Assembly: GCA_031423895.1 (NCBI GenBank)
Contig: JANPGK010000005.1
Span: 58,683-122,682 of the forward strand
Source of the DNA: Hyphomicrobiales bacterium
Lineage (GTDB): Bacteria > Pseudomonadota > Alphaproteobacteria > Rhizobiales > JANPGK01
Direction: 5' to 3'
Length of the DNA stretch: 64,000 nt
Of this stretch, positions 1 through 64,000 are shown one piece after another; the stretch's first letter is position 1; each line of letters starts with the position of its first letter. The translations under genes were made by a program, and so were the position numbers. The notes beneath the pieces were generated by a model. It searched no databases and had not been told where the DNA came from. It saw only the letters and a list, made by a program, of their open reading frames with translations.

Positions 1-957
1 GGCATTCGCGCCACTTTAAACGTGGACGGCAAACGAGTAGATGGTGCACTGGCCACCATCGCGCCAAACGCCACCACCACGCTCGAATTTACCCCGCCCG
101 ATGCTGGCACTTATTATGCCGCAATCGCCAGCGAAAAACTCACAGGCACTGTGCCGATAATTGTGAATGGCGCATCACCTAAATTCGAACATGACCTCAC
201 CATTTCCATTAATGATCAAACTGGCAGCACCCCTGCCTTGCAATATTTTGTCAATAATTCTCAGCTCCTTGCACCCACCTTCTCACAAGGCGCATTGGTG
301 CGGGTACGGCTGCTCAACACCACGCGCAATTCGCTGATGCCGTTTGTATTTGCGGGCGGGCTGCTGCGCATCATCGCGTTTGATGGCCACGCCATCGAAC
401 CTTATGAGCCCTATAATGGCCGTGTGACCCTCAGCCCTGGCCAAAGGGCCGATGTCGCGGTGTTCATTCCGCAAAGCCAAATGCAAAGCTTCAAAATTGA
501 TACCATGCTGGGCGCAACGCCCTATCCATTATTCACGGCGCAAATTCAGCAATCGCTGCGAGAAAAAATTGCATTTCATGAAAAACTGGTAGCCCTACCG
601 CCCGCCAAAGTGCCCGACCGCTACCCGCTGGAGGATTCCGTGAAGGTGGATTGGAAAATTGATGAAGCCCCCGCGAAATCGCCCCTATTCAGCGCCAAAC
701 GCGGCCAAACCATTGTGCTCACACTGAATAATCCTCGCGATAAGCCCGTGATCACCCTATTTGAAGGCCATTGCATGCGCCCGCTCGACCTGCTCGATGA
801 TGGCATCAAGCCCTATGTGCGTGATGCGGTGGTGCTGAAGCCAAAACTCAATAATAAATATGCCTTCGTCGCCAATTTAGAAGGCACATGGGCCGTGCGT
901 ACATTTAATGTGACCGACGGCATGCTTCTGGGCGAGATGAAATTTGCGGTGGTGTGA
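1..957 (+). CDS. Multicopper oxidase-like protein (5'-truncated by window), copper ligands degenerate
   Basis: Frame is open from base 1. Cupredoxin-domain motifs VRVRLLN, IIAFDGHAIEP, LSPGQRADV, ANLEGTW are present, but the HxH/HCH motifs are absent. Confidence 0.7.
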   Translation, partial: GIRATLNVDGKRVDGALATIAPNATTTLEFTPPDAGTYYAAIASEKLTGTVPIIVNGASPKFEHDLTISINDQTGSTPALQYFVNNSQLLAPTFSQGALVRVRLLNTTRNSLMPFVFAGGLLRIIAFDGHAIEPYEPYNGRVTLSPGQRADVAVFIPQSQMQSFKIDTMLGATPYPLFTAQIQQSLREKIAFHEKLVALPPAKVPDRYPLEDSVKVDWKIDEAPAKSPLFSAKRGQTIVLTLNNPRDKPVITLFEGHCMRPLDLLDDGIKPYVRDAVVLKPKLNNKYAFVANLEGTWAVRTFNVTDGMLLGEMKFAVV

Positions 958-975
958 GCTCGTTAAAACATTTAC

Positions 976-1112
976 TTCCGCTCCCCCCTTGCGGGAGAGC
1001 TGTCGAGCTAATTCTATATTAGCGAGACTGAGGGGGGTATTCTGCTTCTGAATTAGATAAGAAAACCCCTCACCCGCCCTTCGGGCACCCTCTCCCGCAA
1101 GGGGAGAAGGAA
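976..1112. repeat. Palindromic intergenic repeat, family A (CIR/RPE-like), copy 1
   Basis: CCCCTTGCGGGA...TCCCGCAAGGGG terminal inverted arms. Shares GAGCTGTCGAGC, GCGAGACTGAGGGGGG and GAAAACCCCTCA with the copy at 12255. Confidence 0.85.
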
Positions 1113-1123
1113 GGATTGCACAC

Positions 1124-1596
1124 TCACACCAATTCTTCACCCTTAGCGCCAAACCATGATTTGAGTGACGGCATGCTGGCGTATAAACCACCAATAACTG
1201 CAAATGGCATGAGAATTTTGAGGACAATATTGTTTTTCTCGCAGAGGGTTTTGAAGTTGTTTATGAAAATACCCCAATCACCCGCTGTTAAAATATTATC
1301 CTTTTGTTGCGACACAATTGCACCTGCTGTTTGCTCAATACCTTTTCCTATTGGAGTAACATTAATTAATTTTCCTAGAAAAGTGCCATTTAAAAAATTT
1401 CTCTGTTGTTTTGCTATTAATTCTACTGGCTCCAATTGATCCATCGCGCTTAACTTCAAATTATGCAGCTGTTTAGATAATTTATAATTTCATGAGCAGT
1501 AACAGCTCCATCACCCTTTGTTATAACAAACTCAATAGCTTTATCTGGATTTGGCGTAACACCATTAGCGCGATCCATTTTCAAAAAATTATACAT
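1124..1596 (-). pseudogene. Tail-anchored orphan protein split by an apparent 1-nt frameshift near 1488-1490
   Basis: AAGGA RBS plus ATG at 1596 gives MYNFLKMDRANG...AHE. Adding one A to GAAA joins it to NYKLSKQLHNLKLSAMDQ...ILMPFAVIGGLYASMPSL (ORF 1124..1459). Confidence 0.55.
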
Positions 1597-1699
1597 ATTG
1601 TTTATTCCTTTTAACTATTTTTAGTTATAATATAATACAAATTTACTTCCCTACGCAAGTCCTTTGTTCTAGTGCTTTAGTATAATGGGAATGTTAGGC

Positions 1700-1773
1700 T
1701 GTCACCCCGTGTGCTGTGCAGCACGCAGTGATGCGCTGCTAACACGGGGGCTTACGACGATTGAGCTCAATCG
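1700..1773. repeat. TGTC-tagged hairpin (TGTCACCCCGTG...ACACGGGG) followed by a 16-bp perfect palindrome
   Basis: CCCCGTGT...ACACGGGG stem at 1705-1749; CGATTGAGCTCAATCG at 1758-1773. Confidence 0.55.
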
Positions 1774-1893
1774 GCTTAATATCCCGCATCTGCGTAGCAC
1801 AATTGCGCTTCGCTGATTATGCAACGCGTGCGGGACGACACCCCCATTAACATCTCTCCACCTGCCCATTTTTTATACAAACTACTCATTTTC

Positions 1894-1910
1894 TGCCCAA
1901 AATATAGGCA
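1894..1910. promoter_or_regulatory. Putative NtrC binding site
   Basis: TGCC-N9-GGCA about 75 bp upstream of a sigma54 promoter for glnBA. Confidence 0.55.
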
Positions 1911-1982
1911 ATTCATCCCATTCATCCACAGCATTTGCCCTGCACACACCCAAAAACGCGGCAAATGAAACAAAAACGCATT

Positions 1983-1998
1983 TGGCACGGGTTTTGCT
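1983..1998 (+). promoter_or_regulatory. Sigma54 (-24/-12) promoter of glnB-glnA
   Basis: TGGCAC-GGGTT-TTGCT matches TGGCAC-N5-TTGC. Confidence 0.85.
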
Positions 1999-2036
1999 CT
2001 TAATATATCGTTTACAAACTTAAACCCAGCGCGTAG

Positions 2037-2411
<375 letters not shown>

Positions 2412-2461
2412 GCTTCTGAACCAACCACCTTCCACCCCACCCTACCCACAAAGGTTTTAAA

Positions 2462-3871
2462 ATGAGTGCTGCAAAATCAATTATGAAACTTATGAAAGAG
2501 AAAGATGTTAAATACGTCGATTTTCGTTTCACCGATTATAAAGGCAAATGGCAACATGTAACATTCGATGTTACAATGGTTGACGAAGATTTGTTCAATG
2601 AAGGCATTATGTTTGACGGCTCTTCAATTGCTGGCTGGAAGGCCATCAATGAATCCGACATGATGTTGAAGCCGATTGCCGAAACAGCACAAATCGACCC
2701 ATTCTTCGCACAAACCACGCTGTCAGTGGTGTGCGATATTCTCGACCCAATCTCTGAAACGCCCTATAATCGTGATCCGCGCTCAATATGCCAAGCGGCT
2801 GAAGCCTATATGCGCAAGCTCGGCGTGGCCGACACTGCCTATTTCGGCCCAGAGGCTGAATTCTTTATTTTTGACGATGTGCGTTTCAGCGCAACCCCAT
2901 ACGATATCAGCGTAAAACTTGATGATTTCGAATTGCCGACCAACAACAATCGCAAGATTGAAGGTGGTAACAATGGTCACCACATCCCTGTAAAAGGCGG
3001 CTACTTCCCAGTGCCGCCTTTGGATACCTGCCAAGATCTGCGCGGTGAAATGCTCGCAGCTGTTGCGGCAATGGGTGTGACTGTTGAAAAACATCACCAC
3101 GAAGTGGCCTCGGCTCAGCACGAATTGGGTATTAAATTCTCCCAAATCACCACCTGTGCCGACCAAATGCAAATTTACAAATATTGTGTACACAATGTTG
3201 CAAATGCATATGGCAAAACCGCAACCTTCATGCCGAAACCAGTCTATGGCGACAATGGCTCGGGCATGCATGTGCATCAATCCTTGTGGAAAGATGGCAA
3301 GCCAGTATTTGCTGGCAATGAATATGCTGGCCTGTCAGAAACCTGCCTCTACTACATCGGCGGTATTTTGAAACATGCCAAAGCCCTCAACGCCTTCACC
3401 AACCCATCCACAAACTCTTACAAGCGTTTGGTGCCAGGGTTTGAAGCGCCAGTGTTGTTGGCCTATTCTGCACGCAACCGTTCGGCCTCTTGCCGCATTC
3501 CGTTCAGCAAATCGCCAAAAGCAAAACGTGTTGAAATCCGCTTCCCAGACCCAACCGCCAACCCATACTTGGCATTCTCGGCCATGTTGATGGCTGGTTT
3601 GGATGGCATCAAAAACAAAATACACCCAGGCGCAGCCCGCGATGAAGATTTGTATGAATTGCCAGAAGCAAAATTGAAAAAAATCCCAACTGTTGCCGCA
3701 TCACTGCGTGAAGCATTGGATTGCCTGAATAAAGACCGCGCATTCCTCACCGCAGGCGGCGTGTTCTCCGACGACATGATCGACTCCTACATTGAATTGA
3801 AAATGAAGGATGTGATCCGTTTCGAACATACCCCACACCCTGTGGAATTCGAAATGTACTATTCCGTATAA
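2462..3871 (+). CDS. glnA: Glutamine synthetase type I
   Basis: [38 protein letters not shown]. Confidence 0.98.
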
Positions 3872-3900
3872 GCGTCTATCGTTTCTCCATTAAACTTAAG

Positions 3901-3935
3901 CGCCTCATATGAGCAATCATATGGGGCGTTTTTTT
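3901..3935 (+). terminator. Rho-independent terminator after glnA
   Basis: CGCCTCATATGA-GCAA-TCATATGGGGCG followed by T7. Confidence 0.85.
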
Positions 3936-4191
3936 GCGCAGAAAAAATATCCACATACAATTGGGTGCATCAAGCCGCACGAGGGAATATGCACTATTCC
4001 GCCGCGTTGTCTGCCAATTGCACATGAATAATCAATCTCCACGCGCATAGTTTTATTCACCTGTCAAAGAGCGTGAGCGCATCACTTCACAGCAATACAT
4101 TCAACACTCATAATATCATGGCGCGCGTAGGGGTGGATAGATTGGGGTGAAATTGAGGGATATCAAAGGGATAGGTGGTGGAAAAACGCAA

Positions 4192-4282
4192 CGTCATTGC
4201 GAGCGTAACGCAGTGAAGCGCGGCAATCCAGAAATTGAAGAACTGGATTGCGTCGTCGATAAAGGATCTCCTCGCAATGACG
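4192..4282. repeat. CGTC-tagged palindromic element, family B, copy 1
   Basis: Perfect 12-bp TIRs CGTCATTGCGAG/CTCGCAATGACG and internal GCAATCCAG...CTGGATTGC. Similar copy at 52462. Confidence 0.85.
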
Positions 4283-4301
4283 TAGTAAGATCAGCTCCTA
4301 C

Positions 4302-5612
<1,311 letters not shown>

Positions 5613-5711
5613 TTACACCTTTGGGGCGTAGCCGTAAAGGCGAAAATTCAGAAACAATGCCCCATGTATGTGAGTACACAGGGCATGATTTTTTGATATT
5701 AGAAGTAACGA

Positions 5712-6257
5712 TTATTTGCCGCCTGTCATACGCTGCAACACACCATCTTTATCGATAAAACGATGCTTCAAACCTGCCAAAATATGCACAACAATCAACG
5801 CAATAAGAATATTGCCGCCATAGCCATGTGCTGCGCGGGCAAGCGTGCCGAGCACTTCATCTTTCGTGGCAAATGCTGGAATTGTGAACAGGCCGAACAC
5901 AGATGTGGGATAGCCTTTTGCCGCGCCCATGATGAGGCCAGAAATTGGCAAGGCAATCGCCATCACCATCAGCAAGCCATGCAGCGCGTGCCCCAAACCT
6001 TTTTGCATTTTGCTGATTGAAAAATCATAGGATGGGAAACCATTTTTCAAACGCCACACGATGCGCCACAACCCAAGCACCAACAATGTGGCGCCAAATG
6101 ATTTATGCAAACCCACAAGCGCCGCTTTATCTGGGCCTTTTGGCATATCTTCAAACAACACGCCGCTCACCAACATCCCGATGATGAGCAAGCCAATCAC
6201 CCAGTGATTAAGCTTTGAAATGCCGCCATATTTTGTTTCTGTATCTTTCGCACACAT
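5712..6257 (-). CDS. Cytochrome b561 (CybB/YceJ family)
   Basis: Four TM segments with heme His in NHW, LHKSFG, HALH, AAHG and HILAGLKH. Confidence 0.9.
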   Translation of the reverse strand: MCAKDTETKYGGISKLNHWVIGLLIIGMLVSGVLFEDMPKGPDKAALVGLHKSFGATLLVLGLWRIVWRLKNGFPSYDFSISKMQKGLGHALHGLLMVMAIALPISGLIMGAAKGYPTSVFGLFTIPAFATKDEVLGTLARAAHGYGGNILIALIVVHILAGLKHRFIDKDGVLQRMTGGK

Positions 6258-6318
6258 AGTGATTCCTCCATTTTTGAATAACCCTAACCACTGCTATGGA
6301 GAATGTCAGTAATAAAAT

Positions 6319-6332
6319 TTGATGTATGTCAA
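6319..6332. promoter_or_regulatory. FNR/FixK-type box upstream of cytochrome b561
   Basis: TTGAT-GTAT-GTCAA (one mismatch to TTGAT-N4-ATCAA). Confidence 0.7.
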
Positions 6333-6466
6333 ATACTGTTGACTTGCCTCATTCTCCCTTTTATGGAGATAATCCATCATATTACAGTATAAAAATTTGT
6401 GGATACTACCCTTGAGGGGTATGATGAGGAGCTATTTCATTTACCAATTGCGTATCAGTCAAAAAG

Positions 6467-6925
6467 CTAAGCGCTTTTTGCGTCATTTCCTACAGCCGAT
6501 TTATTCAATAAACTGGGCAAAAATGCAAGTGCAAGCAAAGCTATAGATGCAACTTTAAAGTAAATATTAGATCCATTTTTGCTGAGCATTGTAAATTCAC
6601 CTTGCATATTCTTTCTTACTGCATCAACTGCATGTGTTTCCGCTAGCGTCCATTCAGCTGTTTTATCAACCCACAAACGAGCAGTTGTTACGCAAGGACC
6701 GTTTTTGTCTACCCACGAATTGCCAAGAGCATTAATACCTGGACAATCATACATTTGCTCTTTGATATTGGAACCAGCAAGATTCTGAACGTAATTAACA
6801 TATTTGCTTGAATTCTCTACTTTCGCTAAATCAAGCTTAAATGCTCCACTAAGATTTTTTAAGGAAAAATGATGTGTAGGAACCCACCCATCGACCATTA
6901 AAGATTTAACAGTTTCAATACTCAT
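6467..6925 (-). CDS. Orphan tail-anchored protein (152 aa)
   Basis: AT-rich ORF with GAGGA RBS and upstream TTGACA. Single C-terminal hydrophobic helix VASIALLALAFLPSLL followed by NK and a short tail. Confidence 0.7.
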   Translation of the reverse strand: MSIETVKSLMVDGWVPTHHFSLKNLSGAFKLDLAKVENSSKYVNYVQNLAGSNIKEQMYDCPGINALGNSWVDKNGPCVTTARLWVDKTAEWTLAETHAVDAVRKNMQGEFTMLSKNGSNIYFKVASIALLALAFLPSLLNKSAVGNDAKSA

Positions 6926-7043
6926 TTTATCCTCATATCTCTAGTTAAAACCAATTATTGTAAAATAAGTTACATATGAATAACATCGCTTTTATGCAAT
7001 GTCAAACTTAATATTTATTTTTGGAACTAACCAACAACAGCGA

Positions 7044-8333
7044 TTACACAAACATGCTCATTGGCTTTTCAATATAGCCTTTGAATGCTTGCAGCAATTC
7101 GGCCCCCAGCGCGCCATCCACAGCGCGATGATCGGTCGAAAGCGTGACAGACATAACGTTGGCCACAACGATTTGCCCTTTTTTCACCACTGCGCGCTCT
7201 TCTCCAGCGCCTACAGCCAAAATAGTGGCATGTGGCGGGTTGATGATGGCGGCGAAGTCTTTCACGCCAAACATGCCAAGGTTGGAAACGGCAGTTGAGC
7301 CGCCTTGATATTCATCAGGTTTCAACTTGCGTTTACGAGCACGGCCTGCAAGGTCTTTGATATCATTGGAAATTTGCGAGATCGACTTGAGATTTGCTTG
7401 GCGCACCACTGGGGTGAACAAGCCACCTTCTACCGAAACGGCCACACCCACATCGGAATCCTTATGCAGCAAAATGGCGCTATCGGTCCATGACGCATTT
7501 GCGGCAGGCACTTTTTGCAGCGCCATGGCGTGGGCTTTCACCACAAAATCATTCACGGAAAGCTTATAGGTGGGCTTACCATCCACTTCTGGTGCGGCAG
7601 CGTTCATGTCTGCACGCACTTTCAGCAATGCGTCTAGCTCGCAATCTACAGTGAGGTAGAAATGCGGCACGGTGAGCTTGCATTCCATCAAGCGCTTAGC
7701 GATGGTTTTACGCATGCCATCATTCGGAACTTCAGTGAAGCTGCCGGCAACATAGGTGGCGCGCACTTGCGCCTCTGTCATGCCGGTTGGAATTGCACCG
7801 CCCGAAGCCGCTACAGCAACTGGTGCAGCTGGCTTTAGGCTTGGGTTGGCAATGTCGGCCGCAATCACACGCCCACGTGGCCCAGAGCCCTTTACGGCAG
7901 CAATATCAATGCTTTTTTCTTTTGCCAAACGCTTGGCAAGGGGGGATGCGAAGGTTTTAGCGCCAGAAGCAACAACGGGAGCCGCCACAGGTATTGGGGC
8001 TGAAGCTTGAGCGGGTACCGCTGTGGCAGGGGCTGCCGCAGGTGCCGCTTTTGCGGCAACAGGAGCTGCTTTCACATCCCCCGCACTCTCACCCTCTTCC
8101 AAAATCACGGCGATCAGCGTATTCACGGGCACATCTTGCGTGCCCTCCGCCACAAGAATTTGCCCCAACGTGCCTTCATCCACCGCTTCCACTTCCATGG
8201 TGGCTTTGTCAGTTTCAATCTCGCACAATACATCGCCAGACTTCACTTTATCGCCAGTTTTTTTCAGCCATTTGGCCAAATTACCCTTTTCCATGGTGGG
8301 CGAAAGTGCAGGCATAAGAACGTTGATGGGCAT
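7044..8333 (-). CDS. pdhC: Pyruvate dehydrogenase E2 (dihydrolipoamide acetyltransferase)
   Basis: Lipoyl motif EIETDKA, E3-binding ASPLAKRLA, catalytic DHRAVDG. Confidence 0.97.
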   Translation of the reverse strand: MPINVLMPALSPTMEKGNLAKWLKKTGDKVKSGDVLCEIETDKATMEVEAVDEGTLGQILVAEGTQDVPVNTLIAVILEEGESAGDVKAAPVAAKAAPAAAPATAVPAQASAPIPVAAPVVASGAKTFASPLAKRLAKEKSIDIAAVKGSGPRGRVIAADIANPSLKPAAPVAVAASGGAIPTGMTEAQVRATYVAGSFTEVPNDGMRKTIAKRLMECKLTVPHFYLTVDCELDALLKVRADMNAAAPEVDGKPTYKLSVNDFVVKAHAMALQKVPAANASWTDSAILLHKDSDVGVAVSVEGGLFTPVVRQANLKSISQISNDIKDLAGRARKRKLKPDEYQGGSTAVSNLGMFGVKDFAAIINPPHATILAVGAGEERAVVKKGQIVVANVMSVTLSTDHRAVDGALGAELLQAFKGYIEKPMSMFV

Positions 8334-8340
8334 AAGATCC

Positions 8341-8643
8341 TCACGATTTATCTGAAATTATGTGTTTAGGTATGATGTAACTAGAAAAGAACACACCTAA
8401 ACCTGATAGAATAGATACAAAAGCAGCCAATCTGCTTGCTGCTGTATACTTATATTGAGGTGCCTTGCCTGTCGTAAACGCATCAACAGCACGATAGCAC
8501 CACTGATTACTTGGTTCACTTGATAATTCAGCACTGGAAGCTATAGTTGAAAAACCTCTAGCCACAACTGCATGATAAATCAAAGATGTACCACAAGCGA
8601 TGCGCCCAATACTCTGCGGTAAACTGAAATCATTATCCGCCAT
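8341..8643 (-). CDS. Orphan small membrane protein inserted between pdhB and pdhC
   Basis: AT-rich 100-aa ORF filling the pdhB-pdhC gap exactly; C-terminal hydrophobic stretch LAAFVSILSGLGVFFSSYII. Confidence 0.55.
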   Translation of the reverse strand: MADNDFSLPQSIGRIACGTSLIYHAVVARGFSTIASSAELSSEPSNQWCYRAVDAFTTGKAPQYKYTAASRLAAFVSILSGLGVFFSSYIIPKHIISDKS

Positions 8644-8646
8644 AAT

Positions 8647-10002
8647 TTATGCCTTATAACACACGGTTTTTACAGCAGCCACAACCTCGCCCACATTTGG
8701 CAAAGCCAGTTTTTCCAAATTGGCAGCATATGGCATGGGCACGTCTTTCCCTGTGATGCGGATCACGGGCGCATCGAGATAGTCGAACGCGCGCTCCATG
8801 ATGGTGGCAATAATTTCAGCCCCCACACCCGATTGCGGGAAGCCTTCTTCCACGGTCACGCAGCGGCCCGTTTTCATCACCGATGCGATGATCGCGTCTT
8901 TATCCATGGGGCGGATGGTGCGCAAATCGATAATTTCTGCATCAATGCCTTCAGCCGCCAAAATTTCAGCCGCTTTATTGGCGTATGTATTGCCGATACC
9001 AAATGTGATGATCGACACATCCTTGCCCGCACGCGCCACACGCGCTTTGCCGATGGGCACTGTGTAATCGTCCATCACGGGCACATCAAATGTTTGCCCA
9101 TACAAAATTTCATTCTCTAAAAAAATCACAGGGTTGGGGTCGCGAATGGCCGATTTCAGCAAGCCTTTGGCATCGGCCGCCGTATATGGCATCACCACTT
9201 TAAGGCCTGGCACGTTGGAATACCACGCAGCGTAATCATGGCTGTGCTGCGCGCCCACACGGGCGGCGGCACCGTTTGGCCCACGGAACACAATGGGGCA
9301 CCCAAGCTGGCCACCCGACATATAGAGCGTTTTTGCAGCGGAATTGATAATGTGATCAATGGCTTGCATAGCGAAGTTAAATGTCATGAACTCCACGATT
9401 GGCTTGAGGCCAACAAAGGCCGCGCCCACACCAATGCCGGCAAAACCATGCTCGGTAATCGGGGTATCCACCACGCGGCGCTCGCCAAATTCTTGCAGCA
9501 AGCCTTGCGTAATTTTGTAGGCGCCTTGATATTCAGCCACCTCTTCACCCATCACAAACACGCCTTCATCGCGGCGCATTTCTTCCGCCATTGCATCGCG
9601 CAAGGCTTCACGCACAGTAGTCGGCTTCATTTGTGTACCCGCTGGCACATCCATTTCAGGCGCAACGGCGGCAATAATTGCGGGCGCGGCAATAGCTTCT
9701 GCAACTGGAGCTGCCACAGCAGGGGCTGCGCTTGCGTTTGGTACGGCGCTTACACTTTCCCCATCCTGCGCAATAATCGCGATCAGCGTGTTGACAGGCA
9801 CATCTTGAGTACCTTCTGCCACCAGAATTTTGGCCAAAACGCCTTCATCAATCGCTTCAATTTCCATGGTGGCTTTGTCGGTTTCAATCTCAGCAAGCAC
9901 ATCGCCAGATTTCACAACATCACCCTCTTTTTTTAGCCATTTGGCCAAATTGCCCTTTTCCATTGTGGGCGAAAGTGCAGGCATTAAAATATCGACTGGC
10001 AT
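8647..10002 (-). CDS. pdhB: Pyruvate dehydrogenase E1 beta with N-terminal lipoyl domain
   Basis: EIETDKA lipoyl domain, [25 protein letters not shown]. Confidence 0.97.
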
Positions 10003-10017
10003 AGGGGAAACTCCAAC

Positions 10018-11031
10018 TTACAGCAAAATGTCGGTGTAAAGCTCAGACGCATCTGGCTCAGGATTTGTGGTCGCAAATTCGGCAGAGGCATTCACCCGCT
10101 CGCGAATTTCACGTTCAATCGATTTGAGGGTGTCCTCGGTGGTCATGCCATTGGCCAACATGCGCGCTCGCACCATGTCGATCGGGTCGTGATCCGCCCG
10201 CATTTTTTCCACTTCGTCTTTCGCGCGATATTTGGCAGGGTCACTCATGGAATGGCCTCTATATCTATACGTTTTCATTTCCAGAATATAAGGGCCTTTG
10301 CCGCTACGTGCATGTTCAATGGCGCGCAAACCCGCCTCGCGCACGGCGCGCACATCCATGCCATCCACAGCTTCACCAGGGATGTTGAACGAAATACCGC
10401 GTTTGTAAAAATCGGGCTCACTTGAGGCGCGATGCACCGATGTGCCCATAGCATATTGATTGTTTTCAATCACATACACCACTGGCAAGTTCCACAGCTT
10501 CGCCATGTTAAAGCTTTCATACACCTGGCCTTGGTTGGCCGCGCCATCCCCAAAATAGGTGAGGCTCACTTGCTTCGAACCATTATATTTATTGGCGAAG
10601 GCCAGCCCAGTGCCCAGGGCAACCTGTGCGCCCACAATGCCGTGGCCACCATAAAAATGCTTCTCTTTCGAGAACATATGCATCGAGCCACCCTTGCCTT
10701 TGGAATAGCCACCAATACGGCCTGTCAGCTCGGCCATCACGCCGTTCGGGTCCATCCCCGCAGCCAGCATATGGCCATGGTCGCGATATGCGGTGATGAG
10801 CTGATCCCCATCTTGCGTGGCCATTTGCATGCCCACCACCACAGCCTCTTGGCCAATATAGAGGTGGCAAAATCCGCCGATCAACCCCATGCCATAGAGC
10901 TGGCCGGCCTTTTCTTCAAAGCGACGGATCAACAACATATCCGCATAAGCGCGCACTTCATCGGCCTTATTAAAGGCGATGTTATGCCCGATTGCAGATT
11001 TTTCCGTGGTGGCTTGGTTCGTTTTTGCCAT
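10018..11031 (-). CDS. pdhA: Pyruvate dehydrogenase E1 alpha
   Basis: GFCHLYIGQEA, GKGGSMH, TPP motif GDGAANQGQ, YRYRGHSMSDP. Confidence 0.97.
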   Translation of the reverse strand: MAKTNQATTEKSAIGHNIAFNKADEVRAYADMLLIRRFEEKAGQLYGMGLIGGFCHLYIGQEAVVVGMQMATQDGDQLITAYRDHGHMLAAGMDPNGVMAELTGRIGGYSKGKGGSMHMFSKEKHFYGGHGIVGAQVALGTGLAFANKYNGSKQVSLTYFGDGAANQGQVYESFNMAKLWNLPVVYVIENNQYAMGTSVHRASSEPDFYKRGISFNIPGEAVDGMDVRAVREAGLRAIEHARSGKGPYILEMKTYRYRGHSMSDPAKYRAKDEVEKMRADHDPIDMVRARMLANGMTTEDTLKSIEREIRERVNASAEFATTNPEPDASELYTDILL

Positions 11032-11228
11032 ATACGAGGCTCCCTAAAACGCATCATTTTATAAATATTACGTGCGATACCCTAAGGTCGCGCTGCACCT
11101 ATACACGCCTTGGCATAAGTACACAAAGGGTTCAATCATGTTATGCACATTTTGTAACGCTGCAACGCAACAAAAATACGCGATTTTTTGGGGATTTTTG
11201 GGGATTGTCGTGAATTTAATCAGAAATT

Positions 11229-11855
11229 TCAAATGGAGCGGTTTAGCAGTGCTAAAAATTTCGCTTGCTCCGCGGCATCATCCGCAAATGCGCCCATAAA
11301 ACGGGTGGTGATGGTTTTCACACCCTGCTTTTGTGCGCCGCGCATGCTCATGCACATATGCTCGCCTTCCAAAATAAGAGCCAGCCCACGCGGGTTGAGG
11401 TGCTCCATAACGGAATCAGTGATCTGCTGGGTGAGCGCTTCTTGCGTTTGCAGGCGGCGGGCGAAAATATCCACCACACGCGCCAATTTGGAAAGCCCAA
11501 CAACGCCTTCGCGCGGATAATACGCAATATGTGCCTTGCCGATAAACGGCACCACATGATGCTCACAATGCGAGAAAAACTGAATATCGCGCAACAGCAC
11601 CATGTCGTCATAGCCGCTCACATCATCAAATACGCGCTCGAGTACATCCTTAGGCGATTCAGTATAGCCCTTGAACAGCTCTTCATAGGCCTTCACAAAG
11701 CGTTTTGGCGTGTCGAGCAGGCCTTCACGCTCAATATCCTCACCAATGTAGCTCAGTAACACGCGCACTGCATCTTCTGCTTGTGCACGCGATGGTCGCG
11801 GATGTTCAATTTTTGCTGCTTTTTTACAAGGAAATTGTGTGATGCGATGGTCCAT
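11229..11855 (-). CDS. folE: GTP cyclohydrolase I
   Basis: [44 protein letters not shown]. Confidence 0.96.
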
Positions 11856-11950
11856 TGAGGCGCACTCATTATTTGCTGACAGAAGCCTGCCATTGGGTTA
11901 CAGTCGCGTATATACCACATTTTACATGGCAGCGATAGAAAGAAATCCAC

Positions 11951-12517
11951 TTGACGATCACAAATCCGTTATACACGCAGCGCTTGGTGCAGTTGGCGCA
12001 AATGAAGCCCCCCGCTTTGCCGCTTGAAAATGCCAATGCCCGCGCCACAGCCCATGCCAAAATGTGTGGCTCCACCATCACAATTGAGGTGCGGATTGAG
12101 AATGACGCCATTGTGGCGCTTGCAGGCGATATTGACGCCTGCGCGCTGGGCAAAGCCGCCACAGCCATTGTGTGTACGCACATTCCGGGGTTGACGTATG
12201 CAGAGCTGATGCAGGCCAAAGGGTGGTTAGAGGGGGTGTTGGGGGGGGCTTCACTTTCGCTCCCCCCTTGCGGGGGAGCTGTCGAGCGCAGCGAGACTGA
12301 GGGGGGTAAATCTAATAAGAAAGCACAAGAAAACCCCTCATCCGCCCCTTACGGGGCACCTTCTCCCGCAAGGGGAGAAGGGAATCCCACATGGGCCGAC
12401 CTCGCTATTTTCGAAGCCGCGCGCGACATCCCCTTACGTCATGCGTCTGTTTTATTGATATTTACAGCGCTGGAGGGTACGTTTGAAAATTTACATCGCA
12501 GTGAATCAAAAATATAA
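11951..12517 (+). CDS. NifU/IscU N-terminal-domain Fe-S scaffold protein with an in-frame repeat-derived insertion
   Basis: AKMCGSTITI, DACALGKAA, WADLAIFEAARD, RHASVLL. Extra segment of about 43 aa (SLPPCGGAVERSETEGG...SPARGEG) is encoded by the family A repeat. TTG start uncertain. Confidence 0.8.
   Translation: MTITNPLYTQRLVQLAQMKPPALPLENANARATAHAKMCGSTITIEVRIENDAIVALAGDIDACALGKAATAIVCTHIPGLTYAELMQAKGWLEGVLGGASLSLPPCGGAVERSETEGGKSNKKAQENPSSAPYGAPSPARGEGNPTWADLAIFEAARDIPLRHASVLLIFTALEGTFENLHRSESKI
12255..12384. repeat. Palindromic repeat family A, copy 2 (intragenic, in frame)
   Basis: CTCCCCCCTTGCGGG...CCCGCAAGGGGAGAAGG, closely similar to 976-1112. Confidence 0.85.
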
Positions 12518-12600
12518 AATAATAATCACTCGACCCCCCACACAGCACTTGAGATTCATAGAGAGTTGGCGTAACACCTAAGCTTGCGGATTCACTCTTT

Positions 12601-15573
12601 ATGGACAGTACAATGTCGCGACAACTTCCAAACCAAGCGTTCCTCGATACAGCCTTTTTAGATGGCGGCAACGCCCGATATTTAGAGGCCATGTATGCGC
12701 AATATGTGCAAAACCCTTCAGCGTTCGACCCCTCATGGGGTGAATTTTTCGCCCAAATGGGGGAAGACACCGCACAAGTGGCACAAAATGCGGCTGGCCC
12801 AAGCTGGAAAAAACCCAATTGGCCAAAGGCGGCAGATGGCGATTTGATCTCGGCGCTGGATGGCAACTGGGCGGCTGTTGAGCAAAAACTCACCGATAAA
12901 ATCAAAGGCAAGGCTGAAAAAGCAGGCGCGCCCCTCACGCCAGAGCAACTTTCGCACGCCACGCGCGATTCGATTCATGCTGTTCATCTCATTCGCTGCT
13001 ACCGAATCAATGGCCATTTGCTGGCGAATCTCGACCCGCTCGAGATGGAAAAGCGCGACATTCCGCCTGAATTAGACCCTGCCTATTTTGGATTTACTGA
13101 AGCAGACTACGATCGCTCCATTTTCTTGGATGGAATGCTGGGCTATCAAACCGCCACTTTGCGCGAAATTTTGGCCACCTTGCGCCAAACCTATTGCGGC
13201 ACGGTTGGTTATGAATATATGCATATTTCCGACCTCACCCAGCGCGTGTGGTTGCAGGAGCGGATTGAAGGCGCCGATAAATCTATTAAATTCACCGCGG
13301 AGGGCAAACGCGCCATTTTGCAGCGCTTGATGGAGGCTGATGGCTTCGAAAAATTCCTCGATGTGCGCTACACAGGCACCAAGCGCTTTGGGCTGGATGG
13401 TGGCGAGTCGCTCATCCCCGCGCTCGAGCAAATCATCAAGCGCGGCGGCGCTTTGGGCGTGAACGAAGTTGTGCTGGGCATGGCGCATCGTGGGCGTTTG
13501 AACGTGTTATGCCAGGTGATGAAAAAGCCATTTCGTGCATTATTTCATGAGTTTAAAGGTGGCTCTTCACAGCCCGATGATGTGGAAGGCTCCGGCGATG
13601 TGAAATATCACCTCGGTGCATCGGCCGATCGTGAATTCGACGGCAATACTGTGCATTTATCGCTCACCGCCAACCCTTCGCATCTTGAAATTGTGAACCC
13701 TGTTGTGCTGGGCAAAGTGCGCGCCAAGCAGGATCAACGCGGTGATCGCGAACGCAATACCGTGCTGCCACTCTTGTTGCATGGCGATGCGGCGTTTGCT
13801 GGCCAAGGCGTTGTGGCCGAATGCTTCGGGCTTTCCGGATTGAAGGGCCATAAAACAGGCGGTTCAGTACACTTTATCATCAACAACCAAATTGGCTTCA
13901 CCACCAATCCGCGCTTTTCGCGCTCGTCGCCCTACCCTTCCGATGTGGCGAAAATGATTGACGCGCCGATTTTCCATTGCAATGGCGACGACCCAGAAGC
14001 TGTGACATTCGCCGCCAAATTAGCGATCGAATTCCGCCAAGCGTTCCACAAACCTGTGGTGGTGGATATGATCTGCTATCGCCGCTATGGCCATAATGAA
14101 ACGGATGAGCCTGCGTTCACCCAGCCCATTATGTATCGCAAAATTCGCGCCCACCCCACCACGATGGAAATTTATAGCCAGCGCTTGATTGCCGAAGGAG
14201 TCATTTCAGCTGCCGAAGTGGATGCGTTAAAAGCCAAATTCCGTGCCGATTTGGAGGTGGAATATACCGCCGGCCAAAACTTCAAACCCAATAAAGCCGA
14301 CTGGCTCGATGGGCGCTGGTCTGGCCTCAAATCTGCCGACCACGAGAACGACAAAACCGTGCGCGCAGGGGCAACAGGCGTTGATGTGGCGATTTTGAAG
14401 GACATCGGCGATAAAATCACCGTTGTGCCGTCCGATTTTCAACCCCATAAAACCATTCAACGCTTCCTCGATAATCGCAAAAAAATTATGAACGAGGGCA
14501 AAGGGCTCGATTGGGCCACGGCCGAAGCGCTTGCGCTGTGCTCATTGCTCAAGGAGGGGCATAATGTGCGGCTTTCAGGGCAAGATTGCGAGCGCGGCAC
14601 CTTCTCACAGCGCCACACAGTGCTGTATGATCAAGAAACCGAAAAACGCTACAAGCCATTCAGCAATTTGGGCACTGGCCAAGCGCGTTATGAAGTGATC
14701 AACTCCATGCTCTCGGAGGAGGCTGTGCTGGGCTATGAATATGGCTATTCCACTGCCGAGCCAAAAAGCCTCACCATTTGGGAAGCGCAATTTGGCGACT
14801 TCACCAATGGCGCGCAAGTGATTATCGACCAGTTTATCTCATCGGCGGAGCGTAAATGGCTGCGGATGTCGGGCTTGGTGATGATGTTGCCGCACGGCTA
14901 TGAAGGCCAAGGGCCAGAGCATTCCTCCGCACGGGTGGAGCGATTCTTGCAACAATGTGCTGAAGACAACATGCAAATTGTCAATTGCACCACGCCTGCC
15001 AATTATTTCCATGTATTGCGCCGCCAATTGAAGCGCGATTTCCGCAAACCGCTGGTGATCTTCACGCCAAAATCACTGTTGCGTCACAAGCGCTGCGTGT
15101 CCGATTTGGTGGATATGGGGCCCGATAGCAAATTCCATCGCATTTTGCGCGACGATGCCGATTATCGCACTGGCACATTGCCGCAAAAAATGAATGCCGA
15201 TGATAAAATCCGCCGCGTGGTGCTGTGCACGGGCAAGGTCTATTATGATCTGCTGGATGAGCGCGAAAAGCGTGGGCTAACGGATGTCTATATTTTGCGC
15301 GTTGAGCAGCTCTATCCGCTGCCGGCGGATGCGATTGCCACCGAGTTGCAGCGCTTCAAAAACGCCACGGTCACATGGTGCCAGGAAGAACCCAAAAATA
15401 TGGGCGCATGGAGCTATATCGCTCCACAATTGGAAATTATTGTGAGCGACTTAGGCGCAAAAAACACCAAAATTGCCTATGCGGGGCGCGCCTATTCGGC
15501 GTCCACCGCCACAGGGTTGATGAGCAAACATCTGTTACAACTTGCCGAACTGCTAGAAGCGGCACTGGGTTAA
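12601..15573 (+). CDS. sucA: 2-oxoglutarate dehydrogenase E1
   Basis: KRFGLDGGES, GMAHRGRLN, LHGDAAFAGQG, GHNETDEP, GQGPEHSS. Confidence 0.98.
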   Translation: MDSTMSRQLPNQAFLDTAFLDGGNARYLEAMYAQYVQNPSAFDPSWGEFFAQMGEDTAQVAQNAAGPSWKKPNWPKAADGDLISALDGNWAAVEQKLTDKIKGKAEKAGAPLTPEQLSHATRDSIHAVHLIRCYRINGHLLANLDPLEMEKRDIPPELDPAYFGFTEADYDRSIFLDGMLGYQTATLREILATLRQTYCGTVGYEYMHISDLTQRVWLQERIEGADKSIKFTAEGKRAILQRLMEADGFEKFLDVRYTGTKRFGLDGGESLIPALEQIIKRGGALGVNEVVLGMAHRGRLNVLCQVMKKPFRALFHEFKGGSSQPDDVEGSGDVKYHLGASADREFDGNTVHLSLTANPSHLEIVNPVVLGKVRAKQDQRGDRERNTVLPLLLHGDAAFAGQGVVAECFGLSGLKGHKTGGSVHFIINNQIGFTTNPRFSRSSPYPSDVAKMIDAPIFHCNGDDPEAVTFAAKLAIEFRQAFHKPVVVDMICYRRYGHNETDEPAFTQPIMYRKIRAHPTTMEIYSQRLIAEGVISAAEVDALKAKFRADLEVEYTAGQNFKPNKADWLDGRWSGLKSADHENDKTVRAGATGVDVAILKDIGDKITVVPSDFQPHKTIQRFLDNRKKIMNEGKGLDWATAEALALCSLLKEGHNVRLSGQDCERGTFSQRHTVLYDQETEKRYKPFSNLGTGQARYEVINSMLSEEAVLGYEYGYSTAEPKSLTIWEAQFGDFTNGAQVIIDQFISSAERKWLRMSGLVMMLPHGYEGQGPEHSSARVERFLQQCAEDNMQIVNCTTPANYFHVLRRQLKRDFRKPLVIFTPKSLLRHKRCVSDLVDMGPDSKFHRILRDDADYRTGTLPQKMNADDKIRRVVLCTGKVYYDLLDEREKRGLTDVYILRVEQLYPLPADAIATELQRFKNATVTWCQEEPKNMGAWSYIAPQLEIIVSDLGAKNTKIAYAGRAYSASTATGLMSKHLLQLAELLEAALG

Positions 15574-15600
15574 TTCATTGAAATAAAAGGACACACAACA

Positions 15601-16824
15601 ATGGCCATCGAAATTCGCGTACCAACTCTTGGGGAATCTGTATCGGAAGCCACCATTGCCAAATGGTTCAAAAAACCAGGCGAAGCGGTGAAGGCCGATG
15701 AACCATTGGTGGAGCTGGAAACCGATAAGGTGACCGTGGAAGTGCCGGCCCCCGCTGCGGGCGCAATGGGCGATATTATCGCCAAAGAAGGCGAAACCGT
15801 GGCCGTTGGCGCGATTTTGGGCACATTAATTGCGGGCGCCGCTGGCACTGCCGCTGCCGCACCCACTGCAAAAGCCGCTGAAGCACCAAAAGTCGCGGCC
15901 CCTGCTCCACAAGTTTCAGCGCCAGCCGTTGCAACTCCAAATGCAGCTGTTATGCCATCTGCTGCGCGCATTGGCACAGAATCGGGAATCAATCCTGTGC
16001 TTGTGCCTGGAACTGGTAAGGATGGCCGTGTGACCAAAGGCGACATGCTGCAAGCTGTACAATTTGGCACCCCTGCCGCTGCTGCACCTGCCGCAATTCG
16101 TGTGGCCTCAGCCCCCGCCGATGCTGCCCGCGAAGAGCGCGTGCGCATGACAAAATTGCGCCAAACCATTGCCCGCCGCCTGAAAGAGGCGCAGTCTACT
16201 GCCGCCATGCTCACCACATTTAACGAGGTGGATTTGACAGAGGTGATGGCGCTGCGCAATCGCTACAAGGATGTGTTCGAGAAAAAGCACGGCGTGAAAT
16301 TAGGCTTCATGAGCTTTTTTGTGAAAGCCTGCACCAATGCGCTGAAAGAAATTCCTGCCGTGAATGGCGAGATCGACGGCACCGATTTGGTCTATAAAAA
16401 TTATTACCATATTGGCGTGGCTGTGGGCACAGACAAAGGACTTGTGGTGCCTGTATTGCGCGATGCCGACCAAATGGGCTTTGCGCAAGTGGAACAAACC
16501 ATTGCCAATTATGGCAAAAAAGCGCGCGATGGGCAATTATCGATGGACGACATGCAAGGCGGCACGTTCACCATCTCGAATGGTGGAGTCTATGGCTCGC
16601 TGATGTCCACCCCCATTCTCAACGCGCCGCAATCCGCTATTTTGGGCATGCACAAAATTCAAGAACGGCCAATGGCTGTGAATGGACAAATTGTGATCCG
16701 CCCCATGATGTATTTGGCGCTTTCATACGACCACCGCATTATTGATGGCAAAGAAGCAGTGACCTTCCTTGTGCGGGTGAAAGACGCACTGGAAGACCCA
16801 AGCCGAATTGTGCTCGATTTGTGA
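15601..16824 (+). CDS. sucB: 2-oxoglutarate dehydrogenase E2 (dihydrolipoamide succinyltransferase)
   Basis: ELETDKV lipoyl domain, [20 protein letters not shown]. Confidence 0.97.
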
Positions 16825-16831
16825 GGATCAT

Positions 16832-17470
16832 ATGTTAGCAGCACTCGCGCTTTATTTACAATATATTGCCCTGTATTTGGGCGTTGTGCTGCTTGGTGGC
16901 TCGATTGTTCACATGCCTGCAGACCCTGCCCGCTACACAATTCTGGCACTTATTGGTATCGGCATTTTTTTGGCAGCCTCATTTAATGAAGTGCGATTGA
17001 AGCGCAAGAATGAGCCAGAATTCTCGGCTGTGCGCTATCTCATTATTAGTTTTTTTATGTCGATTGGCTTGGGCATGATGAGCGGTTCAATCCAGCATTT
17101 TCTCGATACGCCGCTATATTCCACAAAATTGCTCACAATTGGGCTATTCCTCTCGGCGATCACCTATTATATTCGTGAACATACCGAAAAATTCTCTAAA
17201 ATTGCCCTTCAGTACACTCTCACCATAGTGGTTGTAACTGCGTGTATCGGCGGCGGATTATACAGCTATGCCACCGCATTAGAAGCAGATCGCACACAGC
17301 AGGCCGCCAAAGAGACTGCAGCAATAATCGCGCAAGAGGCCGCGTATAAAGCCCAATTACGCCAGCAGATTGAGGCGGAATTGAAAAATATTCCCGTTGC
17401 GCCAAATACAGTAACTGCGCCTATAAAAAAACCTCAAAAAGCATCAGACGGCCATAATCATACGCATTAA
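16832..17470 (+). CDS. Hypothetical multi-pass membrane protein with C-terminal coiled coil and His-rich tail
   Basis: GAGGA RBS before ATG at 16832; about five hydrophobic segments; ends DGHNHTH. Confidence 0.7.
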   Translation: MLAALALYLQYIALYLGVVLLGGSIVHMPADPARYTILALIGIGIFLAASFNEVRLKRKNEPEFSAVRYLIISFFMSIGLGMMSGSIQHFLDTPLYSTKLLTIGLFLSAITYYIREHTEKFSKIALQYTLTIVVVTACIGGGLYSYATALEADRTQQAAKETAAIIAQEAAYKAQLRQQIEAELKNIPVAPNTVTAPIKKPQKASDGHNHTH

Positions 17471-17488
17471 TAATTACAGAAATTGAAT

Positions 17489-18361
17489 TTATTTCACCAC
17501 TTCTGCCAAATAATCATGCATCAAGTTTTGCGTTATTTCACCCACAGTGAAGGTATACTCACCAATTTCAGAAACAGGTGTCACTTCCGCTGCCGTACCG
17601 CAAATAAAGCATTGCTCAAATGTGCCAAGTTCTTCAGGCATAATATGGCGTTCAATCACGTTAATGCCACGTTTTTTGGCCAATTCTATCACGGTGCGGC
17701 GCGTGATCCCATCCAAAAAGCAATCTGGCGTGGGGGTGTGAAGTTCACCATTTTTGACAAAAAATACATTGGCGCCCGTGCATTCTGCAATATACCCGCG
17801 ATAATCATACATCAACGCGTCGGCATAGCCTTTGCGCTCGGCCTCATGCTTAGAGATGGTACAAATCATGTATAACCCTGTGGCTTTGGCCTTGCAGGGA
17901 ATGGTTTCGGGCGATGGACGTTTATATTTTGCAATATCCAAGCGCAAGCCCTTCAGGCGCTGCTCCATAGCAAAATAACTTGGCCATTCCCACACGGCGA
18001 TGGCCAAATGAATGGTGTTGTGTTGGGCAGAAACGCCCATCATCTCGCTGCCACGCCATGCGATGGGGCGAATATAGGCATCTTGCAGACCGCTCACCTT
18101 CAATGCTTCGTTGCAGGCCGCATCAATTTCCTCAGGGGAATATGGAATTTTCATGTCCAATTCACTCGCTGAGAATATCAAGCGCTGCGAATGCTCATGT
18201 AATTTGAAAATTTTACCATTATACGCGCGCTCACCCTCAAACACGGCGGAACCATAATGCAAAGCGTGCGTGAGCACATGCACTTTCGCATCTTTCCACG
18301 GCACCATTGCGCCATCAAACCAGATGAAGCCATCGCGTTGATCAAATGGAACTGCAGACAT
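17489..18361 (-). CDS. ilvE: Branched-chain amino acid aminotransferase
   Basis: HALHYGSAVFEG, KAKATGLY, ECTGANVFF, LDGITRRTV, GTAAEVTPV. Confidence 0.95.
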   Translation of the reverse strand: MSAVPFDQRDGFIWFDGAMVPWKDAKVHVLTHALHYGSAVFEGERAYNGKIFKLHEHSQRLIFSASELDMKIPYSPEEIDAACNEALKVSGLQDAYIRPIAWRGSEMMGVSAQHNTIHLAIAVWEWPSYFAMEQRLKGLRLDIAKYKRPSPETIPCKAKATGLYMICTISKHEAERKGYADALMYDYRGYIAECTGANVFFVKNGELHTPTPDCFLDGITRRTVIELAKKRGINVIERHIMPEELGTFEQCFICGTAAEVTPVSEIGEYTFTVGEITQNLMHDYLAEVVK

Positions 18362-18408
18362 AGAAGCCTCTTACATTTTTAGGATTATTGCGTTAGCCTG
18401 CAGTACTA

Positions 18409-19158
18409 ATGGCACTTAACACCGATGACAAGCCCAAAATGGATATAAATATACACGAACCCACTGCCAGCATAGCTCATATATTAATAGTGGATGACGA
18501 TGCCCGCATCCGCGCATTATTATGTCGCTATTTGCAGGAAAATGGCTGGCGCACCTCATCGGCTGGCACGGCACATGCCGCACGGCACCTGATGGACAGC
18601 CTCGCATTTGATGCCCTGATTGTGGATGTGATGATGCCAGATGAAACGGGGTTCTCATTCGTCAAAAGTCTGCGCGCAGCCGATGTGCGTGTGCCAGTGC
18701 TTATGCTGACCGCCAAAGCCGAGGTGGAAGACAGAATCATGGGGCTGGAATTGGGGGCGGATGATTACCTGACCAAACCATTTGCCCCGCGCGAGCTGGA
18801 GCTGCGCCTGCAGCGCCTCATTGCTAAACCTGCGATGATAGAAGCGCCCGCAGCGCAAGAATTGCGCGCCATTCATTTTGGCAGCTATCGATTTGACCTC
18901 ACAACAAAAGCCCTCAGTAGTGCGGGGAACGCGGTATATATTACCGAGCGAGAACGGCAAATTTTGGAAATATTGGCCAATACGCCCAACCAGATTGTGC
19001 CGCGCCGTGTGTTTTTAGCGCAAATTCAGCTGGATACACGCGCGCTCGATGTGGCGATGAAGCGCCTACGTGATAAACTCGAACACAATCCCGCAAAGCC
19101 GCATTATATTCTCACGGCACGCGGGGTTGGGTTTCAGCTTGCGGGGCATGGCATCTGA
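18409..19158 (+). CDS. OmpR-family response regulator
   Basis: ILIVDDD, DVMMPDETG, LMLTAK, GADDYLTKPF, winged helix with TARGVGF. Start uncertain. Confidence 0.92.
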   Translation: MALNTDDKPKMDINIHEPTASIAHILIVDDDARIRALLCRYLQENGWRTSSAGTAHAARHLMDSLAFDALIVDVMMPDETGFSFVKSLRAADVRVPVLMLTAKAEVEDRIMGLELGADDYLTKPFAPRELELRLQRLIAKPAMIEAPAAQELRAIHFGSYRFDLTTKALSSAGNAVYITERERQILEILANTPNQIVPRRVFLAQIQLDTRALDVAMKRLRDKLEHNPAKPHYILTARGVGFQLAGHGI

Positions 19159-19167
19159 GCGCTTAGC

Positions 19168-19635
19168 TTACTTCGGCAGCGGCTTTGGTGTATCAGATTG
19201 CCCGCGCAAATACGCGATCAAATCTGCGCGATCTTGGGGTTTTTCTATGCCAACAAAACTCATGGTTGTGCCTTTGGCAAATTCTGATGGTTTTTTCAAA
19301 TAGGTGTATAGTGTGGCATAATCCCATTTACCAGCTTGTTTTGCGGTCATAGCCGCCGAATATTTGAAGTCTGGCGCGGCAGCAATTGGTTTATCAACAA
19401 TATCATATAAATTTGGGCCAATTTTCTTGGCGCCACCTTTATCAAAACTATGGCACGAAACACATTTTTTCGCGATAGACTCACCCTTCACCTTATCGGC
19501 ACTTGCAAGCAATTGTGCAATCGGAAGCTCAGCATCGGGTGCAGCTGGCGTTTGCGCATGGGCAAGTGGTGCACAAAGCATAGACATACACACGCATGCT
19601 GTGCACGATAACATCTTGATATTTATGGTGTTCAT
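19168..19635 (-). CDS. Class I cytochrome c (CycM/c2-like) with signal peptide
   Basis: GGAG RBS plus ATG at 19635, signal peptide, CVSCH, IGPNLY, GTTMSFVG, DLIAYL. Confidence 0.92.
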   Translation of the reverse strand: MNTINIKMLSCTACVCMSMLCAPLAHAQTPAAPDAELPIAQLLASADKVKGESIAKKCVSCHSFDKGGAKKIGPNLYDIVDKPIAAAPDFKYSAAMTAKQAGKWDYATLYTYLKKPSEFAKGTTMSFVGIEKPQDRADLIAYLRGQSDTPKPLPK

Positions 19636-19696
19636 AACTGTTCTCCAAAGCCAATAAGAAGGCGCATTCCGAATAGCATAAGCAGCATAAAAAGTC

Positions 19697-19710
19697 TTGA
19701 TACAAATCAA
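19697..19710. promoter_or_regulatory. Perfect FNR/FixK box between divergent cytochrome c and Crp/Fnr genes
   Basis: TTGAT-ACAA-ATCAA. Confidence 0.88.
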
Positions 19711-19754
19711 GCATAGCAGTTGCTTTATATCCGCAACCTTCATATAAATTACGA

Positions 19755-20519
19755 ATGTTACACGAACACCAAACTGAACAACACTTTCCGTTTGAAGATG
19801 CGCAGACACTCTTACGCGCATACCCTGGCATTTATGAATTGTTGCGCACCCATATGGATGAGCGCCGATTTCAAAAAGATCATCCCGTATTTTTTCATGG
19901 TGATGCCGCACATAGTTTTTGGTATGTGGTGCAAGGTTGGGTAAAACTGGCGCGACAAACGCCAGACGGCAAAGAAACCGTTGTTGCGCTGTGCACTGAG
20001 GGTGATTTATTATCGGATTGCGCCTTATTTGAAAATTCTAATTATAATACCAATGCAAATGTGATTAGCGAAACCGCTATTTTGGGCGTAATTCCAGCTG
20101 TCCAACTGCGCAGGATTTTAAATGAGCACGCAGATATTGCGAAACAATTTATGCAATTGATGCAACACAATGCCCAGCGCACACAGTTAAATTTTGAACA
20201 TCTTCAAACCATGTCGGCGGCACAGCGTTTGGGCTGCTTTATTATGCGGCTGTGTGATCGGCAGAATAAAGGCCCTGAAACGATCTATATTCCAGTTGAG
20301 AAACACATACTCGCCAATCATTTGGGAATGAAGGCTGAAACGCTTTCGCGCAGCCAGCAACAATTGCGAGACATCGGTGTATATATCAACGGCAACGAAG
20401 TGCGCATTGATAAAATTGAATCACTCCTCAATTTTGTGTGTGTCAGTTGCTCAGATCAAGGCCAGTGCACTGTGGAGCAGAAGCTGTGTGCTCATTCATC
20501 ATCGTGCAAAATGCGTTGA
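19755..20519 (+). CDS. Crp/Fnr-family transcriptional regulator with C-terminal Cys cluster
   Basis: cNMP-like domain (FFHGDAAHSFWYVVQGWVKL), SAAQRLG, HTH LANHLGMKAETLSR. Confidence 0.9.
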   Translation: MLHEHQTEQHFPFEDAQTLLRAYPGIYELLRTHMDERRFQKDHPVFFHGDAAHSFWYVVQGWVKLARQTPDGKETVVALCTEGDLLSDCALFENSNYNTNANVISETAILGVIPAVQLRRILNEHADIAKQFMQLMQHNAQRTQLNFEHLQTMSAAQRLGCFIMRLCDRQNKGPETIYIPVEKHILANHLGMKAETLSRSQQQLRDIGVYINGNEVRIDKIESLLNFVCVSCSDQGQCTVEQKLCAHSSSCKMR

Positions 20520-20632
20520 GCGGCACCGTCTAAATCCTCAAATTGGTCATTCTTCATCGCCCAAAAAAATGCAGCAAGCCCCGCAAACCCAAGGGTAAAT
20601 GCAATCGGGATGAGGTAAACGAGAATGTTCAT
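20492..20632 (-). CDS. ccoS: cbb3 oxidase maturation protein CcoS/FixS (46 aa, not in ORF track)
   Basis: Hand translation: MNILVYLIPIAFTLGFAGLAAFFWAMKNDQFEDLDGAAQRILHDDE; start overlaps the ccoI stop. Confidence 0.93.
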   Translation of the reverse strand: MNILVYLIPIAFTLGFAGLAAFFWAMKNDQFEDLDGAAQRILHDDE

Positions 20633-22815
20633 TATTTCGCCTCATAAATATTCAATCGCAGCGCGTTCAGCACCACTATAATTGACGAGCTCGACATAGC
20701 AATAGCGGCAATAATTGGCGTGACATACCCCGCCATTGCCAATGGGATTGCCACAATATTATACAGCATGGCCAATGCAAAATTCTGTTTCACCAACACT
20801 TGAGAAAATTTAGCGATACGCCATGTGGTATACACTGGCGCGAATTTATCGCCTTGAAACACAATATCGGCTGCATTTTGCGCAATATCGGCCGCGCTGG
20901 CGGGCGACATTGAAACCTGCGCCGCCGCCAGCGATGGCGCATCATTGAGGCCATCCCCCACCATCAACACATGGGCGCCATTGTGTGCAAGCGTTTGCAA
21001 ATATTGTGACTTTTCAACTGGAGAAACATGCGCCAACGCATTTGTAATGCCAACCGCTTGCGCCGCAACATTCACAGCCTTGGGTCGATCTCCCGAAAGC
21101 ATGGTGAGCGTGAGCCCTGATGATTGTAATTTTTGCACCACCTGCGCCGCATCCTCGCGCAAAGCATCGGTAAATGCAAAACGCAATGGTGCGGTATCCC
21201 CATCATAAAGCCATAGCTCCAAAGCGTGGTCGTTTACATGCACCACATCGGCTGCGCCACTCCACCCGGCCTTGCCAAGACGAATTGTGTGGCCATTATA
21301 CCCAGCTTGCAGCCCCTGCCCTGCAATTTCTTGCACATGTTCAACTGGTAATAGCGCACCTGAATATGCGCGGCACACTGCACGCGAAAGCGGATGTTTA
21401 GAATGTACGGCCACTGAGGCCGCCAATTGCAATTGCGATTGCGAATACTGCGCGGCATCCACCAGTTCAGGATGGCCTAATGTAAGCGTGCCCGTTTTAT
21501 CCAGCACCACATGGGTAATGGTGGCCAAGCGCTCGAGCGCGCTGCCCGATTTGATGAGCACGCCCATACGCATTAATTTACCTGTGGCCAGCACTTGCAC
21601 CACGGGCACTGCAAGCCCCAATGCACATGGGCAGGTGATAATCAGCACAGTAGCGGCATACAGCAGCGCCACTTGCCATGGCGCGCCGCCAAACCACAAC
21701 CACCCCAAAAATGTGATGGCCGCGAGTGCGTGTACGGCGGGCGTGTACCAGCTTGAGATTTGATCAGCGATTGTCACATATTTGGCTTGGGATTGCTCCG
21801 CAGTTTCCATCAACCGAATGATTTCGGCCAAAAGGGATTGATCCGCATTTTGGGTCACCCGCATTGTGAGCGGCGCCGCAATATTGAGTGTGCCTGCAAA
21901 TAATTTACTGCCCACTATCGCAGTTTGTGGCAATGTTTCACCTGTAATAAGGCTCGTATCAATTTCTGATACGCCTGTGATCACCTCTCCATCAGCCCCA
22001 ATTTTTTCGCCCGCCGCCACAACTAATATCATGCCTGTTTCAATATTGCCCAACGCCACGCGCTCGTGTCGGCCATCACTATGTAGCACCGTGGCAAAGC
22101 CTTGCATCATATGCAGCAAATCTTTAGCGGCGCTGCGGGCTTGACCCCGTGCACGCGCATCTAAATAGCGGCCAATGAGCAGGAAAAATAGAAGCATAAC
22201 GCCTGAGTCAAAATATGCGTGTTCTCCGTGATTATAGGTTTCAAACAAACTCATGGCTGTGGCCAAAACCACCGCAACTGAAATGGGCACATCCATATTG
22301 GTGCGATATTCTTTCAGCGCCGCCCATGCAGATTTGTAAAACGGCAAGCCGCAATAAATAATTGCTGGCATTGCGATAAACGCCTGCACCCATTGGAACA
22401 TGCTGCGGGTGGCCGCTGTCATTTCCACAGAATCGGATGTCCACAATGGAATGGAAAACAACATAAGGTTGCCACTGGCAAACCCCGCCACCGCCAAGCA
22501 TTTGAGCAAGAATTTTTCCTCGCGCGTATCCGCTGCCTCACTCACTGCGGGGTCGTATGGCATGGTGCGAAACCCAAGCCCTTGCACTAAGCTCACCCAT
22601 GTATCCGCCAAATTGGCACCGCCACGCCAAATGATCTTCAACCGCCGTGTAGAGAAATTCACCCGTGCACTCACAATATCGGCCTGCTCTTTGAGTGTGC
22701 GCTCAATATTGGCGATGCACCCCGCACAGCGAATGCCATCGACCAGCACGCACATGCTATGTGTGCCGTCTGGCTCGTTGATGATAAATGGTGCGGTGGA
22801 TATGGAGTGTGTCAT
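20632..22815 (-). CDS. ccoI: Copper-translocating P1B-type ATPase CcoI/FixI
   Basis: CAGC metal-binding domain, TGET, CPCALG, DKTGTLT, GDGLNDAP. Confidence 0.95.
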   Translation of the reverse strand: MTHSISTAPFIINEPDGTHSMCVLVDGIRCAGCIANIERTLKEQADIVSARVNFSTRRLKIIWRGGANLADTWVSLVQGLGFRTMPYDPAVSEAADTREEKFLLKCLAVAGFASGNLMLFSIPLWTSDSVEMTAATRSMFQWVQAFIAMPAIIYCGLPFYKSAWAALKEYRTNMDVPISVAVVLATAMSLFETYNHGEHAYFDSGVMLLFFLLIGRYLDARARGQARSAAKDLLHMMQGFATVLHSDGRHERVALGNIETGMILVVAAGEKIGADGEVITGVSEIDTSLITGETLPQTAIVGSKLFAGTLNIAAPLTMRVTQNADQSLLAEIIRLMETAEQSQAKYVTIADQISSWYTPAVHALAAITFLGWLWFGGAPWQVALLYAATVLIITCPCALGLAVPVVQVLATGKLMRMGVLIKSGSALERLATITHVVLDKTGTLTLGHPELVDAAQYSQSQLQLAASVAVHSKHPLSRAVCRAYSGALLPVEHVQEIAGQGLQAGYNGHTIRLGKAGWSGAADVVHVNDHALELWLYDGDTAPLRFAFTDALREDAAQVVQKLQSSGLTLTMLSGDRPKAVNVAAQAVGITNALAHVSPVEKSQYLQTLAHNGAHVLMVGDGLNDAPSLAAAQVSMSPASAADIAQNAADIVFQGDKFAPVYTTWRIAKFSQVLVKQNFALAMLYNIVAIPLAMAGYVTPIIAAIAMSSSSIIVVLNALRLNIYEAK

Positions 22816-23312
22816 TCGATCACAACCCGTTTGGCAATTTGGTAGGTATCATCATTTGAACGTGCATAGGCGCGCACTTCCCATACTCCTGCCAAGGGGA
22901 AAATAACATTGGCACTATAGCCCTCGCCCACAGACGCTGGCAAAAGTGTGGCATCAAAACTACCGCGCGCATCGACAGGGCGGCTCAATTTCACGATAAC
23001 ATTGGTCATTGGCACTTGCGCACCAGCGGCGTCTTTCACAACAAGGTGTACCTGCCACTCTAGCTTGCCATTGGGCAAGGGCGTTGTAGTGAGCATCCCC
23101 TTCCAGCCCAATTGCTGCTGCTGATCATAAGCTGCAACAGTTTTATTATAGGCCAACCCTTCTTCATAAGGGTGCTGCGTCACAATTCCCGTGTGGGTAC
23201 GCACCGCAAGTGTTGTGAGTGTGGCCAACACCGCTGTTATAAGGCCAAAAAACGCGAGAAAATATAGGAATACGCGGCGGCCTGTGAGTGGTTTTATAGG
23301 AGGCTGTGTCAT
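22812..23312 (-). CDS. ccoH: FixH/CcoH family protein
   Basis: N-terminal TM (LTGRRVFLYFLAFFG), YEEGLAYN, GWKG; position between ccoG and ccoI. Confidence 0.88.
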   Translation of the reverse strand: MTQPPIKPLTGRRVFLYFLAFFGLITAVLATLTTLAVRTHTGIVTQHPYEEGLAYNKTVAAYDQQQQLGWKGMLTTTPLPNGKLEWQVHLVVKDAAGAQVPMTNVIVKLSRPVDARGSFDATLLPASVGEGYSANVIFPLAGVWEVRAYARSNDDTYQIAKRVVIE

Positions 23313-24715
23313 TTGTTACCGCTTACAAATAATGTTTTTTTGGTATCTTGCTCACCCGTTTCAACATCTGTGAGTGTGAACACAACATCCTTCCGCGCAA
23401 TGGCTTGGGATGGTGCAGTAACAAACACACGAAAATGCCCCACACTATCGGCTAAAACTGGCAAATGATCTGCGGCTTCTTCATGATAGGATTGCACCCG
23501 AATCTGCGCAGTTTCAAGCCCTGCAACATGCAAATGATAATGCTTATCGTGGTGCGCTTTGTTCAAAATGGTGATAGAATATCCATTGCGCAACTCTCCA
23601 TCCGACAGCTTCACAAACAGCGGATTACGGTCGTGGGTGACATTTAAGTCGAGCTGGGCGCGGGTCAAAAGTGTATAGAGCATAAGCCCCCCCACCGCCG
23701 ACATTACGGTGATATACCAAAATGTGCGCATGCGCCAAAAATGCAATTTGGGTGGTGTGCCTGTTTGTCGCGAGATTTCAGTTTGGTAGCCCACCAATCC
23801 ACGCGGCAGACCAATTTTATCCATCACATTATTGCAGGCATCTACGCATAGGCCGCAGGCGATACACTCCATTTGCAACCCCTCGCGGATGTCGATCCCC
23901 ATTGGGCACACCACAACGCACGAGTCACAATCAACACAATGGCCTTTATTGAGCCAGCTTTCGCCCGCCTTATGCTTGCCGCGCGGTTCACCACGCTTTT
24001 CATCATAGGAAATCACAAGCGTTTCTTTATCAAACATCGCCGATTGAAAGCGTGCATAGGGACACATATAGGTGCACACTTGCTCGCGCGCAAAGCCTGC
24101 CATGAGATAGGTGGAGAAGGTCAGCCCCAAAATCCAGCTCATTACAGACCACGGCACATCCATATGCAGGATTTGATCCATCAATGTGGGGGCGTCGTTA
24201 AAATAAAACACCCACGCACCGCCCGTGAATAAGCCGATCACCAACCATGCGGCATGTGTAACACCTTTTTTATAAATTTTATTGAGGCTTAGCGGCGATT
24301 CATCAAGCTTTTTACGCGCATTTCTGTCCCCCTGCACAATGCGCTCTACCCACACAAACAGGTCGGTCCACACAGTTTGTGGGCAGGCATAGCCGCACCA
24401 CACACGCCCCAGCAGCGAAGTGACAAAAAACAGCCCCACCGCCGCCAGCACCAATATGCCTGTAATATAATAGACCTCTTGCGGCCAAATTTCGATCGCA
24501 AAAAAATACGCCCGGGTATGCTCTAGGTCAATTAAAATGGCTTGGCTGGGCGCGTGCGGGCCACGATCCCACCGAATCCAAGGCGCAAGGTAATAAATCG
24601 CCAATAACACGATCATTGAAACCCACTTCAGCTTGCGATAGCGCCCCCACACACGGCGTGGGTAAATTTTCTTTTGCTTTGCAAACAGTTGAATTTCAGG
24701 GGTTTGGTCGGTCAT
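23309..24715 (-). CDS. ccoG: cbb3 oxidase accessory Fe-S protein CcoG/FixG
   Basis: GRVWCGYACPQT, CTYMCPYARFQ, CVDCDSCVVVCP, CIACGLCVDAC. Confidence 0.95.
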   Translation of the reverse strand: MTDQTPEIQLFAKQKKIYPRRVWGRYRKLKWVSMIVLLAIYYLAPWIRWDRGPHAPSQAILIDLEHTRAYFFAIEIWPQEVYYITGILVLAAVGLFFVTSLLGRVWCGYACPQTVWTDLFVWVERIVQGDRNARKKLDESPLSLNKIYKKGVTHAAWLVIGLFTGGAWVFYFNDAPTLMDQILHMDVPWSVMSWILGLTFSTYLMAGFAREQVCTYMCPYARFQSAMFDKETLVISYDEKRGEPRGKHKAGESWLNKGHCVDCDSCVVVCPMGIDIREGLQMECIACGLCVDACNNVMDKIGLPRGLVGYQTEISRQTGTPPKLHFWRMRTFWYITVMSAVGGLMLYTLLTRAQLDLNVTHDRNPLFVKLSDGELRNGYSITILNKAHHDKHYHLHVAGLETAQIRVQSYHEEAADHLPVLADSVGHFRVFVTAPSQAIARKDVVFTLTDVETGEQDTKKTLFVSGNK

Positions 24716-24732
24716 GATGTATCTTTCAAACA

Positions 24733-24815
24733 CGTCATCCTGAGCGAAGTCGAAGGATCTCCCGCCGATTGAGCGCTATTTGTAGGAGATCCTTCGGCTG
24801 TGCCTCAGGATGACA
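24733..24815. repeat. CGTC-tagged palindromic element, family C, between ccoP and ccoG
   Basis: TIRs CGTCATCCTGAG/CTCAGGATGACA; internal GAAGGATCTCC...GGAGATCCTTC. Confidence 0.85.
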
Positions 24816-24860
24816 CTTTATAATATGACTACCACAAAGGCGGCCATGACGTCGTGATAC

Positions 24861-25736
24861 TCACTTCTTCTTTTCACCACCGCCGAGTGAGTGGATATAC
24901 ACAGCCAGCTGCTTAATGGTTGCATCGGGCATACGGGCTTCCCATGCAGGCATCACACCATGACGTGGCGCATGGATTTGCTGCATGATGCTGTTTTTAT
25001 CCGCGCCATAAAGTGCAATTGAATCGGCTAAATTGGGCGCACCCACTTCACGATTGCCTTTACCATCTGCCCCGTGACACGAGGCACAGTTTTCTGCGAA
25101 GAGTTTTTCACCTACAGGTGTTGCACCTTTGCCAGTTGAAAGGCTCAGCACATAATCCGCTACTGACGCAATTTCTTCCCGCTTCAGTACGCCATCCTTA
25201 CCAAAGGCAGGCATCATCGAGGCACGCTCATTGGCATTACCAGAACGAATACCCACTTTGAGCGTTTGATAAATACTATCAACATCACCACCCCAAAGCC
25301 AATCATCATCGTTTAAATTGGGGTAGCCTTTACCGCCCTGTGCCCCTGTGCCGTGGCACGCCGCGCAATTTTCTTTAAATAGCGTTTTTCCACCTGCCAC
25401 TGCGAAGGCTTGCAGGGCTGGGTCGGCTTGAATCTCTTGCAGGCTGGCTTTGGCCACTTTGTCGGCAAACACACCACGGCGCGCAAGAATCTCCGATTGT
25501 TCCTCGGCAAGCTTTGTGTATTGTGTCCACCCTGCAGTGCCTTTGGTGTGGCCAGAGAGGGTTGGCCACGCGGGATATACAACCCAATAGCCAATCGACC
25601 AAATACAACAGACATAAAACACCCACAACCACCAACGTGGTGCTGGATTATTGAGTTCTTTAATGCCGTCCCAATCATGGCCTGTGGTTTCAACACCAGA
25701 GTGTTGATCAATTTCTTTTTTATGGTCATCAACCAT
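24861..25736 (-). CDS. ccoP: cbb3 oxidase subunit III
   Basis: TTGHDWDGIKELNNPAPRWW and two CxxCH motifs (CAACH, CASCH). Confidence 0.96.
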   Translation of the reverse strand: MVDDHKKEIDQHSGVETTGHDWDGIKELNNPAPRWWLWVFYVCCIWSIGYWVVYPAWPTLSGHTKGTAGWTQYTKLAEEQSEILARRGVFADKVAKASLQEIQADPALQAFAVAGGKTLFKENCAACHGTGAQGGKGYPNLNDDDWLWGGDVDSIYQTLKVGIRSGNANERASMMPAFGKDGVLKREEIASVADYVLSLSTGKGATPVGEKLFAENCASCHGADGKGNREVGAPNLADSIALYGADKNSIMQQIHAPRHGVMPAWEARMPDATIKQLAVYIHSLGGGEKKK

Positions 25737-25884
25737 GATCATCCTCCTTCAGTGGAATTTTACCATAGGCTTCAATTTTTTGTTTATTGGATGGTTTAAG
25801 TGCCCAAATTGCGATGCCCAAAAATGTGATGAAGAAAAACACCAATCCAATTGTTGGGGCAATTTTTATGAATGAATCACTCAT
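25729..25884 (-). CDS. ccoQ: cbb3 oxidase subunit IV (51 aa, not in ORF track)
   Basis: Hand translation: [51 protein letters not shown]; overlaps ccoO stop and ccoP start. Confidence 0.9.
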
Positions 25885-26621
25885 TTTTTGCCTCCAACTT
25901 GCATGTCTTGGGGTTTGTAATCCTTGATGTCGGCCAATGTGCCCAAGGTTTGAAGATAGGCCACAAGCGCATCCATTTCAGACACTTTGCGCGGTTGCCC
26001 ATCAAAGTCGCGTTGCTGCACTTTTTTGCCATAGCGCGCGTTCAGCCCTTTTGCGTCTGCATCTGGGTTGGCTTGCGCGCGCGCATCCGCCACTGCATTT
26101 GCAATCATGTCATCGGTATATGGCACACCCACCATGCGAAGGGTTTTCAAATGCGCGGCCAGATCCGCAATTTTGGCCTCGCGGTCGAACATAAACACAT
26201 AGCCTGGCATGATAGATTCTGGCACCACATCGCGGGGATTTTTCAAATGGGCAATGTGCCATTCATCAGAATATTTGCCGCCAACACGTGCCAAATCTGG
26301 CCCTGTCCGTTTAGACCCCCACAAGAATGGGTGGTCATACATGCTTTCTGCCGCCAATGAATAATGGCCATAGCGCTCCACCTCATCGCGCAAGGGGCGA
26401 ATTTGCTGGCTGTGGCATGAATTGCAATTTTCACGGATGTAAATATTCTGCCCTGCCAATTCCAACGGTGTGTAAGGCCGCATGCCACTGACTTTTTCAA
26501 TGGTGGTTTCAATTCGGAACAGGGGTACAATTTCAACGAGTCCGCCGATCGATATTGCAATCACGATGCCAATGAGCATCCAGATTGAGTTTTTCTCAAG
26601 TTTAGAATGATGCTTAAGCAT
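25881..26621 (-). CDS. ccoO: cbb3 oxidase subunit II
   Basis: [41 protein letters not shown]. Confidence 0.96.
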
Positions 26622-28050
26622 GAACTGCTCCTTTTTCACACGCGCAATTTGCACAGTCTTGGCTGCAGCCTGTGATGGTTTTATAACAATTATAGATCAT
26701 GATGAGCATACCGATCAGGTATAAACCACCGCCCAATGCGCGGATGATATACATGGGGTGCATGGCCTCCACCGACTCCACAAAGGAATATTCCAAGAAG
26801 CCCATCGCATCATAGGCGCGCCACATGAGGCCTTGCATAATACCCGCCACCCACATGGATGTGATATAGAGCACGATGCCAATAGTGGAGACCCACAAAT
26901 GCACGTTCACCAATCGCATGGAGAAAATTTCTTTTTTCTTCCACAGCACAGGTACAAGGTGATAAATCGCACCAAAGCTGATGAAGGCCACCCAGCCCAA
27001 GGCACCTGAATGCACGTGGCCAATTGTCCAGTCGGTATAGTGTGACAGGGAGTTCACGGCCTTGATCGACATCAACGGCCCTTCAAAGGTGCTCATGCCA
27101 TAAAACGCCAGTGCCACAATCATAAAGCGCAACACGGCATCCTCACGCAATTTATCCCAGGCGCCTGAAAGCGTCATAATCCCGTTGATCATTCCGCCCC
27201 AACTTGGCATCCACAGCATGATGGAAAATGTCATGCCGAGCGTTTGTGCCCAATCTGGCAGTGATGTGTAGTGCAGATGGTGAGGCCCAGCCCATATGTA
27301 AATGAATATAAGCGACCAGAAGTGCAAAATTGACAACCGATAGGAATAGACAGGTCGATTGGCACGTTTTGGGATGAAGTAGTACATAATCCCCAAAAAG
27401 CCAGCTGTGAGGAAGAAGCCCACCGCGTTATGGCCATACCACCATTGAATGAGCGCGGATTGCACACCGCCCCACACTGGGTAGCTTTTCACACCAAACC
27501 AAGACACAGGAATGTTAGCGCCATTGACCAAATGTAACACCGCAACAGTCACGATAAAGGCGAGATAGAACCAATTGGCCACATAGATGTGCGGCTCCTT
27601 ACGGCGCGCCAATGTCATCACAAATACCAGCAAATACGCAACCCACACCAGCGTGAGCCATAAATCGACAAACCATTCAGGCTCGGCATATTCTTTGCCT
27701 TGTGTCACACCCAGCACATAGCCCAGCGCCGCCATAACGATAAATGCCTGATAGCCCCAAAATGTAAATTTGGCCAAAGCCGTGCCCCATAATTTTGCGC
27801 GGCAGGTGCGCTGCACCACAAAATAGCTGGTGGCAAACAACACGTTGCCACCGAACGCAAAAATCACACCTGAAGTGTGCACAGGGCGCAAACGACCAAA
27901 TGAGAGATATTCCCCCAAATTCAGCTGAGGCCATGCCAATTGCAGCGCAATGACCAGCCCAACGAGCATTCCCACTGCACCCCAAAAAATGGAGGCAAGT
28001 GTAAAACACTTGACGATATCGTCATTATACAAAGTCGGTTCGTTTTTCAT
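26614..28050 (-). CDS. ccoN: cbb3 oxidase subunit I
   Basis: [42 protein letters not shown]. Confidence 0.97.
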
Positions 28051-28051
28051 T

Positions 28052-28756
28052 TTACCTCACAGTTCGAGTGGCCATCACCAAAAGAGAAATGCCATTAAAT
28101 GCCATCATAGCGCGACCCAACAGGAATGCGGGGTTGCGCCATTTTTGGCCGATTAGGTGCGCACCAAGCCCCGCCATAAGCAGTGCGGGCATAGTACCCA
28201 TTGTAAACAAAATCATTGCGATTAAGCCATCCAAAGGTGTTGGCAAGGTTGCCGCCATCATCAATGCCGCATACAGCATGCCGCAGGGCATAAACCCCAA
28301 CAGCACCCCATGAGCAAAATTCAGCGGTGTTACGCGACCATTCCGCCCGAGGCTACCGTTTAAAAACATAATGCCTGCCATGCATAGCAGCGCGGCACTT
28401 ACCCAAGGCCAAAACACAAAGCCAGAGAGCTGCCGTGCTAGCAATGTTACAAGAAATCCAAAGGCGCCATATGTCACTAGACGCCCAAAATGATATGATA
28501 ATTGTGAATGCGCTGTGTTGAGCGGCAAGTGTGCCCCCGTTCCACCACTTGCATGTGCACACCCACAGCAACCAGCCGCACAACTATTTATTGCGCTTGC
28601 GGCCACGATTGGCCCACACATAAGCAAACAATGGGTAAAGCCAGCCGCCAGCCCCGCGAGAAAGAATACGGAGAATACCCCGCTGTTTTGGGCAAAGGCT
28701 GCTGTACAATAGGTTAGGAACGAATCCATGCGGCGAACTTTCTTAGTCAACACCAT
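28052..28756 (-). CDS. DsbD_2/sulfite-exporter-like (TauE/SafE) membrane protein of cco clusters
   Basis: [36 protein letters not shown]. Confidence 0.88.
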
Positions 28757-28778
28757 ATAATGATGTACCTATATCGCC

Positions 28779-28792
28779 TTGATGTAAGTCAA
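28779..28792. promoter_or_regulatory. FNR/FixK box upstream of the cco operon
   Basis: TTGAT-GTAA-GTCAA, 23 bp upstream of the first operon ORF. Confidence 0.78.
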
Positions 28793-28860
28793 TTCCACAA
28801 ATATATGCCTTTAAACATTGCATATTCAGATCATTTATCCACAATTTGCGGGGATAAACA

Positions 28861-31344
28861 TTGCATTATAAAAAAACATTTGAACAAATTTTAAAAATCA
28901 TGCGGTATTGTATCGATACACCCTTTTTGAAAAGATTCGCTATGATCCCCAAACGCATTAAAAGTTTTACCAGTGATAACAACGGCGCGTTCGCTATCAT
29001 GTTGGCGGCCAGCATCCCAGTGATTTTTGGGATTGCAGGTTTGGCAATTGATTATAGCCGGCTTGCGGCTGTACGCACCCAAATGCAAGGTGCTGCGGAT
29101 GCCGCTGCGTTGGCAGCAAAAAATATTGAAAAGAAAAATGAACATTTAGGTTTAGATAAAGCGCGCGAATTGGGCAGCGATGCCGCACAAAAGTTTTTGA
29201 CAGCGAATATGGGTGATGATGCCCTATCAAGGGGCAATATTAAACTTGAAACTGTACAAAAAAATATACGGTGGATAGATGATGCAGATAAAGTAACAGC
29301 TGATGCCGTGAATGCAGAAGTGGAATTTGTTGCGGATGTGAGTTTATATTTTGGTGGGTTTTTAGGTCGCCCCACTACTACTGTACGTGTGAAATCTCTT
29401 GCTATTGAAGAAAAAATGAGCTTTGCCGAAATTGCTTTGGTGCTCGACAATACATCTTCAATGTTTCGCGCTGACGGTCGTGTCAACACACGTTTTACTG
29501 AAATGCGCAATGCGACCAAGCAATTTGTGAACGAGATCTATGATTTGGTGTTAAAAACACCTTCTGCGCCAGAAAATGTAATTCGTGTCTCAGTGGTTCC
29601 GTGGGTGACAACTGTAAACATTCTTGGCCAAAAGCCTGATGGATGGAATCCATCGTCAGCTGGGAATACAGGTGTGTTGCCAGATTATGGTTCTCGCAGT
29701 TTGCCCTCAAACCCCATTAACAGATATTCAGCGCTTCATGAAAGTACATCAACCTTAAGCACTATGTTTCGGCCTGTTTTCTGGCGCGGGTGTGTTTCTG
29801 GACAAACAGAAGTGGGCATTACAGATGACAGCCCTGTCACAAAATGGAACGCATTGAAGTCCACACCGTCAGACCTTGAATATGTGCAGCAACCGCCTGA
29901 GGTTGATAATGGTTCGTGTGATTGTAAAACTGAAGATGATAAAGCATGCCCAAGTGGCTTCACAACTAATTACGGCCCGCCGCCGCCGCCTGGGTGTATT
30001 TATCCACCAAATATTAATACGTGTACAGTGATAGGGCAGCCTGATAAAGATGTGCCGAACTGCACAATCAATTTAGAGTGCTCGTGGTCTTGCGATGCGC
30101 CGCCACCACCACCACCACCTGGCCCACCACCTCCGCCGCCCCCTGGTCCGCCGCCTCCACCGCCACCGGCACCGCCACCTCCTGGTAATGGCAATACGTA
30201 CTTGGCACCTCAAACTCCAGAAGCGCCATCTGCGACTGCGTTAGCAATACCTTTAGCAGTGAAATATGAACTGAATAACGCGCAAGTCAACAGCGCTGCT
30301 CCACATATTGATACTGTGGCATACACAGGCTCTGTCACCTCTCATATGGTGCCTTCAATCCGCAAATTTATGAATGTGCCTGCGATTTCAAAAATTGAGT
30401 ATCGTCCACTCGGAAAAGAGTCTTGTGAATCCACAGAGGACTGCTCTTGGATTTCTAGCTTTCAATGCACTGGAGATTTGCAGCGATATGATAAATGTAT
30501 TCAATCCCCGATTCCACATCCTGTTTCAGGGTTACCAATTAGCCATGGAAAATATTTCCAAGATTCAGTTCAATGTGCAACTGGTGCTTCCTGCGGTCTC
30601 AGTGTGTCCACACCATGTGTGGCTGATTACAACGAGATTGACTGGAACAATGCAGGTGGGGAGTGGTGCTCAAGTACCGGCGGTCCAGTTTACCCTTTAA
30701 CATCTTTAAACGGATGGCAGTATACTGGAAATGACATAACACCAGGCCCCGCAATTACTGGGCCAAATACCAGCTGCCCCATGCCTATGTTGGGCTTAAG
30801 TGGCAATAGAAAACAACTTTTAGAGACGATCGATAGAATGTCTCCCGCACCTGGGGGGACGCATGTCGATGTTGGTTTACGGTGGGGGCTTCGTACCTTA
30901 TCACCTCGCACTGAATGGAGCAGTTTCTTTGGCCTCAATACACCGGCTGCGCCTTGGGTAGACACGACTAACAATACGATTAAATATCTGATCTTAATCA
31001 CAGATGGTGAAAACCAAACGACGGATTATTGGAATGGATATTGGGGGTCAATCACGAGCCCAATTGGCGGCATTATCAAACCAAACGCTTCAGAAACCAA
31101 ATCAAATTTAGACAATGCGATGCTATCATGGTGTCAGTCTATTCGAGATAAGGGCATCACAATTATTACCGTGCCAATGAATTTCTCGAAAACAGCTGAA
31201 GGCACTGCTGCGAGCAATAAATTGCTTGAATGCAACGGAAATAAACCTGAAAATCACTTTGCAATTGATGCATCAAAATTAAGTACAGTGTATCAAGATA
31301 TTATAAATCGACTAAGTATACATAAGTTGCGTCTGAAAAGGTAA
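28861..31344 (+). CDS. TadG-like pilus-associated vWA protein with Cys/Pro-rich insertion
   Basis: Tad N-terminus (NNGAFAIMLAASIP...AIDYSR...ADAAALAA), MIDAS-like LVLDNTSSM, GGTHVDVGLRWG, LITDGEN. Start uncertain (28861, 28900 or 28942). Confidence 0.8.
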   Translation: MHYKKTFEQILKIMRYCIDTPFLKRFAMIPKRIKSFTSDNNGAFAIMLAASIPVIFGIAGLAIDYSRLAAVRTQMQGAADAAALAAKNIEKKNEHLGLDKARELGSDAAQKFLTANMGDDALSRGNIKLETVQKNIRWIDDADKVTADAVNAEVEFVADVSLYFGGFLGRPTTTVRVKSLAIEEKMSFAEIALVLDNTSSMFRADGRVNTRFTEMRNATKQFVNEIYDLVLKTPSAPENVIRVSVVPWVTTVNILGQKPDGWNPSSAGNTGVLPDYGSRSLPSNPINRYSALHESTSTLSTMFRPVFWRGCVSGQTEVGITDDSPVTKWNALKSTPSDLEYVQQPPEVDNGSCDCKTEDDKACPSGFTTNYGPPPPPGCIYPPNINTCTVIGQPDKDVPNCTINLECSWSCDAPPPPPPPGPPPPPPPGPPPPPPPAPPPPGNGNTYLAPQTPEAPSATALAIPLAVKYELNNAQVNSAAPHIDTVAYTGSVTSHMVPSIRKFMNVPAISKIEYRPLGKESCESTEDCSWISSFQCTGDLQRYDKCIQSPIPHPVSGLPISHGKYFQDSVQCATGASCGLSVSTPCVADYNEIDWNNAGGEWCSSTGGPVYPLTSLNGWQYTGNDITPGPAITGPNTSCPMPMLGLSGNRKQLLETIDRMSPAPGGTHVDVGLRWGLRTLSPRTEWSSFFGLNTPAAPWVDTTNNTIKYLILITDGENQTTDYWNGYWGSITSPIGGIIKPNASETKSNLDNAMLSWCQSIRDKGITIITVPMNFSKTAEGTAASNKLLECNGNKPENHFAIDASKLSTVYQDIINRLSIHKLRLKR
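30100..30183 (+). repeat. Intragenic poly-proline repeat P7-G-P7-G-P7-A-P4
   Basis: 28 codons using mixed CCN codons. Confidence 0.95.
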
Positions 31345-31353
31345 TTGAATACT

Positions 31354-32655
31354 ATGACTTCATGTGAAATACCTACCAAAATTGGCTTTGATACTTTGGC
31401 CATTCATGCAGGTGCATCGCCCGACCCTGTCACGGGTGCACGCATCACGCCAATTTACCAAACCAATTCGTTTGTATTCGAGGATTCAGACCATGCCGCC
31501 GCGTTGTTTGGCCTGCAAACTTTTGGCAATATTTACACCCGCATTGGCAACCCCACGCAGGCCGTACTGGAAGAACGCGTGGCCGCGCTTGAAGGCGGCA
31601 CGGCCGCGCTGGCGCTGGCGTCTGGCCATGCGGCGGAATTTGTGGCGCTGCATACGCTTATGCACGCGGGGGATGAATTTGTGGCCGCGCGCCAGCTCTA
31701 TGGTGGCTCGATCAATCAATTCAACCATAGCTTCAAAAAATTTGATTGGCATGTCAAATGGGCCGATATCGACGATTTAAGCAGCTTTGAAGCGGCCATG
31801 TCGCCCAAAACAAAAGCCATTTTTGTGGAAAGCTTGGCGAACCCAGGCGGCGGCGTCACTGATATTGCCGGTGTTGCGGCAATTGCCAAAAAACATGGTG
31901 TGCCACTAATTGTGGATAACACCATGGCTTCGCCGTATCTCATCAAACCCATCGAACATGGCGCCGATATCGTCATTCATTCCCTCACCAAATTTATGGG
32001 TGGGCACGGCAATTCTATGGGCGGCATCATTGTGGATGCAGGCACATTCAAGTGGCTTGGCAACCCCAAATACCCATCACTTTCAGCCCCGCGGCCCGAT
32101 TATCAAGGCATCATCATCGCAGAAACCTTTGGCGATTTTGCCTTTGCCATTGCGTGCCGTGTGCTGGCCCTACGCGATTTTGGCCCCGCCATTTCACCAT
32201 TCAACGCGTTTATGATCCTTACGGGCATTGAAACGCTTGGCCTGCGCATGCAGCGCCATGTGGAAAATGCAATGGCTGTTGCGCAATTTTTGCAAGCGCA
32301 TCCTGCCGTGGCCTATGTCAATTATTCCAGCCTTCCTGGAAATACATATTACAATATGGCACAAAAATATTGTCCTAAGGGCAGCGGTGCCGTTATGACA
32401 TTTGGCCTCAAGGATGGATATGATGCTGGTGTAGCGTTTGTACAAAGCCTGAATTTATTCTCGCATTTGGCCAATATTGGCGACACACGTTCGCTGGTGA
32501 TCCACCCCGCCTCCACCACACATCGCCAACTCACAGATGAACAAAAAGTCGCGGCTGGCGCAGGGCCTGAAGTGGTGCGACTCAGTGTAGGACTCGAATC
32601 AATTGCCGATATATTGGATGATTTGCGCCAAGCGCTGCAGGCGGCAGCTGAATAA
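31354..32655 (+). CDS. metY: O-acetylhomoserine aminocarboxypropyltransferase
   Basis: IYTRIGNPT, LASGHAA, PLP Lys motif HSLTKFMGGHG, HLANIGDTRSLVIHPASTTH. Confidence 0.9.
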   Translation: MTSCEIPTKIGFDTLAIHAGASPDPVTGARITPIYQTNSFVFEDSDHAAALFGLQTFGNIYTRIGNPTQAVLEERVAALEGGTAALALASGHAAEFVALHTLMHAGDEFVAARQLYGGSINQFNHSFKKFDWHVKWADIDDLSSFEAAMSPKTKAIFVESLANPGGGVTDIAGVAAIAKKHGVPLIVDNTMASPYLIKPIEHGADIVIHSLTKFMGGHGNSMGGIIVDAGTFKWLGNPKYPSLSAPRPDYQGIIIAETFGDFAFAIACRVLALRDFGPAISPFNAFMILTGIETLGLRMQRHVENAMAVAQFLQAHPAVAYVNYSSLPGNTYYNMAQKYCPKGSGAVMTFGLKDGYDAGVAFVQSLNLFSHLANIGDTRSLVIHPASTTHRQLTDEQKVAAGAGPEVVRLSVGLESIADILDDLRQALQAAAE

Positions 32656-32686
32656 GTCACAAATTCCTCACAATCACGCCTTTATT

Positions 32687-32700
32687 TTGACGCAGATCAA
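32687..32700. promoter_or_regulatory. FNR/FixK-type box upstream of the EF-hand protein
   Basis: TTGAC-GCAG-ATCAA. Confidence 0.65.
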
Positions 32701-32765
32701 GTGAAAATAATGCTTGACAGCTATAAGATCATGTTGTCATTTGATGTAAACAAAAGGAGAACATC

Positions 32766-33377
32766 ATGCGTCGATTCACTTCAGCCTCTGCATTTTTTGG
32801 TATGGCCGCGCTAATTGCGGGCACAACCATCATCGCACATTCGCACGCTCAGCAAGCATCAGCTCCCACCACACTTCCTACTGCATGTACTGGCCAAGGG
32901 CCAGATGGCAAAGGATGTCCCAATTCTGGCCAAGGCTGGCGCAATGGTGGCGAAGGTAAAGAGGGTTATGGCCATCGTGGCGGTCGGGTTGCTGAGTATA
33001 TTAAAGAGCTCGACAAAAATAACGACGGGATCATATCCAAAGAAGAATATGATGTTGGCATGATTGAACGCTTCAAAAAAGCGGATAAGACTGGTAAAAA
33101 CCAGCTGTCGCGCGCCGATGTAGAAGCCATGGTGCGGGAACAGCTTGAAAAACAAGTGCAACGCATGAGCGACGGCATTTATCGTTACACCGACACCAAT
33201 AAAGACGGCATCATATCGAAAGATGAGTGGGATGCCTCACAAAAAGTGAGGTTTGAACGCATGGATAAAAACAAAGATGGCAAAATTGATGACACGGAAA
33301 TGAAACATCGTGGCCGTGGTCGCGGTGGTGAAGGTGATGATGAGCGTGGCAGATATGAAGGGCCAGGCAAGCGTTAA
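32766..33377 (+). CDS. Exported EF-hand calcium-binding protein
   Basis: AAGGAG RBS, signal peptide (AHA), loops DKNNDGIISKEE, DTNKDGIISKDE, DKNKDGKIDDTE. Confidence 0.85.
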   Translation: MRRFTSASAFFGMAALIAGTTIIAHSHAQQASAPTTLPTACTGQGPDGKGCPNSGQGWRNGGEGKEGYGHRGGRVAEYIKELDKNNDGIISKEEYDVGMIERFKKADKTGKNQLSRADVEAMVREQLEKQVQRMSDGIYRYTDTNKDGIISKDEWDASQKVRFERMDKNKDGKIDDTEMKHRGRGRGGEGDDERGRYEGPGKR

Positions 33378-34153
33378 ACCACTTTTGTGAACAGCCGCAG
33401 GAAATTGTCCGTTGTATGTCTGGCAAAATCTTGCGGCATTTCGCCCATAAATTCTGCTAAATAAGTGCCCGTATGTATGACAAACGCAGGCTCGTTCAAC
33501 TTTCCACGGTGTGGTGATGGCGCCAAATAGGGCGCATCGGTTTCGATCAAAATCCGATCGCGTGGCATGGTGAGAATGATGTCTCGCAACGCCCCCGATT
33601 TTGGGAATGTCGCAATGCCTGAGAGTGAAAAATAACACCCCAACTCCTTGCCACAATCGGCCAGTTTTTGACCAGAGGAATAGCAATGCAGCAGTGCTGG
33701 AAACGGCCCTTTTTTGGTTTCATGGGTGAGGATCTCAATCATGTCCTCGTCGGCGCTGCGGGCATGAATCACCAGTGGCAATTGCGTGTGGCGCGCGGCT
33801 TCAATATGCGCGATAAATTGGCGCTTTTGCAGCACCTTTGTGCTGGCATCATAGAAATAATCGAGGCCCGATTCCCCTATTCCCACCACTTTAAAATTCT
33901 GGGTGGCCGCAATGATCGCCTCAAGCTTCACATCACATTCGGTGGGTTCACTCACTTGCAGCGGGTGGGTGCCGATGGTGCAAAATACATTCGGAAATGG
34001 CTGCACCAAATCAATCAACGCCGGCACTGTGGCCATACGAGTAGAAATACTGACCAGTGTTTGCACGCCGGCAGCATGGGCGCGCGCCACCACATCGGCA
34101 ATTTCAGGCTTCAATCGTTCATCATCCAAATGGCAATGGCTATCAATCCACAT
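33374..34153 (-). CDS. tatD: TatD family hydrolase/DNase
   Basis: IDSHCHL, GTHP, IGESGLDY, VIHAR, LHCYS, LIETDAPYLAP. Confidence 0.93.
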   Translation of the reverse strand: MWIDSHCHLDDERLKPEIADVVARAHAAGVQTLVSISTRMATVPALIDLVQPFPNVFCTIGTHPLQVSEPTECDVKLEAIIAATQNFKVVGIGESGLDYFYDASTKVLQKRQFIAHIEAARHTQLPLVIHARSADEDMIEILTHETKKGPFPALLHCYSSGQKLADCGKELGCYFSLSGIATFPKSGALRDIILTMPRDRILIETDAPYLAPSPHRGKLNEPAFVIHTGTYLAEFMGEMPQDFARHTTDNFLRLFTKVV

Positions 34154-34288
34154 GTGCGCCTCATTCTTGATGGGTGCATCTCATATTTTGAGCCCAAATA
34201 CCACAATTCTTTTGCGCCGCGCACCTTTTCGCTTGAAGCTGGCGCGGCATTCATGCCAATACACTGATAGAAACTATAGGGGAACACA

Positions 34289-34819
34289 ATGGCAGGCAGC
34301 GTAAATAAAGTGATTTTGGTGGGCAATGTTGGGCGCGACCCTGAAGTGCGCCACATGGCCGATGGCAGCCCAATTGTGAATTTGTCGATTGCCACATCCG
34401 AAAGCTGGAAGGACCGCAACTCAGGCGAACGCAAGGAAAAAACCGAATGGCACCGCGTGGTTATTTTCAATAAGAATATTGCTGATGTCGTTCAAAAATA
34501 TGTCAAAAAGGGCTCGAAGCTCTACATTGAAGGCGCCTTGCAAACCCGTAAATGGACTGACCAGAATGGCGTTGAAAAATATTCCACTGAAATTGTGATC
34601 CAACAATATAACGGCACACTCACTTTACTCGATAATGCGAATAACAATCGCGGAGACGATTCTGGTGGCTTCAATGACGACCCTATGAACTCCTATCTTA
34701 ATGCACCAAATTCTGAGGCCTCATCCTATTCAGGTGGCAGCAGCTATAATGCAAAACCAGCGGCCGCTGGCGCGTCCAAAAAAATGTCTGAAATTCTCGA
34801 TGACGACATCCCGTTCTAG
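34289..34819 (+). CDS. ssb: Single-stranded DNA-binding protein
   Basis: [25 protein letters not shown], acidic tail DDDIPF. Confidence 0.98.
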
Positions 34820-34855
34820 AATGCTCATCAGAATTCAAAACTTGGCAAGCGACCG

Positions 34856-34920
34856 CGCCACGTTTTAAGTTACGCTTCGCGGTTCGCTATCGCTCTTGCC
34901 AATGTTTCAAAAACATTGGG
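34856..34920 (+). repeat. Dispersed repeat family D, copy 1
   Basis: CCAcGTTTT..TACGCTTCGCGGTTCGCTATCGCTC then hairpin CCAATGTTT-CAA-AAACATTGG. Related copies at 57369 and 63720. Confidence 0.75.
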
Positions 34921-34940
34921 TCTATCAATTAAGGCAAACT

Positions 34941-36764
34941 ATGTGCGGTATTGTTGGCATTTTGGGCACATCGCCCGTCGCTATGAACTTGGTTGATGCG
35001 TTGCGTCGGCTGGAATATCGCGGCTATGATTCTGCCGGAATCGCCACTCTGTCTCATGGTTGCATTGCTCGTGCGCGCGCTGAAGGCAAAATCCGCAATT
35101 TGGAACAAAAACTACTTCAATCCCCGATTGATGGCAGTTGCGGCATTGCACACACACGCTGGGCAACGCATGGCAAACCCACCGAGGAAAATGCCCACCC
35201 CCACGTTACGGCACGCGTGGCTGTGGTGCATAATGGAATTATTGAGAATTTTCGTGAATTGCGCACACAGCTTGAAGCTCAAGGGGCTATATTCACCTCG
35301 CAAACAGATACGGAAACTGTGCTGCATCTGGTTGATCGCGCGCTGCAAAATGGCATGAACCCAGTTGATGCCGTGAAAACCACCCTGCCCCAATTGCGTG
35401 GCGCATTTGCCTTAGTATTCATTTTTGCAGATCATGATAATTTGATGATTGGCGCGCGCAAAGGCAGCCCGCTGGCCATTGGCTTTGGCGAAAATGAGAT
35501 GTTTTTGGGCAGTGACGCCATAGCATTAGCGCCCCTCACCCATAATATTTGTTATCTTGAAGAGGGTGATTGGTGCGTGCTGACCCGCACATCCTGTACA
35601 ATTTTTGACGAACACAACGCACCCGTGCAGCGCCCAACTATTACTGTTCCTGCCCATTCGATGTTGGTGGAAAAAGGCAATTACCGCCATTATATGCTCA
35701 AAGAAATTCATGTGCAGCCCGAGGTGATTGGCCACACCTTCCGCCATTATGTGAATTTTGCCGGCGGCACCATCGATCTTGCCCCCGATGTGGTGGACGC
35801 ACTGAAGTCGGCCAGTCGCATTGTGATTTCGGCCTGTGGCACTGCCTATTATGCGGGGCTGGTGGCGCGCTATTGGTTTGAGCACTATGCCAAATTGCCA
35901 GTGGATATTGATATTGCCTCGGAATTTCGCTATCGCGAGCCGCCACTCGACCCTAACTCTGTGGCGCTGGTCATCTCACAATCAGGCGAAACGGCCGATA
36001 CGCTGGCGGCGCTGCGTATGTTCAAAGCGGCAGGGCTCAAAACGGGTGCCGTGGTGAATGTGCACACATCCTCGATGGCGCGCGAGGCGCATTTTACAGT
36101 GCCCACCTTTGCAGGGCCTGAAATTGGTGTGGCCTCCACAAAAGCCTTCACTTGCCAATTGGCCGCATTGGCCAGTTTAGTTGTGGGCGTGGCACGCTTG
36201 CGCGGCACCATTACCCCCGCGCAAGAACAAGAGATTGTGGCCGCATTTGCCGAATTACCGCGCCTCATCAATGCTGCATTGAAGTTGGAACCAGAGATTG
36301 AAAAGCTCTCACATCTTCTCGATAAAGCTACCGATGTACTCTATCTCGGGCGCGGCGTGAGCTTCCCCATTGCGATGGAGGGCGCGCTCAAACTCAAAGA
36401 AATTTCCTATATCCATGCCGAAGGATATGCAGCGGGCGAGTTAAAACATGGGCCAATTGCGCTCATTGATGATACGCTGCCCGTGATTGTAGTGGCGCCA
36501 TTTGATGAGCTTTTTGAAAAAACGCTTTCCAACATGCAAGAAGTGGCCGCGCGCGGCGGGAAAATCATATTATTGACCAATGAAAATGGCGCGCACCACG
36601 CGGGCGATATTTTCAGCACATTAGTTTTGCCGAACGCCCACCCAATTCTAGCGCCTTTCATTTGCACAGTGCCCATTCAATTGCTGGCCTATTACACCGC
36701 CGTGCAGCGCGGCACCGACGTTGACCAACCCCGCAATTTGGCCAAATCAGTCACAGTCGAATAA
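34941..36764 (+). CDS. glmS: Glutamine--fructose-6-phosphate transaminase
   Basis: MCGIVG, LEYRGYDSAG, AHTRWATHG, SQSGETADT, DQPRNLAKSVTVE. Confidence 0.98.
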   Translation: MCGIVGILGTSPVAMNLVDALRRLEYRGYDSAGIATLSHGCIARARAEGKIRNLEQKLLQSPIDGSCGIAHTRWATHGKPTEENAHPHVTARVAVVHNGIIENFRELRTQLEAQGAIFTSQTDTETVLHLVDRALQNGMNPVDAVKTTLPQLRGAFALVFIFADHDNLMIGARKGSPLAIGFGENEMFLGSDAIALAPLTHNICYLEEGDWCVLTRTSCTIFDEHNAPVQRPTITVPAHSMLVEKGNYRHYMLKEIHVQPEVIGHTFRHYVNFAGGTIDLAPDVVDALKSASRIVISACGTAYYAGLVARYWFEHYAKLPVDIDIASEFRYREPPLDPNSVALVISQSGETADTLAALRMFKAAGLKTGAVVNVHTSSMAREAHFTVPTFAGPEIGVASTKAFTCQLAALASLVVGVARLRGTITPAQEQEIVAAFAELPRLINAALKLEPEIEKLSHLLDKATDVLYLGRGVSFPIAMEGALKLKEISYIHAEGYAAGELKHGPIALIDDTLPVIVVAPFDELFEKTLSNMQEVAARGGKIILLTNENGAHHAGDIFSTLVLPNAHPILAPFICTVPIQLLAYYTAVQRGTDVDQPRNLAKSVTVE

Positions 36765-36814
36765 TCACTGCCGCGCTGAGTTTTCTGGCCGTTCGGGGTA
36801 AACCCTCACGACAT

Positions 36815-36870
36815 GCGGCACCGACGTTGACCAACCCCGCAATTTGGCCAAATCGGTGACAGTGGAATAA
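36815..36870 (+). repeat. 56-bp direct duplicate of the glmS 3' end (36709-36764)
   Basis: Identical except three synonymous third-position changes (TCA>TCG, GTC>GTG, GTC>GTG). Confidence 0.92.
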
Positions 36871-36966
36871 CTGTACTTTTTAACGAACGAATTGATTGAC
36901 ATAGCACTCCATATATTTTATATAGAACGATATAAGGTATCTTCCTTTCTTATCATTCGGCTATCA

Positions 36967-37623
36967 ATGTTAATAATTTCAGCACTCCAAAAATCTCGCA
37001 TTCCATACTCAAACCTGATTTTCTTCACGGGTGCTGTGGCATCAAATTATTGCGGCTATCTTTCAGGTGAGGCGGAGCACAACCAAAATCGCCAAGATGC
37101 CGCGGTCAAATTTATGACGGCAAACGGTGCCGCATTGGCGGGCAGCGCGCTTGGTGCACTCACTGGCATTCAAGATATTACTGCGTTGAGCGGCGCATTT
37201 GCCAAAATTTTTAAACTTTCCGGCGCGGGTGCAAATGTCAGTTCTCCTGGTCAAGACAAAGCTAGAGAGGCAAAACCTAACCAAAAGAAACGCAACCCCA
37301 TTTTTGAAAGCATCAAAGTATGGGCGCAAACCGTGCGCGACGCCACACAAGTTGCGTGCATGTTGGGGCTTATGCCCAAATTTTGCAAACCATTTTCAAA
37401 ACTTGTGATGACCATTTCTCAAATCATCATTCCGCTTGGCTATATGGGGGACGGCATTCTCAATAAAGACAAATATATGTTTGCTGCGGGTGTTTGCCAT
37501 GTAGTGGGCATTCCATTTGCCGCGCATTTGCATAAGGTTGATAATTTGCCGCGTTATTTGCACGGAAAATTACCAATATTGCGCACGCAGCTGCAACCCG
37601 TTTTTGCGCGTTTCCAACGCTAG
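36967..37623 (+). CDS. Orphan membrane-associated protein
   Basis: TTGACA-17-TATATA promoter upstream; ATG at 36967; several hydrophobic Gly/Ala-rich segments. Confidence 0.6.
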   Translation: MLIISALQKSRIPYSNLIFFTGAVASNYCGYLSGEAEHNQNRQDAAVKFMTANGAALAGSALGALTGIQDITALSGAFAKIFKLSGAGANVSSPGQDKAREAKPNQKKRNPIFESIKVWAQTVRDATQVACMLGLMPKFCKPFSKLVMTISQIIIPLGYMGDGILNKDKYMFAAGVCHVVGIPFAAHLHKVDNLPRYLHGKLPILRTQLQPVFARFQR

Positions 37624-37721
37624 AGAATTCAAGCGATGGTTATGATTGCCCATAATCCATGTCCTTGATTTTTTCACAACAATATGTGCATAAAGCGCCA
37701 TCAACGTGATTTGAGGACATT

Positions 37722-38853
37722 ATGCGCGCAGATTTACAAAATATGGTCGACGACATTCGCCAATCCATGAGCCTTGTGCGGAGGTTTCTTTGACTGGGAT
37801 GCCACAACCAAGCGCCTTGCCGAGCTGAATGAGGCGGCTGAAGATCCAAATCTGTGGGATGACCCCACGGCAGCGCAGAAAATGCTGAAGGAGCGCCAGC
37901 GCTATGAAAGCAATATCACAGGTGTGTTGACACTTGAAAAAGACCTCGCCGATGCGATCGACCTGATTGAATTGGCAGAGATGGAAGGCGAAACTGAACT
38001 GTTAGACGATGCGCAAAAGACATTGAAAATATTGCATAAAACGGCAGGTACGCGCCAAGCCGAAGCGCTGCTTTCAGGTGAAGCCGATGGCAATGATGCC
38101 TATTTGGAAATTCACCCTGGCGCGGGCGGCACCGAAAGCCAAGACTGGGCCAGTATTATGCTGCGCATGTATGTGCGTTGGGCGGAACGCTCAAAATATA
38201 AGGTAGAGATTATTGAGGAACAAGCGGGCGAGGAAGCGGGCATTAAATCCGCCACCATTTTGGTGAAGGGTCTGAATTCTTATGGCAAGTTGAAAACAGA
38301 ATCGGGCGTTCATCGCTTGGTGCGCATTTCGCCGTTCGACAGCAACGCCCGCCGCCACACCAGTTTCTCCAGCGTGTGGGTATACCCCGTGGTGGACGAT
38401 AATATTGAGGTGAATATTGCGGAATCCGAATGCCGGATTGATACCTACCGCGCGTCTGGCGCAGGGGGGCAGCATGTGAATACCACCGATTCTGCGGTGC
38501 GGATTACCCACTTGCCCACGGGCATTATGGTATCGTGCCAAATGGGGCGCTCGCAGCACAAAAATAAAGAAACCGCATGGCAAATGCTGCGCGCACGGAT
38601 TTATGAGATGGAGCTGAAAAAGCGTGAAGATGCTGCCAATGCGCAAAACGCCAGCAAGTCGGAAAATGGCTGGGGGCACCAAATCCGCTCCTATGTGATG
38701 CAGCCCTACCAAATGGTGAAGGATTTGCGCACGGGCGTGGTGTCGTCCAGCCCATCTGATGTGCAAGATGGTGATTTGGATGCGTTTATTGAAGCCGCGC
38801 TGGCCTATCGTGTGACAGGCCAAAAAGTGGGCGATACATCCGACGTTGATTAA
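37722..38853 (+). CDS. prfB: Peptide chain release factor 2 with programmed +1 frameshift
   Basis: [23 protein letters not shown] then CTT-TGA-C at 37788-37794 with internal CGGAGG SD. Downstream DWD..., SPF and GGQ motifs. Confidence 0.97.
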
Positions 38854-40019
38854 TCGTCAACACCGCTTGATAAGCCGCGATTGCCGAGTTTGCCTTTAAG
38901 TGCGCGCAGCTTTTGCGCCAATTGCCAAAGGGTTTTTGAGGCTTTAATGCGATGTTTTAGGCTGCGTTTGACATGTGTTGCCACAGCAAATGCTAGCCCT
39001 TTGAGTGAAACCGGCACTAAAATTGAGCACATAGGCATGGAATATTTCAGCCATGTGTGTTTATAGCGTGCATCTCCCGCGCCAAGATCAAACATATGCA
39101 CACCACTCTTGCAATACATCTCGATCTCGTGCCGCAATAGCACCAAACCTGGGTGGATCACATTCTCAAATCGTGGGTCAATTGCGTTGAACATACCCGC
39201 ATTATGGTGCGTGCCTGAAAGGCTTGAGGTCACGGCGATCACTTCACCATTGAGCGACAGTCCAAATAATCGCACATATGGGCTACGATCATCACGGTGC
39301 GTCATCTCTAAATTGCGGATAAAGCTTTGAATTTCAACATTATCAAATGTGGAGGCAATGCCTTTTCTGGCCAACCGCTGCGGTTTCATTTCATAAAAGC
39401 GCCGCAAAATCAGGGCGCGATCTTGTGGCGTTGTTGCTTCAAAACACTGCCATTCGCCTAATTTTGAAATGGCGGCCATTTGCTTGCGATCGCGCTTTGC
39501 GCCCGACCCCACACGCGTTATTTGCACCAGTGCCTGAAAATCGGGCGTCAACGGTGTATACAGCAGATCTTCGTATGTACAAAACCCTGCCAATTTTGGG
39601 AGTGGATTGACCGCACCAGCATATTCGAGCAATTGCCGCTCACAATCAAACACATCAATACCATGCTGGCGCGCGCATTGGCGCAATACAAACTGCAATT
39701 CCTCAATCGCGCTGGCACTCCACTCAAATGGGTGCAGTGCAATGGGCATATAATAATTGGCGTGACTTTCCCCAATCAACTGCGCGCACACAAAGCCGCA
39801 CATTTTAACACGCTCTAATGCGATGAATACGCACGCATCATCATCTTCATGAATGAGAATGCCTAAAAATTGACGGTCATGGTCACCGCTATAGGCCTCG
39901 CACCATGCCTGTGCCCATTCCAAATATGCATAAGGCGCAACCGCGCCAATGCGTGGCAAAGCTTCGATTGCTGCGCGTGCATCGGCAACTGTTGTGAATG
40001 TGGTGAAGTGAAACGCCAT
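38850..40019 (-). CDS. CelD/BcsL-like GNAT acetyltransferase
   Basis: C-terminal [11 protein letters not shown]...[26 protein letters not shown]. Confidence 0.8.
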
Positions 40020-40081
40020 GGAACATGATATTAAGAAACAAATCCTAATATACATAAAATACAATTCGTATCACGAAAAGA

Positions 40082-41131
40082 GTGTTTCTTATGACGATTA
40101 CGAAATATGATCTGATCCATACCGCGCTGCAAATGGCGCATAAATCTGGCATTCCTTGGCTGTTATCGCCTGTTTTGGGCGGCATTGGTGCCATTGTTAC
40201 ATTGCATCATGTGCGGCCGTTAGTTGCGCATGAATTTGCACCAAACCGAATTTTAGAAATCACACCCGATTTTTTGGGTGAATTGATTCTGGCACTCAAA
40301 TTTGAGGGCTATCATTTCGTGAGCATGGATGAAATGGCGCACGCCATTGAGGCGGGAAACTCCACACGCAATGGCCGCTTGATCGCCTTCACGCTTGATG
40401 ATGGCTATCGCGATAATGTGCAACATGCACTGCCCATTTTTGAAACCTTCAAAGTGCCGTTTTGCCAATATATCCCCACGGCATTTCCGGCGGGTGATGG
40501 GGTGCTGTGGTGGCTGGCGCTGGAAGAGATCATCCGCAATTGCGAGCAGTTTACATTTTCAACGCATGGGAAGCCTGTCACACTACCCTGCACAACTCTT
40601 GCTGAAAAACACACGGCATGGGACGCGGTGTATATGGATTTGAAAACGCTTAACGAGGCGCAATTGGCGCAAATGCTGGCGGAAATATTCCAAACCTATG
40701 GGTTTGATGCGCGCGCGCATTGCCAAAAATTCATCCTGTCATGGCCAGAATTGCAGCAATTGGCACACCACCCGCTGTGCACATTGGGCGCACATACGGT
40801 GCACCATGTTGCCCTCAAGCGCTGTGGCGATGCGCAGGCACTTGAGGAAATGGTGGCCAGCGCGGGAATGCTTGAACATCATACTGGAAAACGCCCTGTG
40901 CATTTTGCCTACCCTTATGGCGGCGCGCTGGATGTGGATGCACGCAGCTATAATTTGGCGCGTCAAGCGGGGTTTACTACCGCCGTGACGACTAACCCTG
41001 GCGTGATCACCCCCGCGCATGCAAAGCGCATGATGCACCTACCGCGAATCTCGGTGAACGGTTTATTTCAAAATGTAATGGAAATGAGCACGCTTATTTC
41101 AGGTTTTCCTGTTAGGCTATTGAATAACTGA
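40082..41131 (+). CDS. Polysaccharide deacetylase (NodB homology domain)
   Basis: TLHHV, FTLDDGYRDN, LGAHTVHH, HFAYPYG, LPRISV. Confidence 0.9.
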   Translation: MFLMTITKYDLIHTALQMAHKSGIPWLLSPVLGGIGAIVTLHHVRPLVAHEFAPNRILEITPDFLGELILALKFEGYHFVSMDEMAHAIEAGNSTRNGRLIAFTLDDGYRDNVQHALPIFETFKVPFCQYIPTAFPAGDGVLWWLALEEIIRNCEQFTFSTHGKPVTLPCTTLAEKHTAWDAVYMDLKTLNEAQLAQMLAEIFQTYGFDARAHCQKFILSWPELQQLAHHPLCTLGAHTVHHVALKRCGDAQALEEMVASAGMLEHHTGKRPVHFAYPYGGALDVDARSYNLARQAGFTTAVTTNPGVITPAHAKRMMHLPRISVNGLFQNVMEMSTLISGFPVRLLNN

Positions 41132-41264
41132 GGAACAAATTTCTTCAGTTGTGAACCATCAGCGGGAGCGGCCCTCACTTTGAACGGGAGGGAACATTAT
41201 GGGGGCTGCTCTACGCGCGATTTCCACTACGTCATAATTCAGCACCAGATGGCAGGAGGCCAGC

Positions 41265-41666
41265 ATGGTTGAGTATAAAATTAACGAGGCGATAACTGTG
41301 CCTCAATTTATCGACATCCTCGAACGCTCTCAACTTGCTAAGCGCCGCCCTGTGGGAAATATTTCGCGCATCACCAAAATGCTTGAGCATGGTAATTTGA
41401 CCATAACTGCATGGGACGAAAACAAACTTATAGGTGTGATGCGGGCGGTCACTGACTTTGCCTATTGCTGCTACTTATCTGAGCTGGCTGTCGATGTTGA
41501 ATATCAAAGCCACGGCATTGGAAAATCACTTTTGAATGCAACACACACCCATTTAGGTGATGGTGTGAGCATATTTCTATTGGCGGCACCAAATTCAGTG
41601 AGCTTTTACCGCCATTTTGGGCTAAAAAACGTCAGCAACGGATTTGTTTGGGGGCGAGAATTCTAA
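41265..41666 (+). CDS. GNAT family N-acetyltransferase
   Basis: GGAGG RBS; YLSELAVDVEYQSHGIGKSL acetyl-CoA motif; FYRHFG. Confidence 0.9.
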   Translation: MVEYKINEAITVPQFIDILERSQLAKRRPVGNISRITKMLEHGNLTITAWDENKLIGVMRAVTDFAYCCYLSELAVDVEYQSHGIGKSLLNATHTHLGDGVSIFLLAAPNSVSFYRHFGLKNVSNGFVWGREF

Positions 41667-41736
41667 CATTGGCTTGACTTACTCGATATAAAATTGCAAA
41701 TTTATAAGGCAGGCAATTATTTATAGCAGAGTTACG

Positions 41737-42255
41737 ATGAATATTTTAGGATTTTCGACTGAGAAGCAATCTGATTGTGCAACCCTTGCCGCTTTGGTAT
41801 TTTCAGCGGCTACAGCTATTGGCGTGTCTGTTTTAACGCGCCGTATACCGCCCAATTCATTTAATTATGCAGTGATTAAACATAATTTTGGACAAAAATC
41901 CTTAAGCAATAATATTTTGAATTTTTCAAAAATTTTGCGCGCATCTAGAGAAAGATTTGAAAAATTAATCAAAGGCGCGACAGAAAAAAAGAATGAGTAT
42001 TTAGAATTATTCACTGAAACAAAAAAAGCAATATCTAATTTAAACATAGAAATTAGTAAAAAAGACCCTATAAATGATAATAAAATAATATTATACCTAA
42101 ATACTTTAAAAAGCTCCGCATTGATAAGAACTAAATATTTAGCAGCGCAAATTGCTTCACTTGAAAAACGTTTATCTGAACTCAATCAAGATTTGATAAT
42201 AGCAGTCAGAAGTGAAAATAGAGCTGTACGTTTTGAAAAAAAGTCAAAAAAATAA
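41737..42255 (+). CDS. AT-rich orphan with N-terminal hydrophobic segment and coiled coil
   Basis: ATLAALVFSAATAIGVSVL followed by Lys/Asn/Glu-rich heptad-like sequence. Confidence 0.55.
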   Translation: MNILGFSTEKQSDCATLAALVFSAATAIGVSVLTRRIPPNSFNYAVIKHNFGQKSLSNNILNFSKILRASRERFEKLIKGATEKKNEYLELFTETKKAISNLNIEISKKDPINDNKIILYLNTLKSSALIRTKYLAAQIASLEKRLSELNQDLIIAVRSENRAVRFEKKSKK

Positions 42256-42257
42256 CC

Positions 42258-42461
42258 TCACGTCCCGCCGCGCATCCAAAGCATGAGGGGCTTCAGTATG
42301 GGTGCCCACACAACGCCTGCAAACATGAAAAAGGCAATTTGCACAGCCCAATGCTGCTGTGCCATGATGGGGCCAGCAAGTGTTGCGATTGCAACCATAT
42401 ACCCAAACACGAATACGACTAAAATAAATGAGCCGATCATAGCGCGATATTTGCGTTTCAT
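42258..42461 (-). CDS. DUF2842-like small two-TM protein
   Basis: MKRKYRAMIGSFILVVF...FAGVVWAPILKPLMLWM; ATGA overlap with rlmB. Confidence 0.75.
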   Translation of the reverse strand: MKRKYRAMIGSFILVVFVFGYMVAIATLAGPIMAQQHWAVQIAFFMFAGVVWAPILKPLMLWMRGGT

Positions 42462-43324
42462 TTGAGCTCCAATGCGGTACGGGCGCGCTCGAGGGAAAGC
42501 ACGGCGGCGTTGGATACGTTGAGGCTTTTGATTTTGCCAGGCAAATCGATCCGCGCCAATACATCGCAAGTATCGCGGGTTTTCTGGCGCAAACCTTTGC
42601 CCTCAGCGCCGAGCACCAGTGCCAAAGGTGCACGAATTTTGGTGTGTGCCAAATCGGCTGGGGCTTCCGAATCCAGCCCCACACATAAAAAGCCTTGATC
42701 CTTGAGTTCATCCACTGTGCTGCTGAGGTTTGTCACGCGGATCCATGGGACCAGCTCGAGTGCACCCGATGCCGACTTGGCCAATACACCCGTTTCGAGC
42801 GGACTAAAGCGATGGGTGGTGATGATGGCGCTCACATCAAACGCAGCTGCAGTGCGGAAAATTGCGCCAATATTATGTGGGTCTGTCACCTGATCAAGCA
42901 CAAGCACAATTGCGGCATGGGGCAATTGAGAAAAATCGAGAAACTCCAGCGGCGCGCATTCCAGCACCATGCCTTGATGCACCGCGTCGGGCGTGAGCAT
43001 TTTATCAAGCGCCTTAACGGGCATAATTTCAATTGGGCAGCCAATGGTGACATTCGCCTCGTTCAAGCGATTTTGCCCATTTTCGCTGGCGTATAAGCGA
43101 TACAATGTGCGATTTGGGTTGGCCAATGCCGCACTTACACTATGCAGTCCATAGATCAACACGCTGCCTTCATGCAATATGCGCGCACCTGTTGATGTGG
43201 GCGCTGGCTTTGCACCAAACGGCTTTCGAGGCGCGCCATATCGTGCGGTTTTATCGTAAGTGCCACGCCCGCCGCCATCGCGCCCTCGACCTGCACCACC
43301 CTCTTTTGAAAATCGTTCCCGCAT
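42458..43324 (-). CDS. rlmB: 23S rRNA Gm2251 methyltransferase (TrmH/SpoU family)
   Basis: LDQVTDPHNIGAI, LVLGAEGKGL, SLNVSNAA. Confidence 0.92.
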   Translation of the reverse strand: MRERFSKEGGAGRGRDGGGRGTYDKTARYGAPRKPFGAKPAPTSTGARILHEGSVLIYGLHSVSAALANPNRTLYRLYASENGQNRLNEANVTIGCPIEIMPVKALDKMLTPDAVHQGMVLECAPLEFLDFSQLPHAAIVLVLDQVTDPHNIGAIFRTAAAFDVSAIITTHRFSPLETGVLAKSASGALELVPWIRVTNLSSTVDELKDQGFLCVGLDSEAPADLAHTKIRAPLALVLGAEGKGLRQKTRDTCDVLARIDLPGKIKSLNVSNAAVLSLERARTALELK

Positions 43325-43387
43325 ATGAGCTCCTGTGGCCAACACTATACAGGTGTGGCCACAATAATCGAGTGAAATTATTAAAGA

Positions 43388-44053
43388 TTATCGACGGGGG
43401 CTGCGCGATACGCGCTCAATTTCTTCACGCACCAAGCGCTCCACTATGGAGGGCAGATTTTGATCGATCCAAGATTTAAGCATGGGGCGCATCATTTCTG
43501 TCACAATATCATCTAATGTGCGACTATTATTGGCTAAAATCACGTTTGATAAGGCATCAAATTGCGCTGAAACAGTTTGCCCAATGTCATAATGTTGTTG
43601 CGGTTTGGGTGCAGGCGCAGGCGGCGCTTCGTAGCGCATTTGAGGGGCAGCTGGGGCTTGCGGCATTACAAATGCGGGCGCCACAGCAACGGGTTCAGGC
43701 TCAGGCTCGGGCTCTTCGTCCGCCTCCGCAAAAATAATATCACTTTCATCTTCAGGAATTGACATTTGCGCGACAGGAGCATCTTCAGACGCCATGTCGT
43801 CTGTCAATTCAAATACATCTTCAACGACGTCCTCTTCAATGCTCACAGCATCAAATGGATCGATTTCTGCTACTGGTTCTGCAGGCGCATCCTCCATTTC
43901 AAACGCCGCCATTGCAGCGTCAATTTCCGCTTGTGAATTTGATTCCGGCTCTGGCACTGGCACAGCTACAGGCTCATCATCTGAAATGATTTTGCGAATA
44001 GACGCCAAAATGTCTTCCATTGATGGTTCGGCAGCAGCTCCAGCTTTACTCAT
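43388..44053 (-). CDS. popZ: Polar organizing protein PopZ (DUF2497)
   Basis: EPSMEDILASIRKII, acidic Pro-rich middle, RTLDDIVTEMMRPMLKSWIDQNLPSIVERLVREEIER. Confidence 0.92.
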   Translation of the reverse strand: MSKAGAAAEPSMEDILASIRKIISDDEPVAVPVPEPESNSQAEIDAAMAAFEMEDAPAEPVAEIDPFDAVSIEEDVVEDVFELTDDMASEDAPVAQMSIPEDESDIIFAEADEEPEPEPEPVAVAPAFVMPQAPAAPQMRYEAPPAPAPKPQQHYDIGQTVSAQFDALSNVILANNSRTLDDIVTEMMRPMLKSWIDQNLPSIVERLVREEIERVSRSPRR

Positions 44054-44200
44054 ATTGCACCCCATTGTGTCATTTCACGCGCTCAACAGACACATCACGC
44101 ACGAATCATACATAATACTATTGTGCTGCGCTGTGCCACCCATGTGCAATACCATAGCCCATTTATAAAGTGGTTATGCACAGCTGTGCAGATGTTGTTA

Positions 44201-44887
44201 TTAAAACACAAATTGGTCTGGCGCTTCAAACCCCGGCACCACAGGGGCGCTGGCTTCAAACAAAGTGGTGCGGCTCACATTGCCATCAGTTTTGATAAAC
44301 CGTGTGACGCTGCCCATATGCCCCGCACCAATGATAGTCAGCAGCTGACCACCTTCGGAAATTTTATCTAATATAACTTGCGGCACAGCATGAACACTGC
44401 CTTCTATGATGATGATTTCAAATTGCTTTTGCATTTCTGGCGCCTCAATGCCGCATTCTACAACGGGGATTGAAACAAAGCCGGTGCTGGCCAAGGCGTT
44501 GCGGGCAAATTGCGCAATTTCAGGGTGGCTTTGCACAGCCACCACCTGCGCGCCCATATGAGCGAGTAGTGCCACACTATAGCCAGTAGCGGCGCCATAC
44601 ACTGCAACGGATTTGCCGTTCACATTTGGCAATGCTTGCAGAATTTTCCCCAGCACCAATGGCGCCAGCATAAAGCGACCTGCCCCAATTGATATGATGC
44701 TGTCGCTGTAGGCAATGCTTTGAGACGCGGCAGGCACAAAAGCACCGCGCTGAACGCTTAAAAACGCATCAAGCACAGGAGCAGCGAACACGCCCGCCGT
44801 GCGCAATTGATTATCCACCATATGCGTGTTGAGCACGCTGGCGTGGAGTGTGTTCAGTTCGGAAGTTTTAACAGCCGTTTTTGGCAT
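44201..44887 (-). CDS. pcm: Protein-L-isoaspartate O-methyltransferase family protein
   Basis: HMVDNQLRT, VQRGAFVP, GAATGYSVALL, IIIEGSV; usual neighbour of popZ. Confidence 0.82.
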   Translation of the reverse strand: MPKTAVKTSELNTLHASVLNTHMVDNQLRTAGVFAAPVLDAFLSVQRGAFVPAASQSIAYSDSIISIGAGRFMLAPLVLGKILQALPNVNGKSVAVYGAATGYSVALLAHMGAQVVAVQSHPEIAQFARNALASTGFVSIPVVECGIEAPEMQKQFEIIIIEGSVHAVPQVILDKISEGGQLLTIIGAGHMGSVTRFIKTDGNVSRTTLFEASAPVVPGFEAPDQFVF

Positions 44888-44965
44888 GGATTCGCCCCTA
44901 TTGGATGTATTATCTATTGTCAAACCTGTGCACACGTCAAGCTAAACTCGAAATAATTTCAGCGA

Positions 44966-46243
44966 TTACATCTTCCACATTGCAGGCGTTTGCGGCATTT
45001 CAATTTGTTGCGCTAAAATGCGCGGGGATCGTTTGTGGACAATATCCTCTAACAATTGCAATGTTCGCGGCAGGCAGATGTTGTCCATATCATAATGATC
45101 AATAATATATTGCCGTGCAGCCTTGCGGATATGTGCAAATTTCTTAGGTTTTTCAAGCACTTCTATCACCTGTGTGGCGATCTGCTCATGCGAGAAGAAA
45201 TCGACCAGCAATCCATTTTTGCCATGCTCAATCACTTCCATCACTGGCGCGGTGGCAGAGCCAACAATGAGCGCTTCACATGCCATCGCCTCAAGCATGC
45301 TCCATGACAATACAAACGGAAATGTGAGGTAGACATGCGCACAGGTGATTTGCAGTAGTGCCGTGAAGGCATCATGCGGAATGCTCCCAACAAAATGCAC
45401 GCGAGAGGTGTCGATTGGCACTTCGCGTACCATTTTTTCCTGCCAGCTGGGCGCATCCATCGGCGGGTTACCATATGAGATGCCGTGCGCGCCAACAATC
45501 ACCACATGAGCTTTGGGTCGCGCTGCCAAAATTTCAGGCAATGCACGCATAAAGCTGGGGAAGCCGCGATATGGCTCTAAATTGCGACCCACATGGGTGA
45601 TCACCTCATCGCCTTGCTGTAATTTGGTGCCATCTGGCAATGTAATCCGCACAGTTTTCTCCGGCGGAGCAGAAAGCGAAGTGCGCACGCCCTCATGGAT
45701 AATGGCGGTTTTGTCCTTAATAAATTGCGGATGCAAACTGAACTGCCATTTGGTGGGCGTAATGCAATAATCGGCCTGCTCGAGCGCCAAAATCAACCGC
45801 GCATTTTTCGCCCGCACCGCATATTCATGCCATAATTGCGAGGAGCCAGGGACAAACCCAACATCGGCGCCTTTGCCACGATAGAAAAACTCGGTATACG
45901 CCAAATAGGGCACATCGGGGTAAACATCTTTGATAAATAACCCCTCGCCCCAACCCGGGTGGCAGCAAATTATATCAGGCGTATAGCCATCATTTTTTAG
46001 CTTCACCAATGCTGCAGCAGCAGATTCCCCATATGCGCAGGCTTCTTCAAAGGAAATGAGCAGTGGATTTTCTGAGGTTTTATGCTTTTTTTCAGGCGTA
46101 TGGAACGTGTAGCGCGCCCCCCCAACGTGTTTATTTTTGTGGGTGCCCATAATCAATACATCATTGGCGGGGTCTTTGGCCAAATGCCCCGCGATATGCC
46201 GCCACTGCCCTGGCGCATTTTGATGGATGAAGAGATATTTCAT
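44966..46243 (-). CDS. Glycosyltransferase family 4
   Basis: [40 protein letters not shown]. Confidence 0.9.
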
Positions 46244-46364
46244 ATTCGCTCGTTTACACTCACACGCTACTTATTGCTTATCACACGATTCGGAAGCTGT
46301 TGTGCCACGCATAAAATGCGTTTGGCATTTGATTTTGCATCAAATCACAGATAATCATACACAG

Positions 46365-46598
46365 ATGAAATGGCTACTCATCATTCCTATCAAATTGTAC
46401 CGCATTTTTCTGTCGCCGCTCACTGGGCGATGGTGCCGATTTGAACCCACCTGCAGCTGCTATGCGATAGAGGCTGTGGAAAAGCACGGGGTCATTCGCG
46501 GTGGTTTACTCATGATATGGCGCATTGCCCGCTGCAACCCGTGGGGCGGGCATGGCTATGACCCCGTGCCAGATGTGTTGACGAAATTAAAAAAATGA
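46365..46598 (+). CDS. yidD: Membrane protein insertion efficiency factor
   Basis: [35 protein letters not shown]. Confidence 0.93.
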
Positions 46599-46660
46599 GA
46601 TATTGCCTATTATACTAAAGACTAAAATGTCGTAAACCTTATTTTATTTTGGAGATGATA

Positions 46661-47047
46661 ATGAGCACAATTCAAGAAACAATGGAACTTATTAATGCGC
46701 AGGCACAAGAATATTGGAGCAACACAAGTAAAAAACCACCGTTTTTTGACAGTTGTATTAATAAATTTAAAAATTTGCCCAATGAAGGCGACAAACTCGC
46801 TGTTAAAACTAAAATAATGACTGATGCAATTAAGGCACGTAACGATTATAACATAAGCACTGGAGTGAATGAATTATCGCATGGCACTACTGGCGATATT
46901 CGCACAAGAAAGTTAGCAGAGTTTCTTGAGGGACTTTATAAGAAAATTTCAAAATTAAACGTGTGGGTAGGCCTTGTGGTATTGGCAGGCTTGGGAATGT
47001 CGATAGTTAACGGCAAAAATTCAAATATAAACTCACCAACTTCATAA
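46661..47047 (+). CDS. Orphan tail-anchored protein, tandem copy 1
   Basis: GGAG RBS, AT-rich, C-terminal VWVGLVVLAGLGMSIV plus NGK tail. Confidence 0.7.
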   Translation: MSTIQETMELINAQAQEYWSNTSKKPPFFDSCINKFKNLPNEGDKLAVKTKIMTDAIKARNDYNISTGVNELSHGTTGDIRTRKLAEFLEGLYKKISKLNVWVGLVVLAGLGMSIVNGKNSNINSPTS

Positions 47048-47055
47048 GGCACATT

Positions 47056-47390
47056 ATGCAATTCTCAGACCCCACATGGAATCTACGCGAATGTATTTTT
47101 ACGGCAAAAAAAATGTTGAGCTTTTTGGCATGAAATTTGCTGATGCAACACAAGGGCTAAAAGTGCAGTTTGATCAATTGCCTATTGAAAAAAAACCTGT
47201 GATTACAGCGTATATTGCTGAAGAAGTAAATAATGAAGCGCTCGCGAATAACCTACTGGTGCGCAATGATAATTTTTGGAAAAAGCTCTCAAAATCATTT
47301 GGCCTAAAAGCCATCGCTGGCCTTGCTATTTTTGCGATGGTTGCACATTGGTCAATGCAAGCGTTAAATAAGGATACTTCTAATACGTAA
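47056..47390 (+). CDS. Orphan tail-anchored protein, tandem copy 2 (probable frameshift at CCCC 47070-47073; internal ATG at 47076)
   Basis: GGCACATTATGCAATTC matches the copy-3 start GGCACATGCAATTC. C-terminus LKAIAGLAIFAMVAHWSMQALNK. Confidence 0.6.
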
Positions 47391-47405
47391 CAAAAGGAGC
47401 GGCAC

Positions 47406-47861
47406 ATGCAATTCAATAATCCTGGTGATTATATTAATTTCATAACGGACTATGCTGAAAATTGCACAAAATTTCCTAATAATGTTACTGAGCCAGAATT
47501 TCTTAAAATTTATGAAGGTTACACATCATTGAGTAAACCTGCACAAATAACTGTAAGGAACTTTGTAGAGAACCAAGTAAAAACTGTTGCTACTATCAGT
47601 AATATGGCTGCGAACAACCGAGATTTGGCACTTTTGATTGCTAATAATAACACAAATACCCTAGCTGTTACTGCAGCCATCGGCTCTGTTGAAACTGCTG
47701 CCAAACGCAACCATTTCTGGAGTGCCTTTGCAAATTTGATTCGAAAAGGTGGGGATTTCAATGGCAGTTATTATTATTCAATTGCTACAGCCGCACTTGC
47801 TTTTGTGGGGCTTTCTGTGCTGAATAGGGGCGTAAAACCCACTGATTCAGAAACAGCATAA
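47406..47861 (+). CDS. Orphan tail-anchored protein, tandem copy 3
   Basis: AAGGAG RBS; C-terminus NGSYYYSIATAALAFVGLSVLNR. Confidence 0.72.
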   Translation: MQFNNPGDYINFITDYAENCTKFPNNVTEPEFLKIYEGYTSLSKPAQITVRNFVENQVKTVATISNMAANNRDLALLIANNNTNTLAVTAAIGSVETAAKRNHFWSAFANLIRKGGDFNGSYYYSIATAALAFVGLSVLNRGVKPTDSETA

Positions 47862-47864
47862 GCA

Positions 47865-49799
47865 ATGATCACACTCTCTCTCGCAAATGGCACAACGAAA
47901 CAATTTGAAGCGGGCATCACAGGGTTTCAACTCACGAAAGACACAGACGTGCCACGCCCACTTAAGCGCCCTGTGGCCATGTTGGTGGATGGCAATTTGT
48001 GCGATTTGGGCGACAGCCTGCACGCCGATGCGGCGGTGGAGCTTGTCGATCGGTTCGACCCTCGCTGTTTAGAACTCATCCGCCACGATTGCGCCCACGT
48101 GTTGGCTGAGGCGGTGCAAAGCCTATTCCCCAGCACGCAGGTCACCATTGGCCCTGTGATTGAAAACGGCTTCTTCTACGATTTTGCGCGCGATAAGCCA
48201 TTTTCGGTGGATGATTTCGCCGCCATTGAAGCCAAAATGAAGGATATTGTGAAGGCAGGCGCCCAATTTAAAAAAGAAATTTGGAGCCGCGACCAAGCCA
48301 AAACCTATTTTGCCAGCAAGGGCGAGCATTATAAGGTGGAGCTGGTGGACGCCATTCCTGAGGATCAATCCCTGAAAATTTATCGTCAAGGCGACTGGCT
48401 GGATTTGTGCCGCGGCCCACACATGACCAATGTTGGCGAAGTGGGCACAGCCTTCAAATTGCTGAAAGTGGCGGGTGCCTATTGGCGCGGCGACAGCAAA
48501 AACGCCATGCTCACCCGCATTTATGGAACAGCATTTGCCACGCAAGAGCAGCTTGATGAGCATTTGCACAATTTGGAAGAGGCCGAGCGCCGCGACCACA
48601 GGCGCCTTGGCACCGAGATGGACCTGTTCCACTTCCAACATGAAGCGCCAGGCAGCGTGTTTTGGCACCCCAAGGGCTGGACATTGTTCCAAACCCTTGT
48701 GGACTATATGCGCCGCCGCCAGCTGGCCAATGGCTATAAAGAGGTGAACAGCCCCGATATGATGGACCGCGCCTTGTGGGAAACCTCTGGCCACTGGGAA
48801 AAATATCACGAAAATATGTTCATCACCCAAACTGAGGATGAGCGGATTTTTGCGTTCAAACCCATGAATTGCCCCGGCCATGTGCAGATTTTCCGCAATG
48901 ATTTGAAAAGCTACCGCGATTTGCCCTATAAAATGGCGGAATTTGGCAAAGTGCATCGGTATGAACCTTCAGGTGCGCTGCATGGATTGATGCGCGTGCG
49001 CAGCTTCACACAAGACGATGCCCATATTTTTGTGACCGAAGACCAATTGCGTGATTCAATTCTCGAAATTAATGAGCTGATCCTGTCAATTTATGAGGAT
49101 TTTGGCTTTCCTAACATTCGCATAAAATTCTCCGACCGCCCCGAAAAGCGGATCGGCGCCGATGATGTGTGGGATAAATATGAAAACGCCCTGCGCGGCG
49201 CCATTGAAGCCAGCGGCAAACCATGGACACTGAACAGCGGTGAAGGCGCGTTTTATGGGCCGAAGCTGGAATATGTATTGCGCGATGCGATTGGCCGCGA
49301 TTGGCAATGCGGCACCGTGCAGGTGGATCCCAACCTACCCGAGCGGTTTGGCGTCACCTATGTGGGGCCAGATGGCAACCGCCACACCCCTGTGATGATT
49401 CACCGCGCTATGTTTGGCTCGCTCGAGCGCTTCACGGGGATATTGATTGAGCATCTTGCGGGCGCCCTGCCCTTGTGGCTTGCCCCTGTGCAGGTGGTGG
49501 TGTGCACCATCACGCAGGATGCAGATGAGTATGCACAACAGGTGCTTGAAGCCTGCAAAGCCGCTGGCCTGCGGGTGGAACTTGACGTGCGGAATGAGAA
49601 AATCAGCTATAAAGTGCGCCAACACATGCTGCAAAAAGTGCCTGTGGTGCTGGTGTGCGGCAAGTCGGAAGCGGCGGAAGGCAAAATCTCGGTGCGGCGT
49701 TTAGGTTCACAAGACCAAACCGTGCTGCCGCTTAGCGAGGCCTTGGCCATCATCGCCGATGAAGCCACTCCACCAGATGTGAAACGCGCGCGCGGGTGA
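47865..49799 (+). CDS. thrS: Threonine--tRNA ligase
   Basis: TGS domain, [35 protein letters not shown]. Confidence 0.98.
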
Positions 49800-49822
49800 G
49801 ATTCTCTCATGCTACCTACACA

Positions 49823-49852
49823 GCCTCATGGTCGGGCTTGACCCGACCATCC
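49823..49852 (+). repeat. REP-like hairpin next to the GIY-YIG gene 3' end
   Basis: GCCTC-ATGGTCGGG-CTTGA-CCCGACCAT-CC; perfect 9-bp stem. Confidence 0.85.
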
Positions 49853-49855
49853 ACC

Positions 49856-50143
49856 TCACCAATTTAACGTCTCATACAAATCATCCCAACGAGGATTCGT
49901 CGTTTCAATCAGTTCGACTTTCCATTTTCGATACCAACGTTTGATATTTTTCTCACGTTGAATGGCAGTTGTCATCAAATCATGCGATTCAATATACACC
50001 AATCTATGAACACCATATTTTTTGGTAAACCCTTCATAAAACTTCTGTTTATGTAAATAAATGCGGCGCGGTAAATCCCGCGTTACACCTGTGTAAATCG
50101 TGCCATTGCGCTGACTTGCAACGATATAAACCCAAAAGGACAT
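49856..50143 (-). CDS. Small stand-alone GIY-YIG nuclease (YhbQ/SLX1-like)
   Basis: VYIVAS..NGTIYTGVT.DL.RR..H, LVYIE, AIQREKNIKRWYRKWK..LIE..NP.W.DL. Confidence 0.92.
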   Translation of the reverse strand: MSFWVYIVASQRNGTIYTGVTRDLPRRIYLHKQKFYEGFTKKYGVHRLVYIESHDLMTTAIQREKNIKRWYRKWKVELIETTNPRWDDLYETLNW

Positions 50144-50162
50144 ATTTATATTTTAGTATTCT

Positions 50163-50192
50163 GGATCCCAGTGTCAAGCACTGGGATGAGGC
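50163..50192 (-). repeat. REP-like hairpin upstream of the GIY-YIG gene
   Basis: Minus strand reads GCCTC-ATCCCAGTG-CTTGA-CACTGGGAT-CC. Confidence 0.85.
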
Positions 50193-50213
50193 CTCACGTG
50201 TAAGCTTTATACC

Positions 50214-50244
50214 GCCTCATCCTCGGGCGAAGACCCGAGAATCC
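50214..50244 (+). repeat. Second REP-like hairpin upstream of the GIY-YIG gene
   Basis: GCCTCATC-CTCGGG-CGAAGA-CCCGAG-AATCC. Confidence 0.78.
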
Positions 50245-50251
50245 ATCTTAA

Positions 50252-50662
50252 TCACACCACTTCGTTATTCGCCTTCTTATCAAACAACCCCATCGCCCAT
50301 GCACCGCCTGCCATAACGGCAAGGCTGATGAGGGATTTAAAAGATAATGTATTAGCGGCTATAGGCCAATTTGGAATGTGTGTTTTTATTTTCAGACCAA
50401 TTGTCTTGTATTCTGCAAAGATGATTTGCTCAATATCATCTTCTTTATAAGTCCTATCCAGAACCTCATTCCAATTGGCCACATTGCGTGATGTTGGATT
50501 TCTCTTCTGTGCCAAATAGGCTGCCTTATACTCAGAGTCATCTTGTGTAGCATTGGCTAACACTTTCAAAGTCGCAGCCTTAGCATGAAATAACACGATC
50601 AGTTCATCGACAGACTCTTTACCAGTTAATCCAGAACTGGGAATAGGTGTTATATCCTGCAT
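50252..50662 (-). CDS. Orphan tail-anchored protein (about 136 aa)
   Basis: ATG at 50662 after GAGAG; C-terminus FKSLISLAVMAGGAWAMGLFDKK. Confidence 0.68.
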   Translation of the reverse strand: MQDITPIPSSGLTGKESVDELIVLFHAKAATLKVLANATQDDSEYKAAYLAQKRNPTSRNVANWNEVLDRTYKEDDIEQIIFAEYKTIGLKIKTHIPNWPIAANTLSFKSLISLAVMAGGAWAMGLFDKKANNEVV

Positions 50663-50790
50663 TTTTCTCTCTATTATGTGTATGAATATCGTCAAAAACA
50701 TAGCCATGAGTACAACATCTCCAATACATGCCACACTTTTTGTCGCATTTCAACACCCCGTTAACGAAGCTTTGCTAGACTCTGTTCACC

Positions 50791-52383
50791 ATGTATTGCG
50801 TACCCTCCCTTTTGCGCGGCATTGCTGCGCGCCTCAAACTGCTGTGTGGCGTAGCCTTGTGCTGTGCCCTCACCCTGCCGCTGAGTGAAGCGCGGTTTTT
50901 CGACCCGCCGCACACCATTTCGTTGATGCACATGCATACGAAAGAAAAAATCACCATCACCTATAAGCGCGATGGTCGCTATGATAAGGTGGCGCTCGAT
51001 AAGCTCAATTGGTTCTTGCGCGATTGGCGCCGCGATGAGCCCACAAAAATGGACCCGCGCCTATTTGATTTGTTATGGGAAGTCACTCGTGAGCTGGGCA
51101 CAGATGAATATGTTCACGTGGTTTCGGCCTATCGCTCCCCCCAAACCAATGAAATGCTACGTTCACGTAGCCGTGGTGTGGCCAAGCAATCTCAGCACAC
51201 CATGGGGCGGGCGATGGATTTTTATATCCCCGACATGAACCTCTCGCGTATTCGCTATATGGCGGCCAAAAAACAACTTGGCGGCGTAGGGTTTTACCCA
51301 TCCGCGGGCAGCCCATTTGTGCACCTCGATGTAGGCAGTGTGCGGGCGTGGCCGCGCCTCACGCGCGATCAGCTCGCCAGCATATTCCCAGATGGCAACA
51401 CCATTCATATTCCTGCGGATGGTCGCCCCATGAGCGGCTATGAAGCCACTGTGGAGCGCATCGGCAAAGATGGCAAAAATGGCCCCGAGCGCGTGGCAGA
51501 ATATGGCGAGCAAACTGTGCGCGGGCTTGTGCCTGGCAGCAATGGCGGGTTTTTCGGACGTTCAAAAAACCTATTTACAGCGCTGTTTGGTGGCGGAAAT
51601 GATGAAGATTCTGATGAGGAAGCCACGCCAGCCGTGATTCCTGATAAAAAACTGGCACGCAATCAACAGCTTGCCAAAAATATTGAGGATGACGCGGATG
51701 AAAAGCCCGCAGCGCCGCCCACAGCAATTGCCAAATCCGATATTCCAATTCCTGAGCCACGTGCGGCAACAGGCGCGCCAATTGCATTGCCAATTGCTGG
51801 GGCAATTATTGCAAATGCATTTGATGCAGATGGGCCTATTGTACCTACGCCGCGTCCTAATGCTGGTGCGCAACAAGTGGCAGCCATTGAAGCGCCCAGC
51901 CCCATTAATTCTGCAAGTACTGTGCCTGTCCCCACCCCGCGCTTGGTGTGGGAGCAAGGGCCACAAGGCATTCCCATCAAAACACCCTCAATTGGCGAAG
52001 CTGCGCCTGTGGTTGCAGCAATTGCTGGCAAGCCTATTCCACGGGCGCGGCCATCGGCTATCGCCGCAGCGCCTAGCCCTGCCCCACAAATTGCGCGCGC
52101 GCCTGAACCAGAAAAACCGCAAATGACATGGAATGTGGGCGATCAACCTGTTGCCAAACCCGCAGCGCCTGCGCCAACAAAAGTAGAAACGGTGAACACA
52201 ACGCGCACACCTGCTGGCCGCACACCCAAGGGGGATAAAGGCAATTTTGCCCGCACAACGGCAACAACTAAGCCTGAAACCAGCCCGCAAGCGCTGCTGG
52301 CCGCCAAGCCATTTGGTGCGCATGACAGTTTCGCCTCCCCAAGCTCAGTGGTGGACAAATCTCAGGTGAATACGTTTCGGTGA
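50791..52383 (+). CDS. YcbK/DUF882 (peptidase M15-like) protein with long Pro/Ala-rich C-terminus
   Basis: LNWFLRDWR, DPRLFDLL, VSAYRSPQTNEML, SQHTMGRAMDF, FVHLDVG. Confidence 0.9.
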   Translation: MYCVPSLLRGIAARLKLLCGVALCCALTLPLSEARFFDPPHTISLMHMHTKEKITITYKRDGRYDKVALDKLNWFLRDWRRDEPTKMDPRLFDLLWEVTRELGTDEYVHVVSAYRSPQTNEMLRSRSRGVAKQSQHTMGRAMDFYIPDMNLSRIRYMAAKKQLGGVGFYPSAGSPFVHLDVGSVRAWPRLTRDQLASIFPDGNTIHIPADGRPMSGYEATVERIGKDGKNGPERVAEYGEQTVRGLVPGSNGGFFGRSKNLFTALFGGGNDEDSDEEATPAVIPDKKLARNQQLAKNIEDDADEKPAAPPTAIAKSDIPIPEPRAATGAPIALPIAGAIIANAFDADGPIVPTPRPNAGAQQVAAIEAPSPINSASTVPVPTPRLVWEQGPQGIPIKTPSIGEAAPVVAAIAGKPIPRARPSAIAAAPSPAPQIARAPEPEKPQMTWNVGDQPVAKPAAPAPTKVETVNTTRTPAGRTPKGDKGNFARTTATTKPETSPQALLAAKPFGAHDSFASPSSVVDKSQVNTFR

Positions 52384-52461
52384 GGGGTAGTGGGGCGCGT
52401 ACTTCATACGATGAACACTCTCGGCCGCTCGTTATTGCAAAGCACAACATCACCACAGCCC

Positions 52462-52550
52462 CGTAATTGCGAGCGAAGTGTAACGCAGCGCGGCAATCCA
52501 GAGATTTAAGAACTGGATTGCTTCCCCCTTCACACGTCGTCGCAATGACG
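52462..52550. repeat. CGTC-tagged palindromic element, family B, copy 2
   Basis: CGTAATTGCGAG...GCGGCAATCCAGA..TT.AAGAACTGGATTGC...TCGCAATGACG, similar to 4192. Confidence 0.82.
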
Positions 52551-52596
52551 GCGCTTGGGGGCACGACCTCCTTGCTACAGCGCAACGGGGATGGGG

Positions 52597-52977
52597 TTAT
52601 TGGAGCGACATGAGGGATTTAAGTGTGGTTGCCATACCCGTAAATACTTTTCCGACGATACCCAAATTAGCATCATTCAAATGAAATCGCGATAATCTTT
52701 GAGTAAATTCGATTTTCTCAAGCATGAGCTTAGCGGATTCTCCATGAACTGGATCATTAGCCAGTGCACGCACCGCCTTTTTGGCTTTGGCGTGCTTCGC
52801 ATCGAGGTCTTTCTTAAATGTAGAATGATCTAAGCCACCATCAATAGTAGATAAGGCGCTATCATACATTTCACTTCTACCGCTTTTAGCAGCCGATATG
52901 AACTGCTCAAAATTAGGTTTGGTGGAAGCTTGAGTGCCTGCACCTGAAGCGGCTCCGACCATATTGACGTTGGACAT
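52597..52977 (-). CDS. Hypothetical 126-aa protein, T3SS inner-rod (SctI)-like C-terminus
   Basis: GGGAG RBS before ATG at 52977; ends LGIVGKVFTGMATTLKSLMSLQ. Gene is well supported, function is a guess. Confidence 0.5.
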   Translation of the reverse strand: MSNVNMVGAASGAGTQASTKPNFEQFISAAKSGRSEMYDSALSTIDGGLDHSTFKKDLDAKHAKAKKAVRALANDPVHGESAKLMLEKIEFTQRLSRFHLNDANLGIVGKVFTGMATTLKSLMSLQ

Positions 52978-53145
52978 TACATTTACTCTCCCAATCTTAG
53001 TACTATATACACAGAAAAATAAAGATTTCGTCAATCATACATGCGGATTAGACCAAAGGATGAGAGTATAATTGTTGAAATTATGTTGACACTTTAGGAA
53101 CCAAATGTTAGATATTATCCATCGACAGGCTCTAAGGAGGACACT

Positions 53146-53349
53146 ATGAGAAACAAACCAAACAAACTCTACGCACAAGAAAGTGACGCTGCAGGCATTG
53201 ATGGCGCTAACAAAGCTGCCAATTCAGCCGCTTCCCGTAAGGAAATGTCAAGAATTAATGATATCGCTGCTGCATTTGATGTTGCTGCAACAATTCAAAA
53301 CAACATTGCTTCAGGCAACAAGCAGGCTGCTTCTAAAATCGGCCAGTAA
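53146..53349 (+). CDS. Hypothetical 67-aa Ala/Asn-rich protein, Hrp pilin/needle-like
   Basis: TTGACA-17-TAGATA promoter, AAGGAGG RBS, own terminator. Gene is well supported, function is a guess. Confidence 0.55.
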   Translation: MRNKPNKLYAQESDAAGIDGANKAANSAASRKEMSRINDIAAAFDVAATIQNNIASGNKQAASKIGQ

Positions 53350-53370
53350 GTAAGCATCTTAGTAAGATTA

Positions 53371-53409
53371 TTAGCGCCGCAAGTCATTATTTGTGGCGCT
53401 AATTTTTTT
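53371..53409 (+). terminator. Rho-independent terminator after the 67-aa gene
   Basis: TTAGCGCCGCAA-N8-TTGTGGCGCTAA followed by T7. Confidence 0.8.
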
Positions 53410-53495
53410 AAAATTATTTATGTATATTTGATATGCTACAAAAAAATATTGATAAGATTTTTATATATGCACTTTAATGCGTTTTGCGTAAAAAT

Positions 53496-53993
53496 TTAAG
53501 TGCCAATTCCTCTAGAAAATCCTCGAATTCGGTAATCGGGATGAGTGCGTTTTATATCATCAAGTATTTGTGATGTATTACGATTATCTTGTTGATCTGA
53601 GTTATATTCATCTTCTGGATAATTTGCTTGTACATATTCTAATACTGAAACTTCCCCATCGTGATTAGAATCTAAGTCATAACCAGATACTTGTGATAAA
53701 TATTCATTGAGCTCATCTGGCATGTAATCATAATGCGCCGGCATTTGCGCCATCGCCCTCTGCCGCAATATCTCATTTTGCTGCGCCATTTGGGCTTCAG
53801 TCATTTTCGATTGCGTTTTTGCTGGTGTTTTTGTTTCAGCGGTCGTGTCCACTGGCGTTGCGGTTTCAGTGGGTTTCACATCACCCTTGGTTTCATTCAC
53901 CGCCCCATCAAACTCCTGCGCTTTCACGGCAGGGGCTTCCTGCGCGGGGGCGGGTGTCGTTTGAGTGGTGTTTTTTACATCTGGCGGTGCCAT
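53496..53993 (-). CDS. Orphan with Thr/Pro/Ala-rich N-terminus and one EF-hand-like loop
   Basis: GAGG RBS, TTGAAA-17-TAATAT upstream, DLDSNHDGEVSVLE. Confidence 0.62.
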   Translation of the reverse strand: MAPPDVKNTTQTTPAPAQEAPAVKAQEFDGAVNETKGDVKPTETATPVDTTAETKTPAKTQSKMTEAQMAQQNEILRQRAMAQMPAHYDYMPDELNEYLSQVSGYDLDSNHDGEVSVLEYVQANYPEDEYNSDQQDNRNTSQILDDIKRTHPDYRIRGFSRGIGT

Positions 53994-54170
53994 GGCGGCC
54001 TCAATATATAAAAATTGCGTACGAAATCGCACAATGATTATTGAATATTACAATAAATTTGCACTCGTTTCAACTCATAAAGTGTTTGTTTACCTTATCC
54101 TTAAGTATAATACAAAAAACGACGCCCGAAAGCGCCGTTCATATTAAGTGTGTACTTTATACGCGCACTC

Positions 54171-55154
54171 TCAAAATTTCTCTTTCATCGAGTGATGCGC
54201 TTTGATGTAGCGGATGGTGCCGGTTGCGGAGCGCATCACCACCGTGTCGGTTTCAATGCCGTGCGCGGTGAAGCGCACGCCGCGCAAGAAGTTGCCATCC
54301 GTCACGCCTGTTGCGGCAAAAATCACGTCGCCGCTGGCCAATTCCATCATATCGAATTTTTTGGAAGGGTCGGCAATGCCCATTTTAATGGCGCGTTGGC
54401 GCTGTTCTTCATCTTTGATCACCAAACGGCCTTGCATTTGCCCGCCCATGCAGCGCAATGCCGCCGCCGCAAGCACACCTTCAGGCGCACCACCAATGCC
54501 GATGTAAATATCAATGCCCGTTTCATCTGGGTTCACAGTGTGGATCACCCCTGCCACATCGCCATCACCAATCAAGCGAATGGCCGCGCCAGTTGCACGC
54601 ACAGCGGCAATCAATTTATCATGACGCGGGCGATCCATAATGCAGGCGGTGATTTCAGAAATGGGCACGCCTTTGGCTTTGGCAATCGCTGAAATGTTTT
54701 CTGCTGGTGTTTTGTCAATATCGATCACACCTTCAGGATAGCCTGGGCCCACAGCGATTTTATCCATATAACAATCAGGCGCATTGAGCAGGCCGCCCGT
54801 TTCGGCAATGGCAATCACTGCCAATGAGTTGGGCAGGTTTTTCGCACAAATAGTGGTGCCTTCTAGCGGGTCAAGCGCAATATCCACTTTAGGGCCAGTG
54901 CCTGTACCGACTTTTTCACCAATATAGAGCATTGGCGCTTCATCGCGTTCGCCCTCGCCGATCACCACCGTGCCATCAATGGCCAAACGGTTGAGCTCTT
55001 GACGCATGGCATCTACAGCCACTTGGTCGGCCGCCATTTCATCGCCACGGCCACGCAAGCGAGCGGCCGCAACCGCGGCGCGCTCTGTAACACGGCCAAG
55101 TTCAAGCGCCAAAACGCGATCCAGCACACCACCCGTTAAACCAAAATTCGACAT
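54171..55154 (-). CDS. glpX: Class II fructose-1,6-bisphosphatase
   Basis: VVIGEGERDEAPMLY, DPLEGTT, GIGGAPEGVLAAAAL, ATGVTDG. Confidence 0.96.
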   Translation of the reverse strand: MSNFGLTGGVLDRVLALELGRVTERAAVAAARLRGRGDEMAADQVAVDAMRQELNRLAIDGTVVIGEGERDEAPMLYIGEKVGTGTGPKVDIALDPLEGTTICAKNLPNSLAVIAIAETGGLLNAPDCYMDKIAVGPGYPEGVIDIDKTPAENISAIAKAKGVPISEITACIMDRPRHDKLIAAVRATGAAIRLIGDGDVAGVIHTVNPDETGIDIYIGIGGAPEGVLAAAALRCMGGQMQGRLVIKDEEQRQRAIKMGIADPSKKFDMMELASGDVIFAATGVTDGNFLRGVRFTAHGIETDTVVMRSATGTIRYIKAHHSMKEKF

Positions 55155-55189
55155 TACACACTCCTCATCGTGTTGATTATGATCAATTC

Positions 55190-56506
55190 TTATAGAGATT
55201 CAATGCACATAGACTGCGGCTTTGTGGCCAAAATATGAGCATTAGAAATGGCATCCAGCGCTTTATGCAGCGCGGGGGCAGTGGTTTTGTGTGTGACCAA
55301 TATCACTTGCGCAATGCCGCTGCTAGACGATTGTCCATGCTGAACAATGCTTTCAAGCGAAATATTCTGCTGCGCCATATGGGTGGCAATGGTGGCAAAC
55401 GCGCCCGGCTTATCCTGCACAGCAAAGCGCACATAATAGCGATGGCTGATAGCATCCGCCTGCGCAGGCAGCACTACAGGCATATGCGCCACGCTTTGGC
55501 CAAAGGGCAAAATATGCAAGCCGCGCGCAATGTCGATAATATCGGCGGCAACGGCCGAAGCAGTAGGGTTGCCCCCAGCACCTGCACCCACCAGAAGCAA
55601 TGATGGCATAAAATCGGCGTCGATCAAAACCGCGTTGGTGGCACCGCCCACATCGGCAATTGCGGCATTGTGTGGCAACAATGTAGGTTGCACGCTTTGA
55701 GAAATTGTGTTGCCAATGCGCTGCGCAATGCCCAGTAACTTTATGCGATAGCCAAGGTCGCGCGTGGCGGCAATGTCTTCATATGTGATGGAACGAATGC
55801 CCTCAAGCGTTTGAATTTCCGAATGAATTTGCGTGCCAAATGCCAAAGACGTGAGGATGGACAGCTTGTGCGCGGTGTCGAACCCATCAATATCGAACGT
55901 TGGGTCAGCCTCGGCATAGCCCAATTCTTGCGCGGCTTTCAGACACACATCAAATGGCTCCGATTGCGCCTCCATCCGCGTGAGGATGTAATTGCAGGTA
56001 CCGTTCAAAATGCCCATCACCCGCGTGGGCGAATTGCCGCACAGCGATTCACGCAATGTTTTCACAATGGGAATGCCGCCCGCAACAGACGCTTCAAAAT
56101 TGAGTGACACGCCTTTTTGTTCGGCCAAAGCCGCCAAGGCATTGCCATGTGCAGCCAGTAGCGCTTTATTGGCAGTCACTACATGTTTGCCCGCATTCAA
56201 TGCCGCTTCAACCGCTGTGCGCGCAACACCTTCTGAACCGCCAATCAGCTCCACAAACACGTCCACATTTGGCGCATTCGCAATTTTCACAGCATCGTCA
56301 CACCACAACATTGAACTGGAAAGCGTGATGCCGCGATCTTTATTTTTATTCCGTGCACATACCGCCACCAGCTCTATAGGTCGGCTAGATCGCGCATTCA
56401 GTCCACGCGACTGAGCTGACGCAAGTAAATTGACAAGCGATGCGCCCACATTGCCAAGGCCAGCAATGGCGATCCGTAATGGAGTGGTGTGAGGGTGATT
56501 ATGCAT
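55190..56506 (-). CDS. hom: Homoserine dehydrogenase with C-terminal ACT domain
   Basis: AGLGNVG, VVTANKALLA, FEASVAGGIP, GILNGTCNYIL, GYAEADP, DKPG. Confidence 0.95.
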   Translation of the reverse strand: MHNHPHTTPLRIAIAGLGNVGASLVNLLASAQSRGLNARSSRPIELVAVCARNKNKDRGITLSSSMLWCDDAVKIANAPNVDVFVELIGGSEGVARTAVEAALNAGKHVVTANKALLAAHGNALAALAEQKGVSLNFEASVAGGIPIVKTLRESLCGNSPTRVMGILNGTCNYILTRMEAQSEPFDVCLKAAQELGYAEADPTFDIDGFDTAHKLSILTSLAFGTQIHSEIQTLEGIRSITYEDIAATRDLGYRIKLLGIAQRIGNTISQSVQPTLLPHNAAIADVGGATNAVLIDADFMPSLLLVGAGAGGNPTASAVAADIIDIARGLHILPFGQSVAHMPVVLPAQADAISHRYYVRFAVQDKPGAFATIATHMAQQNISLESIVQHGQSSSSGIAQVILVTHKTTAPALHKALDAISNAHILATKPQSMCIESL

Positions 56507-56549
56507 ATGCTGTAGCTACAAAATTGACGTGCCCTGTGCAAGCACGAAA

Positions 56550-57218
56550 TTAGCGTTGCGCTGGTTTGGGTTTACCCGTTAAAGGTTTTTCAGGCGTTGG
56601 TTTTGTGCCAGCTGGCACAGTTGGTGCTGCAGCATTTGGGCCATCATCATATCCAGTTTTTGGGCCTTCTTCAATTACGCCTTGGTTACCGCCTTTACAG
56701 TCCTTCAACCACACGTCATATACCGAATGCTCCACACCATTAATGCCAGGGCTTGCTGCAAACATCCACCCTGTGAAAATCCGCTTGGTTTCGCCTGTCA
56801 GCCCCACTTCATCCACTTCTACAAAGGCTGTCGTTTGTGGTGTATCAGAAAATGGGCGCGTGTAACACACACGCGGCGTAACTTTAAGCGCGCCAAATTG
56901 CGATTGTTCACCAATTTTTGCTTCAAAACTGGTGACGCGTGCCGTGATTTTATCGAGGCCATCCATCACAGCCACTGGGTTTTTTACGCGCTCAGTTTTC
57001 TTTTTTGCAGCTGCGATGGTTTCACGCTCTTGCTTCGATTTTTTAGATTTTTTTGGTTTTTGGGCTTCTGCATCAGGTTCAACAGGCACAGGATTAGAAA
57101 ATTCTTGCTGGGGTACTTTTGGCTGCGGATCAAAAAAGAATTGCGCTTTTGCAGGCGCTGTGCAGCTTACAAATGCGCCAGCAACAAGTGTTGATAAAAG
57201 ACGAAGCGTGCACGCCAT
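56550..57218 (-). CDS. DUF2155-like exported protein
   Basis: GLDKITARV, IFTGWMFAASPG..GVEHSVYDVWL.DC. Confidence 0.8.
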   Translation of the reverse strand: MACTLRLLSTLVAGAFVSCTAPAKAQFFFDPQPKVPQQEFSNPVPVEPDAEAQKPKKSKKSKQERETIAAAKKKTERVKNPVAVMDGLDKITARVTSFEAKIGEQSQFGALKVTPRVCYTRPFSDTPQTTAFVEVDEVGLTGETKRIFTGWMFAASPGINGVEHSVYDVWLKDCKGGNQGVIEEGPKTGYDDGPNAAAPTVPAGTKPTPEKPLTGKPKPAQR

Positions 57219-57368
57219 AATTGAAAAACCCTATGCGCAGAATCAACGCATTATAGTAATACCATGCCAAGCAAATTTAGCACAATTGTGGCGATACGAG
57301 AATGTGCACTTTATTGTGGCTTACCAACAGCTGATACCTTTCGGTATCAAAAACATGGGATGCTATCG

Positions 57369-57465
57369 CTCCATGTTTTCAGTTACGCTCTCTTGAATTT
57401 CTTGAAATTCAAGAATTTCAAGATGCGGTTCGCTATCGCTCCTGCCAACGTTAAGAAACGTTGGG
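57369..57465 (+). repeat. Dispersed repeat family D, copy 2, with nested 33-bp near-palindrome
   Basis: TACGCT-[57391-57423]-GCGGTTCGCTATCGCTC then CCAACGTT-AAGA-AACGTTGG; overlaps the sdhE stop. Confidence 0.72.
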
Positions 57466-57726
57466 ATTAGAGTCCCAAAATTGCACGATCTGCTGCCAGA
57501 CTGCAGTATTGAAAGCAGCGGGCTGTTCTTGGCGCCCGCACATCCACGCATACATATCGGCATCCGCTTCATCCAACAAGGCTTCGAAATCATCCAGCTG
57601 CTGCGGCGATAATGTCGCGCCATGGGCATCGAAGAAGCGGCCCAATACAAGGTCCATCTCCTTCATGCCTCGATGCCATGCCCGAAATTTGAGGCGCTTG
57701 AGCCGAATGTCTGCGGATTCTATCAT
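57451..57726 (-). CDS. sdhE: Succinate dehydrogenase flavinylation factor SdhE (YgfY/Sdh5)
   Basis: RLKFRAWHRGMKEMDL, FEALLDEADADMYAW. Confidence 0.88.
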   Translation of the reverse strand: MIESADIRLKRLKFRAWHRGMKEMDLVLGRFFDAHGATLSPQQLDDFEALLDEADADMYAWMCGRQEQPAAFNTAVWQQIVQFWDSNPNVS

Positions 57727-58610
57727 CAGCCTTTAAGCACTTCCACCAAGGTGGAGCCCAAGCGCGCTGGCGATGGTGAAACCACAATACCAGCGGATTC
57801 CATCGCCGCAATTTTGTCTTCCGAACCACCTTTGCCGCCGGCAATAATAGCGCCCGCATGACCCATACGGCGCCCTGCAGGAGCTGTACGCCCTGCAATA
57901 AACCCAACCATTGGTTTTTTGCGACCTTTTTTGGCCTCAATTTTCAGGAACTCAGCCGCTTCTTCTTCTGCACTGCCGCCAATTTCACCAATCATAATAA
58001 TGGAGAGAGTAAGCGGATCAGACAAAAACAGGTCGAGCACATCAATAAATTCTGTGCCTTTTACAGGGTCACCACCAATGCCAATGCAAGACGATTGACC
58101 AAGGCCCGCCACAGTGGTTTGCAGCACCGCCTCATAGGTCAGCGTGCCAGAGCGCGACACAACACCAACAGAACCTGGCTTGTGAATGTGGCCCGGCATA
58201 ATGCCAATTTTACACTCGCCTGGCGTGATCACACCTGGGCAATTCGGCCCGATTAAGCGTGATTTTGAACCCGCCAACGCGCGTTTCACCTTCACCATAT
58301 CCAGCACGGGAATGCCTTCGGTGATGCACACGATCAGTTCAATTTCAGCGGCGATGGCTTCTAAAATCGCATCCGCTGCAAATGGCGGTGGCACATAAAT
58401 CACCGATGCGTTGGCATCTGTAGCTTCGCGTGCATCCAAAACGGTGTCGAACACAGGCAAATTCAGGTGTTTGCTGCCACCTTTGCCAGGAGTTACGCCG
58501 CCCACCATTTGCGTGCCATAGGCAATGGCTTGCTCGGAGTGAAACGTGCCCTGCGCGCCAGTAAACCCCTGGCAAATGACTTTAGTATTTTTATTTACGA
58601 GAATAGCCAT
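57726..58610 (-). CDS. sucD: Succinyl-CoA synthetase alpha subunit
   Basis: [35 protein letters not shown]. Confidence 0.98.
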
Positions 58611-58981
58611 TATTGAACTCCAGATTCGCTTGGTATATTTTTAGGATTTGCCTTGCAAATAAAATTGCGCAAAACAACAAGTAGTCTGTAGAGATAGTAT
58701 AGGATATAGCATCCAGCTATTGGCCAACTGAATAAGCCTTGTAATATGCCAAGCCAGCCCGATTCACCCCATCCTAATTCGGAATTAGGTAAAAAATGGG
58801 GAGCAACCAAAGCTACTGCTAGCATAGGGGATCCTATCAAGATTATTAAAAACGCGACTACATTGAAAATTATTTGATAGTCTTTTTTTTTGTAAAGCCT
58901 AACGTATGACCAATAAGCAATAGATAAATCAAAGATTGTAACCATCGCAATAGCAAGAAGTGGATCCTTTATTATTGCCAT
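58610..58981 (-). CDS. AT-rich orphan three-TM protein inserted between sucC and sucD
   Basis: TAATG stop/start overlaps at both ends; three hydrophobic segments. Confidence 0.68.
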
Positions 58982-60150
58982 TACGCAGCCTCCTTCACAG
59001 CTTTTACAATTTTTGCGGCCGCATCGTCTAAATTATCGGCTGGCAATACAGCTAAGCCTGATTCTTTGAGAATTTTTTTGCCCAACTCCACATTTGTGCC
59101 CTCTAGCCGCACAACCAGTGGCACTTTGAGGCCAACCTCTTTCACCGCTGCCAGCACACCTTCAGCAATAATATCGCAGCGCATAATACCGCCGAAAATA
59201 TTCACCAAAATGCCTTTGACGTTTGGATCCGAAGTGATAATTTTAAACGCCGCCGTTACTTTTTCTTTGGTGGCGCCGCCGCCCACATCGAGGAAGTTGG
59301 CGGGCTCAGCACCATACAGTTTGATGATGTCCATTGTGGCCATCGCAAGCCCTGCCCCGTTCACCATGCACCCAATGGTACCATCGAGCGTGACATAGTT
59401 GAGGTCGTATTTGCTGGCTTCAATTTCCTTGGCATCTTCTTCAGTTTCATCGCGCAATTCGAAAATATCGGGGTGGCGATACATCGCATTCCCATCAAAT
59501 GACATTTTGGCATCGAGGCACAATAAATTGCCATCACCTGTGATCACCAATGGGTTAATTTCGAGCATTTCCATGTCTTTAGCAATGAATGCTGTATAGA
59601 GCTGGTTCAGCACTTTGCCTGCCTGTTTTGCGGCGGCGCCTTCCAATTTCAGCGCTTTCACCAAGCTGCGGCCATGGTGTGGCATCACGCCAGTGACAGG
59701 GTCGATTTGGAATGTGATGATTTTTTCGGGCGTGTTATGCGCCACTTCTTCAATATCCATGCCGCCTTCGGTCGACGCCACAACAGCTACAAAGCTTGTG
59801 GAGCGGTCAACCAGCAAAGACACATAGAATTCCTTGGCTATCGAGCTGCCTTCTTCCACATAAATGCGGTTGATTTGTTTGCCCACTGGGCCAGTTTGAT
59901 GCGTCACCAAAGTGAGGCCAAGCATGCGCTGCGCTTCGGCTTTCACATCGGCTACCGATTTGACCACCTTCACGCCGCCCGCTTTACCACGGCCACCTGC
60001 GTGAATTTGCGCTTTGACCACCCACACAGGGCCACCCAAAGTTTCTGCCGCTTTCACCGCTTCGTCCACCGTGAAGGCGGGCAAACCATTGGCCACGGGC
60101 ACACCAAATTGTTTGAGTACGGCCTTGGCCTGATATTCATGGATATTCAT
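58981..60150 (-). CDS. sucC: Succinyl-CoA synthetase beta subunit
   Basis: [41 protein letters not shown]. Confidence 0.98.
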
Positions 60151-60169
60151 GAGTGTTTCCTTTATTTAT

Positions 60170-60293
60170 TTCCCTTCGCCCCTTGCGGGAGAAGGTGGCA
60201 GCGTGAGCTGACGGATGAGGGCTTTTCTTATTTATACTAAGTGACCCCTCACCCGCCTCTTCGAGGCACCCTCTCCCGCAAGGGGAGAGGGAA
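60170..60293. repeat. Palindromic repeat family A, copy 3, between mdh and sucC
   Basis: CCCCTTGCGGGAGA...ACCCCTCACCCGCC..GCACCCTCTCCCGCAAGGGGAGAGGGAA. Confidence 0.85.
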
Positions 60294-60298
60294 GAAAT

Positions 60299-61342
<1,044 letters not shown>

Positions 61343-61513
61343 CTAACACGCAACTTCGTTAATGTTTTATAAATAGACACAGTTGCATTTTTGCCACAAT
61401 AAAAATTTGCTTCGCACACGCACACTAAGATCTATTGCATTATATATAATTTTATAGAATGAGCTTACGATACTGCGCGTAGTGTGCGTGCTTTTTTCGT
61501 CTTCAGGTGTAAA

Positions 61514-62113
61514 ATGATTCAGTTTGGCCTAAAACTTTTAGCAGGGGTCGCCATTCTCTCAGGAATTGGGTGCAGCTCAACACATGCAAACTCTATTTTC
61601 GACCCTGCCCCACAGCAACAAAACTGGTTTGGCGGTAATAATGCTGCAAACGCAAATTCGGAATATGCCGAGCCAATTCGCAAAGAACTGGTGGCCTATG
61701 ATGGCCCCTATGGCGCCAACACAATAGTGGTAAATACAAAAGAACGCCGCCTGTATTTGGTGATGCCAAACGGTAAAGCCATGAAATATGGCGTGGGCGT
61801 GGGTCGCCCAGGGTTTCAATGGGGCGGTGTGAAGCATGTCACCCGCAAGGCCGAATGGCCCGATTGGCGCCCACCTGCACAAATGATCAAGCGCCGACCA
61901 GATTTGCCACGCTTCATGCCAGGCGGTGAAAACAATCCGCTGGGTGCACGCGCAATGTATTTGGGTTCAACGCTCTATCGCATTCATGGCTCCAATGAGC
62001 CAGAGTCAATTGGCCAAGCGGTTTCATCGGGGTGCTTCCGCATGACCAATGAAGATGTGGAAGATTTATACGAGCGCGTACGCGTGGGCACACGGGTTGT
62101 TGTGCAGCGCTAA
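61514..62113 (+). CDS. L,D-transpeptidase (YkuD/ErfK family)
   Basis: RRLYLV, YGVGVGR, NPLGARAMYL, RIHGSNEP.SIG.AVSSGCFRM. Confidence 0.93.
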   Translation: MIQFGLKLLAGVAILSGIGCSSTHANSIFDPAPQQQNWFGGNNAANANSEYAEPIRKELVAYDGPYGANTIVVNTKERRLYLVMPNGKAMKYGVGVGRPGFQWGGVKHVTRKAEWPDWRPPAQMIKRRPDLPRFMPGGENNPLGARAMYLGSTLYRIHGSNEPESIGQAVSSGCFRMTNEDVEDLYERVRVGTRVVVQR

Positions 62114-62127
62114 ACACATCGATTGTT

Positions 62128-62167
62128 AACAAAAAAACCGCGAGCTTTCACTCGCGGTTTTTTTGTT
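62128..62167. terminator. Bidirectional Rho-independent terminator
   Basis: AACAAAAAAACCGCGAG-CTTTCA-CTCGCGGTTTTTTTGTT between convergent genes. Confidence 0.9.
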
Positions 62168-62181
62168 GCTAATGAATCAGC

Positions 62182-63672
62182 TCACTTTTGCTCAGGCACC
62201 TGAATGACATAAGGCGCATTGCGGCTGGGCGCTGTGCCACTAAATGAGTTGGGGTTGATATTGAGCGGCAACGCGTTTTGATTGGACAAAACCCCACCCG
62301 GAATCGGGTTAATAATGCGATATGAATTTTCAGGGCTATTGCCTTGAATGAAGGTTTGGTTGAAATCCACACCTGGTTGCGCGATCAATGGCATGGGTTT
62401 TTGATTGCCGCGAATGATTTTTGGCGTGGCCGTTTGTGTGCCGCCACCTTCGCCAAACCCATACGGCAATGTGATATATTTCACTTCACGTTGAGTTTTT
62501 GGTTCGCCTTCTGCCTTCACATAATACACATATTGCGTGCCAGTAATGGGTTGTGCGGCTTTTAACTCAGGATAAACAGGCAGCATTGCAACTTCCACTG
62601 AAGGCTCCACTGGCTTGGCAACAGGTGCTGCAGGTTTGGCCACCACAACTGGTTTTGCTGGTTTTGGTGCCACTGGTTTGGCCACAACAGCTGGCTTTAC
62701 AGGCTCAGGCTTTTTGGCTTCAACTTTAGGTGCTGCAGGTTTAGGTGCTTCAACCTTAGGAGCCGCTTTTGGGGCTGCAACTTTCGGCATTTCAGCAACT
62801 TTAGCGGTCACCACAGGTTTTTTCATGTCAACAGGTGTTTTGACCTCAGCTGCTTTTGCTGGTGCGGGTTTTGCAGGCGCAGCAGCAGCCGCCGCTGGCT
62901 TTGCCACTTCCGCCACCATCGCTTGAAACGCCACTTGCGCGCACGAAACATCATTAATCGCCGAGCTATCTTGCGCGATCAAAGCCGTGGTGCCAAACAA
63001 TGCTGTGGCCAAGGTTTTAGGTGAATTCAGGCCAACGGAATCGAGTGCATATTTGGCAATGAATTTTTGTACGCCTTCATTGATACCCGAGCGCACGGTA
63101 CTATCTATAAAATCAATGTTGGTATCTGTAGCTTTGAGTACTGATTTGAGCACTTGCAGGCGTGCATTGCGTTCTTGCGGGGCATCCGAACCCATCCAAA
63201 TAATGCGCGCGCACACATTGGCGTTCACAGGCTTGGCTTTATCCGAAGTGGCAAATTTACCTGTCCAGCGTGTTGAAATATTTTGGCTGAGGGTTTGGTT
63301 CGGGCTTTTGCACACCCATGCATTTTCACGCCCTTCGCAGCTCCAATTTTCTGGGCTCACAAACTCGAGCTTCCCTTCAGCGGCGCTGGTGGTAAAGGCC
63401 ACATAAAATGGCCCTTCCGCAGGAAATGCCGTAGCATTATCAAGTGTTACGCTCACAGCGCAGCTTTGCCCAACCGTACAGTTGGCAGGGGTTTTGAGTG
63501 ATACACCAAGGTCGTAAGGCGCTTTTTTCACATCCGCAGAAGGGGCGGCAAGCAATGCCGAAACCGTTGGTGATAATTTTACATCGCCAGAGGATTGCGC
63601 ATGCGCAACGCTGCCTAATGCCAGCGCACTCACCACACCAATTGCACTTAATTTCCAAACTGCGTAACTCAT
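62182..63672 (-). CDS. Exported hypothetical protein: Cys-containing beta-rich domain plus Pro/Ala/Lys/Val-rich stalk
   Basis: GAGG RBS, signal peptide ending AHA, YDLGVSLK, WSC...WVC, repeated AAPK/VAKP motifs. Confidence 0.75.
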   Translation of the reverse strand: MSYAVWKLSAIGVVSALALGSVAHAQSSGDVKLSPTVSALLAAPSADVKKAPYDLGVSLKTPANCTVGQSCAVSVTLDNATAFPAEGPFYVAFTTSAAEGKLEFVSPENWSCEGRENAWVCKSPNQTLSQNISTRWTGKFATSDKAKPVNANVCARIIWMGSDAPQERNARLQVLKSVLKATDTNIDFIDSTVRSGINEGVQKFIAKYALDSVGLNSPKTLATALFGTTALIAQDSSAINDVSCAQVAFQAMVAEVAKPAAAAAAPAKPAPAKAAEVKTPVDMKKPVVTAKVAEMPKVAAPKAAPKVEAPKPAAPKVEAKKPEPVKPAVVAKPVAPKPAKPVVVAKPAAPVAKPVEPSVEVAMLPVYPELKAAQPITGTQYVYYVKAEGEPKTQREVKYITLPYGFGEGGGTQTATPKIIRGNQKPMPLIAQPGVDFNQTFIQGNSPENSYRIINPIPGGVLSNQNALPLNINPNSFSGTAPSRNAPYVIQVPEQK

Positions 63673-63719
63673 GGACACACCTCTAATCACAAAATTATTG
63701 TTTCAAAAATTAAAGCTCA

Positions 63720-63786
63720 CGCCAAATTTTTGAATGTACGCTTCGCGCTTCGCTAGCACTCGTTCCAATTCATGCTATGAATTGGG
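63720..63786 (+). repeat. Dispersed repeat family D, copy 3
   Basis: CGCCAAATTTT..TACGCTTCGCGCTTCGCTAGCACTC then CCAATTCAT-GCT-ATGAATTGG. Confidence 0.7.
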
Positions 63787-63834
63787 CATAATCTACTAAA
63801 AACATATTTTTTAAGTGAAATCAAATGTTTTTTG

Positions 63835-63849
63835 TTAAAACTTCGTTAA
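63835..63849. promoter_or_regulatory. Putative CtrA box
   Basis: TTAA-N7-TTAA (TTAA-N7-TTAAC on the minus strand). The region is AT-rich, so a chance match is possible. Confidence 0.45.
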
Positions 63850-64000
63850 AATTTAATTCAAATTTTATTATCTTATGTATCTAAATCAAAGTGTGCAATA
63901 ATATTATTAGCAATACTATGATAATGCTGCGCTGCATCATGAGGTTTGCTATTCATTATAATGGGCACGCCTGCATCGGAGCGCTCGCATATTTCTAATG

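What the first reader, a model, noticed from the sequence alone, without database searches (positions are those of the whole stretch)
52597..53409. Divergent pair resembling T3SS inner rod and Hrp-type pilin, away from any T3SS cluster
Seen: a 126-aa gene ending GKVFTGMATTLKSLMSLQ and a 67-aa Ala/Asn-rich gene ending NIASGNKQAASKIGQ. Neither has a signal peptide or TM segment. The small gene has its own promoter, an AAGGAGG RBS and a terminator, as expected for an abundant subunit. Recalled, not verified: SctI/HrpB2 rods end in a K..(V/L)..L(M/L)..Q helix, and HrpA/HrpY/NopA pilins are 60-110 aa with C-terminal SG/AG-x-AA-x2-I motifs. Inference: stand-alone or alternative filament subunits of a divergent injectisome, which would fit the orphan effector-like genes.
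Basis: inference. Interest (0 to 1): 0.7.

Follow-up and report, generated by a model that had tools for sequence, protein, structure and literature searches.

The report
Stand-alone injectisome rod and needle genes
Two small back-to-back genes with only one known relative pair anywhere probably encode the inner-rod and needle subunits of this bacterium's scattered type III secretion machine, so diverged that the standard family models miss them.

Summary
A 126-aa gene (52597-52977, minus strand) and a 67-aa gene (53146-53349, plus strand) diverge from a 168-bp AT-rich spacer. The small gene has an AAGGAGG ribosome-binding site and a strong terminator.

Pfam, NCBIfam, PHROGs, PDB sequence search and Foldseek find nothing. 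However, the genome does carry a non-flagellar, rhizobial-type (Rhc-like) T3SS, split over at least four other contigs, with no recognised rod or needle gene.

An exhaustive HMMER scan found one homologue of the 126-aa protein (41% identity). It is again paired divergently with a homologue of the 67-aa protein (42%), across a conserved spacer. The pair is therefore a conserved two-gene module.

I scored the last ~22 residues of all 11,769 ORFs against the C-termini of genuine SctI proteins. The 126-aa protein ranks first with two independent reference sets; hhalign gives P = 0.011-0.07, always end to end. The 67-aa protein ranks first against SctF needle tails, but only with a one-residue offset, and hhalign finds nothing. 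It does not resemble NopA.

Best reading (about 50%): these are highly diverged SctI and SctF-like subunits.

The parts
52597..52977 (-). 126-aa protein (p126), proposed SctI-like inner-rod/adaptor subunit. It has a polar, disordered N-terminus (residues 1-22), an NFEQFI motif, a helical body and a conserved extreme C-terminus DANLGIVGKVFTGMATTLKSLMSLQ.
   Evidence: ORF. AF2 model: disordered 1-22 plus five helices, the last two (79-97, 102-124) forming a C-terminal helix-turn-helix; pLDDT 66. One homologue, P0016, at 41% identity, E 2e-15. C-terminal tail ranks 1 of 11,769 ORFs against SctI tails. hhalign P 0.011-0.07. Collinear MAFFT alignment with SctI proteins.
52978..53145 (.). 168-bp AT-rich (34% GC) spacer with back-to-back promoter-like elements. 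These are: a -35 TTGACG for p126 (complement of 53029-53034) with TATATA near 53004-53009; a -35 TTGACA for p67 at 53086-53091; and, between them, an invariant 20-mer GATTAGACCAAAGGATGAGA (53046-53065) that may be a shared operator.
   Evidence: Sequence. Alignment with the second locus gives 79% identity over 94 nt and a 20-mer that is 100% identical, while the proteins share about 41%. The 20-mer is unique in the genome. The promoter scan did not call canonical sigma-70 sites here, so the promoter assignment is inference.
53134..53140 (+). AAGGAGG ribosome-binding site of p67
   Evidence: In the second locus the equivalent position reads AAGGAGAAA.
53146..53349 (+). 67-aa protein (p67), proposed SctF-like needle subunit. 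It has a polar N-terminus and one long predicted helix, with a conserved C-terminus INDIAAAFDVAATIQNNIASGNKQAASKIGQ.
   Evidence: ORF. AF2 model: a single helix 8-66, pLDDT 84. The homologous partner gene in L110 shares 42% identity. Tail ranks 1 of 11,769 ORFs against SctF tails at W = 20, 24 and 30 when a one-residue offset is allowed. Shuffles reach the observed score in 1-35 of 20,000. MAFFT places it on the SctF C-terminal helix. Against: hhalign P 0.35.
53370..53413 (+). Intrinsic terminator of p67 (15-pair stem followed by a T-run)

Best explanation
The two genes encode the missing early substrates of this bacterium's dispersed, rhizobial-type (Rhc-like) non-flagellar type III secretion system.

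p126 would be a highly diverged SctI (inner rod/adaptor). By analogy with solved needle complexes, about six copies would form one helical turn on top of the SctR/S/T export gate through their C-terminal helix-turn-helix. The N-terminal loop would reach the secretin-side connector, which here would be the RhcC1-like protein.

p67 would be a short SctF-like needle subunit that polymerises on the SctI turn through its conserved C-terminal helix.

Both lack Sec signals and would be exported by the T3SS itself through their polar, unstructured N-termini. They are transcribed divergently from one spacer that carries a conserved central site. The strong RBS and terminator of p67 fit a subunit needed in far more copies than the rod.

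Shown here: the genes, their conservation as a pair, the presence of the T3SS core, and the C-terminal resemblances. Inferred: secretion, assembly, stoichiometry and regulation.
For: 1. The genome has an NF-T3SS core, scored by NCBIfam: SctQ, SctR, SctU, SctJ, SctD, SctV and SctN. SctS and SctT were seen by paralogy and BLAST. An RhcC1-like protein sits next to sctD, and SctD carries the Pfam Y4YQ_C domain. The genes lie on four other contigs. No rod or needle gene is found elsewhere.

2. The pair is a conserved module. The only homologue of p126 among 1.84 billion representative proteins (P0016, 41% identity, E 2e-15) is again divergently paired with a 76-aa homologue of p67 (42%). The extreme C-termini are the best-conserved parts, and the spacer is conserved too.

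3. p126 against SctI. I built an ungapped profile, anchored at the C-terminus, from the last 18-26 residues of 8 Pfam-verified SctI proteins from unrelated bacteria.
- p126 ranks 1 of 11,769 ORFs (z about 4.5; score 11.6 against a next best of 6.9). This holds when the two most similar references are removed.
- It ranks first again with an independent set of 13 proteins encoded directly upstream of sctJ in genomes of the same order.
- Composition-preserving shuffles reach the observed score in 2-5 of 20,000.
- hhalign aligns the last 22-23 residues end to end with P 0.011, 0.015 and 0.071.
- MAFFT also aligns the N-terminal NFEQFI motif with RFSELM / RFEQSL of SctI proteins.
- In the reverse direction, the p126-family tail profile retrieves SctI and flagellar hook (axial-protein) tails.

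4. p67 against SctF. It ranks 1 of 11,769 ORFs at W = 20, 24 and 30 with a one-residue C-terminal offset (19.0 against a next best of 10.6 at W = 30). Shuffles reach this in 1-35 of 20,000; its homologue reaches it in 11-12 of 20,000. Such an offset occurs among true family members: the Archangium SctI has one. MAFFT independently gives the same register.

5. Cross-controls are negative: p67 against SctI tails and p126 against SctF tails both score far below zero.

6. The method recovers SctI proteins that Pfam misses, namely a Bradyrhizobium Rhc-type SctI and an HrpB2-like protein.

7. Sizes, the absence of TM or signal segments and the C-terminal helix-turn-helix of p126 fit the solved MxiI/PrgJ architecture (PMC10019453).
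Against: - No curated model (PF17001, PF09392, NCBIfam) matches either protein.
- A plain HMMER search with an SctI HMM ranks p126 only 62nd in its genome.
- Foldseek finds only generic helical bundles for p126 and nothing for p67. PDB sequence and profile searches find no T3SS protein.
- hhalign probabilities are low (0.8-3.9%), and hhalign finds nothing for p67 against SctF.
- The tail scores (11.6-14.8; 17-19) are below every verified family member in leave-one-out tests (17-35; 25-52).
- The anchored test and the one-residue offset were designed after I had seen the similarity.
- The p67-family profile does not retrieve true SctF proteins in reverse.
- p67 is shorter than the SctF proteins compared, lacks most of their N-terminal helix and is modelled as one continuous helix, not a hairpin.
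- The genes are not next to sctJ or any other sct gene.
- The conserved spacer motif is not found upstream of other sct operons.
- No dedicated T3SS secretin domain was found, so it is uncertain whether the apparatus extends outside the cell.
- Whether the second organism has a T3SS is unknown.
Confidence: 0.5

Rival explanations
1. The pair is a lineage-specific two-gene module with no link to type III secretion, for example small regulatory, stress or mobile-element proteins. On this view the C-terminal resemblances are chance or convergence between amphipathic, polar helices.
For: All standard sequence, profile and structure searches are negative. The pair is not linked to sct genes in either locus. 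In L110 it sits next to a hicBA toxin-antitoxin pair, which suggests a mobile or accessory context. The conserved spacer motif is unique in the genome and not shared with sct promoters. The tail scores lie below those of all verified family members.
Against: Two candidates named in advance each rank first of 11,769 ORFs against the matching family and score strongly negative against the other family. The SctI result was replicated with an independent reference set. hhalign repeatedly aligns exactly the last 22-23 residues. A second shared motif occurs near the N-terminus. The genome has a T3SS that otherwise lacks both parts.
Confidence: 0.22
2. p126 is an SctI-like axial protein, but p67 is not the needle. 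It would instead be a dedicated partner: a small chaperone or stabiliser of the rod (as Bcr4 is for BscI, or YscE/PscE for the needle) or another early substrate. The true filament subunit would then be elsewhere or absent.
For: Evidence for p67 is clearly weaker than for p126. hhalign finds nothing. The reverse profile does not retrieve SctF. p67 is 67 aa, modelled as a single helix and lacks the N-terminal SctF helix. A chaperone for an inner-rod protein has been described (PMC9603008). With no T3SS secretin domain found, the system may build no external needle, as proposed for Myxococcales systems (PMC3459982).
Against: The most conserved part of p67 is its extreme C-terminus, as in polymerising axial subunits. 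It is the best SctF-like tail in the genome, with a wide margin at W = 30. The strong RBS and terminator suggest high abundance. Bcr4 is 173 aa, much longer than p67, and I saw no similarity to it.
Confidence: 0.18
3. The two proteins are accessory axial or regulatory proteins of the flagellum rather than of the injectisome.
For: The genome also has a full flagellar set. The SctI tail profile, and the p126-family profile in reverse, also pick up flagellar hook (FlgE) C-termini. The motif is therefore the general axial-protein C-terminal motif.
Against: Neither protein matches any flagellar Pfam or NCBIfam family. The N-terminal ANNxAN-type rod motif is absent. Size and architecture fit SctI and SctF better, and the FEQ-type N-terminal motif is shared with proteins encoded upstream of sctJ, not with flagellar rods. 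No homologues were found in 400 genomes of the same order.
Confidence: 0.05
4. They are two more members of this genome's repertoire of more than 100 AT-rich orphan tail-anchored proteins (earlier findings on this genome).
For: Both genes are AT-rich (43.6% against 49% GC) and lie in an AT-rich islet among such genes. The ...LKSLMSLQ ending of p126 superficially resembles the start of some anchors, such as FKSLISLAVMAGG in the neighbouring 160-aa gene.
Against: Neither protein has a hydrophobic C-terminal segment: the 19-residue maximum is 1.09 and 0.74, against about 1.6-2.7 (15-residue window) for the anchored set. The C-terminus ending in SLQ is conserved in the homologue, so it is not a truncation. 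The nearby repeat does not touch the stop codon. Unlike the orphans, the pair has a homologous pair elsewhere.
Confidence: 0.03

Closest known systems
SctI inner-rod/adaptor proteins (YscI, PrgJ, MxiI, BscI, HrpB2; Pfam PF17001 T3SS_basalb_I)
   Same: Small size and no signal peptide. Disordered polar N-terminus and a C-terminal helix-turn-helix. The conserved extreme C-terminus follows the pattern hh-G/S-K-x-h-x5-6-T/S-x-h-x-x-L-h-x-x-Q/G-stop, in the same register to the stop codon. An N-terminal F-E/S-x-x-L/M motif is shared. A T3SS core is present in the genome.
   Different: Below detection by PF17001, NCBIfam and HMMER. A 7-residue insertion (NDANLGI) precedes the tail. The gene is not upstream of sctJ or inside any sct operon. 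It is transcribed from its own bidirectional promoter with the putative needle gene. Tail scores are lower than for any verified member.
Proteins encoded directly upstream of rhcJ/sctJ in Rhc-type clusters of the same order. From my own recollection, not checked in a paper, this is the nopB position in rhizobia.
   Same: Same C-terminal tail pattern, for example ...VGLMTKSTGAFTTSMNKLMSSA against ...LGIVGKVFTGMATTLKSLMSLQ. Same N-terminal motif, RFEQSL against NFEQFI. These proteins are also invisible to PF17001. The host T3SS is of the same Rhc type (SctD with Y4YQ_C, RhcC1-like protein, SctJ 42% identical to a Bradyrhizobium RhcJ).
   Different: Those proteins are 124-205 aa with long Ala/Pro-rich middles and always precede sctJ. 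p126 is 126 aa and unlinked. hhalign gives only P = 0.07.
SctF needle subunits (YscF, PrgI, MxiH type; Pfam PF09392)
   Same: Small helical protein without a signal peptide. The C-terminal ~30 residues align with the lumen-facing C-terminal helix (xT-h-x3-I-x4-K-x4-K-I-G). It is encoded next to the putative sctI and carries strong expression signals.
   Different: One extra C-terminal residue. 67-76 aa, against 77-89 aa for the SctF proteins compared here. Most of the N-terminal helix and the turn are missing. No PF09392 or hhalign match. The monomer is modelled as one continuous helix.
NopA / HrpY / HrpA pilins of plant-associated T3SSs
   Same: Similar length (NopA of a Bradyrhizobium MAG is about 63 aa), a polar N-terminus and a helical C-terminal half. 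NopA is the filament subunit of Rhc-type systems, the type found in this genome.
   Different: A NopA profile does not match p67 (hhalign probability 0.6%), and NopA tails rank p67 beyond 1000th. BLASTP against an HrpY-like protein gives E = 56. In Rhc clusters nopA lies upstream of sctD-sctV, but in this genome that position is empty.
Scattered NF-T3SS loci of Chlamydiales and Hamiltonella defensa (Abby and Rocha 2012, PMC3459982)
   Same: The T3SS core genes are spread over several loci in a small, probably host-associated genome.
   Different: Here the core is of the rhizobial type in an alphaproteobacterium. Even the rod and needle genes form their own two-gene unit, and no dedicated secretin domain (RhcC2) was found.

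Membership tests
SctI (T3SS inner rod; PF17001 / TIGR02497) | Significant match to the curated family profile | tested here: not met
   No Pfam or NCBIfam hit for p126 or P0016. A genome-wide PF17001 scan finds only a chance hit in an ABC-F protein. However, PF17001 also misses all Rhc-type, Hrp-type and chlamydial systems tested: it hit 8 of 30 genomes.
SctI (T3SS inner rod; PF17001 / TIGR02497) | Conserved C-terminal helix motif ending at the C-terminus | tested here: met
   Rank 1 of 11,769 ORFs with two independent reference sets. Shuffles reach the score in 2-5 of 20,000. hhalign end-to-end alignment, P 0.011-0.071. Scores are lower than for verified members.
SctI (T3SS inner rod; PF17001 / TIGR02497) | About 100-200 aa, no Sec signal or TM segment, disordered N-terminus, C-terminal helix-turn-helix | tested here: met
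   126 aa. Maximum KD19 of 1.09. AF2 model: residues 1-22 disordered; helices 79-97 and 102-124 at the C-terminus. Compared with the MxiI description in PMC10019453.
SctI (T3SS inner rod; PF17001 / TIGR02497) | Encoded in the T3SS cluster, typically directly upstream of sctJ | tested here: not met
   sctJ is on another contig. It is preceded by an L,D-transpeptidase gene and a response-regulator gene.
SctI (T3SS inner rod; PF17001 / TIGR02497) | Non-flagellar T3SS core present in the same genome | tested here: met
   SctQ, R, U, J, D, V and N scored by NCBIfam. They are distinct from the flagellar set.
SctI (T3SS inner rod; PF17001 / TIGR02497) | T3SS-dependent export and assembly as one turn on SctR/S/T | not testable with these tools
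SctF (needle subunit; PF09392) | Match to the curated profile or profile-profile similarity | tested here: not met
   No Pfam hit. No PF09392 hit anywhere in the genome, even at E <= 10. hhalign A5 against A3 gives P 0.35.
SctF (needle subunit; PF09392) | Conserved C-terminal helix ending at the C-terminus | tested here: inconclusive
   Rank 1 of 11,769 only when a one-residue offset is allowed. Shuffles reach the score in 1-35 of 20,000. MAFFT gives the same register. The reverse profile does not recover SctF. Scores are below true members.
SctF (needle subunit; PF09392) | Helix-turn-helix hairpin; the SctF proteins compared here are 77-89 aa | tested here: inconclusive
   67 aa (76 aa in the homologue). 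The AF2 monomer is one helix, 8-66. The alignment shows that most of the N-terminal helix is absent. A single-sequence monomer model cannot settle the polymer conformation.
NopA / Hrp-type pilins | Sequence or profile similarity to NopA or HrpY | tested here: not met
   hhalign probability 0.6%. No NopA-like ORF in the genome. NopA tails rank p67 beyond 1000. BLASTP against an HrpY-like protein gives E 56.
This genome's orphan tail-anchored proteins | C-terminal hydrophobic anchor followed by a short polar tail | tested here: not met
   Tail hydropathy is 1.32 (15-residue window) for p126, against about 1.6-2.7 in the set, and p67 has no hydrophobic segment. The C-terminus is conserved in the homologue.

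The most novel reading that the evidence does not exclude
This reduced-genome alphaproteobacterium, the sole representative of its family, may run a fully dispersed Rhc-type injectisome. It would keep the RhcC1 adaptor but have no RhcC2 secretin of its own, borrowing the Tad pilus secretin CpaC, the lineage from which RhcC2 was originally recruited. It would build a minimal needle from a 67-aa SctF-like subunit instead of a NopA pilus. The rod-needle pair would be an autonomous, separately regulated two-gene cassette. Its substrates would include the genome's more than 100 AT-rich orphan proteins.
Probability: 0.1. Interest if true: 0.8.

Novelty: new member of a known kind. Interest (0 to 1): 0.45.

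Why it matters
If correct, this supplies the two missing structural parts of a T3SS in an unsampled alphaproteobacterial family. That makes it more likely that the dispersed system is functional and that the organism is host-associated.

It also exposes a practical blind spot. The curated SctI and SctF models missed these proteins. In my tests PF17001 missed the proteins encoded upstream of sctJ in a Bradyrhizobium Rhc-type cluster and in a Burkholderia HrpB2-type cluster. A simple test anchored at the C-terminus recovered them. T3SSs scored as lacking a rod or needle may therefore simply have diverged subunits.

The rod-needle pair with its own conserved bidirectional promoter is an unusual arrangement. 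It would be useful for studying how early-substrate expression is balanced.

Tried and rejected
- Pfam, NCBIfam and PHROGs scans of both proteins and their homologues: nothing meaningful.
- PDB sequence and profile searches: only low-complexity or chance hits.
- AF2 plus Foldseek against PDB: generic helical bundles for p126, no hits for p67.
- Word-index homology searches: each protein found only itself.
- 40 relatives and 400 genomes of the same order: no homologues.
- Two metagenome scans, one by alignment-derived patterns and one by a custom degenerate pattern for the C-terminal motif: nothing.
- tblastn of p67 against plasmids: nothing.
- Paralogue search in the genome: none.
- Idea that p126 is a tail-anchored orphan truncated by the nearby GC-rich repeat: rejected. 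The repeat lies at 52462-52531, 66 nt from the stop, and the C-terminus is conserved in the homologue.
- NopA identity for p67: rejected.
- Plain HMMER search with SctI HMMs: did not single out p126.
- Search for a regulatory motif shared with the upstream regions of other sct operons: none seen, and the conserved 20-mer is unique in the genome.
- Rfam scan of the locus: nothing near gathering scores.
- The second-best SctF-like tail in the genome is an antisense ORF inside bcp and therefore spurious.
- Checking the assembly that holds L110 for a T3SS: the record is not held.
Full report
**What is there.** The window is C5:58683-122682 of a 1.9-Mb, 39-contig draft genome of about 49% GC. GTDB holds no other member of its family.

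- A 126-aa ORF, p126, occupies 52597-52977 on the minus strand.
- A 67-aa ORF, p67, occupies 53146-53349 on the plus strand.
- They diverge from a 168-bp spacer of 34% GC.
- p67 has AAGGAGG 5 nt upstream of its ATG and a 15-pair hairpin with a T-run at 53370-53413.
- A perfect TTGACA lies at 53086-53091, but the consensus scan did not call a canonical promoter there.
- Neither protein has a hydrophobic segment: the maximum 19-residue hydropathy is 1.09 and 0.74.

**Standard searches are negative.**
- Pfam, NCBIfam and PHROGs give nothing for either protein.
- PDB sequence search gives nothing relevant.
- AlphaFold2 models p126 as a disordered N-terminus (residues 1-22) followed by five helices (pLDDT 66). 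It models p67 as one long helix, 8-66 (pLDDT 84).
- Foldseek returns only generic helical bundles for p126 (E > 0.5) and nothing for p67.
- There are no paralogues in the genome.
- There are no homologues in 40 relatives or in 400 genomes of the same order.
- Two metagenome scans found nothing.

**The genome does have a non-flagellar T3SS, and it is dispersed.** There are two FHIPEP proteins and two FliI/SctN-type ATPases. One set is flagellar:
- fliF-fliG-fliN-flbD-flhA and flgE/K/L on C4;
- fliQ-fliR-flhB on C9;
- fliI next to ctrA on C8.

The other set scores best as an injectisome by NCBIfam:
- SctQ and SctR pass the curated cut-offs; SctU scores best as SctU but lies below it; SctS and SctT complete the run on C39:5388-9600.
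- SctJ (over the cut-off) at C27:50938-51843. It sits beside a tuf copy at the contig end and is preceded by an L,D-transpeptidase gene and a response-regulator gene.
- SctD and SctV at C9:33301-38320.
- SctN plus a FliJ/SctO-like gene at C20:3431-5406.

The system is of the rhizobial (Rhc) type, on three grounds:
- SctD carries the Pfam Y4YQ_C domain.
- The 280-aa protein divergent from sctD resembles a Bradyrhizobium RhcC1 (BLASTP E 2e-8).
- The best SctJ match is a Bradyrhizobium RhcJ at 42% identity.

The only secretin domain in the genome is CpaC, inside a complete Tad locus. It is 37% identical to the Bradyrhizobium RhcC2. This fits the published view that RhcC2 was recruited from Tad loci while RhcC1 is the remnant N-terminal domain (PMC3459982). 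That paper also documents scattered NF-T3SSs in Chlamydiales and Hamiltonella.

No needle or rod gene is detectable anywhere in the genome with PF09392, PF17001 or a NopA profile.

**The pair is a conserved module.** An exhaustive HMMER scan of 1.84 billion representative proteins found exactly one relative of p126. This is P0016: 123 aa, 41% identity, E 2e-15. It lies on a 1,442-bp contig of assembly GCA_029981595.1 (L110).

- There it is again transcribed divergently from a 76-aa gene whose product is 42% identical to p67.
- In both families the extreme C-terminus is the best-conserved part: DANLxIxGKVxTGxATTxKxLxSLQ-stop and INDxAxA...ATxxNNIAxxNKQxASxIG-x-stop.
- The spacer core is more conserved than the proteins: 79% over 94 nt, with an identical 20-mer GATTAGACCAAAGGATGAGA between two conserved -35-like boxes.
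- That 20-mer is unique in the genome and absent from other sct upstream regions.
- In L110 the pair is followed by hicBA. The window genome has hicBA homologues of 43-52% identity 27 kb away. This suggests two moderately distant organisms rather than unusually fast evolution of the pair.

**Test against real rod proteins.**
- I fetched eight SctI proteins from unrelated bacteria with PF17001 (alignment A4).
- By eye, their last ~20 residues share a pattern with p126 in the same register to the stop codon. Examples: Belnapia LLGKVTGKATSTLDTFLKNQ and Achromobacter VVGKGITKSTQNLDALVRMN, against p126 IVGKVFTGMATTLKSLMSLQ.
- The published C-terminal peptide of Bordetella BscI reads KAIGRATQNVDTLARMS (PMC9603008).
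- hhalign of A4 against the p126 pair aligns exactly the last 22 residues, P = 0.011. An 11-sequence version gives P = 0.015.
- A plain HMMER search does not single p126 out: it ranks 62nd.

I therefore scored the last W residues of every ORF of at least 50 aa in the genome (11,769 ORFs). The score is ungapped and anchored at the C-terminus, against the average BLOSUM62 profile of the SctI tails.

- p126 ranks first at W = 18, 22 and 26 (score 11.6 against a next best of 6.9; z about 4.5). It ranks second at W = 30 and 36.
- It stays first when the two most similar references are removed.
- Shuffling its own tail reaches the score in 2 of 20,000 trials; for P0016 the figure is 5 of 20,000.
- True SctI proteins score 17-35 in leave-one-out tests, so p126 is more diverged than any of them.
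- Applied to 15,583 ORFs from 80 SctV/FlhA loci, the same profile recovers true SctI proteins and flagellar hook C-termini. These belong to the same axial-protein superfamily.
- It also recovers two proteins that Pfam misses: the gene upstream of rhcJ in a Bradyrhizobium cluster and an HrpB2-like protein ending VQTLMKNQ.

**Independent replication.**
- I collected 13 proteins encoded directly upstream of sctJ in genomes of the same order (alignment A10).
- Their tails, for example VGLMTKSTGAFTTSMNKLMSSA, again place p126 first of 11,769 at W = 20, 22 and 26 (z 4.5; shuffles 3-5 of 20,000). Here hhalign gives P = 0.071, again end to end.
- These proteins also share an N-terminal motif with p126: RFEQSL / QFERAL against NFEQFI. 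MAFFT aligns this motif without guidance.

**Test of p67.**
- A Bradyrhizobium NopA profile does not match it: hhalign probability 0.6%, and NopA tails rank it beyond 1000th. An HrpY-like protein gives BLASTP E = 56.
- Against five PF09392-verified SctF proteins, p67 is unremarkable when anchored exactly at the C-terminus.
- It ranks first of 11,769 at W = 20, 24 and 30 when one extra C-terminal residue is allowed (...QKIG-stop against ...SKIGQ-stop). At W = 30 the score is 19.0 against a next best of 10.6.
- Shuffles reach the score in 1-35 of 20,000. Its homologue reaches it in 11-12 of 20,000.
- MAFFT independently chooses the same register. It also shows that p67 lacks most of the N-terminal SctF helix.
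- A one-residue extension also occurs in a true SctI, from Archangium.
- Against this: hhalign finds nothing (P 0.35). The p67-family profile does not retrieve SctF in reverse. True SctF proteins score 25-52.
- The runner-up SctF-like tail in the genome is an antisense ORF inside bcp.
- Cross-controls (p67 against SctI tails, p126 against SctF tails) are strongly negative.

**Interpretation.**
Each turns out to be the top ORF in its genome for the matching family and not for the other.
- They form a conserved pair.
- The genome has a T3SS lacking exactly these two parts.

I therefore favour p126 as a diverged SctI and p67 as a short SctF-like needle subunit.

By analogy with solved needle complexes, about six SctI copies form one turn on SctR/T through a C-terminal helix-turn-helix, and the needle then continues the helix (PMC10019453). 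The last two helices of p126 (79-97, 102-124) fit that hairpin.

The caveats are real:
- The anchored test and the offset were devised after I had seen the similarity.
- All standard tools are negative or marginal.
- The p67 evidence is clearly weaker.
- It is unknown whether the second organism has a T3SS.
- No expression data could be obtained.

I put the joint reading at about 0.5. The SctI assignment alone is somewhat higher, about 0.65, and the SctF assignment lower.

**Relation to earlier notes on this genome.** Earlier agents described more than 100 AT-rich orphan tail-anchored proteins. The pair sits among such genes, but it lacks the hydrophobic anchor and, unlike them, has homologues elsewhere. 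It is not part of that set.

**Novelty.** This is a new, very diverged member pair of known families (SctI, SctF-like) in an unusual arrangement: an autonomous two-gene unit of a fully dispersed Rhc-type T3SS. It is of moderate interest, mainly as the missing parts of a new lineage's injectisome and as a demonstration that curated rod and needle models under-detect.

Noticed in passing
outside the window: G000 C39:5388-9600, C27:50938-51843, C9:32359-38320, C20:3431-5406: The genome's non-flagellar T3SS is split into at least four loci: sctQRSTU; sctJ alone; rhcC1-like/sctD ... sctV; and sctN plus an sctO-like gene. It is of the rhizobial (Rhc) type. Each locus is embedded among housekeeping genes.
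   Followed up: partly
outside the window: G000 C13:46958-48463: The only secretin-domain protein in the genome is CpaC, inside a complete Tad pilus locus. It is 37% identical to a Bradyrhizobium RhcC2. No dedicated RhcC2 was found although an RhcC1-like gene is kept. Either the T3SS lacks an outer-membrane channel, or it shares CpaC, or the gene lies in an assembly gap.
   Followed up: partly
window 53496-54032 (-): The next gene in the same AT-rich islet is an orphan of up to 178 aa. It has a long Thr/Pro/Ala/Glu-rich, probably disordered N-terminal half and an EF-hand-like loop (DLDSNHDGEVSVLEY). There is no Pfam or PHROGs hit. It looks effector-like but was not examined further, and it is absent from the L110 locus.
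   Followed up: no
window 52462-52531: A GC-rich ~70-nt repeat lies between the DUF882 peptidase gene and the p126 stop codon. At least 12 further copies (77-97% identity) are scattered over the genome. It does not overlap either coding region.
   Followed up: partly
window 53046-53065: The 20-mer GATTAGACCAAAGGATGAGA in the p126/p67 spacer is identical in the only other known locus, although the flanking proteins share about 41% identity. It is unique in this genome. It is probably a binding site for an unknown regulator.
   Followed up: partly
L110:997-1440 and G000 C5:138496-138929: In the second organism the pair is followed by a hicB/hicA-like toxin-antitoxin pair. The window genome has hicBA homologues (43-52% identity) on the same contig, about 27 kb from the pair.
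   Followed up: no
L036:4323-4805(-), L086:7571-8047(-), L130-L157 (genes upstream of sctJ): Pfam PF17001 did not hit the Bradyrhizobium MAG, the Pseudoxanthomonas genome or the chlamydial genomes, and it did not report the HrpB2-like protein of Burkholderia alba (L086). Yet the genes directly upstream of sctJ carry a clear SctI-type C-terminal tail and an N-terminal RFE..L motif. A scan anchored at the C-terminus recovers them. From memory, this is the nopB position in rhizobia.
   Followed up: partly
outside the window: G000 C27:48813-50885: A REC-Fis-type response regulator gene and an L,D-transpeptidase (YkuD) gene lie immediately upstream of the isolated sctJ. An N-acetylmuramoyl-L-alanine amidase-like gene precedes sctN on C20. 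These may be peptidoglycan-remodelling and regulatory partners of the T3SS.
   Followed up: no
L036:8121-8854: The Bradyrhizobium MAG used as reference carries two tandem NopA-like genes upstream of y4yQ(sctD)-rhcV. The corresponding position in the window genome holds the divergent rhcC1-like gene instead.
   Followed up: no
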